From Chthoniobacteraceae bacterium (GTDB taxonomy: Bacteria > Verrucomicrobiota > Verrucomicrobiia > Chthoniobacterales > Chthoniobacteraceae), in contig JANNXQ010000043.1 of NCBI GenBank assembly GCA_031409655.1, forward strand, positions 1 through 45,489: a stretch of DNA of 45,489 nucleotides. The letters are read 5' to 3'. This document shows, one piece after another, positions 1-45,489 of the stretch. The notes below the pieces were generated by a model. The model saw only the letters and a list, made by a program, of their open reading frames with translations, was not told where the DNA came from and ran no database searches. Position 1 is the first letter of the stretch; every line of letters starts with the position of its first letter. The translations under genes were made by a program, and so were the position numbers.

Positions 1-1686
1 TTTGGACGTGATCGGATTCGCGACGAACATGCACAGACCGTCGGCCTTCAGCGTCGGCGTGAGTTTTCTAAATGCACCCTCGCCGAGCGCGAGGCCGCTG
101 AGGCCGGTGCCGCCCATACGGAACTCCGCGGCGGGCGGAAACTCGGGCTGATAACTCTTGCGCAGCGCCTCCATGCCGCCGGGGTAGTAGGCGTATTCGT
201 GGAAGGGCATCACGGGGTAGCCGTAGTCATTCGCCTCCTGGATGAAGGCCTCACCTTCGCCGGTGATCACGAGGCCCCAGATGTTATTCGGCCCGACGCT
301 CGTCACTTCAAAGGCGCTGCCATCGGGCCGCATTTTCGCCATCGAGCACTTCGGAAAATCCACCGCGGCGTCACTGCCGGGCTTCTGCACTTTGCTGTTA
401 TTGAAAAGGCCCTGCGCCATCCAGATCCAGCCGCCGGGCGCGCGCGTGAATTGATGCGGAAAGAGATGTGAATCCTGCACGCCGAAGCCGGTGAGGATCA
501 CGTCGCTCGTGTCCGCTTTGCCGTCGCCGTCGGTGTCTTTGAAGAGCTTCAGATCGTGCCCGTGCTGGATGTAGCAGGTGTCGCCCGCGCCCCACGGCAG
601 GATGCCGAGCGGGATGGCGAGGCCGTCGGCGAAGACGGTGGGATTCGTGAGGCCGCCGGGCGGCAGCGGGGCGTTGAGCGACTCGCGCGGATAGACGACC
701 ACCTTGTCCTTCGCCTTCGTCTTGTAGAGCGCGTCCGCGGCGGCGGCGTTTTCGTTGCCATCCACGGGATACTCAAAGGCGGTCTGCGTCCACATGCGCC
801 CGCGCTGATCGAAATAGACGCTGACGAACTTGCCGAGGCCGTCGCTCTCCTGGACCACGAGTTCGATCTCGTAGCCGTCGGGGAGGCGAAAGAGTTTCTG
901 CTGCTCGGCGGCGGTCTTTGCGGAGCCTTGGACGGCGTTGCCTTCCTTCATCGGCTTGGGCGCAGCGGCGGCGGGTTTCTTCGGCGGCGGGGCGACGAGC
1001 GTACGCGCGGCTTCCACGCCGCCGAGCGATTCCCAAGTCGGTGCGCCAGGCGTGGGCGGGAGTTCTTCTATGGTCACGTCTTTCACCTGCACGAGCGCCG
1101 CGCCGCCGCTGTGGACTTGCGGACCGAGCTGGCCATCGAGCGCGATGTTCTGGTCCGGCTCGGTGTAGTCGAGCGCGAGCACGCCATTGATCCACGTCTG
1201 GATGCGCGGTCCCTCGGCGCGGATGCGGTATTCATTCCAGCCGAAGACGTCCACGGCCTTGTCGAGCGCAGCTTGGTTCACCGGCGTCGCGATGACCTTG
1301 TTGCGCCGGAATTCGTCGTAGATTTTCCCAAACCAACCCGCGCCGCAGTCGATCTGGTAGCCGCTCATGTGCGCCCCGCCAGGCACCCGCACACTGCGAA
1401 TCTGGATGCCGCTATTGATGAGCCCGGTCGTCGGATCGCCGCTGCACTTGATCTTCAGGCGCAGCTCAAAGTTTGCGTAGCCCTTCTTCGTGCAGATGAA
1501 GTAGTTCGCCTTGATCTTCTCCGTCGTGGAGCCGCCGGTGATTAGCCCGTCCTCGACGCGCCAGATGGCGGGATCGTAGTCCCAGCCTTCGAGCGTTTTT
1601 CCATCGAAGAGCGGAATTGGTCCGGCCGAAAATGCGGCGAGCGGAGTGAGCAACAAGGCGGCGAGGATGGGGATGATCGTCTTCAT
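1..1686 (-). CDS. Secreted DUF1080 (3-keto-disaccharide hydrolase-like) + PVC-type beta-propeller dehydrogenase-like protein, 3' end outside window
   Basis: Not in the ORF track; translated by hand from ATG 1686, with no stop seen before position 1. Signal peptide MKTIIPILAALLLTPLAAFSA; DUF1080 motifs PLFDGKTLEGW, NFELRLKIK, NSGIQIRS, GYQID, WNEYRIRAEG; then FRLPDGYEIELVV, FDQRGRMW, VFADGLAIPLG, DTDGDGKAD, GFGVQDSH typical of PVC-type propeller proteins. Confidence 0.85.
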   Translation of the reverse strand, partial: MKTIIPILAALLLTPLAAFSAGPIPLFDGKTLEGWDYDPAIWRVEDGLITGGSTTEKIKANYFICTKKGYANFELRLKIKCSGDPTTGLINSGIQIRSVRVPGGAHMSGYQIDCGAGWFGKIYDEFRRNKVIATPVNQAALDKAVDVFGWNEYRIRAEGPRIQTWINGVLALDYTEPDQNIALDGQLGPQVHSGGAALVQVKDVTIEELPPTPGAPTWESLGGVEAARTLVAPPPKKPAAAAPKPMKEGNAVQGSAKTAAEQQKLFRLPDGYEIELVVQESDGLGKFVSVYFDQRGRMWTQTAFEYPVDGNENAAAADALYKTKAKDKVVVYPRESLNAPLPPGGLTNPTVFADGLAIPLGILPWGAGDTCYIQHGHDLKLFKDTDGDGKADTSDVILTGFGVQDSHLFPHQFTRAPGGWIWMAQGLFNNSKVQKPGSDAAVDFPKCSMAKMRPDGSAFEVTSVGPNNIWGLVITGEGEAFIQEANDYGYPVMPFHEYAYYPGGMEALRKSYQPEFPPAAEFRMGGTGLSGLALGEGAFRKLTPTLKADGLCMFVANPITSK

Positions 1687-1711
1687 GAGATAAGATTCGA
1701 GGGAGAGATTA

Positions 1712-3127
1712 TCATGGCTTGGGCGTGGCCTCGGCTTTTTGTCGAGCAGCTTCGCGGGCTTTGTCTTTCGCGGTCTGGTGGCGAGGCGGCGGCGGGAAGG
1801 CGGGTTCGACGGTTCCCTTTTCCCATTCGGCGATGGCGGCGACGAGTTCGGCGACTTTGCCGGGCTGCTCGGCGGCTAGGTTTTTGGTTTCACCGATGTC
1901 GGTGGCGAGGTTGTAAATTTCAGCAGGCTTGTCATCGAGGCGGACGAGTTTCCAATCGCCACGACGGATGCCGTATTTGCCGCCGGGGCCTTCGCCGCGC
2001 CAGAAGAGCGTGTCATGCGGTGGGGCGGTGTTCTCGCCGGTGAGGTGGGGAATGAGATTCACGCTGTCCATGGGGCGGTCGCTGGGTAGTTGACCTTGGC
2101 ATTGAGCCAATGCGGTGGCCATGACGTCCAGCGAGATGACCGGCTGGGCATAGACGGCGGGCTTGAGCTTCGCCGGCCAACTGATGAGGAAGGGCACACG
2201 CGCGCCGCCTTCGTAGAAATCCGTCTTGCCGCCGCGCAACGGCGTGTTGTCGGTCCAGGTGGCGGCTTTGGTTCTTTCCAGCGGACCGCCATTGTCGCTG
2301 AAAAAGAAGACGAGCGTGTTCTCCCGCTGCTGCGTGGCGTCGAGCCGGGCGAGCACTTTGCCAATGTTTGCGTCCATGACCTGCACCATGCCGGCATAAG
2401 TGCGGCGCTTTGGGTTGGTGATGTGGGTGAGTTTGTCGGCGACTTCCTTCGGTGCCTGCAACGGCGTGTGCGGGGCGTTGAACGCGAGGTAAAGGAACCA
2501 CGACTTGCCCTTGTGGCGGTCCACGAACGCGGAGGCTTCATCACCGAACTGGTCGGTGAGGTAGCCCTTGTGCGATTCGCTGGTGCCATTGCGATCCATT
2601 TTCATTTGGTATTCACCCTTGCCATTGGGGGCTGGAAAATAGGCGTGTCCACCGCCGAGCAGCGCGAAACACTCATCAAAGCCGCGCCTGAGTGGATGAA
2701 ACTGCGGATGCGCCCCGAGGTGCCATTTTCCGACGAGTCCAGTCTTGAAGTCCTGCTTCCGCAACAAGTCCGCCATCGTGATCTGCGACACTGGAAAACC
2801 ATCACGCGTGCTCTTCGGCTGCCAATCGGGATTAGTCTCATGGCCGAATCGCTGCTGATAGCGCCCGGCGAGCAAGCCCGCCCGTGTGGGGCTGCAAAAG
2901 GGATGCGAGACATAGCCGTTCGTGCAGCGCACGCCTTGCGCCGCGAGCTCGTCGAGGTGGGGCGTGGCGATATCTTTGCAGCCTTGGAAGCCGACATCGT
3001 TGTAGCCCAAGTCGTCGGCGACGATGACGAGGACGTTGGGTTTCGATTGGGCGTGCAGAGTCGCGTTGAAGCAAACGAGCGCGAGGATCGCAGCGAACAG
3101 ATTTCTGAGATTCGGACAGATGAACAT
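1712..3127 (-). CDS. Formylglycine-dependent (S1) sulfatase, secreted
   Basis: Signal peptide; PNVLVIVADDLG, CSPTRAGLLAG, GKWHLG, FNAPHTP, FSDNG. Confidence 0.95.
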   Translation of the reverse strand: MFICPNLRNLFAAILALVCFNATLHAQSKPNVLVIVADDLGYNDVGFQGCKDIATPHLDELAAQGVRCTNGYVSHPFCSPTRAGLLAGRYQQRFGHETNPDWQPKSTRDGFPVSQITMADLLRKQDFKTGLVGKWHLGAHPQFHPLRRGFDECFALLGGGHAYFPAPNGKGEYQMKMDRNGTSESHKGYLTDQFGDEASAFVDRHKGKSWFLYLAFNAPHTPLQAPKEVADKLTHITNPKRRTYAGMVQVMDANIGKVLARLDATQQRENTLVFFFSDNGGPLERTKAATWTDNTPLRGGKTDFYEGGARVPFLISWPAKLKPAVYAQPVISLDVMATALAQCQGQLPSDRPMDSVNLIPHLTGENTAPPHDTLFWRGEGPGGKYGIRRGDWKLVRLDDKPAEIYNLATDIGETKNLAAEQPGKVAELVAAIAEWEKGTVEPAFPPPPRHQTAKDKAREAARQKAEATPKP

Positions 3128-3201
3128 TGGATGGAAAAAGATGGCGGTTGCTTGGGTGGGACTAGTTCTGGAGTTGCGTGCAGGCGATGGTCAGAGCCGG
3201 T

Positions 3202-4593
3202 TCAACGCTTCGGGTCGAAGAAGCGCGCGTTCTTCCCGGTCTGGTTGAAATCGCCGATGTCTCCGCGTGCCCATTCGACTTTCCTCATGAGTTCCTTCAC
3301 GACATTTGGATGGGAAGCAGCGACATCATTCTTCTCCCCAATGTCCGCATGCAAATCGAAGAGCATCGGCGCAGCAATATCGGCCCGGTCCTCCGGCGCG
3401 ATCATTTTGCGCCAGAGCTTCGGCACTACCGATGTCGCCGCGGAGCGCGGCAAGACCAACTTCCAACGCGCGGAACGCACGGCCTGAAGTTGGGTGTGCT
3501 GATAGTAGAAAAAGTCTTCGCTCGGCAAACTGGCGGCTTTGTCGCCGCGCATCAGTCCGCTGAGGTCACGGCCGTCGATGACTCGATCCGTGGGCACTTG
3601 TCCGCCGGATAATTTCGCCAAGGTGGGCAGCAGGTCCATGTTCGCCGTCACCGCGTCGCAGACCGTCCCTGCCGGTATCTTCCCCGGAGCGCGCATGATG
3701 CACGGCACGCGCTGGCCGCCCTCCCAGGTGGAGGTTTTGGCACTGCGCAATGGAAGGGCGCTGCCGCCGTGATCCTTCATGAACCACCAGGGGCCATTGT
3801 CGCCGGTGAAGACGACAAACGTGTTTTCATCCACGCCCAGGTCCTTGAGTTTGTCCAAAAGTCGTCCGGTGTTGAAGTCGATTTCTTCCACCACATCACC
3901 GAAAAGCCCGCGTGCGGATTTCCCGAGAAAATCCTTCGAGGCGGCCAGTTTGGTATGAGGCATGGAGTGCGCGAGATAGACGAAGAACGGCTTCTTTTGG
4001 TTTGCGGTGATGAACTGGATGACCTCGTCGGTGTAGCGCCGGGTCAGCGTCGCCATATCCGCATTCTGCTCGATCATCTTCTCATTGCGCAGCAGGTGGA
4101 CGAGCTTGTCGTTGCTCGACGGCGTGCCGAAAAAGTAGTCGAATCCTTGTTTGTTGGGCATCAGCGCCGGATCGAAGTCTGTCTGCGAGTGTCCTGCCAT
4201 GTCCCACTTGCCAAAGGCGGCGGTGGCATAGCCGAGCGGCTTCAGGACTTCCGGGATCATGACCTCCTTTGTGTGGACATAAAAATGGATGTCCTGCTTG
4301 TTTCCTCTTTTTGCGACCCGCAGCGGGTAGCATCCAGTCATCAAAGCCGTCCGCGACGGCCCGCAGACTGGCTGCCCGTAAAAGCTCGTGAAGCGCATTC
4401 CCTCCTTCGCCATCTGGTCAATACGCGGCGTCTTGATCAGCCGCGAGCCGAAGCACCCGAGGTCTTGATAGCCGAGGTCATCGCACAAAATGACGACAAA
4501 ATTGGGCGGCTGTTGTTCGGAACGAATTGTCGCTGGAAGGGCCAGATAGGTGCAGGCCAGCAAGGCAGGAAAGATTAATGAAAATAGTTTCAT
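3202..4593 (-). CDS. S1 sulfatase, secreted
   Basis: PNFVVILCDDLG, CGPSRTALMTG, GKWD, HSMPH, GDNGPW, EGGQRVP. Confidence 0.95.
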   Translation of the reverse strand: MKLFSLIFPALLACTYLALPATIRSEQQPPNFVVILCDDLGYQDLGCFGSRLIKTPRIDQMAKEGMRFTSFYGQPVCGPSRTALMTGCYPLRVAKRGNKQDIHFYVHTKEVMIPEVLKPLGYATAAFGKWDMAGHSQTDFDPALMPNKQGFDYFFGTPSSNDKLVHLLRNEKMIEQNADMATLTRRYTDEVIQFITANQKKPFFVYLAHSMPHTKLAASKDFLGKSARGLFGDVVEEIDFNTGRLLDKLKDLGVDENTFVVFTGDNGPWWFMKDHGGSALPLRSAKTSTWEGGQRVPCIMRAPGKIPAGTVCDAVTANMDLLPTLAKLSGGQVPTDRVIDGRDLSGLMRGDKAASLPSEDFFYYQHTQLQAVRSARWKLVLPRSAATSVVPKLWRKMIAPEDRADIAAPMLFDLHADIGEKNDVAASHPNVVKELMRKVEWARGDIGDFNQTGKNARFFDPKR

Positions 4594-4640
4594 AGTTCGC
4601 GGGTTTTGCTGGGATCCAGTCCAGAAGTGACGAATGTGGA

Positions 4641-6548
4641 CTAAGACCCTTCCATTCTTTTACCCTTTAAGGCGATGTCCTTTCTGAAGTCCGGTATCGG
4701 GATGAATAATCTCCCTGACTCGCACTTGAGAGCCTTTTCTGAAATCAGTGCGCCGCTGTAGGTGTCGAAAAATTGGAGCGCATACTTTCCGTCCTCCATG
4801 TCGGTCAGTTCACAGCGGTGACCCGTGATCGGCTCGTGCGACTGATGGCGATCGATGAACGTGTGCTTGGCATCATGAATCCACACATACGCCTTGGTCC
4901 GGCTCTTCCGACCGTAGGCGTTGGCGACGCCGCCTTTTTGGGCGAACGCGGTCATGTTTCTCAAATCCTCGCCCGCGAGAAACGCCGCCAGCGGTTTGTA
5001 GTGATAGTAGAGATCAAAAGCATCGAGATAGTAGTCCCACTGCCAGTGCATGGCCGTGCCCACGGCCCCCTGCATGATCGAAACCCACAGTTGATTGTGG
5101 AACGCGATGCCGGTGGGATCGTCGTGGGTGTCTTTCCGGCCGAACGGCGACACCGTGAATTCGCCAACCAAGACGGGCTTTGCATCCGAGTCGGCCCGCT
5201 TCCTGATGAGGTAGGCGAGGCATTCCTCGACTTCGAATTTCTTGAACCCACCGTCGATCCATTGATTGAAGGCCGGATATCGATGAATGGTGGTCAGGTC
5301 GATGTTGGGCAATTGCCAGACGGATGCCTGATTCAGGTTGTTGGCGAAACTCGTGGTCTCCAGATGGTGGGGATCCAGCGACTTCAGGTAGGCCGACATC
5401 TCGCGGTGCCATTCGAGTATGTTGGTTTCGTTTGATTTGTAGTCAATAGCTGCCCCCCAATTCATCTTGGGAGCGTCGGCCTCGTTCCACAGCTCATAGG
5501 TCAGGATGTTTTTGCTGTAGCCCCACCTCGCTACGATGTAGCGGAGGTAGCGCTTGTAGGATTCTTTGGCTTTCGTGTCCTTGAAGAATTCGGTGACGTC
5601 GGCCACCGGACCGCCATTGGCCGAATTGTAGGGATTTCGGCCCCAGCCCCAGTCTGGAAACCCCTTGGCTTCATGATCGAAGTCCTCCCAGTGGGAAAAA
5701 CACAGCCGGAAGAAAACGCCGAGTTGTTCCGCCTTGGCGACGACGTGATCCATTCGCCAGGAGGCTTTCTGATTAAATCGTCCGAGGCCCTGCCACGCAC
5801 TTGAGTAGGAGAGTTCGGTCGGGTGCGGCGTCCATTCGATCTGATCTCCCTCGCAGAAATCAAACTGCGCCATGTTGCCCCCGCTGGCGGACAATCGTTC
5901 CAACCATCGGTCGTAGTCGTAGGTTCCCGCGGTGTTGCTGCTCCCGCTCCATTCCCAACCAAGCAGATTGTGCCCGAGGCCGATGTAAGGCGACCCGTCT
6001 TCAAATTCGAGATAGGTGGCATCACGCTTTCCAACGGCCAGGAAGCCCTTGTTCGCAGAGGGCGTGGAAGTGAAACTCAAGAACCCGACGGCGGGATACC
6101 TGAGGGTGCTGCCTTTGTTTTCGCGATCGATGATCTCGATGTAATACCGATAAACCCCGGTGGTTTTCGGAGAGAAACGGAACATCCAGCCGTTGACCGT
6201 CGTGGCCTCAAATTGCTCGGTGTTGGCCCGCAGACTTCTTTGTAAACCTTCATACCAGAATCCGTGCGCTTTCGTGATTTCCCCGCCGTTCGGCAGGCTG
6301 AAATAGGCGTTTACCTCGACTTGGCTGGCATGGTCGTAGGGGTTGTCCCAAGATTTGCTCAGCGTTATGGTCGCTTCATACTTGGCGAGGCGCTCGACGT
6401 GACTTCGGTTGCGGGAAAAGGAAGTGACCTTCATCGGCTGGCCGGATTCTGCGCCCATGCTGCGCTCGGCAAAACCACACAGCCAAAACCCGAGGAGCAA
6501 AATGGCTGAAACCCTCATCATACGCGGTGGAATTTGATGGGACGGCAT
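4641..6548 (-). CDS. DUF5060-domain + clan GH-A (GH5-like) glycoside hydrolase, secreted
   Basis: N-terminal NPYD...GFWY...WMFRFSP (DUF5060-like); YIVARWG, YELWNE (acid/base), KPVLVGEF (nucleophile). The start may be 6521 (MMRVSAILL); ATG 6548 overlaps the upstream stop (TAATG). Confidence 0.8.
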   Translation of the reverse strand: MPSHQIPPRMMRVSAILLLGFWLCGFAERSMGAESGQPMKVTSFSRNRSHVERLAKYEATITLSKSWDNPYDHASQVEVNAYFSLPNGGEITKAHGFWYEGLQRSLRANTEQFEATTVNGWMFRFSPKTTGVYRYYIEIIDRENKGSTLRYPAVGFLSFTSTPSANKGFLAVGKRDATYLEFEDGSPYIGLGHNLLGWEWSGSSNTAGTYDYDRWLERLSASGGNMAQFDFCEGDQIEWTPHPTELSYSSAWQGLGRFNQKASWRMDHVVAKAEQLGVFFRLCFSHWEDFDHEAKGFPDWGWGRNPYNSANGGPVADVTEFFKDTKAKESYKRYLRYIVARWGYSKNILTYELWNEADAPKMNWGAAIDYKSNETNILEWHREMSAYLKSLDPHHLETTSFANNLNQASVWQLPNIDLTTIHRYPAFNQWIDGGFKKFEVEECLAYLIRKRADSDAKPVLVGEFTVSPFGRKDTHDDPTGIAFHNQLWVSIMQGAVGTAMHWQWDYYLDAFDLYYHYKPLAAFLAGEDLRNMTAFAQKGGVANAYGRKSRTKAYVWIHDAKHTFIDRHQSHEPITGHRCELTDMEDGKYALQFFDTYSGALISEKALKCESGRLFIPIPDFRKDIALKGKRMEGS

Positions 6549-7915
6549 TATCGTGTCTCTGCGCTTTGTCCCGCCGGGCGTTTGTTTTTCTGAATCTCGG
6601 CTTCGCGCGTTTTCGCTTCGGCCCGCAGTTTCGCGACGATGTCCGGATGGGCGGCGGCGACATTCACGGCCTCGCCGGGGTCATCGGCCAGATTGTAGAG
6701 GCCGCTCGGGCTGGCGGCTTTTTTCTTTGTTTGGACTTCTGTTTGGGCACTTTTCGGGTCGGTTGAATTGTCGGGCGAGTTCAGGAAAAGTTTCCAGTCA
6801 CCCTGCCGGATGGCGGCGAGGCTGGAGTTGGCCGCAAAATAGAGGTGCGTGTCGCGAACCGGCCCGGCCTTCGGATCGAACAGCAGCGGCGTGAAGTCGC
6901 GACCGTCAATGACGCGATCACCCGGCAGTTCGACGCCCACCAGCTTGGCGAACGTGGGTAGCATGTCGATGTTGCCGACGATCTGGTTGCAGGTCGTGCC
7001 AGCGGGAATTTTGCCGGGCCAACGAATGATGCAAGGCTCGCGCACGCCGCCCTCCCAAACACTACCCTTACTGCCCCGGAACGGCGGTGCGGCGCGACCA
7101 CTCGCCGGGCCGTTGTCGGAGGTGAAGATGACGAGCGTCTTCTCGTCGAGCTTGAGTTCTTTGAGCGTCGCCAGGATCTGCCCGACCGACCAGTCCACTT
7201 CTTCGATCGCGTCGCCGAGAGCGCCTTGCTGACTCTTGCCCGCGAACGCTGCGGACGCGGCCAGCGGATGGTGGACCATCGTGTGCGGAAGATAGACGAA
7301 GAACGGCCCGGCCTGATGCTCACGGATGAACTTCACCGCTTCCTCCGTGTAGCGCCGTGTGAGCTGCGATTGATCCGGCTCCGGCTCGATCACCACGTCG
7401 CCTTTGATCAAAGGCAGCGGCGGGAAGCCACGCCCCTTATTGCCCGTCCCCATGTCGTTGCTGTAAGGCAGGCCGAAGTAGTGGTCGAATCCTTGGCGCG
7501 TGGGGAGGAATTCTTTCTGCCAGCCGAGATGCCACTTGCCGATGGCGGCGGTCGCGTAGCCCTTTTGCTTCACGATTTCCGCCAGCGTGACTTCGTTTGA
7601 ATGCAGGCCGGTGGTGTCCTTCGGAAACAGCACTCCAGGGATGGAGACGCGCGTGTTGTAGCTGCCGGTCAGCAGACACGCGCGGGACATCGAGCAGACC
7701 GGCGTGGCGTAGAAGCTGGTGAACTTCATGCCCTCCGCTGCCATCTTGTCGAGATGCGGCGTGCGCACCTTGGTATTGCCGAACGGACCGATGTCGGCAT
7801 AGCCCAGGTCATCAATAAAGATGAGGACAATGTTGGGCTTGGCCGGCTCGGCGGCGGACAGGCTGGCGAGTGTTGCCAGCAGCAGTGCCGCGAAAAGTGC
7901 AATGGTGGTTTTCAT
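6548..7915 (-). CDS. S1 sulfatase with atypical CSMSR motif
   Basis: Signal peptide MKTTIALFAALLL; PNIVLIFIDDLG, CSMSRACLLTG, GKWHLG, TSDNGP. Alternative in-frame start at 7939 overlaps the upstream stop. Confidence 0.93.
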   Translation of the reverse strand: MKTTIALFAALLLATLASLSAAEPAKPNIVLIFIDDLGYADIGPFGNTKVRTPHLDKMAAEGMKFTSFYATPVCSMSRACLLTGSYNTRVSIPGVLFPKDTTGLHSNEVTLAEIVKQKGYATAAIGKWHLGWQKEFLPTRQGFDHYFGLPYSNDMGTGNKGRGFPPLPLIKGDVVIEPEPDQSQLTRRYTEEAVKFIREHQAGPFFVYLPHTMVHHPLAASAAFAGKSQQGALGDAIEEVDWSVGQILATLKELKLDEKTLVIFTSDNGPASGRAAPPFRGSKGSVWEGGVREPCIIRWPGKIPAGTTCNQIVGNIDMLPTFAKLVGVELPGDRVIDGRDFTPLLFDPKAGPVRDTHLYFAANSSLAAIRQGDWKLFLNSPDNSTDPKSAQTEVQTKKKAASPSGLYNLADDPGEAVNVAAAHPDIVAKLRAEAKTREAEIQKNKRPAGQSAETR

Positions 7916-7935
7916 AGAATGGGTTCGTTGAGAAA

Positions 7936-9558
7936 TCATTTCGCCCGAGGATCGACATACTCCTCGCGGCTCAGTTTGCCGTCGTTGTTCTTGTCGTAGG
8001 CTTTGAACTGCGCTTCGAGTCCTTTGCGGTTCCTCTGGCCGAGCTGGAATTCTTCTAGCTTCACGAAGCCGTCCTTGTTGCTGTCCCAGCTCGTGAAGTG
8101 AAGGGCGCTATCGACTCGGATTCTCCCGCCGGGCTGTCCGGCTGCTGCCGGTGCCGCTGCGGGTTTCCTCTTGGCTTGCTTGACCGGTTTGCTGCCGGGT
8201 GCGGGTGGCGTCCACTCGGCGGGCTTTGGATTGGCGACCGTCAGCGGGAACTTGTCGGCATGGCTGGCCATTTCCTTGGTCAGTAATGCCGTCAACTCGA
8301 CGATCTTCGCCGCGTGCTCGGGCTTGCCGGCGAGGTTGACCAGTTCGTGCGGGTCGGTGCTGAGATCGAAAAGTTGGGTGCGATCCACGAGTGGGTAGCG
8401 GATGAGTTTCCAGCGGTCATCGCGAATGGCGCGCTGGCATTCGCGGTAGCCGGTGTAGAGCACGTCGCGGACTTTCGGCTGCTTGCCGTTCAGGATCGGG
8501 GCGATGCTTTTGCCTTCGACGCCGTCGGGGATTTTCGCGCCGGCGAACTCCGCGAAGGTCGGGAACAAGTCCATGAGGTAAACCAACGCCCCGCTCTTGC
8601 CCTTGGCGATGCCCGGACCCGCGACAACGAGCGGGACGTGCATGCCGCCGAACTCATAGAGGTTTTGCTTTCCGAACAAGCCGTGCTCGCCCATCGAGAG
8701 TCCGTTGTCCGCGCTGAAGATGATGATCGTGTTGTCCCACTGGCCGCTGGCTTTCAGTTCGGCAAAAACGCGCCCGATGTGATGATCGAGTCCGGTGACG
8801 CAGGCGTAGTATTCGGCGAGTTGCTGCTTCGTGTCTGCCACGGTGCGCGGCCACGGCGCGAGGGTTTCGTCGCGCACGGTCATCTCGCCATTGTCGAAGG
8901 GATGCTGCGGCAGGAACGCCGGCGAGAGCGGGATTTTCGCGGGATCGTAGAGCGCATGAAACTGCGGCTCGGCGGAGCGCGGGTCGTGCGGGACGGGTGG
9001 TGCGATGTAGATATAGAAAGGCTTCGTCTCCTTCGAGGCCGTGCGCGATTTCAGGAACTCGATGGTGCCGTCAGCAAGACGGCGACTGTTACCCGCGCGC
9101 TCACCGCCTTTGCCTTCGTCACGAATGCTGGTTTGAAATTCAGCGAGACCGGCCGGAAAACCATTGCCAGCCTTCCCCATGTGCCACGTCTGATAGCCGG
9201 CGGCCTGAATGACTCGCGGGAGGAATGTCGTCGGATCGGCGGCATTAGGCGCGGCGGCGGGTGACTTCGGAATCCGCTGCCACGAGCGCCCCGTGAGCAT
9301 CATCGTCCGGCTCGGCGTGCAGACCGCACCGATCATGGAGCCCATCGTGTAGCAATGCGTGAAGGTCATGCCGCGCTCGACGAGCGAATCGAGATTCGGC
9401 GTGACGAGCAACGGATTGCCGAGCGCGCGCGCTCCGTCGGCACGATGGTCGTCGGCGTGGATGTGAAGGATGTTGGGTTTGGCAGCCGACGCGGCGTGAA
9501 GCGTGGCGAACGGTGCCACGACTAGCGCGGCGGTGAGGAGTGCGAGGGTGTGTTTCAT
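7936..9558 (-). CDS. S1 sulfatase with C-terminal EF-hand pair
   Basis: Signal peptide MKHTLALLTAALVVAP; PNILHIHADD, CTPSRTMMLTG, PHDP, SADNG, GKQNLYE; EF-hand loops DSNKDGFVKLEE and DKNNDGKLSREE. In-frame upstream ATG at 9654. Confidence 0.92.
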   Translation of the reverse strand: MKHTLALLTAALVVAPFATLHAASAAKPNILHIHADDHRADGARALGNPLLVTPNLDSLVERGMTFTHCYTMGSMIGAVCTPSRTMMLTGRSWQRIPKSPAAAPNAADPTTFLPRVIQAAGYQTWHMGKAGNGFPAGLAEFQTSIRDEGKGGERAGNSRRLADGTIEFLKSRTASKETKPFYIYIAPPVPHDPRSAEPQFHALYDPAKIPLSPAFLPQHPFDNGEMTVRDETLAPWPRTVADTKQQLAEYYACVTGLDHHIGRVFAELKASGQWDNTIIIFSADNGLSMGEHGLFGKQNLYEFGGMHVPLVVAGPGIAKGKSGALVYLMDLFPTFAEFAGAKIPDGVEGKSIAPILNGKQPKVRDVLYTGYRECQRAIRDDRWKLIRYPLVDRTQLFDLSTDPHELVNLAGKPEHAAKIVELTALLTKEMASHADKFPLTVANPKPAEWTPPAPGSKPVKQAKRKPAAAPAAAGQPGGRIRVDSALHFTSWDSNKDGFVKLEEFQLGQRNRKGLEAQFKAYDKNNDGKLSREEYVDPRAK

Positions 9559-9656
9559 AGGAAAATTCGATCTGCGGTTAGGCGTTGATTTGTCGGCAGC
9601 GAACAAACGTGCGGGTGGCTGAAGCAGCCGGTCGACTAAATGGAGGAATTTCATGA

Positions 9657-11033
9657 TCAATAGTTCACGGTTGCTCCGCCTTTTGCCCGGGCCTTTCCGC
9701 CAAGCCACCATTCCTTCGGTCCTTCCGCTTCGATCTTCTTCCACACATCGAAGAGCACCTTCTTCATTTCCTCGGTCTTATCCGGCATGGCCGTGGCCAG
9801 GTCGTGTTCTTCCTTCCAGTCTTTCTGAATCTCGAAGAGCTGAAACTCGGTGAGCTGGTCGTTGCCGACGATTTTCCAATCGCCCATGCGGAGGGCAACA
9901 CGATCATCGGGCGGCGAGCAATGGGTGCGCCAGAAGAGAGGCACCTTGCGTTCCACCGGCTTCCCCGCAAAGGCGGGAAGCAGGCTGACTCCGTCAATGG
10001 TGCGATCTTTCGGCAGGGCGACGCCTGCCACCTCCAACACCGTCGCGAAGATGTCGGTGCCGATCACCGGAACATCGCTCACCGTTCCTGCCTTGATATG
10101 CCCTGGCCAGCGCACGATGCCTGGCACGCGGATGCCGCCTTCGTAGTCGCTGCGTTTGCGACCGCGCAGGCCGCCCGTTGATCCACCTTTGATGCCGCCC
10201 TTGCCTTCGGGTCCGTTGTCCGACGTGAAGAAGAACAACGTATTCTCCGTGAGGCCCTTGGCGTCGAGTGCGTCCATGACCATGCCCAAGCCGTTGTCCA
10301 TCTGCGTGATGACGCCCATGTGCTCGCTGTTGGGATGCCCTGGATAGAGACCTGAAAAGCGCGGATCAGCAGCAATCGGATAATGAGGTTCATGCACCCA
10401 GACGGAGAGAACGAAGGGCTTCGTCGGGTCGCGAATGTCATTGAGCCAATGGATGGCCTCGGCGGCCACGAGTTGGGCGGAGAAGCCTTCCAGCGGTCCC
10501 ACAGGCTTGCCGTTGCGCACAAAGTTGTTCGGGTTCTTGTGGCTGGGGGCGGCGTTGTTGTGCGTGGCCATCCAGTAGTCGTAACCGTGGTCATTTGGTT
10601 GCGGAAACTCGGCTGTGTTGAACTGCTGCTTGGAGTTGAGATGCCATTTGCCGACGTGGCAAGTCTCGTAGCCGATTTCCTTCAACAGCTTCGGATAGGT
10701 GATCTCGCTCTTCCGCAGATGAGCTTCATGGTTTCCGGAAAGGTGCTGCCAGACACCATTGCGATACGGCGTGCGGCCGGTGAGAATCGCCGAGCGCGAG
10801 GGCGAGCACACGCCGCAGGCCGAGTAACACTGGTTGAACTTCACGCCTTGGGCTGCGAGCCCGGCCAGGTTCGGCGTCTTGATCTCGGTATTGCCATACG
10901 GAGAGGTGTCGCCCCAGCCCAGATCATCGGCCAGGAAGACCACGATGTTGGGCTTGGATTTATCGGCTGCGGTCAGGCTAGCCAGTGGCGCGAGGAGCAG
11001 GGTCGCAATGATCGAGAGAGTGAGTTTCATCAT
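9657..11033 (-). CDS. S1 sulfatase, secreted
   Basis: PNIVVFLADDLG, CSPSRSAILTG, GKWHL, HEPH, TSDNGP. Confidence 0.95.
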   Translation of the reverse strand: MMKLTLSIIATLLLAPLASLTAADKSKPNIVVFLADDLGWGDTSPYGNTEIKTPNLAGLAAQGVKFNQCYSACGVCSPSRSAILTGRTPYRNGVWQHLSGNHEAHLRKSEITYPKLLKEIGYETCHVGKWHLNSKQQFNTAEFPQPNDHGYDYWMATHNNAAPSHKNPNNFVRNGKPVGPLEGFSAQLVAAEAIHWLNDIRDPTKPFVLSVWVHEPHYPIAADPRFSGLYPGHPNSEHMGVITQMDNGLGMVMDALDAKGLTENTLFFFTSDNGPEGKGGIKGGSTGGLRGRKRSDYEGGIRVPGIVRWPGHIKAGTVSDVPVIGTDIFATVLEVAGVALPKDRTIDGVSLLPAFAGKPVERKVPLFWRTHCSPPDDRVALRMGDWKIVGNDQLTEFQLFEIQKDWKEEHDLATAMPDKTEEMKKVLFDVWKKIEAEGPKEWWLGGKARAKGGATVNY

Positions 11034-11059
11034 GGTGGTGCTTTAGGCAAAGGATGATC

Positions 11060-11917
11060 CTATTTCAAAATGTCGTTTGCTTTCAGGAACTCGACGGAGC
11101 GCTTCATCGTCAGATCAAAATCAGCGTCCCCGTTCCCCTTGCGGAAAAAAGAGCCGTTGAAGAAACCGTGGTTCTTGCCATCGAAGGGCACGAGCACACA
11201 CTCGTTGCCTGCTTCCTTCATGAGCTTGGTGAAGCGTTCCGCGTTCTCGAAGGGAACCGTCTTGTCGGCGGTTCCGTGGAAAACCAGGGTCGGCGCGATG
11301 CCCTTCCGCACGTGGTGACAGGGAGACAGGTCCGTCTGCTGCTCGGGCTTGAAGTTCTTCGCGCCATAACCTTTGTCCGTCGTGTCGAGCACGGGATTGA
11401 AGAGGATCATCGCATTCGGGACCGAGCTGATCCTCGTCTTCTCCCCGGCTTCTTCGTTGCCTTCGATGAGGCCCGTGCAGGCGGCAATGTGACCGCCCGC
11501 AGAGCCGCCAGCAGCGACGATTCGATCCGGATCAACGCCGAGTTCCGCCGCGTGTGCGCGAACCCATCGAATCGCCGACTTGGCATCCTTCACGCACTCG
11601 AACGGCGTCGTCTTATTCCGGCTCTTCACGCGGTAATCGGCTGAGATGGCGAGCATCCCCTGTCCGGCCATGACTTTGGCCTGCTGATAAAATTGTTTCG
11701 TGCTGCCGCCGCTCCAGCCACCGCCAAAGAAAAACACGATGGCGGGCCGACGATCCGCAGCCATGAATCCAGCCGGCTCGAAGACGTCCAGCTTCAGCTC
11801 GACACCACCCACCGTCTTGTAAGTCAGCGAGCGAGTCGGTGTGATGTCGGCCGCCCGGGCTGGCAAAATTCCTAAGCCCAGGACGAAGCTGATGAACAAT
11901 GGGAGGGTTTGTTTCAT
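11060..11917 (-). CDS. Alpha/beta hydrolase (carbohydrate esterase/BD-FAE-like), secreted
   Basis: FFGGGW oxyanion motif, GGSAGG nucleophile elbow, HGTADKTVP (Asp), HGFFN (His); signal peptide. Confidence 0.9.
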   Translation of the reverse strand: MKQTLPLFISFVLGLGILPARAADITPTRSLTYKTVGGVELKLDVFEPAGFMAADRRPAIVFFFGGGWSGGSTKQFYQQAKVMAGQGMLAISADYRVKSRNKTTPFECVKDAKSAIRWVRAHAAELGVDPDRIVAAGGSAGGHIAACTGLIEGNEEAGEKTRISSVPNAMILFNPVLDTTDKGYGAKNFKPEQQTDLSPCHHVRKGIAPTLVFHGTADKTVPFENAERFTKLMKEAGNECVLVPFDGKNHGFFNGSFFRKGNGDADFDLTMKRSVEFLKANDILK

Positions 11918-11936
11918 GGGGGAACTCGTTCTGCGG

Positions 11937-13529
11937 TTACTTGGCTGAAGGGCCGACGAACTCCGCGCGGCTCACCTTGCCGTCGCCGTTCTTGTCGAAA
12001 TTCTTGAAGCGGGCTTCGAGGTTTTCCTGGCCCTTCAGTCCGGCTTTGTATTCCTCGAAGGAGAGGAAATCGTCCTTGTTCGTGTCCCAGCGGGCAAAGG
12101 CCGGCGCGCGGTTGGGCGCGGCTTTCGTCGGCGTGGGTTCAGCGTTGGCGCGGTCGGCGGCGCTGATGCACTCGGGGCTGGGGTTTTCCGGGAGCGTGGC
12201 TTTCCAGTCGAGCGCGAGTTTCTTCAGGCGGGCGACGAGGTCGGGATGCTCCTTCGCCAAGTCTTGGGCCTCGGCACGGTCTTCATCGAGGCGGTGCAAC
12301 TCGACGCGGGCGCCATCGGCGGTCATCGCGAGTTTCCAATCGCCGTCGCGCACCGCCAGGCGCGGCCACCAGTCAGGCTCCGCGCTCTTGCCCTGCCAGT
12401 CCCAGAAAATGGGACGCGTGCGGGGGATGGTCTTGCCTTCGAAGGCAGCGAGGAGGTTTTCGCCATCGCCACGATAGTCTGCGGGCAACGTGAGGCCCGC
12501 AGCCGCGCAAAGGGTCGGCAGCAAATCAACCGCCGTGAACGCCGTGCTGTTGTTCTTAACTCCCGGCGGAGTGTGACCGGGCCAGCGCACGAGGAACGGC
12601 ACGCGCACGCCGCCCTCGAACACGCTGCGCTTCCGACCGCGGAGTCCGCCCGTTTCGCCGACGCTGTAATAAGTGTCGTAGCCGGTCACATTCGCATCGG
12701 GGTCCAGCTTCTTCGGTCCGGCCTTCGCCGCCGTGGATTCCGGGCCGTTGTCGCTGGAGAACATCACGATGGTGTTGTCCGCGACGCCGGCGGCTTTCAG
12801 CGCGTCGAGGATCTTGCCGACGGCGTTGTCGCCATCGGTGATGACGGCGGCATAGACCTGTTTCTGGGGATCGAGATGCTTCCACCGCTCCATGGATTCC
12901 GGCGTGGGAACGTGCGGCGTGTGGCTCTCGTGAAGCCACGCGTTGATGAAGAACGGCTTGTCCTTGTTCGCTTGGATGAAGGCCACGGTGTTCGCCGCCG
13001 GGGCGTGCAAATCTGCCGACGGCCACTCCGCGCCGCCGTTGAAGACGGACGCCTCGTCGTAGCCATACGCCGCCGGCTTGGGCGCGCCTTGCGTGTTGCG
13101 ATTGGTCAGATGCCACTTGCCGAAATGCGCGGTGCGATAACCCGCCTGTTTGAGAAGACGCGGCAGCGTCGGCGCCTTCGGGTCGAGCCAGTCGGGCATC
13201 CCGCGCGCGTGGTTCTGCTCCGGCGCGGCGAAGTGCTGATGCACGGAATACCGCGCCGGATAATGGCCCGTCATCACCGCCGTGCGACTCGGCGAGCACA
13301 CGGGATTGAGCACGTTGAACTGCTGAAAGTCCGTTCCCTCCGCCGCGAGTCGGTCGAGATTCGGCGTCTTCAACCACGGATGCCCGTGACACGACAAGTC
13401 CCCCCAGCCCCAGTCATCGGCGAAGATGAAGACGATGTTAGGCTTCGGCGCCGGTTCGGCAGCCGTGGCGAATAGGGACGATGCGATGTTGACGAGCGAG
13501 AGGCCGAGCAAAAGGGCGGAATGTTTCAT
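11937..13529 (-). CDS. S1 sulfatase with C-terminal EF-hand pair
   Basis: PNIVFIFADDWG, CSPSRTAVMTG, GKWHL, SSDNGP; EF-hand loops DTNKDDFLSFEE and DKNGDGKVSRAE. Confidence 0.94.
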   Translation of the reverse strand: MKHSALLLGLSLVNIASSLFATAAEPAPKPNIVFIFADDWGWGDLSCHGHPWLKTPNLDRLAAEGTDFQQFNVLNPVCSPSRTAVMTGHYPARYSVHQHFAAPEQNHARGMPDWLDPKAPTLPRLLKQAGYRTAHFGKWHLTNRNTQGAPKPAAYGYDEASVFNGGAEWPSADLHAPAANTVAFIQANKDKPFFINAWLHESHTPHVPTPESMERWKHLDPQKQVYAAVITDGDNAVGKILDALKAAGVADNTIVMFSSDNGPESTAAKAGPKKLDPDANVTGYDTYYSVGETGGLRGRKRSVFEGGVRVPFLVRWPGHTPPGVKNNSTAFTAVDLLPTLCAAAGLTLPADYRGDGENLLAAFEGKTIPRTRPIFWDWQGKSAEPDWWPRLAVRDGDWKLAMTADGARVELHRLDEDRAEAQDLAKEHPDLVARLKKLALDWKATLPENPSPECISAADRANAEPTPTKAAPNRAPAFARWDTNKDDFLSFEEYKAGLKGQENLEARFKNFDKNGDGKVSRAEFVGPSAK

Positions 13530-13553
13530 GGCGATGGCGTTTGAATATGAAAG

Positions 13554-16500
13554 CTACTCGCGCCAGACTTGCGGCTTGTAGAATCGCCTGGTGGCAGAGG
13601 GGCTGATGGGGAGGGTGAATTGGAGCTGGCCGCCGGTGCCCAAGATGACGCTGCCTTCGTTGATCCAGCTATTGCTGGTGAGCGTGGAGTTGCCTTGGAT
13701 TTGATAGAACTGGCCGAGGCCGGTTTGTGGAATCGTGATGATGAAAGTGTCCGTGGCTCCGATGGTTTGGCGGGTGACGCTACTGATCTTGTAGTTTGCC
13801 GCGGTGATGGGTGCGGAGGCGGTGATGCGTCGTTCGGGGGAGTTGGCGCTTTCCAGTGATGCAGGAGCGAAGAGGGTCTTGATGACGTAGTAGTAGCTGG
13901 TGCCGGTGGTGAGGCCGGTGTCGGTGAAGCTGGTGCCGGTGGATGTGCTGACCAGCGTGTAGGGGCCGCCAGGCGTGGTGGAGCGGCTGATTTGGTAACT
14001 AGTGGCCCCGCTGACGGATGTCCAATTCAGCGTGGCCTGGGTGCTGGTGGTGCTTGCAGGATTGCTGACAAAGGTGGCGGGCGTGGGCGGCACGATGAGC
14101 GATATCCAATTGAGATTGGCCATGCTGTTGTTGGTGCTGCTCCCGTTTTCGGTGAAGACGAGGTAGATGGAGCGACTGCCGGTCACGGGAGCGAGGCTGG
14201 CTTCGATGGTCTCGAAGTTTTGCCAGCCACTGGTGGTGGGCATGGCGACGGAGCCGATGACTTCGCCGGTGGTGCTATCGAGGCGGACCTCGATGCGGCC
14301 TTCGGGGCGGCCTGACGGGCGTGCCATGCGGAAGCGCATGGCGGAGCCGCTGCCGGGGGCGAGGTGGTCAAAACGGAGCCAGTCGTTCCGGCTGATGTTG
14401 CCGACGTTTTGGCCGCCGCCAGGGTCGGTGGTGGTTTCCAGTGTGACTCCGCTGCTGGCGTTACTGGCTTCCGCTTCGAGCTTGGTGAACTGCGGGCCGA
14501 TGGGATCGAGCAAGATCTCGAAGCAGTAGAGGGAGTCGCCCGCGATGCTGGACCAGACAGAGGTGTTTGCCGTGGCGGGGATTTGATCGGTGACGCCTTC
14601 AAGCGCGAGGGTGTCATGCCAGCGAGTGCGTTTCACAGCGGCCTCGGAGAAGGTGCGGCCGGTCGGCGCGATGCGGATGGGCACGGCGTTGGCGTTGTTG
14701 TTCAGCACCCAGACGGTCATGAGGTTGCCGCGAATCAACGCAATCGTGGAAGTGACTTCGGTGGGCAAGTTCACGTCCAGCGCGTGGCCGTAGTTCGAGG
14801 TGGTGCTGAGCTTCTCGAAGATGAAGAACTTCACGTTCCGCTCGACGGTGGTGCCGTCGTTCAAAATGTAGCAGTGGCCCTGCGCAGTGGTGCCAATGGC
14901 GAGCCAGCCGTTGATGCCGGAGAAGCCTGCACGAATGGATTCCCACATGAATGAGGATGTGGGGATTTCTTCGGAAAGCAGATCGCCCTTCCAGCCGTGG
15001 AGTTCGGTGCTCCAGATTTCTTTTCCGGGCAACTCACTTGAGGCCTCATCGGCAAACTTCTGGGCAGTTCCTGTTTTGTCGGTATTATGACAACCGGCGA
15101 TGTCGAAGGCGGGTCTGGTGGTGTTGCTGATCGAATTCACCCATGAGGCTCCTTGAGAGTAGCTCCAGGCGGATGGGGCGACAATGAGAGGAATGTCTGC
15201 CGGAGCAAGGTTGGCCACCATGTAGTTCTTTATGTTCAGAACGTGAGTAGGGGTGACATAGTTCCACTCATTGGTCATGTCCGTGAAGCTGATCTTGAAC
15301 CCGTAGGTCTTCATGAGATTGATGTAGCGCACGAGATACTCGGCGCACTTCTGCCAGTTAAAGCTGAACGAGCTGCCGTCACCGGGATCGCCGGTGATGA
15401 AATACGGATAAGGCTGCCAGCGAGCGTTGTTATAGGGCGCGGGCGCTTCATTGAGCGGGCGAGGCGAGGCGAAGAACTTGATGTTCGGTTTTGCGGCCTT
15501 CATCGCGGTCATCATGGGGATGATCTTGTCCGTGTAAGCCGTGAGATCGTAGTTGCCCTCGGTGAGTTCGTATTCGCAGTTGATGGCGACCCGGATGTAA
15601 TCCACGTCGCAGTCCACCATCGACCACCGCGCCACGGTGTTTTTGTTCGCGGTCGATCCATACCAATACCACAGCCGCTCGTAATCGAGGCCGTAGCGCA
15701 TCTTTTGTCTTTTAGTGTTGCCCACGGTCAAGTCGATCCCGGCTGGCGCTCCGACGGCGGTGACTTTCAGAAGACCATTCGCCCCGGAGTTATCAATGCT
15801 GAACGACCAGACGCTGGTGTTCACGCCTGGGGAAAAGGCCAGGCTGTTGTTGATGATGTCGCCGTTCTCGACCTCCATTACGGTCCAAGTGCCCCCGCCG
15901 TAACCCGTGGAGTAATAGCCGACATCGAGCAGCGAACCGCTCTCAAAGGTGGCGGAGGTGCCCGTGGTCGCCGTGGCGCTGTCGTGGATGAAGATCTTGG
16001 TCAGCCCGCCAAAGTCGATGCCCACCTTGAGCGTGGAGCCGGCGTGCTGCTTCCAGGTTCCATCCGTGTCCCCGGTGCTGGCCGCGATCCCGATCTGACT
16101 GATGGAGGAACCCAGCACGGTGAACTTACCCGTGCCCGTCCGGGTCGCATCGCCGAGCTTCACGCCACTGCGCGTGGTGAAGGCTCCGCCGGAGATTTCG
16201 AGGGTGCCGGTGCCCGCGTTGACTGCCGACTTGTTGCCGCCCAGGTAGAGGGAGTAGCCCGCCAAGCCTCTGGAAACTCTCAAGCTGCCACCGCTCAGGC
16301 GATACAGCCCCGTGTTGCCGAGGGTTCTGCCGATCTCGAGTTCGTTGATCGTGGCCGTGGTTCCAGTGTGGAAGAGCGTGCCTTCCACATGACTGTCCGC
16401 CGAGGAGCTGGCGGTGGCCGTGAAGGTTCCTCCCGACAAGGTCAGGGTTCCGCCGAGAAAGCGGAGGGCGTTCAAGTTGGGGGTCGTGCCCGTGTTGAAC

Positions 16501-16676
16501 TGCACCGTTCCGGAATTGATGATCGCCACATCTCCGGCCGCGGGACCGGTGTTGTTGTCCCAGTTCGATCCCGTCGCCCAATCACTGCTTTCGGAACCGT
16601 CCCAACTCACGTCCGCCGCGTGGCTGGCCAGACAAAGCAAGCAAGTGGCGAGCAGGCTAGCGACGGTGCGTTTCAT
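13554..16676 (-). CDS. Large secreted multidomain glycosidase: beta-helix-like N-terminal repeats + GH30-like catalytic domain + CBM6-like + FN3 + verrucomicrobial-type C-terminal domain
   Basis: Start placed at MKRTVASLL (signal peptide). WDGSESSDWATGSNW and GTLTLSGG repeats; FASPR, TNEW (acid/base), WSTE (nucleophile); LEAE...GGGQNVGNI...IEVRLDS...TSGWQ (CBM6-like); LNWTSVSGATSY...FTDTGLTTGTSYYYV (FN3); YQIQGNSTL...W...RRFYK tail. Confidence 0.8.
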   Translation of the reverse strand: MKRTVASLLATCLLCLASHAADVSWDGSESSDWATGSNWDNNTGPAAGDVAIINSGTVQFNTGTTPNLNALRFLGGTLTLSGGTFTATASSSADSHVEGTLFHTGTTATINELEIGRTLGNTGLYRLSGGSLRVSRGLAGYSLYLGGNKSAVNAGTGTLEISGGAFTTRSGVKLGDATRTGTGKFTVLGSSISQIGIAASTGDTDGTWKQHAGSTLKVGIDFGGLTKIFIHDSATATTGTSATFESGSLLDVGYYSTGYGGGTWTVMEVENGDIINNSLAFSPGVNTSVWSFSIDNSGANGLLKVTAVGAPAGIDLTVGNTKRQKMRYGLDYERLWYWYGSTANKNTVARWSMVDCDVDYIRVAINCEYELTEGNYDLTAYTDKIIPMMTAMKAAKPNIKFFASPRPLNEAPAPYNNARWQPYPYFITGDPGDGSSFSFNWQKCAEYLVRYINLMKTYGFKISFTDMTNEWNYVTPTHVLNIKNYMVANLAPADIPLIVAPSAWSYSQGASWVNSISNTTRPAFDIAGCHNTDKTGTAQKFADEASSELPGKEIWSTELHGWKGDLLSEEIPTSSFMWESIRAGFSGINGWLAIGTTAQGHCYILNDGTTVERNVKFFIFEKLSTTSNYGHALDVNLPTEVTSTIALIRGNLMTVWVLNNNANAVPIRIAPTGRTFSEAAVKRTRWHDTLALEGVTDQIPATANTSVWSSIAGDSLYCFEILLDPIGPQFTKLEAEASNASSGVTLETTTDPGGGQNVGNISRNDWLRFDHLAPGSGSAMRFRMARPSGRPEGRIEVRLDSTTGEVIGSVAMPTTSGWQNFETIEASLAPVTGSRSIYLVFTENGSSTNNSMANLNWISLIVPPTPATFVSNPASTTSTQATLNWTSVSGATSYQISRSTTPGGPYTLVSTSTGTSFTDTGLTTGTSYYYVIKTLFAPASLESANSPERRITASAPITAANYKISSVTRQTIGATDTFIITIPQTGLGQFYQIQGNSTLTSNSWINEGSVILGTGGQLQFTLPISPSATRRFYKPQVWRE

Positions 16677-16686
16677 GATTGCGTGT

Positions 16687-18262
16687 TCATGGCTTTCTTT
16701 TCCTCGGGGCCTTCTTCGCGGCGGCGGGCGGCGCGGGCGCTTCGGCGAGCAACGCCTCCAGCCGGGCTTGCATCCGCGACGCCACTTCCGGATTTGCGCG
16801 CACCACATTGCGGGCCTGCGAGGGATCGGTGGCCAGGTGGTAAAGCTGCGCATCGGGCGCGTCGGGTTTGAATTGTCCGTCCTCGATGTCGCTGTTCGCT
16901 GCACCGGCGAACTTCAGCGCCGCCGGGCCGCCGAGCAGGTGCTCTCCGGGCTTGTCTGCCATGAAGCCGCCGCCACCGCGGGCCCCGATGTAGAGCCACG
17001 GGCCCTGGCGCAGCGCGAGATTCTTCCGCTGTGCGGGCGCGATGACGAGTTCGCCGCGCAGTGGCTGGGCCGGACTGCCACTGAAGGCGGGCAGGACGTT
17101 CACGCTGTCGGGCGCGTCGCCAGGGGCGAGGTTCGCGCCGGTGAGCGCGGCGAACGTGGCGAACAAGTCGATGTGGCAGATGAGTTGATCCGACACGGAG
17201 CCGGCGGGAATTTTTTGCCGGCCAGCGCGCGATGAAGGGCACCCGATGCCCGCCCTCCCACGCGTCGAATTTGAACCCGAGCAGGTCGCCGTTGAGTCGA
17301 TGCCCGGCTTGCCACGCTTGCTGGCCTCCTTGGTTGAGCATTCCGCCGTTGTCGCTGGTGAGGATGACGAGGGTGTTCTCGCGCAGCTTCAACTCGTCAA
17401 GGGTGCGCATCACTTCGCCGACCATCCAATCGAACTCCTGGATGAAATCGCCGTAACGTCCGGCTTCGCTGCTGCCTTTGAAACGCGCCCCGGGTGTGAA
17501 CGGGTGATGAATGTGCGGCGTGGCGAAGTAGAGGAAGAACGGCTTGTCCTTGCGCGCGCGCATCCACGCGGTGGCTTTCTCCGTGAGCGTCGTGCCGTGC
17601 TCTTCCTCGCGATAGAGCGCGTGCGCCGCCGCGCCGCCAGAGATTGCGGGCGCGAGCATCTTCTCCGGGAAAATCTGCGTCGGTGGGGTGCCACCGTATT
17701 TCAGCGGGTCCGACGGATCGAGGCCCGCGACGCGATGATCCTCCACCCACACAAAGGGCGGATGGCTGTTCACGACAGGGATGCCGAAGTAGTGATCGAA
17801 CCCGCACTCGAGCGGCCCCGGTTTCAAGTCGGCATTCCAGTCCGGCTGCGGTTTGTCGCCGAATCCGAGGTGCCATTTTCCAAAGCACGCCGTCGCATAG
17901 CCCTGACCCTTCAGCAGGCTCGCCGCGGTCGGCTTCGTCACATCGACCACCAGCGGACTCGGATTCATCACCGGGCCCCAGATATTCTTCCGAAACGGAT
18001 ACTCGCCCGTGAGCAGCGCATACCGCGACGGCGTGCAGACCGCCGACGCCGAATGCGCATCGGTGAAGCGCCGCCCCTCGCTGGCGAGTCGGTCGATGTT
18101 CGGCGTCTTCACCTGCGTCGCGCCGTAGCAACCGACGTCGCCGTAGCCGAGATCATCGGCGAGGATGAGGACGATATTCGGCGTCTCCGCTGCACAGAGC
18201 GTGGGGCTCCACGTGGGGAGAAAGAGCAGACCGATGAGGACGGGCAGGGCATGATGCTTCAT
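16687..18262 (-). pseudogene. S1 sulfatase interrupted by a one-base insertion in an A6 tract (pseudogene, phase-variable gene or sequencing error)
   Basis: N-part MKHHALPVL...ADDLG, CTPSRYALLTG, EGGHRVPFIARWP. Removing one base from the run at 17211-17216 gives ARWPAKIPAGSVSDQLICHIDLFATFA and joins ORF 16687..17196. The span is 1576 nt = 3n+1. Confidence 0.88.
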
Positions 18263-18375
18263 GGGCCGGGGCAGGGGGGACTCATACCAGACGTTCGCCG
18301 ATTCGTTCGGTCTTGGCAGCCTACAAAAATCCACCTGTGCGCGCTGGAAAACAGCGCCCACATTCAGCCCCGCTC

Positions 18376-19212
18376 ATGCCCGACCTCCCGCCGCTCACCG
18401 AAACGACTGTCGATGGACCGCGCACCCGGCGCTGGTTCCTCGAAGCCGCGGCGTGTCCGGAACTCGCCGCGTGTCGCATCGCGCGGCTCGGCTTTGACGA
18501 AGCATGCACGCCGTATTGCCGGGTGCGGCTGCGCCCCGAGGGCAGCTTCTTCCTCGACTGCGTGGAAGGGCGCGGGCGCATCTTGCTCGATGGGCGCTGG
18601 CAGCGGCTCGACGCGGGGGCGGTGTGCATGGCCCCGCCTCGGGTGCTGAATGCTTTCCACGCGGTGAGCCCGCGGTCGTGGAGTTTTGCCTGGGTGCGCT
18701 ATGGGGAGCCGTCGTGGGTGAATCCGCTCGTCGGCGCGGGTTCGCCGGTGCGGGCAGCGAGCGGGGCGGGGGAAGTTGCGCGCATCATCCTTGGGCTGCG
18801 CGCGGAGTGGGAAGGTGCGCGCGATCCGCAGATGATCCACCACTGGGTGAGCCTGCTGCACGCGACCACGCGCCGCCTCGCGAAACCGTGGCGCAACAAC
18901 GACCGCCTCGCCGCGCTGTGGGCCGAAGTTGCCGCCGATCTCGCGGCGGATTGGACGCTCACCACACTCGCCCGCCGCGTCCACATGAGCCCCGAGCACC
19001 TGCGCCGCCTCTGCCTGCGCGAACTCGGCCGCAGCCCGATGCAGCACCTCACGGCCATGCGCATCCAGCGCGCGCAGACGTTGCTCGAAAAGACCACCGA
19101 CAAGCTCGAAGCCATTGCGCCGGAAGTCGGCTACGACAGCGCGCTCGTCTTCTCCCGCGCCTTCAAGCGCTGGGTCGGCCTGAGCCCGAGCGAGTATCGG
19201 CAGCGGTGGTGA
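18376..19212 (+). CDS. AraC family transcriptional regulator
   Basis: Cupin-like N-terminus; C-terminal double HTH: LARRVHMSPEHLRRL, IAPEVGYDSALVFSRAFKRWVGLSPSEYR. Divergent from the sulfatase run. Confidence 0.93.
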   Translation: MPDLPPLTETTVDGPRTRRWFLEAAACPELAACRIARLGFDEACTPYCRVRLRPEGSFFLDCVEGRGRILLDGRWQRLDAGAVCMAPPRVLNAFHAVSPRSWSFAWVRYGEPSWVNPLVGAGSPVRAASGAGEVARIILGLRAEWEGARDPQMIHHWVSLLHATTRRLAKPWRNNDRLAALWAEVAADLAADWTLTTLARRVHMSPEHLRRLCLRELGRSPMQHLTAMRIQRAQTLLEKTTDKLEAIAPEVGYDSALVFSRAFKRWVGLSPSEYRQRW

Positions 19213-19483
19213 CTCCGATCTTCGCAGGCTCTCGAGCGCGCGCTGCGTTGCCGGGCGGATTTGCGAATCCTCAGGGATCCTCATGCCCAAGAGAACGACC
19301 AATCGGGGATCGTCTTTGCGCCAAATCGATTTCACCCGACCATGCGGCGAAGAAACTCAACCCAAGTTTGTTCCACTTATTTTCTGCGATGCTGGCTGTG
19401 TTACTGGAGTAAAGGCTGCCGGGTCACTGGTCATCGGCACGGCACTGGACAATCCGCTGCTTTGACGCCTCCGCTTCCTACCC

Positions 19484-19660
19484 ATGAACCTTGGCTGTCT
19501 CATCGCGCTCGCACTATCCAAGGCGACCCATGCCGTGCATGATCGAGAAAGAGGTCGTTGTGCCGATGCACGATGGCGTGGCGCGACGTGGGAATGGATG
19601 CGTCCTGAGCCCAGTCCCTTCCGCGAGGGATCGACCAATGAATGTCGTATTAACTCAAGG
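19484..19660 (+). pseudogene. Possible decayed 5' fragment of a secreted CocE/NonD-type hydrolase
   Basis: Signal-like MNLGCLIALALSKATHAV, then in another frame MIEKEVVVPMHDGVA, resembling the CocE/NonD N-terminal VPMRDGV motif; no intact continuation. Confidence 0.35.
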
Positions 19661-19749
19661 CTGTGTAGAAAAAACCAGTTTCGACGCCAAGAGCGACCAA
19701 GACAAATACACTCACCTTTCGGTAGTCATCTCAGCGACTCCCACCCTCG

Positions 19750-22314
19750 ATGAAAACGATATGCCTCTTAACCCTTCTCTTACTCTCCGGGCCGTTCACT
19801 CGCGACGCGCGGGCTCAGCATGTTCACCCCGCGGACCATGCGACGCTTCCCGTGGCGGCGACGTTTACCGTCCCGCGGGCACCGCTTCAGCCGGAGTTTT
19901 GGCCGGCTTGGGACGCGCCGGTAAACCGCGATCGCGTCTTCGATTTCTACGGCAAACAAGCGGAGTGGGCGCGCGCACAGACGCCGATACCGGTGCTGCT
20001 CGGTCCGTATCCGGGGCTCGATGGCGGCCAGCAAGGCCATTGGGGAAATCAGAATGAGAACACTTGGCGCGACGGTCGATGGAACGAAACGGATTTTGGA
20101 TCCGTCGTCGCCGGCGTGGTCTGGCAGGAGCGGAAATCGGTGACCAAGGGGGTGTGCGTGCGGCTGGGAGAAAGCGGTGAACTGGCGTGCTGTTTTGATC
20201 CGCTCACGCTGACCTATCCCTTTGTCTGGAAAGGAGGCTTTGTGAAATACGATGCCTTCCGCCATGGCATCGGACAGGGCGTGCGGATCGCCGGGGAACT
20301 CGTGCCTGCCGAGCCCGGCGCGGCCGCTGGGCCGGGCTTCATTTACCACGGCTACTACCGGCACGGGCGGCAGGTGATTTTCAGCTATCGGCGCGATGGA
20401 GTGGAGATGCTTGATGCGCCGTCGGTGGAAGATGGGAAGTTCGTGCGCGTGGTCGCTCCGGCGGCGACGCATCCGCTCGCGGGCCTCACGAAAGGCGGAC
20501 CGGCGCAGTGGCCGCAGACGGTGGAGACGCGCGGCCAGCTCGGCACCACCGCGCCTTTCGCCGTGGATACGATCGAGCTTCCGTTTGCGAATCCGTGGAA
20601 GTCGCTCTTCTTCGTCGGCGACCATGATTTTCTCCCCAATGGCGACGGGGTGATCTGCACGATCATGGGTGAAGTGTGGACGGTCAGCGGGCTCGACGGC
20701 GATCTCGCGAAGCTGCGCTGGCGGCGCATCGCCACGGGGCTCAATCAGCCGCTCGGCTTGCGCTTCGTGGATGGCGTGATCCATGTCCTCGGGCGCGATC
20801 AGATCACCCGCCTGCGCGATCTCAATGGCGACGGCGAAACGGATTTCTACGAGTGCTTTTCCAACGCCTACACGACCTCGCCCGGCGGCCACGATTACAT
20901 CGCGGGTCTGCAGCGCGACGCGGCGGGCAACTGGTATTCCATCTCGCCCAATCAGGGACTGTTCCGCATTTCGCCCGATGGGCGAAACGTGGAGATCGTT
21001 GCCACCGGCTTTCGCAATCCGAACGGTGTGGGCCTCGCCGCGGACGGCACGCTCACGACTGCCTGCCAGGAGGGAAACTGGACGCCGGCCTCGCAAGTCT
21101 GCCTCGTGCCGCCCGGCGCGCGCGGGCTTTTCTTCGGCTACGGCGGTCCGCGCGATCAAATGCCCACCACGCCTCCGATGATCTATCTCCCGCGCGGCCT
21201 GGATAACTCGACCGGCGGCCAGTGCTATGTGGACACCGACCGCTGGGGCCTGCCGCGCGGCTCGCTGCTGAGCACTTCGTGGGGCACCGGTTCCACGCTC
21301 CTGCTCCTGCCGGAGAAAGTCGGCGAGGTCTGGCAAGCCGCCGCGGTCCAGGTGCCCGGCGAATTTCGCAGCGGCGCGCATCGCGGACGATTCCGCGCGC
21401 AGGACGGACAATTCTATGTGAGCGGATGTCAGGGCTGGGGGAGCTACACACCGGACGACGGTTGCTTTCAGCGCCTGCGCTGGACGGGCGCGGCGGTGCA
21501 GTTACCCGTCGAGATTCACGCGCGCGAAAATGGCGTGCTCGTCCGCTTTCCCCAACCGCTCGACGCCGCGCTCGCCGGCGATCCGCGCAATCACTTCGCG
21601 CAGACTTGGAACTACCGCTACGCGAAAGACTACGGCTCGCTGGAGTATTCCACCCGCTGGCCGGACACGCCCGGCCACGACCCGCTCGAGATCACCAGCA
21701 CACACGTTCTCGCCGATGGCCACACCCTCTTCCTGGAAATCCCGCAGCTCCAACCCGCCGGCCAGCTTCACCTGCACCTCCGCGTCGGGGCTCAGCCCAT
21801 CGATGTCTTCGCCACGCCGCATCGGCTCGGCCCAGCGTTCACGGAATTTCCCGGATACCGCGCGATCGCAAAATCAGCACCCGTGATGACCCCGCATGTC
21901 GAAGCACCCGCGAAGCCCAACCCATGGACCAAAGGCGAGCCCGGCCGTGCCGTGCGCATCGAGACCGCGAGCGGCCTCACCTATGCGACCAAGCGCTTCA
22001 CCGTGAAAGCGCGCGAGCGCATTTCCCTCACCCTCGCCAATCCCGACACCATGCCGCACAACCTCGCGATCGCGAAACCCGGCACGTTGGCCAAGGTGGG
22101 CGACGGCGCGAATCGCATGGCGGCGCAGCCCGACGGCGGGTCGAAAAGCTACATCCCGCCCGGCGACGAAGTGCTCTTTTTCACTGACATCATCGAGGCC
22201 GGAAAATCCTTCACCATCAATTTCACCGCACCCGCCGAGCCCGGCGAATACCCGTTTCTCTGCACCTTCCCCGGCCACTGGCAGATCATGAACGGGATCA
22301 TGGTGGTGGATTGA
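19750..22314 (+). CDS. Secreted DUF6797-like + beta-propeller protein with C-terminal plastocyanin/azurin (type 1 copper) domain
   Basis: Signal peptide; GLNQPLGL, DLNGDGETDFYE, GFRNPNG, QEGNWTP; copper ligands MPHN and CTFPGHWQIM. Confidence 0.85.
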   Translation: MKTICLLTLLLLSGPFTRDARAQHVHPADHATLPVAATFTVPRAPLQPEFWPAWDAPVNRDRVFDFYGKQAEWARAQTPIPVLLGPYPGLDGGQQGHWGNQNENTWRDGRWNETDFGSVVAGVVWQERKSVTKGVCVRLGESGELACCFDPLTLTYPFVWKGGFVKYDAFRHGIGQGVRIAGELVPAEPGAAAGPGFIYHGYYRHGRQVIFSYRRDGVEMLDAPSVEDGKFVRVVAPAATHPLAGLTKGGPAQWPQTVETRGQLGTTAPFAVDTIELPFANPWKSLFFVGDHDFLPNGDGVICTIMGEVWTVSGLDGDLAKLRWRRIATGLNQPLGLRFVDGVIHVLGRDQITRLRDLNGDGETDFYECFSNAYTTSPGGHDYIAGLQRDAAGNWYSISPNQGLFRISPDGRNVEIVATGFRNPNGVGLAADGTLTTACQEGNWTPASQVCLVPPGARGLFFGYGGPRDQMPTTPPMIYLPRGLDNSTGGQCYVDTDRWGLPRGSLLSTSWGTGSTLLLLPEKVGEVWQAAAVQVPGEFRSGAHRGRFRAQDGQFYVSGCQGWGSYTPDDGCFQRLRWTGAAVQLPVEIHARENGVLVRFPQPLDAALAGDPRNHFAQTWNYRYAKDYGSLEYSTRWPDTPGHDPLEITSTHVLADGHTLFLEIPQLQPAGQLHLHLRVGAQPIDVFATPHRLGPAFTEFPGYRAIAKSAPVMTPHVEAPAKPNPWTKGEPGRAVRIETASGLTYATKRFTVKARERISLTLANPDTMPHNLAIAKPGTLAKVGDGANRMAAQPDGGSKSYIPPGDEVLFFTDIIEAGKSFTINFTAPAEPGEYPFLCTFPGHWQIMNGIMVVD

Positions 22315-22358
22315 TGCGGCGACGCACCCTTGCATCGCCGGAGGCGCGGGCCGAACCG

Positions 22359-22522
22359 CTCGCCACTTTCGCCTGCCGCGTCCACGTAAGCTCCCGGCAC
22401 CTGCACCGCCTCCGCCTGCGCGAGTTCGGCCCAATCCTCATACAGCACCTCACCGCCATGCGTTGCGCGCCTTCAAACGCTGGGTCGGCCTGAGCCCGAG
22501 CGAGTATCGCCGGCGGCGGTAA
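22359..22522 (+). pseudogene. Degenerate, internally deleted copy of the araC 3' end
   Basis: Encodes LATFACRVHVSSRHLHRLRLREFGPILIQHLTAMR versus AraC LTTLARRVHMSPEHLRRLCLRELGRSPMQHLTAMR. 22466-22522 matches 19156-19212 at 52/57 nt by manual count. About 91 nt are missing between the two blocks. Confidence 0.88.
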
Positions 22523-22543
22523 GTTTACGGTCGAGTCGCCGCC

Positions 22544-25500
22544 TCAGAACTCGCCGAGCGCTCTGAGGCGCTGGGCGGATGTGGGTTGGGCGGTGCCGAG
22601 TTCCTGGGCGAAGAGCGAGACGCGGAATTCTTCGAGCATCCAGCGGAAGGTCTCGCGTTGCACGGCGAGGACGCGGGTTTCCCATTGGGCGAAAGGGGCG
22701 AGTTGTTTGGCTTTCTCGGTGTCTTTCGCGGGGCTGATGGCGGCGCGCTCGGCGCGGATCTGGATGGCGCGCAGGTAGCGGTGAAGGTGCGGCAGGTGCG
22801 CGGTGGGAGTGCGGGCGAGGAAGTCGGCGGAAGCGAGGCGTTGCACGTCGGCGTCGAGACCGGGGTAGCGTTTGGGCGAGGTGAGGATCTTCTGGCGGAG
22901 GTCGAGGACCTGGCGCGTGGTTTCGCTGAGCTGCCAGGTGAGCATGGGCAGATCGCTTCGCGCCTTTTCGAGCATGGCGACGAAGCGCGCTTCGGTGAGT
23001 GGCAGGATGGGCGTGAGCTGCAGCACGTGGGTGATCAGGTGCTGGTAGGCGCTCTTTTGCAGCACGTCGGGTGAGATGGAATTCGGCGAGGGCGCTTGAA
23101 GTTTTGCGCCGAGCTGGTGCAGCGCGTCGTGGAAGTTCGCGGCTTGTTTCGGGGCGCCGGGGATGTGGCGCGCGAGGGTGGCGAGTTCTTTCCAGAGCCG
23201 AGCGAGATCACGGGCGAGGACGAGTTCGCCGAGGCGCTGCACGGCGGGGGGTGAGGCGGCGAGGGCTTCGGCGCGCTTGCGGAAGAGGCGGACGTCCACT
23301 TCGCCTTCGCGGATGGCGAGTCCGGGATAAGCGAGCACCGGCGCGCCGCCGACTTCCTCGACGACCACCGACTCCGGCAGATCGCCAAACGACCACACCG
23401 TGACCGCCCGCTGTTCCCACTGCCGCACCGCTTTATCCCACGCTGCGGAACGCAAATCGCGGATCTCCACCTGGGCGTGGATCGCCGCGAGGTCACGGCC
23501 AGCGGCGACCGTTTTGTTGCTGCGATCCACGACTTCGACACGCGGTTGCAGATGCGCGGGAAGGCTTTGCGGAGGCCAATCGGCGGCCCGCACCGTCAGG
23601 CGATATTTTCGCGAAAGGAAGTCGGCGAGGGCCGTGAGGAAGTCCGCGCGGCCGGGCTGAAACTCCGCGGCGATCTCGCGGATCTTCGGCTCCAGCGGCA
23701 TGAGGGGTTTTCGCACGGCCTTGGGCAGGGCGCGGAGGAGCACGCCAATCTGCTCTTCGCGCAGACCGGGGACCATCCACTGGAGCTGGCCAGTGGTGAG
23801 TTGCTCGGCCACGGGCAAGGGGACGCGCACGGTGACGCCGTCGGCTTCGTGTCCCGGCGTGTAGGCGTAGGTGATCGGAAGGGCGGTGTGGCCGAGCGAG
23901 ACGTGGTCGGGAAAGAGCTGGCGATCGTAAGTCGCGTCGTCGTCGCCGATGAGGTCGGCCTCGGTGGCGCAGAGGAAATCCGGCTCGCGCCCGATGCGGT
24001 CGCGCACGAGCCGATTGAAATCATGCACGGACGAGACGCCTTCGATGCGCGCGGCGTAGAACTGGTAGAGCGACTCCTCGAGGTCGTGCGCCCGCCGACT
24101 GCGCACGCGGGTCAGCGCGGTCTCGATCTTGTCGCGCACCTTGCGGTTCTCGCTGAAGAACCGATGCGGCAGCTTCGCCTCCTCGGCGACGAGCGCGCCG
24201 CGGATGAAAAGCTCGGTCGCTTTCACGAGATCGATGCGGCCGAAATCGACAAGCCGCCGCGCGATCTCGAGTCCATGGACGAGCACGCGCTCGAGCACGA
24301 GCACGCGCCCGGCCTTCGCGCTCCAGTGCGGCTCGGTGTGGCGGAACTGGCAGAGGTGCGCGCCGAGGTCGATGACCCACTCGGGATTGATGCCCGCGAC
24401 CATCCGCGCGAAGAGCTGCGACGTTTCCACGATCTCGCCGGCGACGATCCAGAGCGGCTGGCGCGACTTTTCGTCGGGCTTCGCAGCCGCGGCAGATTTG
24501 CGCGGTTTCTCGCGGCGCTCGTAGAGATTCGATCCGGGGAAAAGCGTCACCGCGCGATCGCCGGATGCCTTGTAAGTATTTCGCTCCTGCCGCAGTGCGA
24601 TCTGTCCGAGGAGGCCGGAGAGCACCGCGCGATGGATGGCGGGATAGTCCACGTCGTCGGCCTTGCGGACCTCGCGCGTGGGCGCGTAGTCCTCCACGGC
24701 CTCGGTGAGCTGGCGGTGAATGTCGCGCCACTCGCGCAGGCGGGAGACGGAGAGGAAGTTCGCTTTGCAAAAACGCCGCAGCGCATTGCCGCTCGCGCGT
24801 GATTCGGCGTCGGGCGCGGCGCGCCAGAGATTGAGCAGCGAAAGGAAATCCGAGTCGGGATCGGCGAAGACTTTGTGCGCCGCGGCCGCGGCATCTTTTG
24901 CGTCTTCGGGACGCTCGCGCGGATCGGGCACGCTGAGGCCGGCGGCGATCACGAGCATCTCCGACAGCACCTTTTCCTCCCGCGCCTGGAGGAGCATGCG
25001 GCCGAGTGTGGGGTCGATCGGCAGCCGCGCGAGTTCGCGTCCGAGTGGCGTGAGTTCATTGATGTCGCTGAGCGCGCCGAGTTCGTGGAGCAGTGTGTAG
25101 CCGGCGCGGATCGCGGCGGCGACGGGTGGATTGAGGAAGGGGAACGTCTCAATGTCACCTAGGCGGAAGGCCTTCATCCGCAGGATGACCTCCGCGAGGT
25201 TCGCACGCTGGATCTCGGGCTGGGTGAAGCGCGGGCGCTTTTCAAAATCCTCCTGGTCGAAGAGGCGGATGCAGATGCCGTCTTGCACGCGGCCCGCGCG
25301 GCCCGCGCGCTGATTGGCGCTGCTTTGCGAGACTTCCTCGACCGGCAGTCGCTTGGTGCGCGTGCGCGGATTGTAGCGGCTCATCCGTGAGAGGCCGGCG
25401 TCGATGACGTAGCGGATGCGCGGGAGCGTGATGGAAGTTTCGGCGATGTTCGTGGCCACGATCACGCGCCGGCGTGGGCCAGGCGCGAAGATGCGCTGCT

Positions 25501-26308
25501 GCTCGGCGGCGGGCATGCGTCCGAAGAGTCCGATGACCTCGATGCCGGAGCCGAGGCTGCCTTCGAGCAGCTCGCGGGTGTCGCGGATGTCGCGCTCGGT
25601 CGGCATGAAGACGAGCACGTCGCCGGCTTCCGACTCGATGAGTGCGTCTTCGGTCGCGCGAACCGCGGCCTCGATGTGGCTGAGTTCGTCGGCGTCTTCG
25701 TCGTGGCGCGCGTGCGATTCGATCGGCGCGTAACGGATCTCCACGGGCCACAGTCGCCCGGAGACTTCGATGATCGGCGCGCCGCCGAAGGCTTTCGAGA
25801 AGGCCTCCGTGTCGATGGTGGCGGAGGTGATGATGAGCTTCAGATCGCCGCGTTTCCGCAGCAGGCTTTGCAGGTAGCCGAGGAGGAAATCGATGTTCAG
25901 CGAACGCTCGTGCGCCTCGTCGAGGATGAGGGCGGAATAGGCGCGCAGCAGCGGGTCCGACTGGATCTCGGCGAGCAGGATGCCGTCGGTCATGAACTTC
26001 ACGCGCGTGTCGCGCGCCGTGTCGTCATTGAAGCGCATCTTGCAGCCGACCTCGCGTCCCCACGCGACGCCGAGCTCCTCCGCGACGCGCTTCGAGACGC
26101 TCAGCGCCGCAACGCGCCGGGGCTGGGTGCAGCCGATTTTCCCGCGCAGCGCGAGCCCCGCATCGAGGCACATTTTCGGAAGTTGGGTGGTCTTGCCCGA
26201 ACCCGTTTCCCCCGCGACGACGACGACCTGATGATTCCGGATAGCGGCGACGATCTCCTCACGCCGTGCGGTGATCGGCAGGTCAGCGGGATAAGTGATC
26301 GTGGCCAT
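22544..26308 (-). CDS. hrpA: ATP-dependent DEAH-box RNA helicase HrpA
   Basis: GETGSGKTTQLPK, TQPRRVAA, DEAHER, SAT, ATNIAETSIT, QRAGRAGR; C-terminal RWMLEEFRVSLFAQELGT typical of HrpA. Confidence 0.95.
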   Translation of the reverse strand: MATITYPADLPITARREEIVAAIRNHQVVVVAGETGSGKTTQLPKMCLDAGLALRGKIGCTQPRRVAALSVSKRVAEELGVAWGREVGCKMRFNDDTARDTRVKFMTDGILLAEIQSDPLLRAYSALILDEAHERSLNIDFLLGYLQSLLRKRGDLKLIITSATIDTEAFSKAFGGAPIIEVSGRLWPVEIRYAPIESHARHDEDADELSHIEAAVRATEDALIESEAGDVLVFMPTERDIRDTRELLEGSLGSGIEVIGLFGRMPAAEQQRIFAPGPRRRVIVATNIAETSITLPRIRYVIDAGLSRMSRYNPRTRTKRLPVEEVSQSSANQRAGRAGRVQDGICIRLFDQEDFEKRPRFTQPEIQRANLAEVILRMKAFRLGDIETFPFLNPPVAAAIRAGYTLLHELGALSDINELTPLGRELARLPIDPTLGRMLLQAREEKVLSEMLVIAAGLSVPDPRERPEDAKDAAAAAHKVFADPDSDFLSLLNLWRAAPDAESRASGNALRRFCKANFLSVSRLREWRDIHRQLTEAVEDYAPTREVRKADDVDYPAIHRAVLSGLLGQIALRQERNTYKASGDRAVTLFPGSNLYERREKPRKSAAAAKPDEKSRQPLWIVAGEIVETSQLFARMVAGINPEWVIDLGAHLCQFRHTEPHWSAKAGRVLVLERVLVHGLEIARRLVDFGRIDLVKATELFIRGALVAEEAKLPHRFFSENRKVRDKIETALTRVRSRRAHDLEESLYQFYAARIEGVSSVHDFNRLVRDRIGREPDFLCATEADLIGDDDATYDRQLFPDHVSLGHTALPITYAYTPGHEADGVTVRVPLPVAEQLTTGQLQWMVPGLREEQIGVLLRALPKAVRKPLMPLEPKIREIAAEFQPGRADFLTALADFLSRKYRLTVRAADWPPQSLPAHLQPRVEVVDRSNKTVAAGRDLAAIHAQVEIRDLRSAAWDKAVRQWEQRAVTVWSFGDLPESVVVEEVGGAPVLAYPGLAIREGEVDVRLFRKRAEALAASPPAVQRLGELVLARDLARLWKELATLARHIPGAPKQAANFHDALHQLGAKLQAPSPNSISPDVLQKSAYQHLITHVLQLTPILPLTEARFVAMLEKARSDLPMLTWQLSETTRQVLDLRQKILTSPKRYPGLDADVQRLASADFLARTPTAHLPHLHRYLRAIQIRAERAAISPAKDTEKAKQLAPFAQWETRVLAVQRETFRWMLEEFRVSLFAQELGTAQPTSAQRLRALGEF

Positions 26309-26378
26309 GCCGTGGGAAGGGGTGGCGACAATACACGGGAACGCCGGGGCGGAAAATCACGTCAGGCTGGAGGTGGTC

Positions 26379-29300
26379 TTACTCCAGCACGAGCACGCCG
26401 CGCATGACGCGCCAGTGGCCGGGGAAGGTGCAGAGGAAGGGGTAGCGTCCGGGGGCGGCGGGGGCGGTGAAGGTGAGTTCGGCTTTTTGTGTGGGCTGCA
26501 CGAGCGGGGTGGCGTGGAGGACTTTCGGTGAGGCGGGGATGTACTGTTTGGTGAGGCCGTCGGGCTGGAGGGCCATGGCGTCGGCAAGGGCGCCGATTTC
26601 TCCCGCGGAGTCGGGCGTGCAGAGGACGAAGTTGTGGGCCATGAGGTCGGGGTTCTCGAAGATGATGCGCACCGGCGCGCCGGCTTTCGCGCGCAGTTCG
26701 GTGGGGGCGAATTTCATCTGATTCGGCACGGCTTGGATGCGCAGTGCGGAGCCGAGGTCGGCGTTCGCTTTCTCCCACGCGGCGGCGAACGCGAGCAGCG
26801 CGGGGGTGTCGCTGGCGGGCTTCACGTCGGCGAGGCGCTGGCCGAGCGGATCGTAAAGACGGACGGCGGGCGGGGCGCCGGCGCGGAGTTTGCGGTAGGC
26901 GATCTCGATGACGTTGAGGCCGGGGCGCAGGTCGAGTTGCACCTGCTGTTCACTGCTCCACTGCGTGTCGCTGGAGAGGAGCTGCACGCCGTTCACGTTC
27001 ACGTCGAGGAAGCCGTGTTTCACGGCGAGGATCGCGGGTTGCGCGGAGCTGGCTTCGACGAAGGTGCGGAAGAGGCCGTCGGGTTTGCCTTTCACCTTGG
27101 GATCGAAAGGCACGCCGTCGCGCAGCCATTGCGTGAGCTGGGTGTCGGGGGCGACTTCGAGCACGGGCACGCTGCGTCCGCGCGTGGACTTCGTGCCGGC
27201 TTTCAGTGAAGCGAGCATGCGCTGCACGGGCGCTTCCTCGGACTTCAGCGCGTGGAGCGCGTGTTCGACCTGCGGCATCGTGACGCGGAGATGCGAGATC
27301 CCGTTCAGCACGGCGATGCGGACGCGCGGGTCGGGATCGGCGGCGGCGGTGTGGAGCAGCGTGGGGGCATCGAGACGGTCGGTTTGAAAACGGATGAGCG
27401 CGACGGCGGCGGCGCGGGTCATCGGGTCCTTTGATCCCAACGCTTCGCCGAGCAGCGCGGGGCGCACTTCGCCTTTCGAGTGCAGGAGCCAGAGCGCCTC
27501 GAGCGCGGCCTGAGCGAACTCCGGCTTCGTGCGATCGAACGCTGCGATCCAGCGCTCCACCTCGGCGGCGGCGTCCACTTTCCGCAGCTCGATCCGCGCA
27601 TGATGGCGCACGAGATCCTGCGGGTGGGTGAGCAGCGCGAGCAGCTCCGGCACGCTCGCGCCTTCGATGCGCGGCCAGTCTTTCACGAGCGGCTTCGCGG
27701 TGTTCACGACGCGCCAGATGCGGCCGTGCTCGTGATCCCACTGCGGGTCGCGCATCGGGTGCTGGGCGTGGCCGATGATGCTGCTGCTGAAGTCCGAGAC
27801 GTAGAGCGCGCCATCGAGCCCGAAGGCGAGATCGACGGGACGGAACGCGGCGTTCGGCGAGGAGAGCAGATCGAGGCGATCCGCGGCGACGACGGCACCG
27901 GCGTCCATCTTTCGGCGCGAGAGGGCGACGAAGTAGTTGCCCAGCAGCGTCGCGCTCACGAAGCCCTGCTGCGCGTCGTCGGGAAAATTCGGGCTGGAGA
28001 CGACGGCGGCGCCGGAGCCTTTGCCGTAGTTCAGCACCGTGGCTTCGCCGTATGGGTGCGCGACGCCGAGCGGCGTCCAGGTGTTCTGCAGTTCGTCGAG
28101 GAAGTGGCCGCCGCCGTACATCTGAAAGAGGTTGCCCCAGCGGTCGAAGGTGATCTTCCACGGGTTCGGCGTCATCGTTTGGTACTCGTTCCAGATGCGG
28201 CCGGTGGCGGGATCGAGCCGGTAGGTGGTCGCGTCGATGCCGCGCACGACGCCGAACGGCGTCTCGAACTGCGAGCGATGGAAGACGCCGTCGCAGAACA
28301 TCACGTGGCCGAGTGGATCGGTGGAGACCATGCCGCCGTGATGCGAGTCGGTGACATCGACGCCGCGGAGCAGTTCGCGCGTCTGGTCGGCGCGTCCGTC
28401 GCCATTCGAGTCGCGCATGAGCAGCAGGCGCGGCTGCGCGGAGACGATCACGCCGTCCTGGTGAAAGGCGATGCCGTCGAGCGCGTCGAGGCCGTCGGCG
28501 AAGATCGTCTGCTTGTCCGCTTTGCCGTCGCGATCGGTGTCTTCGAGGATGAGCAGCTTGTCCTTTGGCACCTCGCCGGGAACGGTGTGCGGCCACGTCG
28601 GCATGGTCACGACCCAGAGCCGTCCGCGCGCATCGAAGGCGATCTGCACGGGGTTTTTCAGGTCGGGAAACTCGGCCTCGGATGCGAATAGATTCAGCGC
28701 GTAACCGTCGGCGACTTTGATCTCGGCCTGCTGTTTGGCGGGCGACTTGATGGTGCCCGCGCCAAAGCGGTCCTTGTTACTCTTTCCCTCGCCGAGCGGC
28801 GGGAGGGTGGGGCGGGGGAAGTCGGTGAATTTCGCGCCCGGCCGGCTCACGATCTCGCGGAGGATGTCGTCCGCTTTTTCGATGAGCTGATGGTAGCGCG
28901 GGATCTCGGCGTCGTATTCGTCCTGGCGCTTGCGCACGCCGAAATAGACGACCGCGTTTTTCGGCCGCACGACCTCGGCGACGAAGCGCGACTTCTGCGC
29001 CGCGGCCTGCGCGACTTCAGTGAGGCGGGCGTCGTCCACCGCTGCGTCGCCGACGAAGGCGCGGGCGATCACGCGCGCCATTTCACGCGAGCCGGCGTCG
29101 TTGAGGTGAAGGCCGCGATCGGTGAGCGGTTCTGAGTGCTTCGCGTATGCCGCGCGGCTGGTGGCGAAAAGATCGACGAACTTGGCGTCGCGCTTCGCCG
29201 CGGCCTCGGCGAGCGCTTTCGCATACAGCTCCACGTGGCGATTGCGTCCATCCTCGATGGCGATGGGCGAGAGCACGACGAACTTCGCGCCCGGATGGAC

Positions 29301-29717
29301 CCGCGCGAGCTGACTGAGATGCGCGTCGAGTTGCGTGCGGAAGTCCGCCAGCCCGGCCTCGCCGGCGAAGGATTCATTCAGTCCGTAGCCCACGACCACG
29401 ACGTTCGCGGGCCACTTCGCGAGCAGGTTCTTCAAGTGCTCGACGTAGCCCTCGGGCCGCTGGCGATTGCCCACTTCATCGCCCGTCCACGCGAGACTGC
29501 GGAAGCGGAGCTTCAGCTCAGGGCGCGCGATTTGGATGCGGGATTCCATCTCCCCATTTTCGCAGAGCCGCTCGACCATGCCGCCGCCGTAGAAGAGGAC
29601 GGCATCATTTGCTTTCAGCGGAATCTCGGCGCGCGCGGCGATCGCGAAGGTGACGAGGCCAAGGATCAGGGCGAGTGCGGTGCGGAGTGGTGCGTTGAAG
29701 GGAATGTGGAGTTGCAT
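26379..29717 (-). CDS. Secreted PVC-type protein: degenerate SGNH domain + beta-propeller + HEAT repeats + C-terminal azurin/auracyanin-like copper domain
   Basis: Start placed at MQLHIPF (signal peptide). GYGLNES and DRGLHLN (SGNH); FASEAEFPDLKNPV, DTDRDGKAD, FRPVDLAFGLDGALYVSDF, DHEHGRIWR; HEAT-like DPDPRVRIA; MAHNFV and CTFPGHWRVM copper ligands; no CxxCH seen. Confidence 0.85.
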   Translation of the reverse strand: MQLHIPFNAPLRTALALILGLVTFAIAARAEIPLKANDAVLFYGGGMVERLCENGEMESRIQIARPELKLRFRSLAWTGDEVGNRQRPEGYVEHLKNLLAKWPANVVVVGYGLNESFAGEAGLADFRTQLDAHLSQLARVHPGAKFVVLSPIAIEDGRNRHVELYAKALAEAAAKRDAKFVDLFATSRAAYAKHSEPLTDRGLHLNDAGSREMARVIARAFVGDAAVDDARLTEVAQAAAQKSRFVAEVVRPKNAVVYFGVRKRQDEYDAEIPRYHQLIEKADDILREIVSRPGAKFTDFPRPTLPPLGEGKSNKDRFGAGTIKSPAKQQAEIKVADGYALNLFASEAEFPDLKNPVQIAFDARGRLWVVTMPTWPHTVPGEVPKDKLLILEDTDRDGKADKQTIFADGLDALDGIAFHQDGVIVSAQPRLLLMRDSNGDGRADQTRELLRGVDVTDSHHGGMVSTDPLGHVMFCDGVFHRSQFETPFGVVRGIDATTYRLDPATGRIWNEYQTMTPNPWKITFDRWGNLFQMYGGGHFLDELQNTWTPLGVAHPYGEATVLNYGKGSGAAVVSSPNFPDDAQQGFVSATLLGNYFVALSRRKMDAGAVVAADRLDLLSSPNAAFRPVDLAFGLDGALYVSDFSSSIIGHAQHPMRDPQWDHEHGRIWRVVNTAKPLVKDWPRIEGASVPELLALLTHPQDLVRHHARIELRKVDAAAEVERWIAAFDRTKPEFAQAALEALWLLHSKGEVRPALLGEALGSKDPMTRAAAVALIRFQTDRLDAPTLLHTAAADPDPRVRIAVLNGISHLRVTMPQVEHALHALKSEEAPVQRMLASLKAGTKSTRGRSVPVLEVAPDTQLTQWLRDGVPFDPKVKGKPDGLFRTFVEASSAQPAILAVKHGFLDVNVNGVQLLSSDTQWSSEQQVQLDLRPGLNVIEIAYRKLRAGAPPAVRLYDPLGQRLADVKPASDTPALLAFAAAWEKANADLGSALRIQAVPNQMKFAPTELRAKAGAPVRIIFENPDLMAHNFVLCTPDSAGEIGALADAMALQPDGLTKQYIPASPKVLHATPLVQPTQKAELTFTAPAAPGRYPFLCTFPGHWRVMRGVLVLE

Positions 29718-29864
29718 GGGGATTGGAGCGGGATGGCGGAGTAGCAAACCTGCGGAGATCGCGCGGTTGAAGGAGGAAGTGCGGCGAAGGCGATCGCTGG
29801 CGAGCACCGGCGCGACACATCAGCATTGTCACTTTCCCGCGAAATGCGGAGCGTGGGCGGCTGC

Positions 29865-31037
29865 ATGAAAAGAAAGCGCATCGTCGTCATGGGCTTCATG
29901 GCCAGTTGCCCGATCGCGGGCGTCGTCTGGCAGCACATCCACTACATCGTCGGCCTGCAACGGCTGGGGCATGAGGTCTATTACGTCGAGGATTCGGCGC
30001 GGCTGCCTTACGACCCGACGACTTTCGAAGTCACCAATGACTTTGGCTACGCGCTGAAAAATCTCTCGCGACTCGCGGCGCAGTTTGGCTTTGAAGACCG
30101 CTGGGCTTTTTGCGCGCGCTACCTGCCGGGCGAGCCTTGTCACGGCCTGCCGATGTCCACGGTGCGGGATCTCTATAAGACTGCGGACGCGATCCTGAAC
30201 GTCTGCGGCACGCAGGAGATGAATGCCGATCTGCTCGCCAGCGAGCGCATCCTGTATGTCGAAAGTGACCCCGGCGTGGAGCAGATCCTCGTCGATCAGG
30301 GCGATCCGAAGCCGATCGAATATCTCGCGCGCCACGGGAAGCTCTTCACTTTCGGCGAGTTCATCGGCACGGCCAATTTCCCCGTGCCGTTGCATCAGTT
30401 TCAGTGGCTGCCAACGCGTCAGCCGGTGGTCACGGACTTTTGGAAGACGGCTGCGCCTCCGCCAGCGGGCGCAGTCTTCACGTCGATCGCGAACTGGAAC
30501 ACGAGCAACCTCAAGGACATCGAGTGGCGCGGGGACAAGTATCTGTGGAGCAAATCGCTGGAGTTCCTGCGTTTCATCGAAGCGCCGAAGCGCGTCGGCG
30601 AGACCTTTGAACTCGGCACCACCATCCGCGATGCCGCGATCGTCGAGCGTTTCCACGAAAACGGCTGGCGGCTCTCAAACCCTGATCGCATCAGCCTCGA
30701 GCACGATGAGTATGTGAATTTCATCCGCGGCTCGAAGGGCGAGTTCACGGTCGCGAAGGATCAGTATGTGCGGCTGAAGACCGGTTGGTTCAGCGATCGC
30801 ACGGCGTGTTATCTCGCCGCAGGTCGCCCGGCGATCACGCAGGAGACAGGGTTCACGCGTTTCTATGGCGGAAAGCGCGGGCTCTTCGCTTTCACGACGC
30901 TCGAGGAAGTCGCCGAGGCCGTGAAGGAGATCAACGCCGACTACGCGGCGCACTCGCGCGCGGCGTTTGAGATTGCGGCGGAGTATTTCGAAGCGACGAA
31001 GGTGCTCGCGTCGCTCCTCGAGCGCGCGGGGATCTGA
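29865..31037 (+). CDS. Putative GT-B fold glycosyltransferase
   Basis: VGLQRLGHEVYYVED N-terminus; GWFSDRTACYLAAGRPAITQETG C-terminal nucleotide-sugar-binding-like segment. Confidence 0.7.
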   Translation: MKRKRIVVMGFMASCPIAGVVWQHIHYIVGLQRLGHEVYYVEDSARLPYDPTTFEVTNDFGYALKNLSRLAAQFGFEDRWAFCARYLPGEPCHGLPMSTVRDLYKTADAILNVCGTQEMNADLLASERILYVESDPGVEQILVDQGDPKPIEYLARHGKLFTFGEFIGTANFPVPLHQFQWLPTRQPVVTDFWKTAAPPPAGAVFTSIANWNTSNLKDIEWRGDKYLWSKSLEFLRFIEAPKRVGETFELGTTIRDAAIVERFHENGWRLSNPDRISLEHDEYVNFIRGSKGEFTVAKDQYVRLKTGWFSDRTACYLAAGRPAITQETGFTRFYGGKRGLFAFTTLEEVAEAVKEINADYAAHSRAAFEIAAEYFEATKVLASLLERAGI

Positions 31038-31070
31038 TCCGGATCGCAGAATAGTGATTCCGCAGATGAT

Positions 31071-32282
31071 TCAAAATTGCCAGCCTGCGGCGAACGAAAG
31101 ACCGTGCCCAATGAAGTCGTATTTGCCATCGGCGCTCTGGCCAGCGAGCGAAGGCTGGCTGCCGCGCACCTCCGTTTCGGGGCCGTAACCCAGGTTGTAG
31201 GTCAGACCCAGGCTCCATTGCTCGGTACGGTAAGTGAAGCCGAGGCTGAACACGTGCAGGTCGATATTTGGTATCGCGGGATTGAAATTGCGGTCTGGAG
31301 TGGCGCTCTCGCCGAAAAAGTAACCGGCGCTCACGGAAAATCCGTTGGCAAATTTGAGAGTGGCGCCCACCTTATAAGTCCAGGCAGAGCGCCAATCGAA
31401 GATTTGCGTGGCATCGCCGGAAGGTAGCCGGAAGCGAACGGCGCCAACATCCTCCCAATCTGTCCAATCAGCATTGAATTCAAGATTCCAATTGATGGTA
31501 GGTCGGAAGGAGTAACCGAACATGACATGCTGGGGGAAATCGAACTCGAAGCTCGCGCGTCCATTGCGCAGCGGAAGCGGAATATCACTCTGCACATGGG
31601 CGGAGCCTTCAAAGTTCATGTGGCTCGCGCTCCGATACATGAGGCCGAAAGAATGCTCCGGTGCCGGTTGCCAGAGCAGCCCGGCGGTGAAGCCATAGCT
31701 CCACCCTTCGGCATCGACCCGCAGTTCGTCTCCCGGAAAGGCGATGCCGCGCCGCAGATCCGCGTGGCCATAATTGGCGGTGAGACCGGCAGCGACAGAT
31801 AAGTTACCGCGGAGCTTGAACGCAATGACGGGATTGATGCTGACGAATTGCAGTTGGCTCTTGGTGGCGTAAGTGCGGAAGGGCGACTCGTCCGGCCATT
31901 GCGAGCCAAGACCATAGGGCGAATAGATGCCCAGGCCAACCGTGGCCTGGGCAATGGCTAGGGTGCGCGTGTAAAAGATTTGCGCGATTGTCTGCACGCG
32001 GTCAGGCGTATCCGAAAATTCACCGGTTCCGGGAGCGCGATGGGTCGCGTTGACCATGATGTGATAGGTGCCGAGCTGAAGCTGGCTGCCCTCGAGCTGA
32101 GTAATGCCAGCCGGGTTGTAATAGATCGCAGAAGGCCGGTCGGCAGTTGCGGTAAAAGCTTCGCCGCGTGCGGTGGCTTCCGGGTCTTGATGCAGGACGC
32201 GGATCCCGAGTGCCTGGACGCGCGGCGTGCAAAATAAGGAACAGATTGCCGGAAGGACGACTAATAAGCCTCGGGTTGACAT
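31071..32282 (-). CDS. FadL/OmpP1 family outer-membrane channel for hydrophobic compounds
   Basis: Start placed at MSTRGLLVV (signal peptide); hatch ARGEAFTATADRPSAIYYNPAG; YSPYGL, INPVIAFK; terminal Phe (GWQF). Confidence 0.9.
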   Translation of the reverse strand: MSTRGLLVVLPAICSLFCTPRVQALGIRVLHQDPEATARGEAFTATADRPSAIYYNPAGITQLEGSQLQLGTYHIMVNATHRAPGTGEFSDTPDRVQTIAQIFYTRTLAIAQATVGLGIYSPYGLGSQWPDESPFRTYATKSQLQFVSINPVIAFKLRGNLSVAAGLTANYGHADLRRGIAFPGDELRVDAEGWSYGFTAGLLWQPAPEHSFGLMYRSASHMNFEGSAHVQSDIPLPLRNGRASFEFDFPQHVMFGYSFRPTINWNLEFNADWTDWEDVGAVRFRLPSGDATQIFDWRSAWTYKVGATLKFANGFSVSAGYFFGESATPDRNFNPAIPNIDLHVFSLGFTYRTEQWSLGLTYNLGYGPETEVRGSQPSLAGQSADGKYDFIGHGLSFAAGWQF

Positions 32283-32396
32283 GCCACTGCTCTGGCAAAT
32301 TGTCGCCGAAGAGACAAGATTTTTCTCTGGGAATTTTGGCGCTTGACCTGCCCGCGCGGATTGCGCAGAAAAGTGGAGGTAGATCTCTGGAAGCTT

Positions 32397-33338
32397 ATGG
32401 CTAAATATCAAGTTTACGGCGGGAACTTCATGCTCCCGCACCCCTATAAAATAACGGATGTGAAGGGTTACGGCGTGGCTCTGGATGGCGATATTGGGAA
32501 GCTGAACCGCCTGGTGCATCGCCTGCTCAATCGGGAGAACGATTCCCGAAATTACTACGTGGTGTCGCCGACGGTGCTTTTCACCTTCATGCGGATGGGT
32601 TGCATGCAGTGTGCGGCGATGCCGGAGAGGGGCTTCTTTGTCGAACGCGAGTTGAATGTTACGCTCCTGCTCGCGGCGGTTGATGTCAAAGCGATGACCG
32701 TGCAACTGGCCTGGTATATGCCCTATCTCTGGCTGGATAGCGGCCCGGCGCTGACTGCGGGGCGGGACATCTATGGATTTCCCAAGATGATCGCGGATGT
32801 CGCGCTGCCGGGGTTGGGCGAAGCGGCGGACTTTTCGGCGCACGCCGAGGTATTTCACGCGCCGCTCCCATCGGTGGCGATCAAGCGGGAGATTTTCCGC
32901 GCCTGCCGCAGCGCGGGGGGGCTCGTGGAGCAACAGAGTAACGCGACCAATGCGGGCGAGGCTCTGGGCATCCTCTTGAAACAGGTGCTGGAGATAGACC
33001 CGATTCTAGTCCAGATGCTCGGCTTTGCGCTGCCGACCATTGAATTGAACAAGTTGCGCATGGCCTTCATGCGCCAGCTTCCGAGTATCTCCAACTTCGA
33101 AGAGACGAGCTTTCGTTCCACGGCAGAAGCGCCCTTCTCCGTCACGCTGCGCAGCGCAGGTTTGCTCAAAGGGCCTTATGCCGTTTTCATTCCGAAACAC
33201 GAAAGCGTGAAGCTGGCGGAGGAACTCGGCATCCCGAGTGATCCCCAGGGAAACGTGGTGGCAGAAGCAAAGGCGGCCTACCACATGGACTTCGATTTTG
33301 TGCTCGGTCGGGGCAGGGACGTCTGGGTGGAAACCTAA
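32397..33338 (+). CDS. Acetoacetate decarboxylase superfamily protein
   Basis: ERELNV and PYLWLDSGPALTAGRDIYGFPK, containing the family Schiff-base Lys motif; start placed at MAKYQV. Confidence 0.75.
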   Translation: MAKYQVYGGNFMLPHPYKITDVKGYGVALDGDIGKLNRLVHRLLNRENDSRNYYVVSPTVLFTFMRMGCMQCAAMPERGFFVERELNVTLLLAAVDVKAMTVQLAWYMPYLWLDSGPALTAGRDIYGFPKMIADVALPGLGEAADFSAHAEVFHAPLPSVAIKREIFRACRSAGGLVEQQSNATNAGEALGILLKQVLEIDPILVQMLGFALPTIELNKLRMAFMRQLPSISNFEETSFRSTAEAPFSVTLRSAGLLKGPYAVFIPKHESVKLAEELGIPSDPQGNVVAEAKAAYHMDFDFVLGRGRDVWVET

Positions 33339-33355
33339 CCCCGAGCATTGCGAAG

Positions 33356-36300
33356 ATGCCCGAGCCTGCTGCGAGTCTTGTCGCTGGGGGCGCGCAGAGT
33401 GAGGCGTTTGCGGCGTATGTTTCGCCGCTGCTGATCGAGCGGATTGCCTGCGACCGCCCGGTTTTCGGCCAACCGTTTGCGGCCGAGTTCGAGGGGGCTG
33501 TGCTTTTTTCCGACATCACCGGATTCACCGGGCTAACGGAGCGGATCGAGGCCAGCGGCCCCGATGGGGTCGAGCGGCTCTCGGGGCAGTTGAACGCGTG
33601 CTTTTCCCGGCTCATCCAGATCGTCGATGAACATGGGGGAACGGTGGTGAAATTTGCCGGCGATGCCTTGCTGGCGGTATGGCCGGCCGAGGAAGTTTGT
33701 CTGGAAGAGGCCGCCCGGTGCGCGGCGAATTGTGCCCGCGCGATCGTGACCGCCCCCACTGCGGAGGCTTCTTTTGCGGTGAAGGCGAGCGTGGGTGCGG
33801 GTGGCGTGGTCCATGCAATCTTCGGCGGCACGGGAGGGCGCTGGGTCTCGATGATCGGGGGCGCGGCCACCGAGGCGGCCCGCGCGGCGATGACGCGGTG
33901 TCGCGTCGGTGAGGTCGCGCTCCCGCCTGCCCGGAGCGTGGGCGTGGGCGCGGCGATGGTGACGGCGCGGCCAAAGCGGCTTAGGGTGCTCCCGGGCGAT
34001 GAGTGGCTGCATGCGCACCTTCCGACCGCGGTGCTCGATCGGATCGCCGCAGACCAGATGGGCTGGATGGCGGAATTTCGGCGGGTGAGCGTCCTTTTTA
34101 TCCAAGTGCTTGGCGTGGAGTTGCGCGCCGCGAGCGACCTTGAGGTCGTCCAGCGCGCCTTGGTCACAATCCAGGCAGAAGTCGCGCGCTGCGGCGGTTC
34201 GATCGACGACACTGGTGAGGACCACAGCGCGCTGGTAGTGGTCGCGGCCTTTGGTCTGCCGGGCGCCACGCATGGCGACGATGCCGCACGGGCGACCCGG
34301 GCCGCGCTCGGCATCGTGGCGGCCTCGCGAGGAGCGGGGCTGCGGGCGGGAATTGGAGTTGGCACGGGGCGGCTTTTCTGCGGGGCGATCGGCAGCGCGG
34401 CGGTGCGCTCATACTCGATGGTGGGCGACGCGATGAATCGCGGCGCGCGGCTGATGCGCCTGGCGCACGACGAGGTGTTGTGCGACGACGAGACGCGCCG
34501 CTCCGCTGCGCGCCATTTGCATTTCGAGTTCCTGCGCCACGAGGTTTTGCAAGGGCGTCGGGGCACGGTGGCGATCCATCGCCCGAGTGAGCGCCGCTGG
34601 CAGGCACCCGCGGCGGGTGGCCTGATCGGCCGCGATGCAGAGCGGCACCTTTTTCGCGAACGTCTGGCGAGCCTGGCCTCGAGCGGAATCGGCGGTGTGA
34701 TCATCCTTGAAGGGGAGGCTGGCATCGGGAAATCCGCCTTGCTGGCGGAATTGCGCGCGGTGGCACGATCCAGCGGCGTCGCTTTTTACCAAGGTGGGGC
34801 GGAGGCGATCGACGCTGCATCCACCTATCACGCATGGCAGCCAGTCTTTCATGAGTTGGTCGGGATCACGGCGGGCATGGATGCGCGCGCCCGCGCGACG
34901 GCCTTGCTCGGCATGCTGGCGGCGAAAGAGGTCGCTGAGCCACCGCTCGCACCGCTTCTTAATCCGATCTTTGGGACGCATCTCCCGGAGAACGCGATCA
35001 CCGCGGAGATGGCGGCGCAGTCGCGCGCCGAGGCGGTGACGCGCATGCTGGTGCAATTGCTCGGGCAGGCTGCCGTGGCTGCCCCTTTGGTGGTGGCAGT
35101 TGAAGATTGCCATTGGCTGGATTCGGCGTCGCTGGCGTTGGCGCTGGCACTCCTGCGCAGCGTGCCGCGCTTCCTGCTCGTCCTCGTGACGCGTCCGCTT
35201 GGCGCGGATGAGCCGGAAACCTGGGCGGCATTGCGGGCGGTCGCCGGGAGCGAGCGCCTGCGGCTCGGCCCGCTCCTTTCTGCGGAGACCGTCATGCTGG
35301 CCCGCCGCCGCCTAGGCGTGCCGCAGCTCGATCCGGCGCTCGTGCGCCTGGTCGGCGAGCGCAGCGGAGGTAACCCTTTTTTCACCGAAGAACTCTGCCA
35401 CGCGCTGCGCGACAGCGGCCACCTGCGCATCGCAGGCGGGCGCTGCCGCCTAGAGCGAGGGAGTTCCGATGAGGGGCCGCTCGATCTTCCGGACACCGTG
35501 CAGGGCGTGGTCAGCGCGCGCATCGACCGGCTCTCGGCGCGCGAGCGGCTCGCCATCAAGGTGGCGAGTGTGAATGGGCGCGCCTTCACGCTGCGGATGC
35601 TGGAATCGGTGCATCCCGTCGAAGCGGATCGACCGCATCTGGGCGAGTGCGTCAAGCGGCTGGTCGCGCTGGATTTCGCCGCGCCGCTCGTGACCCCGGA
35701 GGGCGAGACGTTTGAATTCAAGCACTCCATCGTGCAGGAAGTGGCCTACGGGCAGCTCACCTTCTCTCAACGCCGGCGACTGCACCAGCGCGTTGCCGAG
35801 TGGATCGAGCGGGAAAAGCCGGACGAGGACGCCCTACTCGCACGCCATTGGTCGGAAGCCGAGGTGCCCGAGCGGGCACTGCATTATCTCGACCGCGCTG
35901 GAGGCGAGGCCATCCGCCGCTTTGCCAACCGCGAGGCGGCCGGCTTCCTGATGCGCGCGATCACGCTGGCGCGATCGAGCGGCGCGACGGTCGATCGGCT
36001 CACGCAAGGCCGCTGGCACCGGCAGCTCGGCGAGGCGCGCTTTCACCTCGGACGGCTTCCGGAGTGCCGGAGGGATCTGACCGAAGGAGCGCGGCTGCTC
36101 GGCTGGCCCGTGCCGGGCGGCGCGCTGGCGCTGCCCGTGGCCATCGGGCGGCAGTTCGCGCGGCGGGTCTGGCCGCGGCCGCCGCGGCCGTGCGAGCCTG
36201 GGCAGCGGGAGGGTCTGATCGAGGCGCTTCACTGCTACCAACTGCTCGGGGAAGTGGCCTACTTTACCAATGATCTGGCGACTTGCGGATTTTGCATTTT

Positions 36301-37366
36301 CCATGGAGCGAATCTTGCGGAGTCACTTGGCCCCTCTCCGGCCCTGGCCCGCTTGTATGGCGGCATCGCGGTGCTCGCCGGGATGGCATCGGAGCACCTC
36401 GGTGAGGCGTATCTGCGTCGCGCCACCCGGGCCGTCGAGGCCTGCGACCATCCCTTGACCACCGCCTATTCCGGCATCGTCACCGCGATTTATCTCGGAG
36501 GATTTGGTGCGTGCAGACGGCTGCAACCTCCCCTGCGGACGGGCTGTGAAATCTTCCGCCGCTACGGTGATGGACGCCGCCTTGAGGAGTCGCTCATTCA
36601 CCTCATCTACACCCACTTGCACTGTGGAGACTATGCCGCTTGCGCGCGCCTGCTCGAGGAAATGGGCACCTCCGCGGAAAGCCGCGACGACACCCAAACG
36701 CGCGGCTGGGTGCGCCTCCTGCGCGCGCTCGTCGCGCTGCCCACGGACGGGCCGCACGCGGCGATCGAAATTCTCGGCGGCGATTACGAGACGGGCCTCG
36801 ATGCACTCACCGTTACCGCCATGCACGCCACCGCCGGCATTGCGCGGTGGCGCCTGGGCGATGCCGAACGCGCGCGGCGTCACGCTCTCGCCGCCTTCGC
36901 GCGCAACGAGCAACAGCCGCCCAAGAGTTACGTGATGCTCCTTTACATTGGTTGGGTGGCCGAAGTGTTCCTCGAGCTTGTGCAGCACGCCCCGGCGGAA
37001 TCTCCCCGGCGCCGGAGCGATGCCGACCTTGCGCGCCGGGCTTGCGCTGCGCTGCGCCGATTTGCCAGGTTTTTCCCCGTGGCCCGCGCCCGCGCGGCGC
37101 TCTGCGATGGCCGCTGGCAGGCCATCCGTGGACGGCGCGCCGCGGCCAAGCGCTGCTGGTGGCGGGCGCTCGAGGCCGCGGAGCGCTTCGAGCTACTGCC
37201 GGAGCAAGCGATGGCGCACGGCTTCCTCGGGCAGTGGGGGGACGAGGCTCATCGCACAGCGGCCGCGGCGATTTGGGAGCGCCTCGGCGCGCGCGCAGAG
37301 CTTGACTCCTGGCGGTCTTCCGCGCATAGGATTTTCCCACCCGGAACTCGATCCCAGATTTTATGA
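33356..37366 (+). CDS. Twin class III nucleotidyl cyclase + STAND (AAA_16-like) NTPase + helical/TPR-like region (soluble adenylyl cyclase-like architecture)
   Basis: C1: VLFSDITGFT, VVKFAGDA. C2: FGLP, GIGVGTG, VGDAMNRGARLM. LIGRDAE, Walker A GEAGIGKS, Walker B VVAVEDCHW, GNPFF, ARIDRL, FKHSIVQEVAY, LARHW. Confidence 0.9.
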   Translation: MPEPAASLVAGGAQSEAFAAYVSPLLIERIACDRPVFGQPFAAEFEGAVLFSDITGFTGLTERIEASGPDGVERLSGQLNACFSRLIQIVDEHGGTVVKFAGDALLAVWPAEEVCLEEAARCAANCARAIVTAPTAEASFAVKASVGAGGVVHAIFGGTGGRWVSMIGGAATEAARAAMTRCRVGEVALPPARSVGVGAAMVTARPKRLRVLPGDEWLHAHLPTAVLDRIAADQMGWMAEFRRVSVLFIQVLGVELRAASDLEVVQRALVTIQAEVARCGGSIDDTGEDHSALVVVAAFGLPGATHGDDAARATRAALGIVAASRGAGLRAGIGVGTGRLFCGAIGSAAVRSYSMVGDAMNRGARLMRLAHDEVLCDDETRRSAARHLHFEFLRHEVLQGRRGTVAIHRPSERRWQAPAAGGLIGRDAERHLFRERLASLASSGIGGVIILEGEAGIGKSALLAELRAVARSSGVAFYQGGAEAIDAASTYHAWQPVFHELVGITAGMDARARATALLGMLAAKEVAEPPLAPLLNPIFGTHLPENAITAEMAAQSRAEAVTRMLVQLLGQAAVAAPLVVAVEDCHWLDSASLALALALLRSVPRFLLVLVTRPLGADEPETWAALRAVAGSERLRLGPLLSAETVMLARRRLGVPQLDPALVRLVGERSGGNPFFTEELCHALRDSGHLRIAGGRCRLERGSSDEGPLDLPDTVQGVVSARIDRLSARERLAIKVASVNGRAFTLRMLESVHPVEADRPHLGECVKRLVALDFAAPLVTPEGETFEFKHSIVQEVAYGQLTFSQRRRLHQRVAEWIEREKPDEDALLARHWSEAEVPERALHYLDRAGGEAIRRFANREAAGFLMRAITLARSSGATVDRLTQGRWHRQLGEARFHLGRLPECRRDLTEGARLLGWPVPGGALALPVAIGRQFARRVWPRPPRPCEPGQREGLIEALHCYQLLGEVAYFTNDLATCGFCIFHGANLAESLGPSPALARLYGGIAVLAGMASEHLGEAYLRRATRAVEACDHPLTTAYSGIVTAIYLGGFGACRRLQPPLRTGCEIFRRYGDGRRLEESLIHLIYTHLHCGDYAACARLLEEMGTSAESRDDTQTRGWVRLLRALVALPTDGPHAAIEILGGDYETGLDALTVTAMHATAGIARWRLGDAERARRHALAAFARNEQQPPKSYVMLLYIGWVAEVFLELVQHAPAESPRRRSDADLARRACAALRRFARFFPVARARAALCDGRWQAIRGRRAAAKRCWWRALEAAERFELLPEQAMAHGFLGQWGDEAHRTAAAAIWERLGARAELDSWRSSAHRIFPPGTRSQIL

Positions 37367-39528
37367 GCAAAAAAATCGCAATCCTCGGCGGAGGCATCGG
37401 TGGCTGCGCGGCCGCCTACTGGCTCACCCATCCCGATCAAAAGGGGCAATATGAAGTGACCATTTTTCAGCAGGGCTGGCGCCTCGGAGGCAAAGGTGCG
37501 AGCGGGCGCAACCTCGATGCCGCCATGGGCAATCGCAGCGAGGAGCACGGGCTGCACATCTGGCTGGGCTTTTACCAGAATGCCTTTCACCTCCTGCGCG
37601 AAGCCTACCAGCATATGGGGGCCAATGGTGACTTCACCACCATCGCCACGGCCTTCACCCCGCAGCGCGAGGGGATCATTGCGCAGCGCCGGGGAACCAC
37701 GCGCTCGGCGGTGCCGCTAAGCGGCTGTCTGCCGGCCCTGGGCGGACTCGGGCGCCTGTTGAGCCGAGGTGCCGCGGGACGCGCCGCGCCAGACTGGGAT
37801 TTCTGGGTTTACGACTTTCCACGCTATCACCAGACGCCGGTCGGCGATCCGGTCGAGCCAGGCGATGACCACCCAGTGCCGGGTTTGCCTGAATACATCT
37901 TCCGCGCCTTCAAATGGGTCGTGATCAATGCGAAGACGCTGCTCGCAGTCGTCACGGATCCCGGCCCGCTGCTCGCGATCATCAATGTCCTTGAGGCGCT
38001 CTCCGGCACCCTGGAGGCATTGCCGTCCGATCCCGCTCAGATCGACAAACTCGTGCTTAAAGCGGCGGTCGATGCCCTGCGCACCCTGCGAGATCTTCTC
38101 CATCTCATTATTAGAGGCGACGAGGTGTTTCCAGGCGTGAACCGCGAGCGCGAACGCCTCTACCATGTGCTCGACCTCGCGCTGACCTGCGTCATCGGCG
38201 CTTACGATGGCCGCGTGCTCGAAGCGCCGTATGGCTTCGACAAGCTCGATGACTGCGAGTTTCGCGAGTGGCTCCGGCAGAACCACGCGTTTTATTCCAC
38301 CCTCGACTCCGGCCCAATCAAAGGGCTCTACGACCTGCCCTTTGCCTACAAGGATGGAAAGACGGGGGAAGCCGGCGCAAACCTCGCCGCGGGCGTCGCC
38401 GTGCGCAGCCTAACGCGCATCTTCTTCGGCTACAAAAATGCGTTCGTTTTCAAAATGAACGCCGGCATGGGCGAGACCGTTTTCACGCCCATTTACGAAC
38501 TCCTGAAAGCGCGCAAGGTAAAGTTTGAATTCTTCCACCGCGTCACCGATCTCGGGCTCTCGGACGACGGTCGGGCGCTTGCTAATTTCTCCGTCGAACG
38601 CCAGGCGATCCCGCTCGGTGGCACCTATGATCCACTGCACGCAGTGGATCTGCCGAGTGGCCGGAAGCTACGCGTCTGGCCCGACCGCCCACTCGCCGCG
38701 CGGCTCGTGGAGGGCACGGTCCTGCCGGCGCTCTCCGAGCCCAGTTTTGAGTCTTCCTGGTGCGCCGTGCCGGCAGTGGACGCGCGGAAGATCGAGGTGG
38801 GGCCGGACAAAGAATTTGAGACCTTGGTCCTGGCGATCTCGATCGCGGGGCTCCGCCACGTCGCTCCCGCACTCCTCCGGGCGGACCCCGCATGGAGGCG
38901 CATGCTCGACGAAGTAAAAACCATCCGCACCCAGTGCGCGCAGCTCTGGATGAAGCCAGACACGCAAGGACTCGGCTGGAATCGTCCCGACTCCCATGAG
39001 CCGCCGCTCGTGGATGCCTACATCGACCCGCTCAATACCTGGATGGATCAGAGCGTGATCCTCCAGACGGAGACCTGGCCCGCAAACCGCAAGCCCGGCT
39101 ACCTCGCCTATTTTTGCGGCCCGATGCCGGACGACGATGGGGAGCAGCCCTTTGGCAGTGCCGCCTATCCTGCCAGTCAGACGGCGGCGGCCACCGCCAG
39201 CATGGAGGCTTTTTTCCAAACGGCGATCCGGCCGATCTGGCCCCGCGCCGTCACCAACTCCGGCGCGCTCGATCCCGCCAAGATCTTCGGGATGTACTAC
39301 CGCGCAAATATCGACCCGAGCGAACGCTACGTCCTGAGTGTCGCCGGCAGCACGCGTTTCCGCATCCCGTCCGACAAGTCGGGATTTGGCAATCTTTACC
39401 TCGCTGGCGACTGGACTCGCAATGGCCTTAATGTCGGCTGTGTCGAAGCTGCGGCTATCTCCGGCGCGCAAGCTGCGCGCGGCATCAGTGGCCTGCCCGT
39501 CTCCATCCCTGGCGAAACGGATTTCTAG
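37363..39528 (+). CDS. FAD/NAD(P)-binding oxidoreductase, carotenoid desaturase/amine oxidase-like superfamily
   Basis: ILGGGIGG, RLGGKGAS, EHGLHIWLGFYQNAF, GMGETVFTP, LYLAGDWT...GCVEAAAISG; ATGA overlap with the cyclase stop. Confidence 0.85.
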   Translation: MSKKIAILGGGIGGCAAAYWLTHPDQKGQYEVTIFQQGWRLGGKGASGRNLDAAMGNRSEEHGLHIWLGFYQNAFHLLREAYQHMGANGDFTTIATAFTPQREGIIAQRRGTTRSAVPLSGCLPALGGLGRLLSRGAAGRAAPDWDFWVYDFPRYHQTPVGDPVEPGDDHPVPGLPEYIFRAFKWVVINAKTLLAVVTDPGPLLAIINVLEALSGTLEALPSDPAQIDKLVLKAAVDALRTLRDLLHLIIRGDEVFPGVNRERERLYHVLDLALTCVIGAYDGRVLEAPYGFDKLDDCEFREWLRQNHAFYSTLDSGPIKGLYDLPFAYKDGKTGEAGANLAAGVAVRSLTRIFFGYKNAFVFKMNAGMGETVFTPIYELLKARKVKFEFFHRVTDLGLSDDGRALANFSVERQAIPLGGTYDPLHAVDLPSGRKLRVWPDRPLAARLVEGTVLPALSEPSFESSWCAVPAVDARKIEVGPDKEFETLVLAISIAGLRHVAPALLRADPAWRRMLDEVKTIRTQCAQLWMKPDTQGLGWNRPDSHEPPLVDAYIDPLNTWMDQSVILQTETWPANRKPGYLAYFCGPMPDDDGEQPFGSAAYPASQTAAATASMEAFFQTAIRPIWPRAVTNSGALDPAKIFGMYYRANIDPSERYVLSVAGSTRFRIPSDKSGFGNLYLAGDWTRNGLNVGCVEAAAISGAQAARGISGLPVSIPGETDF

Positions 39529-39531
39529 AGC

Positions 39532-40698
39532 GTGTCATTGAAGTTCGACGTAATCGTAGTCGGGGGCGGGCCCGCCGGCAGTTTCGCCGCGTGGCTGCTC
39601 GCCCGACAGGGTCGGCGGGTGGCACTTTTGGATCGGGAAAATTTTCCGCGCGACAAAGTTTGCGGCGGCGGACTTTCCCGCAAGGCGATCGAGCTTCTGC
39701 CCTTCGATCTCTCGCCGCTTATCCATGCCCGGGTGCGGGAGGTGTCGCTGCAGTTTGCGGGTTGCGAGAGCGTCGAGTTCGACGCGGGCGCGGGCGCGGG
39801 CTGCACGGTGGTGCGCCGCGAGTTCGACCATTTTCTGGTCGCGCAGGCGATCGCGGCTGGGGTGCATTTTTTTCCCGCGACGCCGGCCTTGCGCATCGAA
39901 GCCGAAGCGGGCGGCGTGCGGGTGGCCTCGATCCAGCACACCTTCCATGGAGCATGGCTGGTCGGCGCGGATGGAGTCGGCAGCCGCGTGCGCCGGCAAA
40001 TCTTTGGGCCCAATGGGGTGCGCTACGTTCCGGCGATCGAGATGCTCGTCGAACCTGACCCCGCGACCATGAAGCGCTTCGCTGGGCGGGCTCTTTTGGA
40101 TATGGGAGGAATGACCCAGGGTTATGGCTGGGTTTTTCCCAAGCGCGACCACCTCAATGTGGGGGTGTTTTCAATCTTCGGCGGGCGCGGCATCCGTGCC
40201 GATCTCGATCGTTTTGTGGCCCACGATCCGGCGCTGGCCCGCGCCAGGGTGCGCGCCCGCGCTGGCCACAATATCCCGCTGGCGAGCCAGTGTGAGTGTG
40301 AGCGGGGTCGCGTCTGGTTGCTTGGCGACGCCGCAGGATTTGCGGACTCGATGTTCGGTGAAGGGATCTTTTATGCCTTGCAGAGCGCGGCCCTCGCGGC
40401 GCGCTGCTTTGCCCAATCTGGCGGCGCGCCCGCGTGTGGTGATTACGCCCGCCTGGTGCGCAAGCATCTGCTGCCAGAGTTTCGTGCAGCCCATGTCCTG
40501 GCTCGCGCATTTTTCCGGTGGCCGCGTTTTGCCTATCGGCGGATCACCGCGCGCGCGCGAATGCTGGGATGGTTCTCGGGATTGATCACCGGTGAGGTCA
40601 GCTATCGGCAATGTCTCAGCCGCTCATTGGTCACCGCGCCCTGGTGGTTGCTGAGCAACGTTACCGCCCGCCCTTCAGCGAGCCCACGGCCGTTGTAG
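39532..40698 (+). CDS. Geranylgeranyl reductase family flavoprotein
   Basis: VGGGPAGS, FPRDKVCGGG, RREFD, GADGVGS, GYGWVFPK, GDAAG, GEGIFYA; GTG start 3 nt after the upstream stop. Confidence 0.88.
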   Translation: MSLKFDVIVVGGGPAGSFAAWLLARQGRRVALLDRENFPRDKVCGGGLSRKAIELLPFDLSPLIHARVREVSLQFAGCESVEFDAGAGAGCTVVRREFDHFLVAQAIAAGVHFFPATPALRIEAEAGGVRVASIQHTFHGAWLVGADGVGSRVRRQIFGPNGVRYVPAIEMLVEPDPATMKRFAGRALLDMGGMTQGYGWVFPKRDHLNVGVFSIFGGRGIRADLDRFVAHDPALARARVRARAGHNIPLASQCECERGRVWLLGDAAGFADSMFGEGIFYALQSAALAARCFAQSGGAPACGDYARLVRKHLLPEFRAAHVLARAFFRWPRFAYRRITARARMLGWFSGLITGEVSYRQCLSRSLVTAPWWLLSNVTARPSASPRPL

Positions 40699-40804
40699 AA
40701 GCGCAGGATTGCGCGCCAGGATAAAACAGCGAGACGGGAACCCGCCACCTGCACGCGCCAAGGCCTGGCTGAGCATCGCTCGACCGGGCCTGTACGTTCG
40801 GCAT

Positions 40805-41044
40805 TCAGAGCGTCGCTCCGGGATCCTTGGTTGGGAGCATGAGGAGCTTGCTCGTCAGCTTGTCGTTTCCGCTTAGATTCACGGGAACGATTTCGAGAAT
40901 CCCGGAAGGCCCATTGCTCGGGGTGGTAAAGTTCACCTCCGTCGGCGGGTTGCGCACCTTCGCGACCGTGCGGCCCGCGGCATCGGTGGGAGCGTATGGG
41001 ACCGTAAACTCACCCGGGCCGGCCTCTCCCGCGGCCACCGGCAA
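40805..41044 (-). other. Possible gene remnant (short beta-rich ORF, no convincing start)
   Basis: Open frame from the stop at 41090-41092 to 40805 with only a TTG start near its 5' end; no family recognised. Confidence 0.2.
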
Positions 41045-41165
41045 CCGCTCGTTGCCTTTGCAGAGGAAACTAAAACCGTCTCTGAATGTTTAATGCGCTG
41101 CCCATTGAAACTTGGCGGCTGATTTGGAAAAAGGCCCACTTTCTGCAAGCGGCCTGCAGATCCTC

Positions 41166-42005
41166 TTAACCCACGACGAGTGTCGCGCAGCAGCGGCACC
41201 AAAGATGCGTGCCGAACATCTCCTGCACTCGCGCACTCAAAACCGCGCCGCCGCTCGATTCGCGGAGCACGGCGAGGACCGTCGCGCCGGAGCCGGACAG
41301 GAGCGCGCCGGCCACTTCCGGTTGTGCGAGCAGCCACATCTTGAGCTGCGCGAGGAAGACGTACTTCTCGAAGACTGGGCGCTCGAGATCGTTGACCAGT
41401 TCGCCCCACGCGAAGGACTGTGCGGAGTACGAGACGGCGGGAATCTCTTGGGAGTCGCGCCAGCGCTGGTAGGCCCAAGGCGTCGGTACCCCGAAGGGCG
41501 GCTTGATGAGCAGCAGCGGCAGCGGGTGAGCGAAGGCGCAGGGCGTCACCACTTCACCCCGGCCGCTCACGGTCGCGGCGCTGCGGTGCAGGAAGAAGGG
41601 GACGTCGGATCCGACCTGCGCGGCGATCGCGCTGAGATCGGCGAGGGGAAGCCTGGTTTCGCAAAGCTGGTCGAGCGCGAGCAGCGTGGCGGCGGCGTCG
41701 CTGCTGCCGCCGCCGAGGCCGGCGCCGTGCGGGATCATTTTTCGCAAAGTGATCCGCACGTCTGGAGCGAGGCCGCACGTCGCTCGGAAGAGCTTGTCGG
41801 CGCGCACGACAAGGTTCGTGTCATCGACCGGCAGCGCCGCGTCGTCGCACGCGAATTCGAGACCGTTGCCATCGTGCCGGGTGATCTCGAGCGTGTCGGC
41901 GAGCGAGATCGGCACCATCAGACTTTCGATGTCGTGAAAGCCGTCCTCGCGTCGGCGGTGGACACGGAGGGAGAGGTTGATTTTGGCGGGTGCTAGAATG
42001 GTCAT
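41166..42005 (-). CDS. ispE: 4-diphosphocytidyl-2-C-methyl-D-erythritol kinase
   Basis: APAKINLSL, GFHDIES, KMIPHGAGLGGGSSDAA, GSDVPFF, NDLE, LSGSG. Confidence 0.96.
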   Translation of the reverse strand: MTILAPAKINLSLRVHRRREDGFHDIESLMVPISLADTLEITRHDGNGLEFACDDAALPVDDTNLVVRADKLFRATCGLAPDVRITLRKMIPHGAGLGGGSSDAAATLLALDQLCETRLPLADLSAIAAQVGSDVPFFLHRSAATVSGRGEVVTPCAFAHPLPLLLIKPPFGVPTPWAYQRWRDSQEIPAVSYSAQSFAWGELVNDLERPVFEKYVFLAQLKMWLLAQPEVAGALLSGSGATVLAVLRESSGGAVLSARVQEMFGTHLWCRCCATLVVG

Positions 42006-42015
42006 CGGTGATTTC

Positions 42016-42121
42016 AACGCCAAACTTCAAACGCCAAACGCCAAACATTAAACGGATCGTCGCGCGGCTGGCTTGCGCCGCCGATTTGGCGTTTGGCGTT
42101 TGGCGTTTGAAGTTTGGCGTT
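42016..42121. repeat. Perfect 31-bp inverted repeat built of 7-bp units, 44-bp spacer
   Basis: 42016-42046 aacgccaaacttcaaacgccaaacgccaaac is the exact reverse complement of 42091-42121; units are CAAACGC/CAAACTT. Confidence 0.95.
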
Positions 42122-42128
42122 CATTACG

Positions 42129-42668
42129 TCACTTCATCGGCGCCCTGCGTTCCTTCTTCAGCATCCCGCTCCAAATGGCGCTGTACGGATGCACCACCGT
42201 CGTGGGTTTCCCGTCGCTCAAGAGGGGCCGATCTTGATTTGCCCACTGGAAGATCGAACCCGCGAGATTCTGCACCTTCGTGTAACCCGCCGCGCGCAGC
42301 CGTTCCGCGAGCGCCGATGAGCGATAACCGACCGAGCAGTAGGTGACGATCGGCTGATCCTTCGCGATCCCGGGGTCGAGTTGTGAGGCTGTGGCATCCG
42401 GGTCGATCCGGCGTGCGCCCGCGAGGTGGCTCACGGAAAACTCTGCCGGGGCGCGCACGTCGAGCAGCACCGGCTTCTCGCGCTTCTCGTCGGCGAGCCA
42501 CGCGGCGAGGTCCTGCGTGGCGAGTTGCGGGACGTTTGGAAATTCCTTGGCGATCCGTTTCCGCACTAGCGCCCATTGGACGCCATCCGCCGCACCCAGA
42601 AGCGCGGCCCCGGCGAGGAGGGACACGGTGCCGAGCAGGAACGCCTTCAAGGAGTTGCGGCGCCCCAT
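42129..42668 (-). CDS. Rhodanese-like domain protein with N-terminal signal/membrane anchor
   Basis: LLDVR, EFSVSHLAGA, active-site loop YCSVGYRS, NLAGSIFQW. Confidence 0.9.
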   Translation of the reverse strand: MGRRNSLKAFLLGTVSLLAGAALLGAADGVQWALVRKRIAKEFPNVPQLATQDLAAWLADEKREKPVLLDVRAPAEFSVSHLAGARRIDPDATASQLDPGIAKDQPIVTYCSVGYRSSALAERLRAAGYTKVQNLAGSIFQWANQDRPLLSDGKPTTVVHPYSAIWSGMLKKERRAPMK

Positions 42669-42752
42669 GCTTGAGACTCGGGGCGAGGGCGCCCCTGCTC
42701 CTTGATTTCACCGCGCGCGACCATCGAGTATCCGCGGTGCGGCCGGCGCTCC

Positions 42753-43061
42753 CTACTTCTTCGCCTCTTTGTTCACGAGCCGCACGACGCTGCCGTCCAT
42801 GCCGATCTCCACGCCGAGTTCCTTGCGATCGCCGAGCGGGATGCTCGGGGTGTACATCGCCACCCAGCGCACCTGCTTGCTGGTGATCGACCCCTTCTCC
42901 AGCTTGAGGGAGGAGATGTAATGTTTCCCCTGCAAATTCCGCGACGTGAGTTGCTCCTGCGCAAGCTTCACCGCGCTCTCCGCACTGATCGCGGGTGCTT
43001 CGGCGCGGAGCGCGGAGGTGGAGACGAGGATCGCCCAGAGTGCAAAGAGGAGGCTCTTCAT
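42753..43061 (-). CDS. Small secreted hypothetical protein (PepSY-like pattern possible)
   Basis: Signal peptide MKSLLFALWAILVSTSALRA; ISAESAVKLA...VEIGMDGSVV; lies in the fbaA-rhodanese run. Confidence 0.7.
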   Translation of the reverse strand: MKSLLFALWAILVSTSALRAEAPAISAESAVKLAQEQLTSRNLQGKHYISSLKLEKGSITSKQVRWVAMYTPSIPLGDRKELGVEIGMDGSVVRLVNKEAKK

Positions 43062-43065
43062 GGGA

Positions 43066-44142
43066 TCAGGCGTTGCGTCCGACGCAGTTGAGGTCTTCGA
43101 AGGAAACCAGCAGCCGCTTCGTCGCCGCCTCCTCCGCTGCGCCGAGCCAGGTGCGCGGGTCGTACTGCTTCTTGTTCGGCGCATCGGGGCCTTTCGGATT
43201 GCCGATCTGGCCCTGAAGGTAGTCGTGATTTTTCGCCTCATACTGCCGCACGCCATCCCAGAAAGCCCACTGCACATCGGTATCGAGGTTCATCTTGATC
43301 GCCCCGTAACTGATCGCCTCGCGGATCTCTTCGCGCGTCGAGCCCGAGCCGCCGTGGAAGACGAAGTTCACCGGCTTCGGCCCGGTGCTGAACTTCTTCT
43401 CGATGTACTTTTGCGAGGCATCGAGGATCGCCGGCTTGAGCTTCACATTCCCCGGCTTGTACACGCCATGCACGTTGCCGAAGGCGGCGGCGACGGTGAA
43501 GTTCGGGCTGATTTTCAGCAGCTTCTCGTAGGCTTGCGCCACTTCCTCGGGCTTCGTGTAGAGGCTGGATTCTTCGACACCGGAATTGTCCACGCCGTCC
43601 TCTTCGCCGCCGGTCACGCCGAGTTCGATCTCCAAGGTCATGCCCATCTTCGTCATGCGTTCGAGATACCGCGCGCAGATCTCCAGATTCTCGTGCAGCG
43701 GCTCCTCGGAAAGATCGAGCATGTGCGAGCTGTAGAGCGGCTTCCCGGTCTTTGCGAAGAGCTCCTCGCTCGCCGCCAGCAGCCCATCCACCCAGGGCAG
43801 GAGCTTCTTCGCGCAGTGATCCGTGTTCAGGATCACCGGCACGCCGTAAGCCTTCGCCGCCGCATCCACATAGTGCGCGCCCGCGATGCCGCCGAGCACC
43901 GGCCCGAGCTGATTGTCGCCCTTCACGCCCTTGCCGATGAAGAACTGCGCCCCGCCGTTCGAGAACTGAATCATCGTCGGCGAATTCAGTTCACGAGCCG
44001 CGGCGAGCGTGGCGTTGACGGTATTGGTGCCGATGCAATTGATCGCCGGCAGGGCGAAATGCTGGGCCTTGGCGTAATCGAGGAGTTCCTTCACTTCGTC
44101 CCCGAAGAGGACACCTGCGCGGAAGCGTTTGGTAGCGGACAT
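43066..44142 (-). CDS. fbaA: Class II fructose-bisphosphate aldolase
   Basis: FALPAIN, QFSNGGA, TDHCAKK, SSHMLDLSEE, EIELGVTGGEEDG, FGNVHGVYKPG, FHGGSGS, KMNLDTD. Confidence 0.97.
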   Translation of the reverse strand: MSATKRFRAGVLFGDEVKELLDYAKAQHFALPAINCIGTNTVNATLAAARELNSPTMIQFSNGGAQFFIGKGVKGDNQLGPVLGGIAGAHYVDAAAKAYGVPVILNTDHCAKKLLPWVDGLLAASEELFAKTGKPLYSSHMLDLSEEPLHENLEICARYLERMTKMGMTLEIELGVTGGEEDGVDNSGVEESSLYTKPEEVAQAYEKLLKISPNFTVAAAFGNVHGVYKPGNVKLKPAILDASQKYIEKKFSTGPKPVNFVFHGGSGSTREEIREAISYGAIKMNLDTDVQWAFWDGVRQYEAKNHDYLQGQIGNPKGPDAPNKKQYDPRTWLGAAEEAATKRLLVSFEDLNCVGRNA

Positions 44143-44275
44143 GTCCGCCTTGTACCACGTGAGTCTGCGGCGACAAGTCCAACGACCTGTAATCTGCATT
44201 TTCCCGAAGCAGAGATGGGGGATGCGTCCGGTGTGGCCAGCTTGACTCGCGCACTTCCGGCTGAATGCTCGCGCC

Positions 44276-45034
44276 GTGGATCCCTCTGAGCCAAACGCAC
44301 CGCAGCCAACGGGACCGCCGGGAATCTTCCTGACCACGCGCTGGAGCCGCGTGATTCTGGCGGGCGATTCGACGGCGGCGGAAGCGCACGAGGCGTTGTC
44401 GAGTCTGTGCCGGGATTATTGGCGGCCGTTGTATCACTTTGCGCGGCGGAAGGGGCACTCGCCGGAGGATGCGCAGGATTTCACGCAGGGATTCATCGCC
44501 GGGTTGCTGGCGCAAAATGGGATCGCGCGGGCGGACCGGGAGCGCGGGCGGTTTCGCACGTTTTTGCTTTCGGCATTTTGCCACTATCTCGCCAATCAGC
44601 ATCGCGATCGCTCCGCACAGAAGCGCGGCGGGGAGCATGCGATGCTCTCCCTGGACGACCCTGAGGCGGGCTTTGCGCAGCAGGCGAGCGATGGCGTGAC
44701 TCCGGAGTTGGAATACGAACGCAGTTGGGCGCTGGCGCTTTTGGAGCGGGTAATGGCGCGACTGCGGGAGGAGTATGTGCAGGCGGAACGGCTCGCGCTT
44801 TTTGAGAAGATCCAACCGCATCTCTCGGGTGCCGCGGGGCGTCCTGGGTATGCACGACTCGGGGAGGAGTTGGGGATGAGCGAGGGCGCGATCACGGTGG
44901 CGATGCATCGGATGCGGCGGCGCTACGGCGAGCTGTTGCGGGAGGAGATCGGGGCGACGGTGGCGACGCCGAAGGAGGTCGAGGACGAGCTGCGGCATTT
45001 GATGAACGTGGTGTCGGGTGGCCCCGTGCGATGA
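44276..45034 (+). CDS. ECF-type sigma-70 factor
   Basis: FLTTRWS, LCRDYWRPLY, EDAQDFTQGF, GRFRTFL, region 4 LGMSEGAITVAMHRMRRRY; GTG start. Confidence 0.88.
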   Translation: MDPSEPNAPQPTGPPGIFLTTRWSRVILAGDSTAAEAHEALSSLCRDYWRPLYHFARRKGHSPEDAQDFTQGFIAGLLAQNGIARADRERGRFRTFLLSAFCHYLANQHRDRSAQKRGGEHAMLSLDDPEAGFAQQASDGVTPELEYERSWALALLERVMARLREEYVQAERLALFEKIQPHLSGAAGRPGYARLGEELGMSEGAITVAMHRMRRRYGELLREEIGATVATPKEVEDELRHLMNVVSGGPVR

Positions 45035-45084
45035 TCTTTTTCTGAAAGGTTTTGCGGCTGACCGGTAAGAACTGGCTGAACCCA

Positions 45085-45489
45085 ATGCCATCAACGAACC
45101 CACCCGAACCGCCGAACGTGTGCGGCGTATGCGGCACGCCGCTCAACGCGGGGCGGCTCGGCGCGCAGTGTCCGCGGTGTCTGCTGAGCCTCGGGAGCAG
45201 CTTCGGGCTGCCGGGCGATGAGGTGGAAAGCGACGCGCTGCTCGATCCGCATCAGGTGCGCAGTTTCGGTGACTACGAGTTGCTGGAGGAGATCGCGCGC
45301 GGCGGGATGGGCGTCGTTTATCGCGCGCGGCAGATCAGTCTGAATCGCGAGGTGGCGGTGAAGATGATCCTCGCCGGCGAACTCGCGGGGAAGGAATCGC
45401 TGCGGATGTTTCAGCGCGAGGCACACGCGGCCGCGAACCTGCATCACCCGAACATCGTGCCGGTGTATGAAATCGGGGAGCACGAGACG
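45085..45489 (+). CDS. Hanks-type Ser/Thr protein kinase with N-terminal Zn-ribbon, partial (runs off window)
   Basis: Translated by hand: [34 protein letters not shown]...[23 protein letters not shown]...VAVKMI...FQREA...[11 protein letters not shown]. Confidence 0.92.

Follow-up and report, generated by a model that had tools for sequence, protein, structure and literature searches.

What could join a flavoenzyme, an ADC-fold protein and a STAND NTPase with two cyclase domains in one gene cluster? The question is raised by a locus in a 45,489-nucleotide contig of a Chthoniobacteraceae bacterium (JANNXQ010000043.1; this whole stretch is called the window below).

Gene organization of the locus

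As a preliminary description of this DNA had stated, four co-oriented, tightly packed genes lie opposite a FadL gene across a divergent region of 114 bp (Table 1); the ORF calls and the sequence agree on this, and the domain identities given to the five genes stand in Pfam and NCBIfam profile searches. A 17-nt gap separates the ADC and STAND genes, the STAND and flavoenzyme genes overlap in ATGA (37363-37366), and 3 nt separate the flavoenzyme gene from that of the geranylgeranyl-reductase-like protein (GGR). A promoter scan of the divergent region gave no sigma-70-like site, and terminator-like matches were uninformative.

Table 1. Features of the locus, with positions in the window
Feature	Position	Strand	Profile match or remark
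FadL/OmpP1 gene	31071..32282	-	PF03349, E=3e-51; extra cassette-linked copy, optional part
Divergent intergenic region, 114 bp	32283..32396		read from sequence
ADC-like gene, core	32397..33338	+	PF06314, E=1.5e-8
Twin-cyclase STAND gene, core sensor	33356..37366	+	PF13191 and PF00211
Flavoenzyme gene, core, 721 aa	37363..39528	+	NAD_binding_8/Amino_oxidase
GGR gene, local accessory	39532..40698	+	TIGR02032 GG-red-SF

The five-gene block is an inserted cassette with a patchy distribution. In one congener the block is missing and the same site is empty; boundary repeats that would mark an insertion were not among the repeats listed. Judged from the ORF starts, the flanking ORFs in the same-family loci viewed are housekeeping-like and do not have the look of a defence island. 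The genome of the window has 13 matches to cNMP-binding domains, and no cNMP effector was found inside the cassette.

Conservation of a three-gene core

The preliminary description had staked its proposal on recurrent linkage in other genomes, and such linkage was found: the genes for the flavoenzyme, the ADC-fold protein and the STAND protein form a core that is linked across many bacteria and phyla, even in the form of fusions. In 64 of the 120 top homologues, an ADC domain is fused N-terminally to the flavoenzyme. ADC is present in 20 and STAND in 14 of the 21 long metagenome loci (flavoenzyme identity at most 66%); 12 of these loci have a polyprenyl synthase, and hence they are not independent. 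This STAND type is missing from seven long loci, of which four show neighbours of the histidine-kinase type and one shows a TIR protein. ADC and STAND were each found at 11 of the 13 same-family loci, and STAND at four of the five plasmid loci inspected. As for the background rate, the window's genome has just one other STAND of this kind, and 0.3% of the genome is no more than 10 kb away from it; genome G462 has three strong AAA_16 matches in 6.6 Mb, one of which is the linked STAND. In the reciprocal test, all ten other same-family genomes with a match to the sensor region at E<1e-60 had the flavoenzyme, eight of them in the same ADC–STAND–flavoenzyme cluster. Distant sensor paralogues (26-31% identity) were found without the enzymes, and in two genomes (G342 and G378) close STANDs lie apart from the flavoenzyme.

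Several single proteins combine parts of the core. P0142 joins flavoenzyme, cyclase, cyclase, STAND and TPR in a single chain and P0145 is a STAND–flavoenzyme fusion, each known from a single contig. P0143/P0144 represent a flavoenzyme–TPR-S–trypsin fusion, again from a single contig, in which TPR-S is taken for a sensor by its Pfam name. Fusions to HpnE/ZDS-like enzymes were also found (P0136-P0141). The pairwise identities of the individual parts co-vary (rho 0.71-0.89, nine loci); shared descent alone accounts for this co-variation.

The distribution covers 13 of 151 same-family genomes, none of the 300 other genomes of the phylum sample and 3 of 301 genomes of another phylum, and a scan of genome contigs with a single protein gave two loci only. 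Polyprenyl synthase occurs at 16 of the 80 metagenome loci, where it is restricted to another (sister) flavoenzyme clade, and at none of the 13 same-family loci. The tree, calculated with FastTree, comprised the 91 flavoenzyme domains that covered 500 or more positions of the profile, shorter pieces being left out. A conserved hypothetical gene of the prenyl-synthase clade had no Pfam match. A squalene/phytoene synthase was seen at L036 and a carotenoid-biosynthesis protein at L043. A search of the literature outside subscription journals found no description of this gene set, in keeping with the earlier remark that no characterised pathway is known to contain it.

FadL and GGR as additional genes

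The window FadL is 73% identical to its counterpart in G429, where the module has a FadL in the same divergent layout, and at most 49% identical to every other same-family match, including the second FadL of its own genome. It is a dedicated yet optional copy of the cassette. FadL was found at 4 of 13 same-family loci, at 1 of 80 metagenome loci and in Azospirillum, so that its proposed partnership with the core does recur, in a minority of cases; FadL or TonB receptors lie near the core at 6 of the 80 metagenome loci.

The GGR scored 201.9 bits against TIGR02032 (cut-off, 158.8) and reached the cut-off of none of the narrower BchP/ChlP, MenJ and DGGGPL models. It had been counted as a member of the system, which we could not uphold: it is not conserved with the core, being found at none of the 13 same-family loci and at one of the 80 metagenome loci (L061), and these counts rule out a conserved five-gene pathway that includes it. 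A second match to the GGR profile, at L043, is a hydroxylase. Even the best same-family homologues share just 35-37% identity with it, and none of them lies near a module gene. GGR is a local accessory.

The flavoenzyme and the ADC-fold protein

The AlphaFold model of the flavoenzyme (pLDDT 92) has an FAD-binding fold of the amine-oxidase type. Its closest fold is that of rice PDS, 5mog (Foldseek E=5e-17; Z 27.2, rmsd 3.1 over 452 residues), the next entry having Z 23.1; PDS is the nearest solved structure at 17% identity, and the 721 residues include large inserts. The PDS fold is common also to amine and amino-acid oxidases. Membership of the HpnE, ZDS and PDS equivalogs was rejected (54 bits against 283 for HpnE, the best NCBIfam match, 30 against 622 and 23 against 569, respectively), as was an oleate hydratase (MCRA), with 16.2 bits for PF06100 against a gathering score of 23 and PDS ranking first by fold. 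The family comprises at least 4,535 clusters of homologues at E<=1e-40; no characterised member was found among them, and it is an uncharacterised family.

The ADC-like protein was modelled with pLDDT 91 and has the ADC fold (Foldseek E=3e-14, target TM-score 0.72 against 3bgt). All 24 Foldseek matches at E<=1e-3 were entries for ADC, MppR, Sbi aldolase-dehydratase or Swit_4259. Lys130, in the motif GRDIYGFPK, aligns with the first Lys of GRELWGFPKK in 3bgt, the residue that we take to form the Schiff base in ADC, and Lys is at least 90% conserved at this position among 24 homologues. A true acetoacetate decarboxylase was ruled out by NCBIfam PRK02265 (19 bits against a cut-off of 150).

The twin-cyclase STAND protein

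Two tandem class III cyclase domains are followed by a STAND NTPase, and the cyclase pair aligns with human sAC (E=4e-26). Residues D53, K99, D103, K143, R176, N361 and R365 correspond to sAC D47, K95, D99, K144, R176, N412 and R416. The metal-binding Asp pair (D53, D103), the catalytic Asn and Arg (N361, R365) and the Walker A Lys are each present in 9/9 loci; the window protein has undamaged Walker A (GEAGIGKS) and Walker B (VEDCHW) motifs. At the bicarbonate site, the K95-type residue was found in 7/9 and the R176-type residue in 8/9 loci, counted as residue presence from the sequence. Asp285 occupies the place of the adenine-reading Lys334 of sAC. In alignment segments of 24 twin-cyclase relatives this position holds K in 3, D in 5, N in 7, Q in 5, G in 3 and A in 1. 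The protein therefore was not classed as a cAMP-specific adenylyl cyclase, which has a K334-type Lys, and cAMP is not assured because Asp replaces this residue. The product may be a nucleotide other than cAMP, such as cGMP; alternatively, the loss of K334 could mean weak or absent cyclase activity.

The C-terminal part of the window STAND was called helical/TPR-type via Pfam TPR matches in close relatives, not in its own sequence. A complex prediction for the sensor region and the ADC protein scored 0.00, which speaks neither for nor against a contact. Across the loci the output domain of the STAND is interchangeable, being a twin cyclase, a kinase, TIR or a histidine kinase. Of the read-out by a cyclic nucleotide proposed earlier, the sensor is the constant part; the cyclase is just one of several outputs that are swapped.

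A possible mechanism and its alternatives

The reading that we prefer, at somewhat below even chances, is that the enzyme pair converts a hydrophobic, probably isoprenoid, compound in two steps and that the STAND protein binds the product and switches on the twin cyclase. Flavin oxidation or desaturation would give an unsaturated carbonyl, which Lys130 would trap as a Schiff base, leading to isomerisation, hydration or retro-aldol cleavage. The converted product would be bound by the C-terminal repeat domain of the STAND, and cNMP-binding proteins encoded outside the cassette would read the cyclic nucleotide formed. The sister clade would build the backbone by its polyprenyl synthase, whereas the window cassette, without a synthase, would import it via its own FadL; GGR may trim the substrate in this single lineage. 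The lipid or isoprenoid substrate of the preliminary description is indirectly supported, the pointers being the PDS fold, the prenyl synthases of the sister clade and the fusions to HpnE/ZDS-like enzymes. Its isoprenoid nature is borrowed from the sister clade, because polyprenyl synthase is confined there and missing at the 13 same-family loci.

A wider version, which we regard as doubtful, would make this an undescribed and widespread lipid-hormone system, in which the desaturase-like flavoenzyme and the Schiff-base enzyme make an isoprenoid-derived carbonyl signal that is read by NLR-like STAND–TPR receptors with plug-in outputs, prenyl-synthase loci being producers and FadL loci listeners. 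The plug-in outputs would be an sAC-like cyclase (making a non-cAMP nucleotide), a kinase, TIR and a protease.

It is rather unlikely, in our estimate, that the STAND senses the incoming substrate instead, the enzymes being catabolic or detoxifying, as in a MalT-like regulon where a cyclic nucleotide and a CRP-type regulator induce uptake and breakdown, or ending the signal. This would fit the Crp-type or cNMP-binding genes that adjoin at L008, L052, L091, L117 and L122, and G379, where FadL is followed by four tandem twin-cyclase STANDs without the enzymes. The substrate could then be an unsaturated fatty acid, by analogy with the CLA-HY/CLA-DH/CLA-DC pathway, which joins an oleate hydratase and an ADC-family protein (PMC9241672). 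The flavoenzyme does have weak MCRA similarities, but they stay below the gathering score and PDS is first by fold. Moreover, the polyprenyl-synthase loci appear biosynthetic rather than catabolic, the neighbours include no recurrent beta-oxidation or CoA-ligase cluster, and enzyme–sensor fusions better suit the hand-over of a product. The STAND–enzyme fusions, the tight gene order and the co-variation of the parts (although the last needs only shared descent) would agree with control by direct contact, in which the enzymes act as a MalY-like inhibitor or a guarded decoy and the STAND reads their state; MalT is sequestered by MalY (PMC10427625). We consider this quite improbable: the partners of this enzyme family include STANDs of several types as well as histidine kinases, for which a diffusible product is simpler, and the catalytic motifs are retained.

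An immune or conflict system is an unlikely explanation too. When phage infects or the cell is attacked, the pair would make an alarm molecule or be itself what is monitored, and an effector would be fired by the STAND. Effectors are indeed swapped, with TIR-STAND (L070/L079), TIR neighbours (L043, L063), NB-ARC (L057) and nSTAND1-WD40 (L069), and the trypsin fusions, the patchy distribution and the empty site in the congener point the same way. The cassette itself, however, has no toxic or cNMP-binding effector, PADLOC yields only partial PycC cyclase-domain matches, the same-family flanks look housekeeping-like from their ORF starts, and dedicated outer-membrane importers suggest an external small molecule. 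STAND-fused cyclases have been proposed as an immune clade (bioRxiv 10.64898/2026.08.12.744502, section 5), although the fusions given there are to NACHT and AP-ATPase and not of the sAC-like kind. Mere co-travel of genes that have no functional link would account for the GGR, unlinked elsewhere, and for the STAND copies apart from the enzymes; the recurrence across phyla, the fusions and the reciprocal test make it highly implausible.

Comparison with known systems

Mammalian soluble adenylyl cyclase (ADCY10) and bacterial sAC-like proteins share with the window protein a tandem C1/C2 cyclase followed by a STAND NTPase, and the metal, bicarbonate-site, PPi and phosphate residues (PMC12867704, Table 1) are retained. 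The differences are the Asp at K334, a Lys in just 3 of the 24 relatives, the FDKG loop, which is EDHS in the window, and the position of the gene within an enzyme cassette. E. coli MalT, as described in PMC6468293 and PMC10427625, is a precedent for a small-molecule-activated STAND with a TPR-type sensor, tied to enzymes and transporters (ligand activation and TPR sensor, PMC6468293). Its output is DNA binding, in contrast to the cyclase, kinase, TIR or histidine kinase here, the enzymes are unrelated, and the ligand here is probably hydrophobic.

With PDS, ZDS and HpnE the flavoenzyme shares the fold (Z 27.2), and its N-terminal GLH motif and C-terminal flavin motif align with theirs; it differs in its large inserts, which bring it to 721 aa, in an identity to PDS of 17%, in scores far below all family cut-offs and in its ADC-fold and sensor partners. 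The hydratase of the CLA pathway is FAD-dependent. Carotenoid and squalene amino oxidases usually act in pairs (PMC9907078), which is mirrored by tandem and fused flavoenzyme copies. The Lactiplantibacillus CLA pathway resembles the cassette in that an unsaturated lipid is processed by a hydratase together with an ADC-family protein (PMC9241672); by score, however, the flavoenzyme is not an oleate hydratase, the window cassette has no SDR, and the CLA pathway has no STAND sensor. Pycsar and Pucsar likewise have a class III cyclase, in which a few residues set base specificity (preprint), whereas the window cyclase is fused to a STAND and gives only partial cyclase-domain matches (PADLOC, E>=2e-9). 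A Pycsar-type adjacent cNMP-binding TIR or TM effector had no PADLOC or Pfam match among the five genes.

Through the cassette, the function of a large enzyme family (at least 4,535 clusters; nearest solved structure 17% identical) becomes approachable, and sAC-like STAND cyclases gain a candidate source of their ligand. What full-length sAC senses with its C-terminal region is a question whose bacterial counterpart so small a cassette opens to direct tests. If the lipid-hormone reading were true, an sAC-like protein would for the first time have a ligand for its STAND and repeat region. The altered base-reading residue would predict an unusual cyclic nucleotide. Lipid chemistry is tied to possible immunity by the variants that carry TIR or a protease.

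Layout and likely insertion of the block

The five genes of the block and all four junctions in the preliminary description were borne out by a check of the sequence and open reading frames. Pfam and NCBIfam assigned the products as FadL, an ADC-family protein, a cyclase with AAA_16, a flavoprotein (best family HpnE, below threshold) and a geranylgeranyl-reductase-family protein (GGR). The block is flanked by a glycosyltransferase-like gene and a GHMP kinase gene, which we take to be ispE-like. These two genes are 10.1 kb apart in the window and about 70 nt apart on a single contig of G002, a genome of the same genus, so the block was likely inserted; in the two remaining congeners another gene adjoins the GHMP kinase. 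The flavoenzyme was present in 13 of 151 Chthoniobacteraceae genomes, the window's genome included, in none of the three congeners and in none of 300 other genomes of a phylum sample.

Coordinates of features in the window and in related loci (L)
Locus	Position	Strand	Feature
Window	26379-29807	-	Protein outside the block (1,142 aa; GDSL-like, DUF7133, HEAT and cupredoxin domains)
Window	31071-32282	-	FadL
Window	32397-33338	+	ADC-like protein
Window	33356-37366	+	Twin-cyclase STAND sensor
Window	37363-39528	+	Flavoenzyme
Window	39532-40698	+	GGR
Window	44276-45489	+	Sigma-factor-like gene, then Ser/Thr kinase-like gene truncated by the end of the contig (both labels taken from the translation)
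L127	10156-11112		304-318-aa STAND partner
L128	10846-11760		304-318-aa STAND partner
L129	7649-8563		304-318-aa STAND partner
L061	8557-9264		Gene usually between flavoenzyme and polyprenyl synthase
L036	8843-9898		Squalene/phytoene synthase between ADC and flavoenzyme
L022	12149-13543		P450 beside another flavoenzyme copy
L043	12795-13874		Carotenoid-biosynthesis protein beside another flavoenzyme copy
L006	9028-11516		Flavoenzyme copy spread over several frames
L012	9334-11343		G021 flavoenzyme, final ~57 residues in a different frame
L070	5162-8002		TIR-STAND
L079	13933-16773		TIR-STAND

Conservation of the enzyme pair with the sensor

The module of the enzyme pair (ADC-like protein and flavoenzyme) and the STAND sensor is real and conserved, and apparently undescribed. 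Thirteen loci from 12 family genomes contained ADC and STAND in 11 cases each, FadL in four, and GGR or polyprenyl synthase in none. Recurrent linkage, the check previously proposed for the block, held for ADC and STAND, extended to FadL in a minority of loci and failed for GGR. The window's ADC-STAND-flavoenzyme order recurs in eight genomes. Among the best 80 of 585 metagenome loci, counted with HMMs built from those same loci, 43 had ADC, 30 had STAND or the STAND sensor region, 16 a polyprenyl synthase, five TonB receptors and one FadL; the 21 with at least 4 kb on either side gave 20 ADC, 14 STAND and 12 synthase. AAA_16 was confirmed by Pfam in most scanned locus representatives. Five of 12 plasmid records were inspected (Azospirillum, Qingshengfaniella, Mycobacterium, Catenovulum, Rufibacter), with an adjacent STAND in four, ADC in three, and FadL and prenyl synthase in one each. 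Background linkage is low: 0.3% of the window's genome lies within 10 kb of its single other such STAND, and even at an assumed 20% background a STAND in 14 of 21 loci gives a binomial p=5e-6, a value overstated by the non-independence of kin loci.

Reciprocally, the flavoenzyme was encoded in all ten other family genomes with a sensor-region match at E<1e-60, clustered with the sensor in eight and on another contig in two (G342, G378). It was absent alongside weaker sensor paralogues (G379, G369, G385, G389), so the flavoenzyme and ADC are not obligatory for this type of sensor. In the last three genomes, a conserved 304-318-aa protein is encoded directly 3' of distant twin-cyclase STANDs; it matched Coq4 weakly (E=0.002-0.008, two tested) and nothing among solved structures. 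This kind of sensor also serves other lipid-flavoured partners, an argument for a hydrophobic ligand.

Properties of the enzymes and the sensor

The predicted structure of the ADC-like protein (pLDDT 91) matched only structures of the ADC superfamily, among them MppR and aldolase-dehydratases determined as Schiff-base complexes. Its Lys130 is conserved in 122 of 139 alignment rows, in which some loci were entered twice. The nearest fold to the flavoenzyme model (pLDDT 92) was rice phytoene desaturase (Z 27.2 vs 23.1 for the next entry). At least 4,535 homologues were found among 7,995 scored candidates, named as uncharacterised or NAD(P)-binding only, and 64 of the best 120 listed carry an N-terminal ADC-domain fusion. 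Two frame-split copies (L006, L012) are either broken genes or assembly errors.

The sensor (1,336 aa) has two cyclase domains nearest to human soluble adenylyl cyclase (sAC). Compared with the residue roles in Table 1 of PMC12867704, it retains equivalents of sAC D47, D99, K95, K144, R176, N412 and R416; the Asp pair, Asn, Arg and Walker A Lys each occur in 9/9 cassette loci. Judged from these residues, catalysis looks intact. The base-reading K334 aligns with D285, and its Lys is retained in 3 of 24 twin-cyclase relatives. By analogy with Pucsar E118, the acidic residue may point to a guanine nucleotide. In G379 (contig C33, L123/L124), four twin-cyclase STAND-TPR paralogues lie in tandem after a FadL gene; they have Gln at this position and no enzyme genes beside them, and may form a receptor array. 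With 1,393 representatives at E<=1e-10, the family of the C-terminal region is large; twin cyclases were present in 75 of 112 long relatives, and a kinase in 16.

Proposed mechanism and alternatives

Most likely, the enzyme pair converts a hydrophobic molecule and the product activates the STAND, although we infer all chemical and binding steps. The substrate that the flavoenzyme would oxidise or desaturate is hydrophobic and probably an isoprenoid; the ADC-fold partner would rework the carbonyl via Lys130; the converted product would switch on the STAND, and the cyclase signal would reach some of the 13 cNMP-binding domains matched in the genome. Such activation would resemble that of MalT, a STAND-type protein activated by an inducer (PMC6468293). 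The module is made from known parts and by analogy would operate most like a MalT-type sensor system.

That the STAND senses the substrate itself, the enzymes being catabolic, is a less probable alternative. An immune role of the module is unlikely, and slightly more so is direct control of the STAND by a protein, for which MalY is the precedent (PMC10427625). It is very improbable that the genes hitch-hike together with no functional link. The literature searches found no paper on the gene set, nor is it described in the parts consulted of PMC9241672, PMC7159879, PMC12867704, PMC9907078, PMC5703498, PMC6468293, PMC10427625 and bioRxiv 10.64898/2026.08.12.744502; the full text of PMC7159879 contains neither 'oxidoreductase' nor 'prenyl'.

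Clades, outputs and fusions

In a FastTree of 91 flavoenzyme domains, all prenyl-synthase loci fell in a single clade (support 0.986), and the window in a separate one (support 1.0) with ADC and twin-cyclase STAND and no synthase. The window FadL is 73% identical to the G429 cassette copy; its identity with no other copy exceeds 49%. The clade split and these identities would fit a putative producer/listener division. Polyprenyl-synthase loci, which may encode an undescribed terpenoid pathway, often also have a reductase resembling saccharopine dehydrogenase and long proteins that contain ADC. The hypothetical gene that usually separates the flavoenzyme from the synthase there had no Pfam match; similar genes occur in 16 of the best 80 of 585 metagenome loci.

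STAND outputs are modular: the partner carries a twin cyclase, a single cyclase, a Ser/Thr kinase, a kinase with GAF and histidine kinase, or TIR. A survey of 25 long flavoenzyme homologues gave 15 tandem double flavoenzymes and six with a second, HpnE/ZDS-like flavoprotein fused (five scanned). P0142 is a flavoenzyme-cyclase-cyclase-STAND-TPR protein and P0145 a STAND-flavoenzyme; each STAND fusion is known from one contig and may therefore be an assembly artefact. In P0143 and P0144 the flavoenzyme is joined to TPR-S and a trypsin-like protease. The two TIR-STAND genes adjoin a prenyl-synthase-type locus, and L070 and L079 appear to be duplicate loci.
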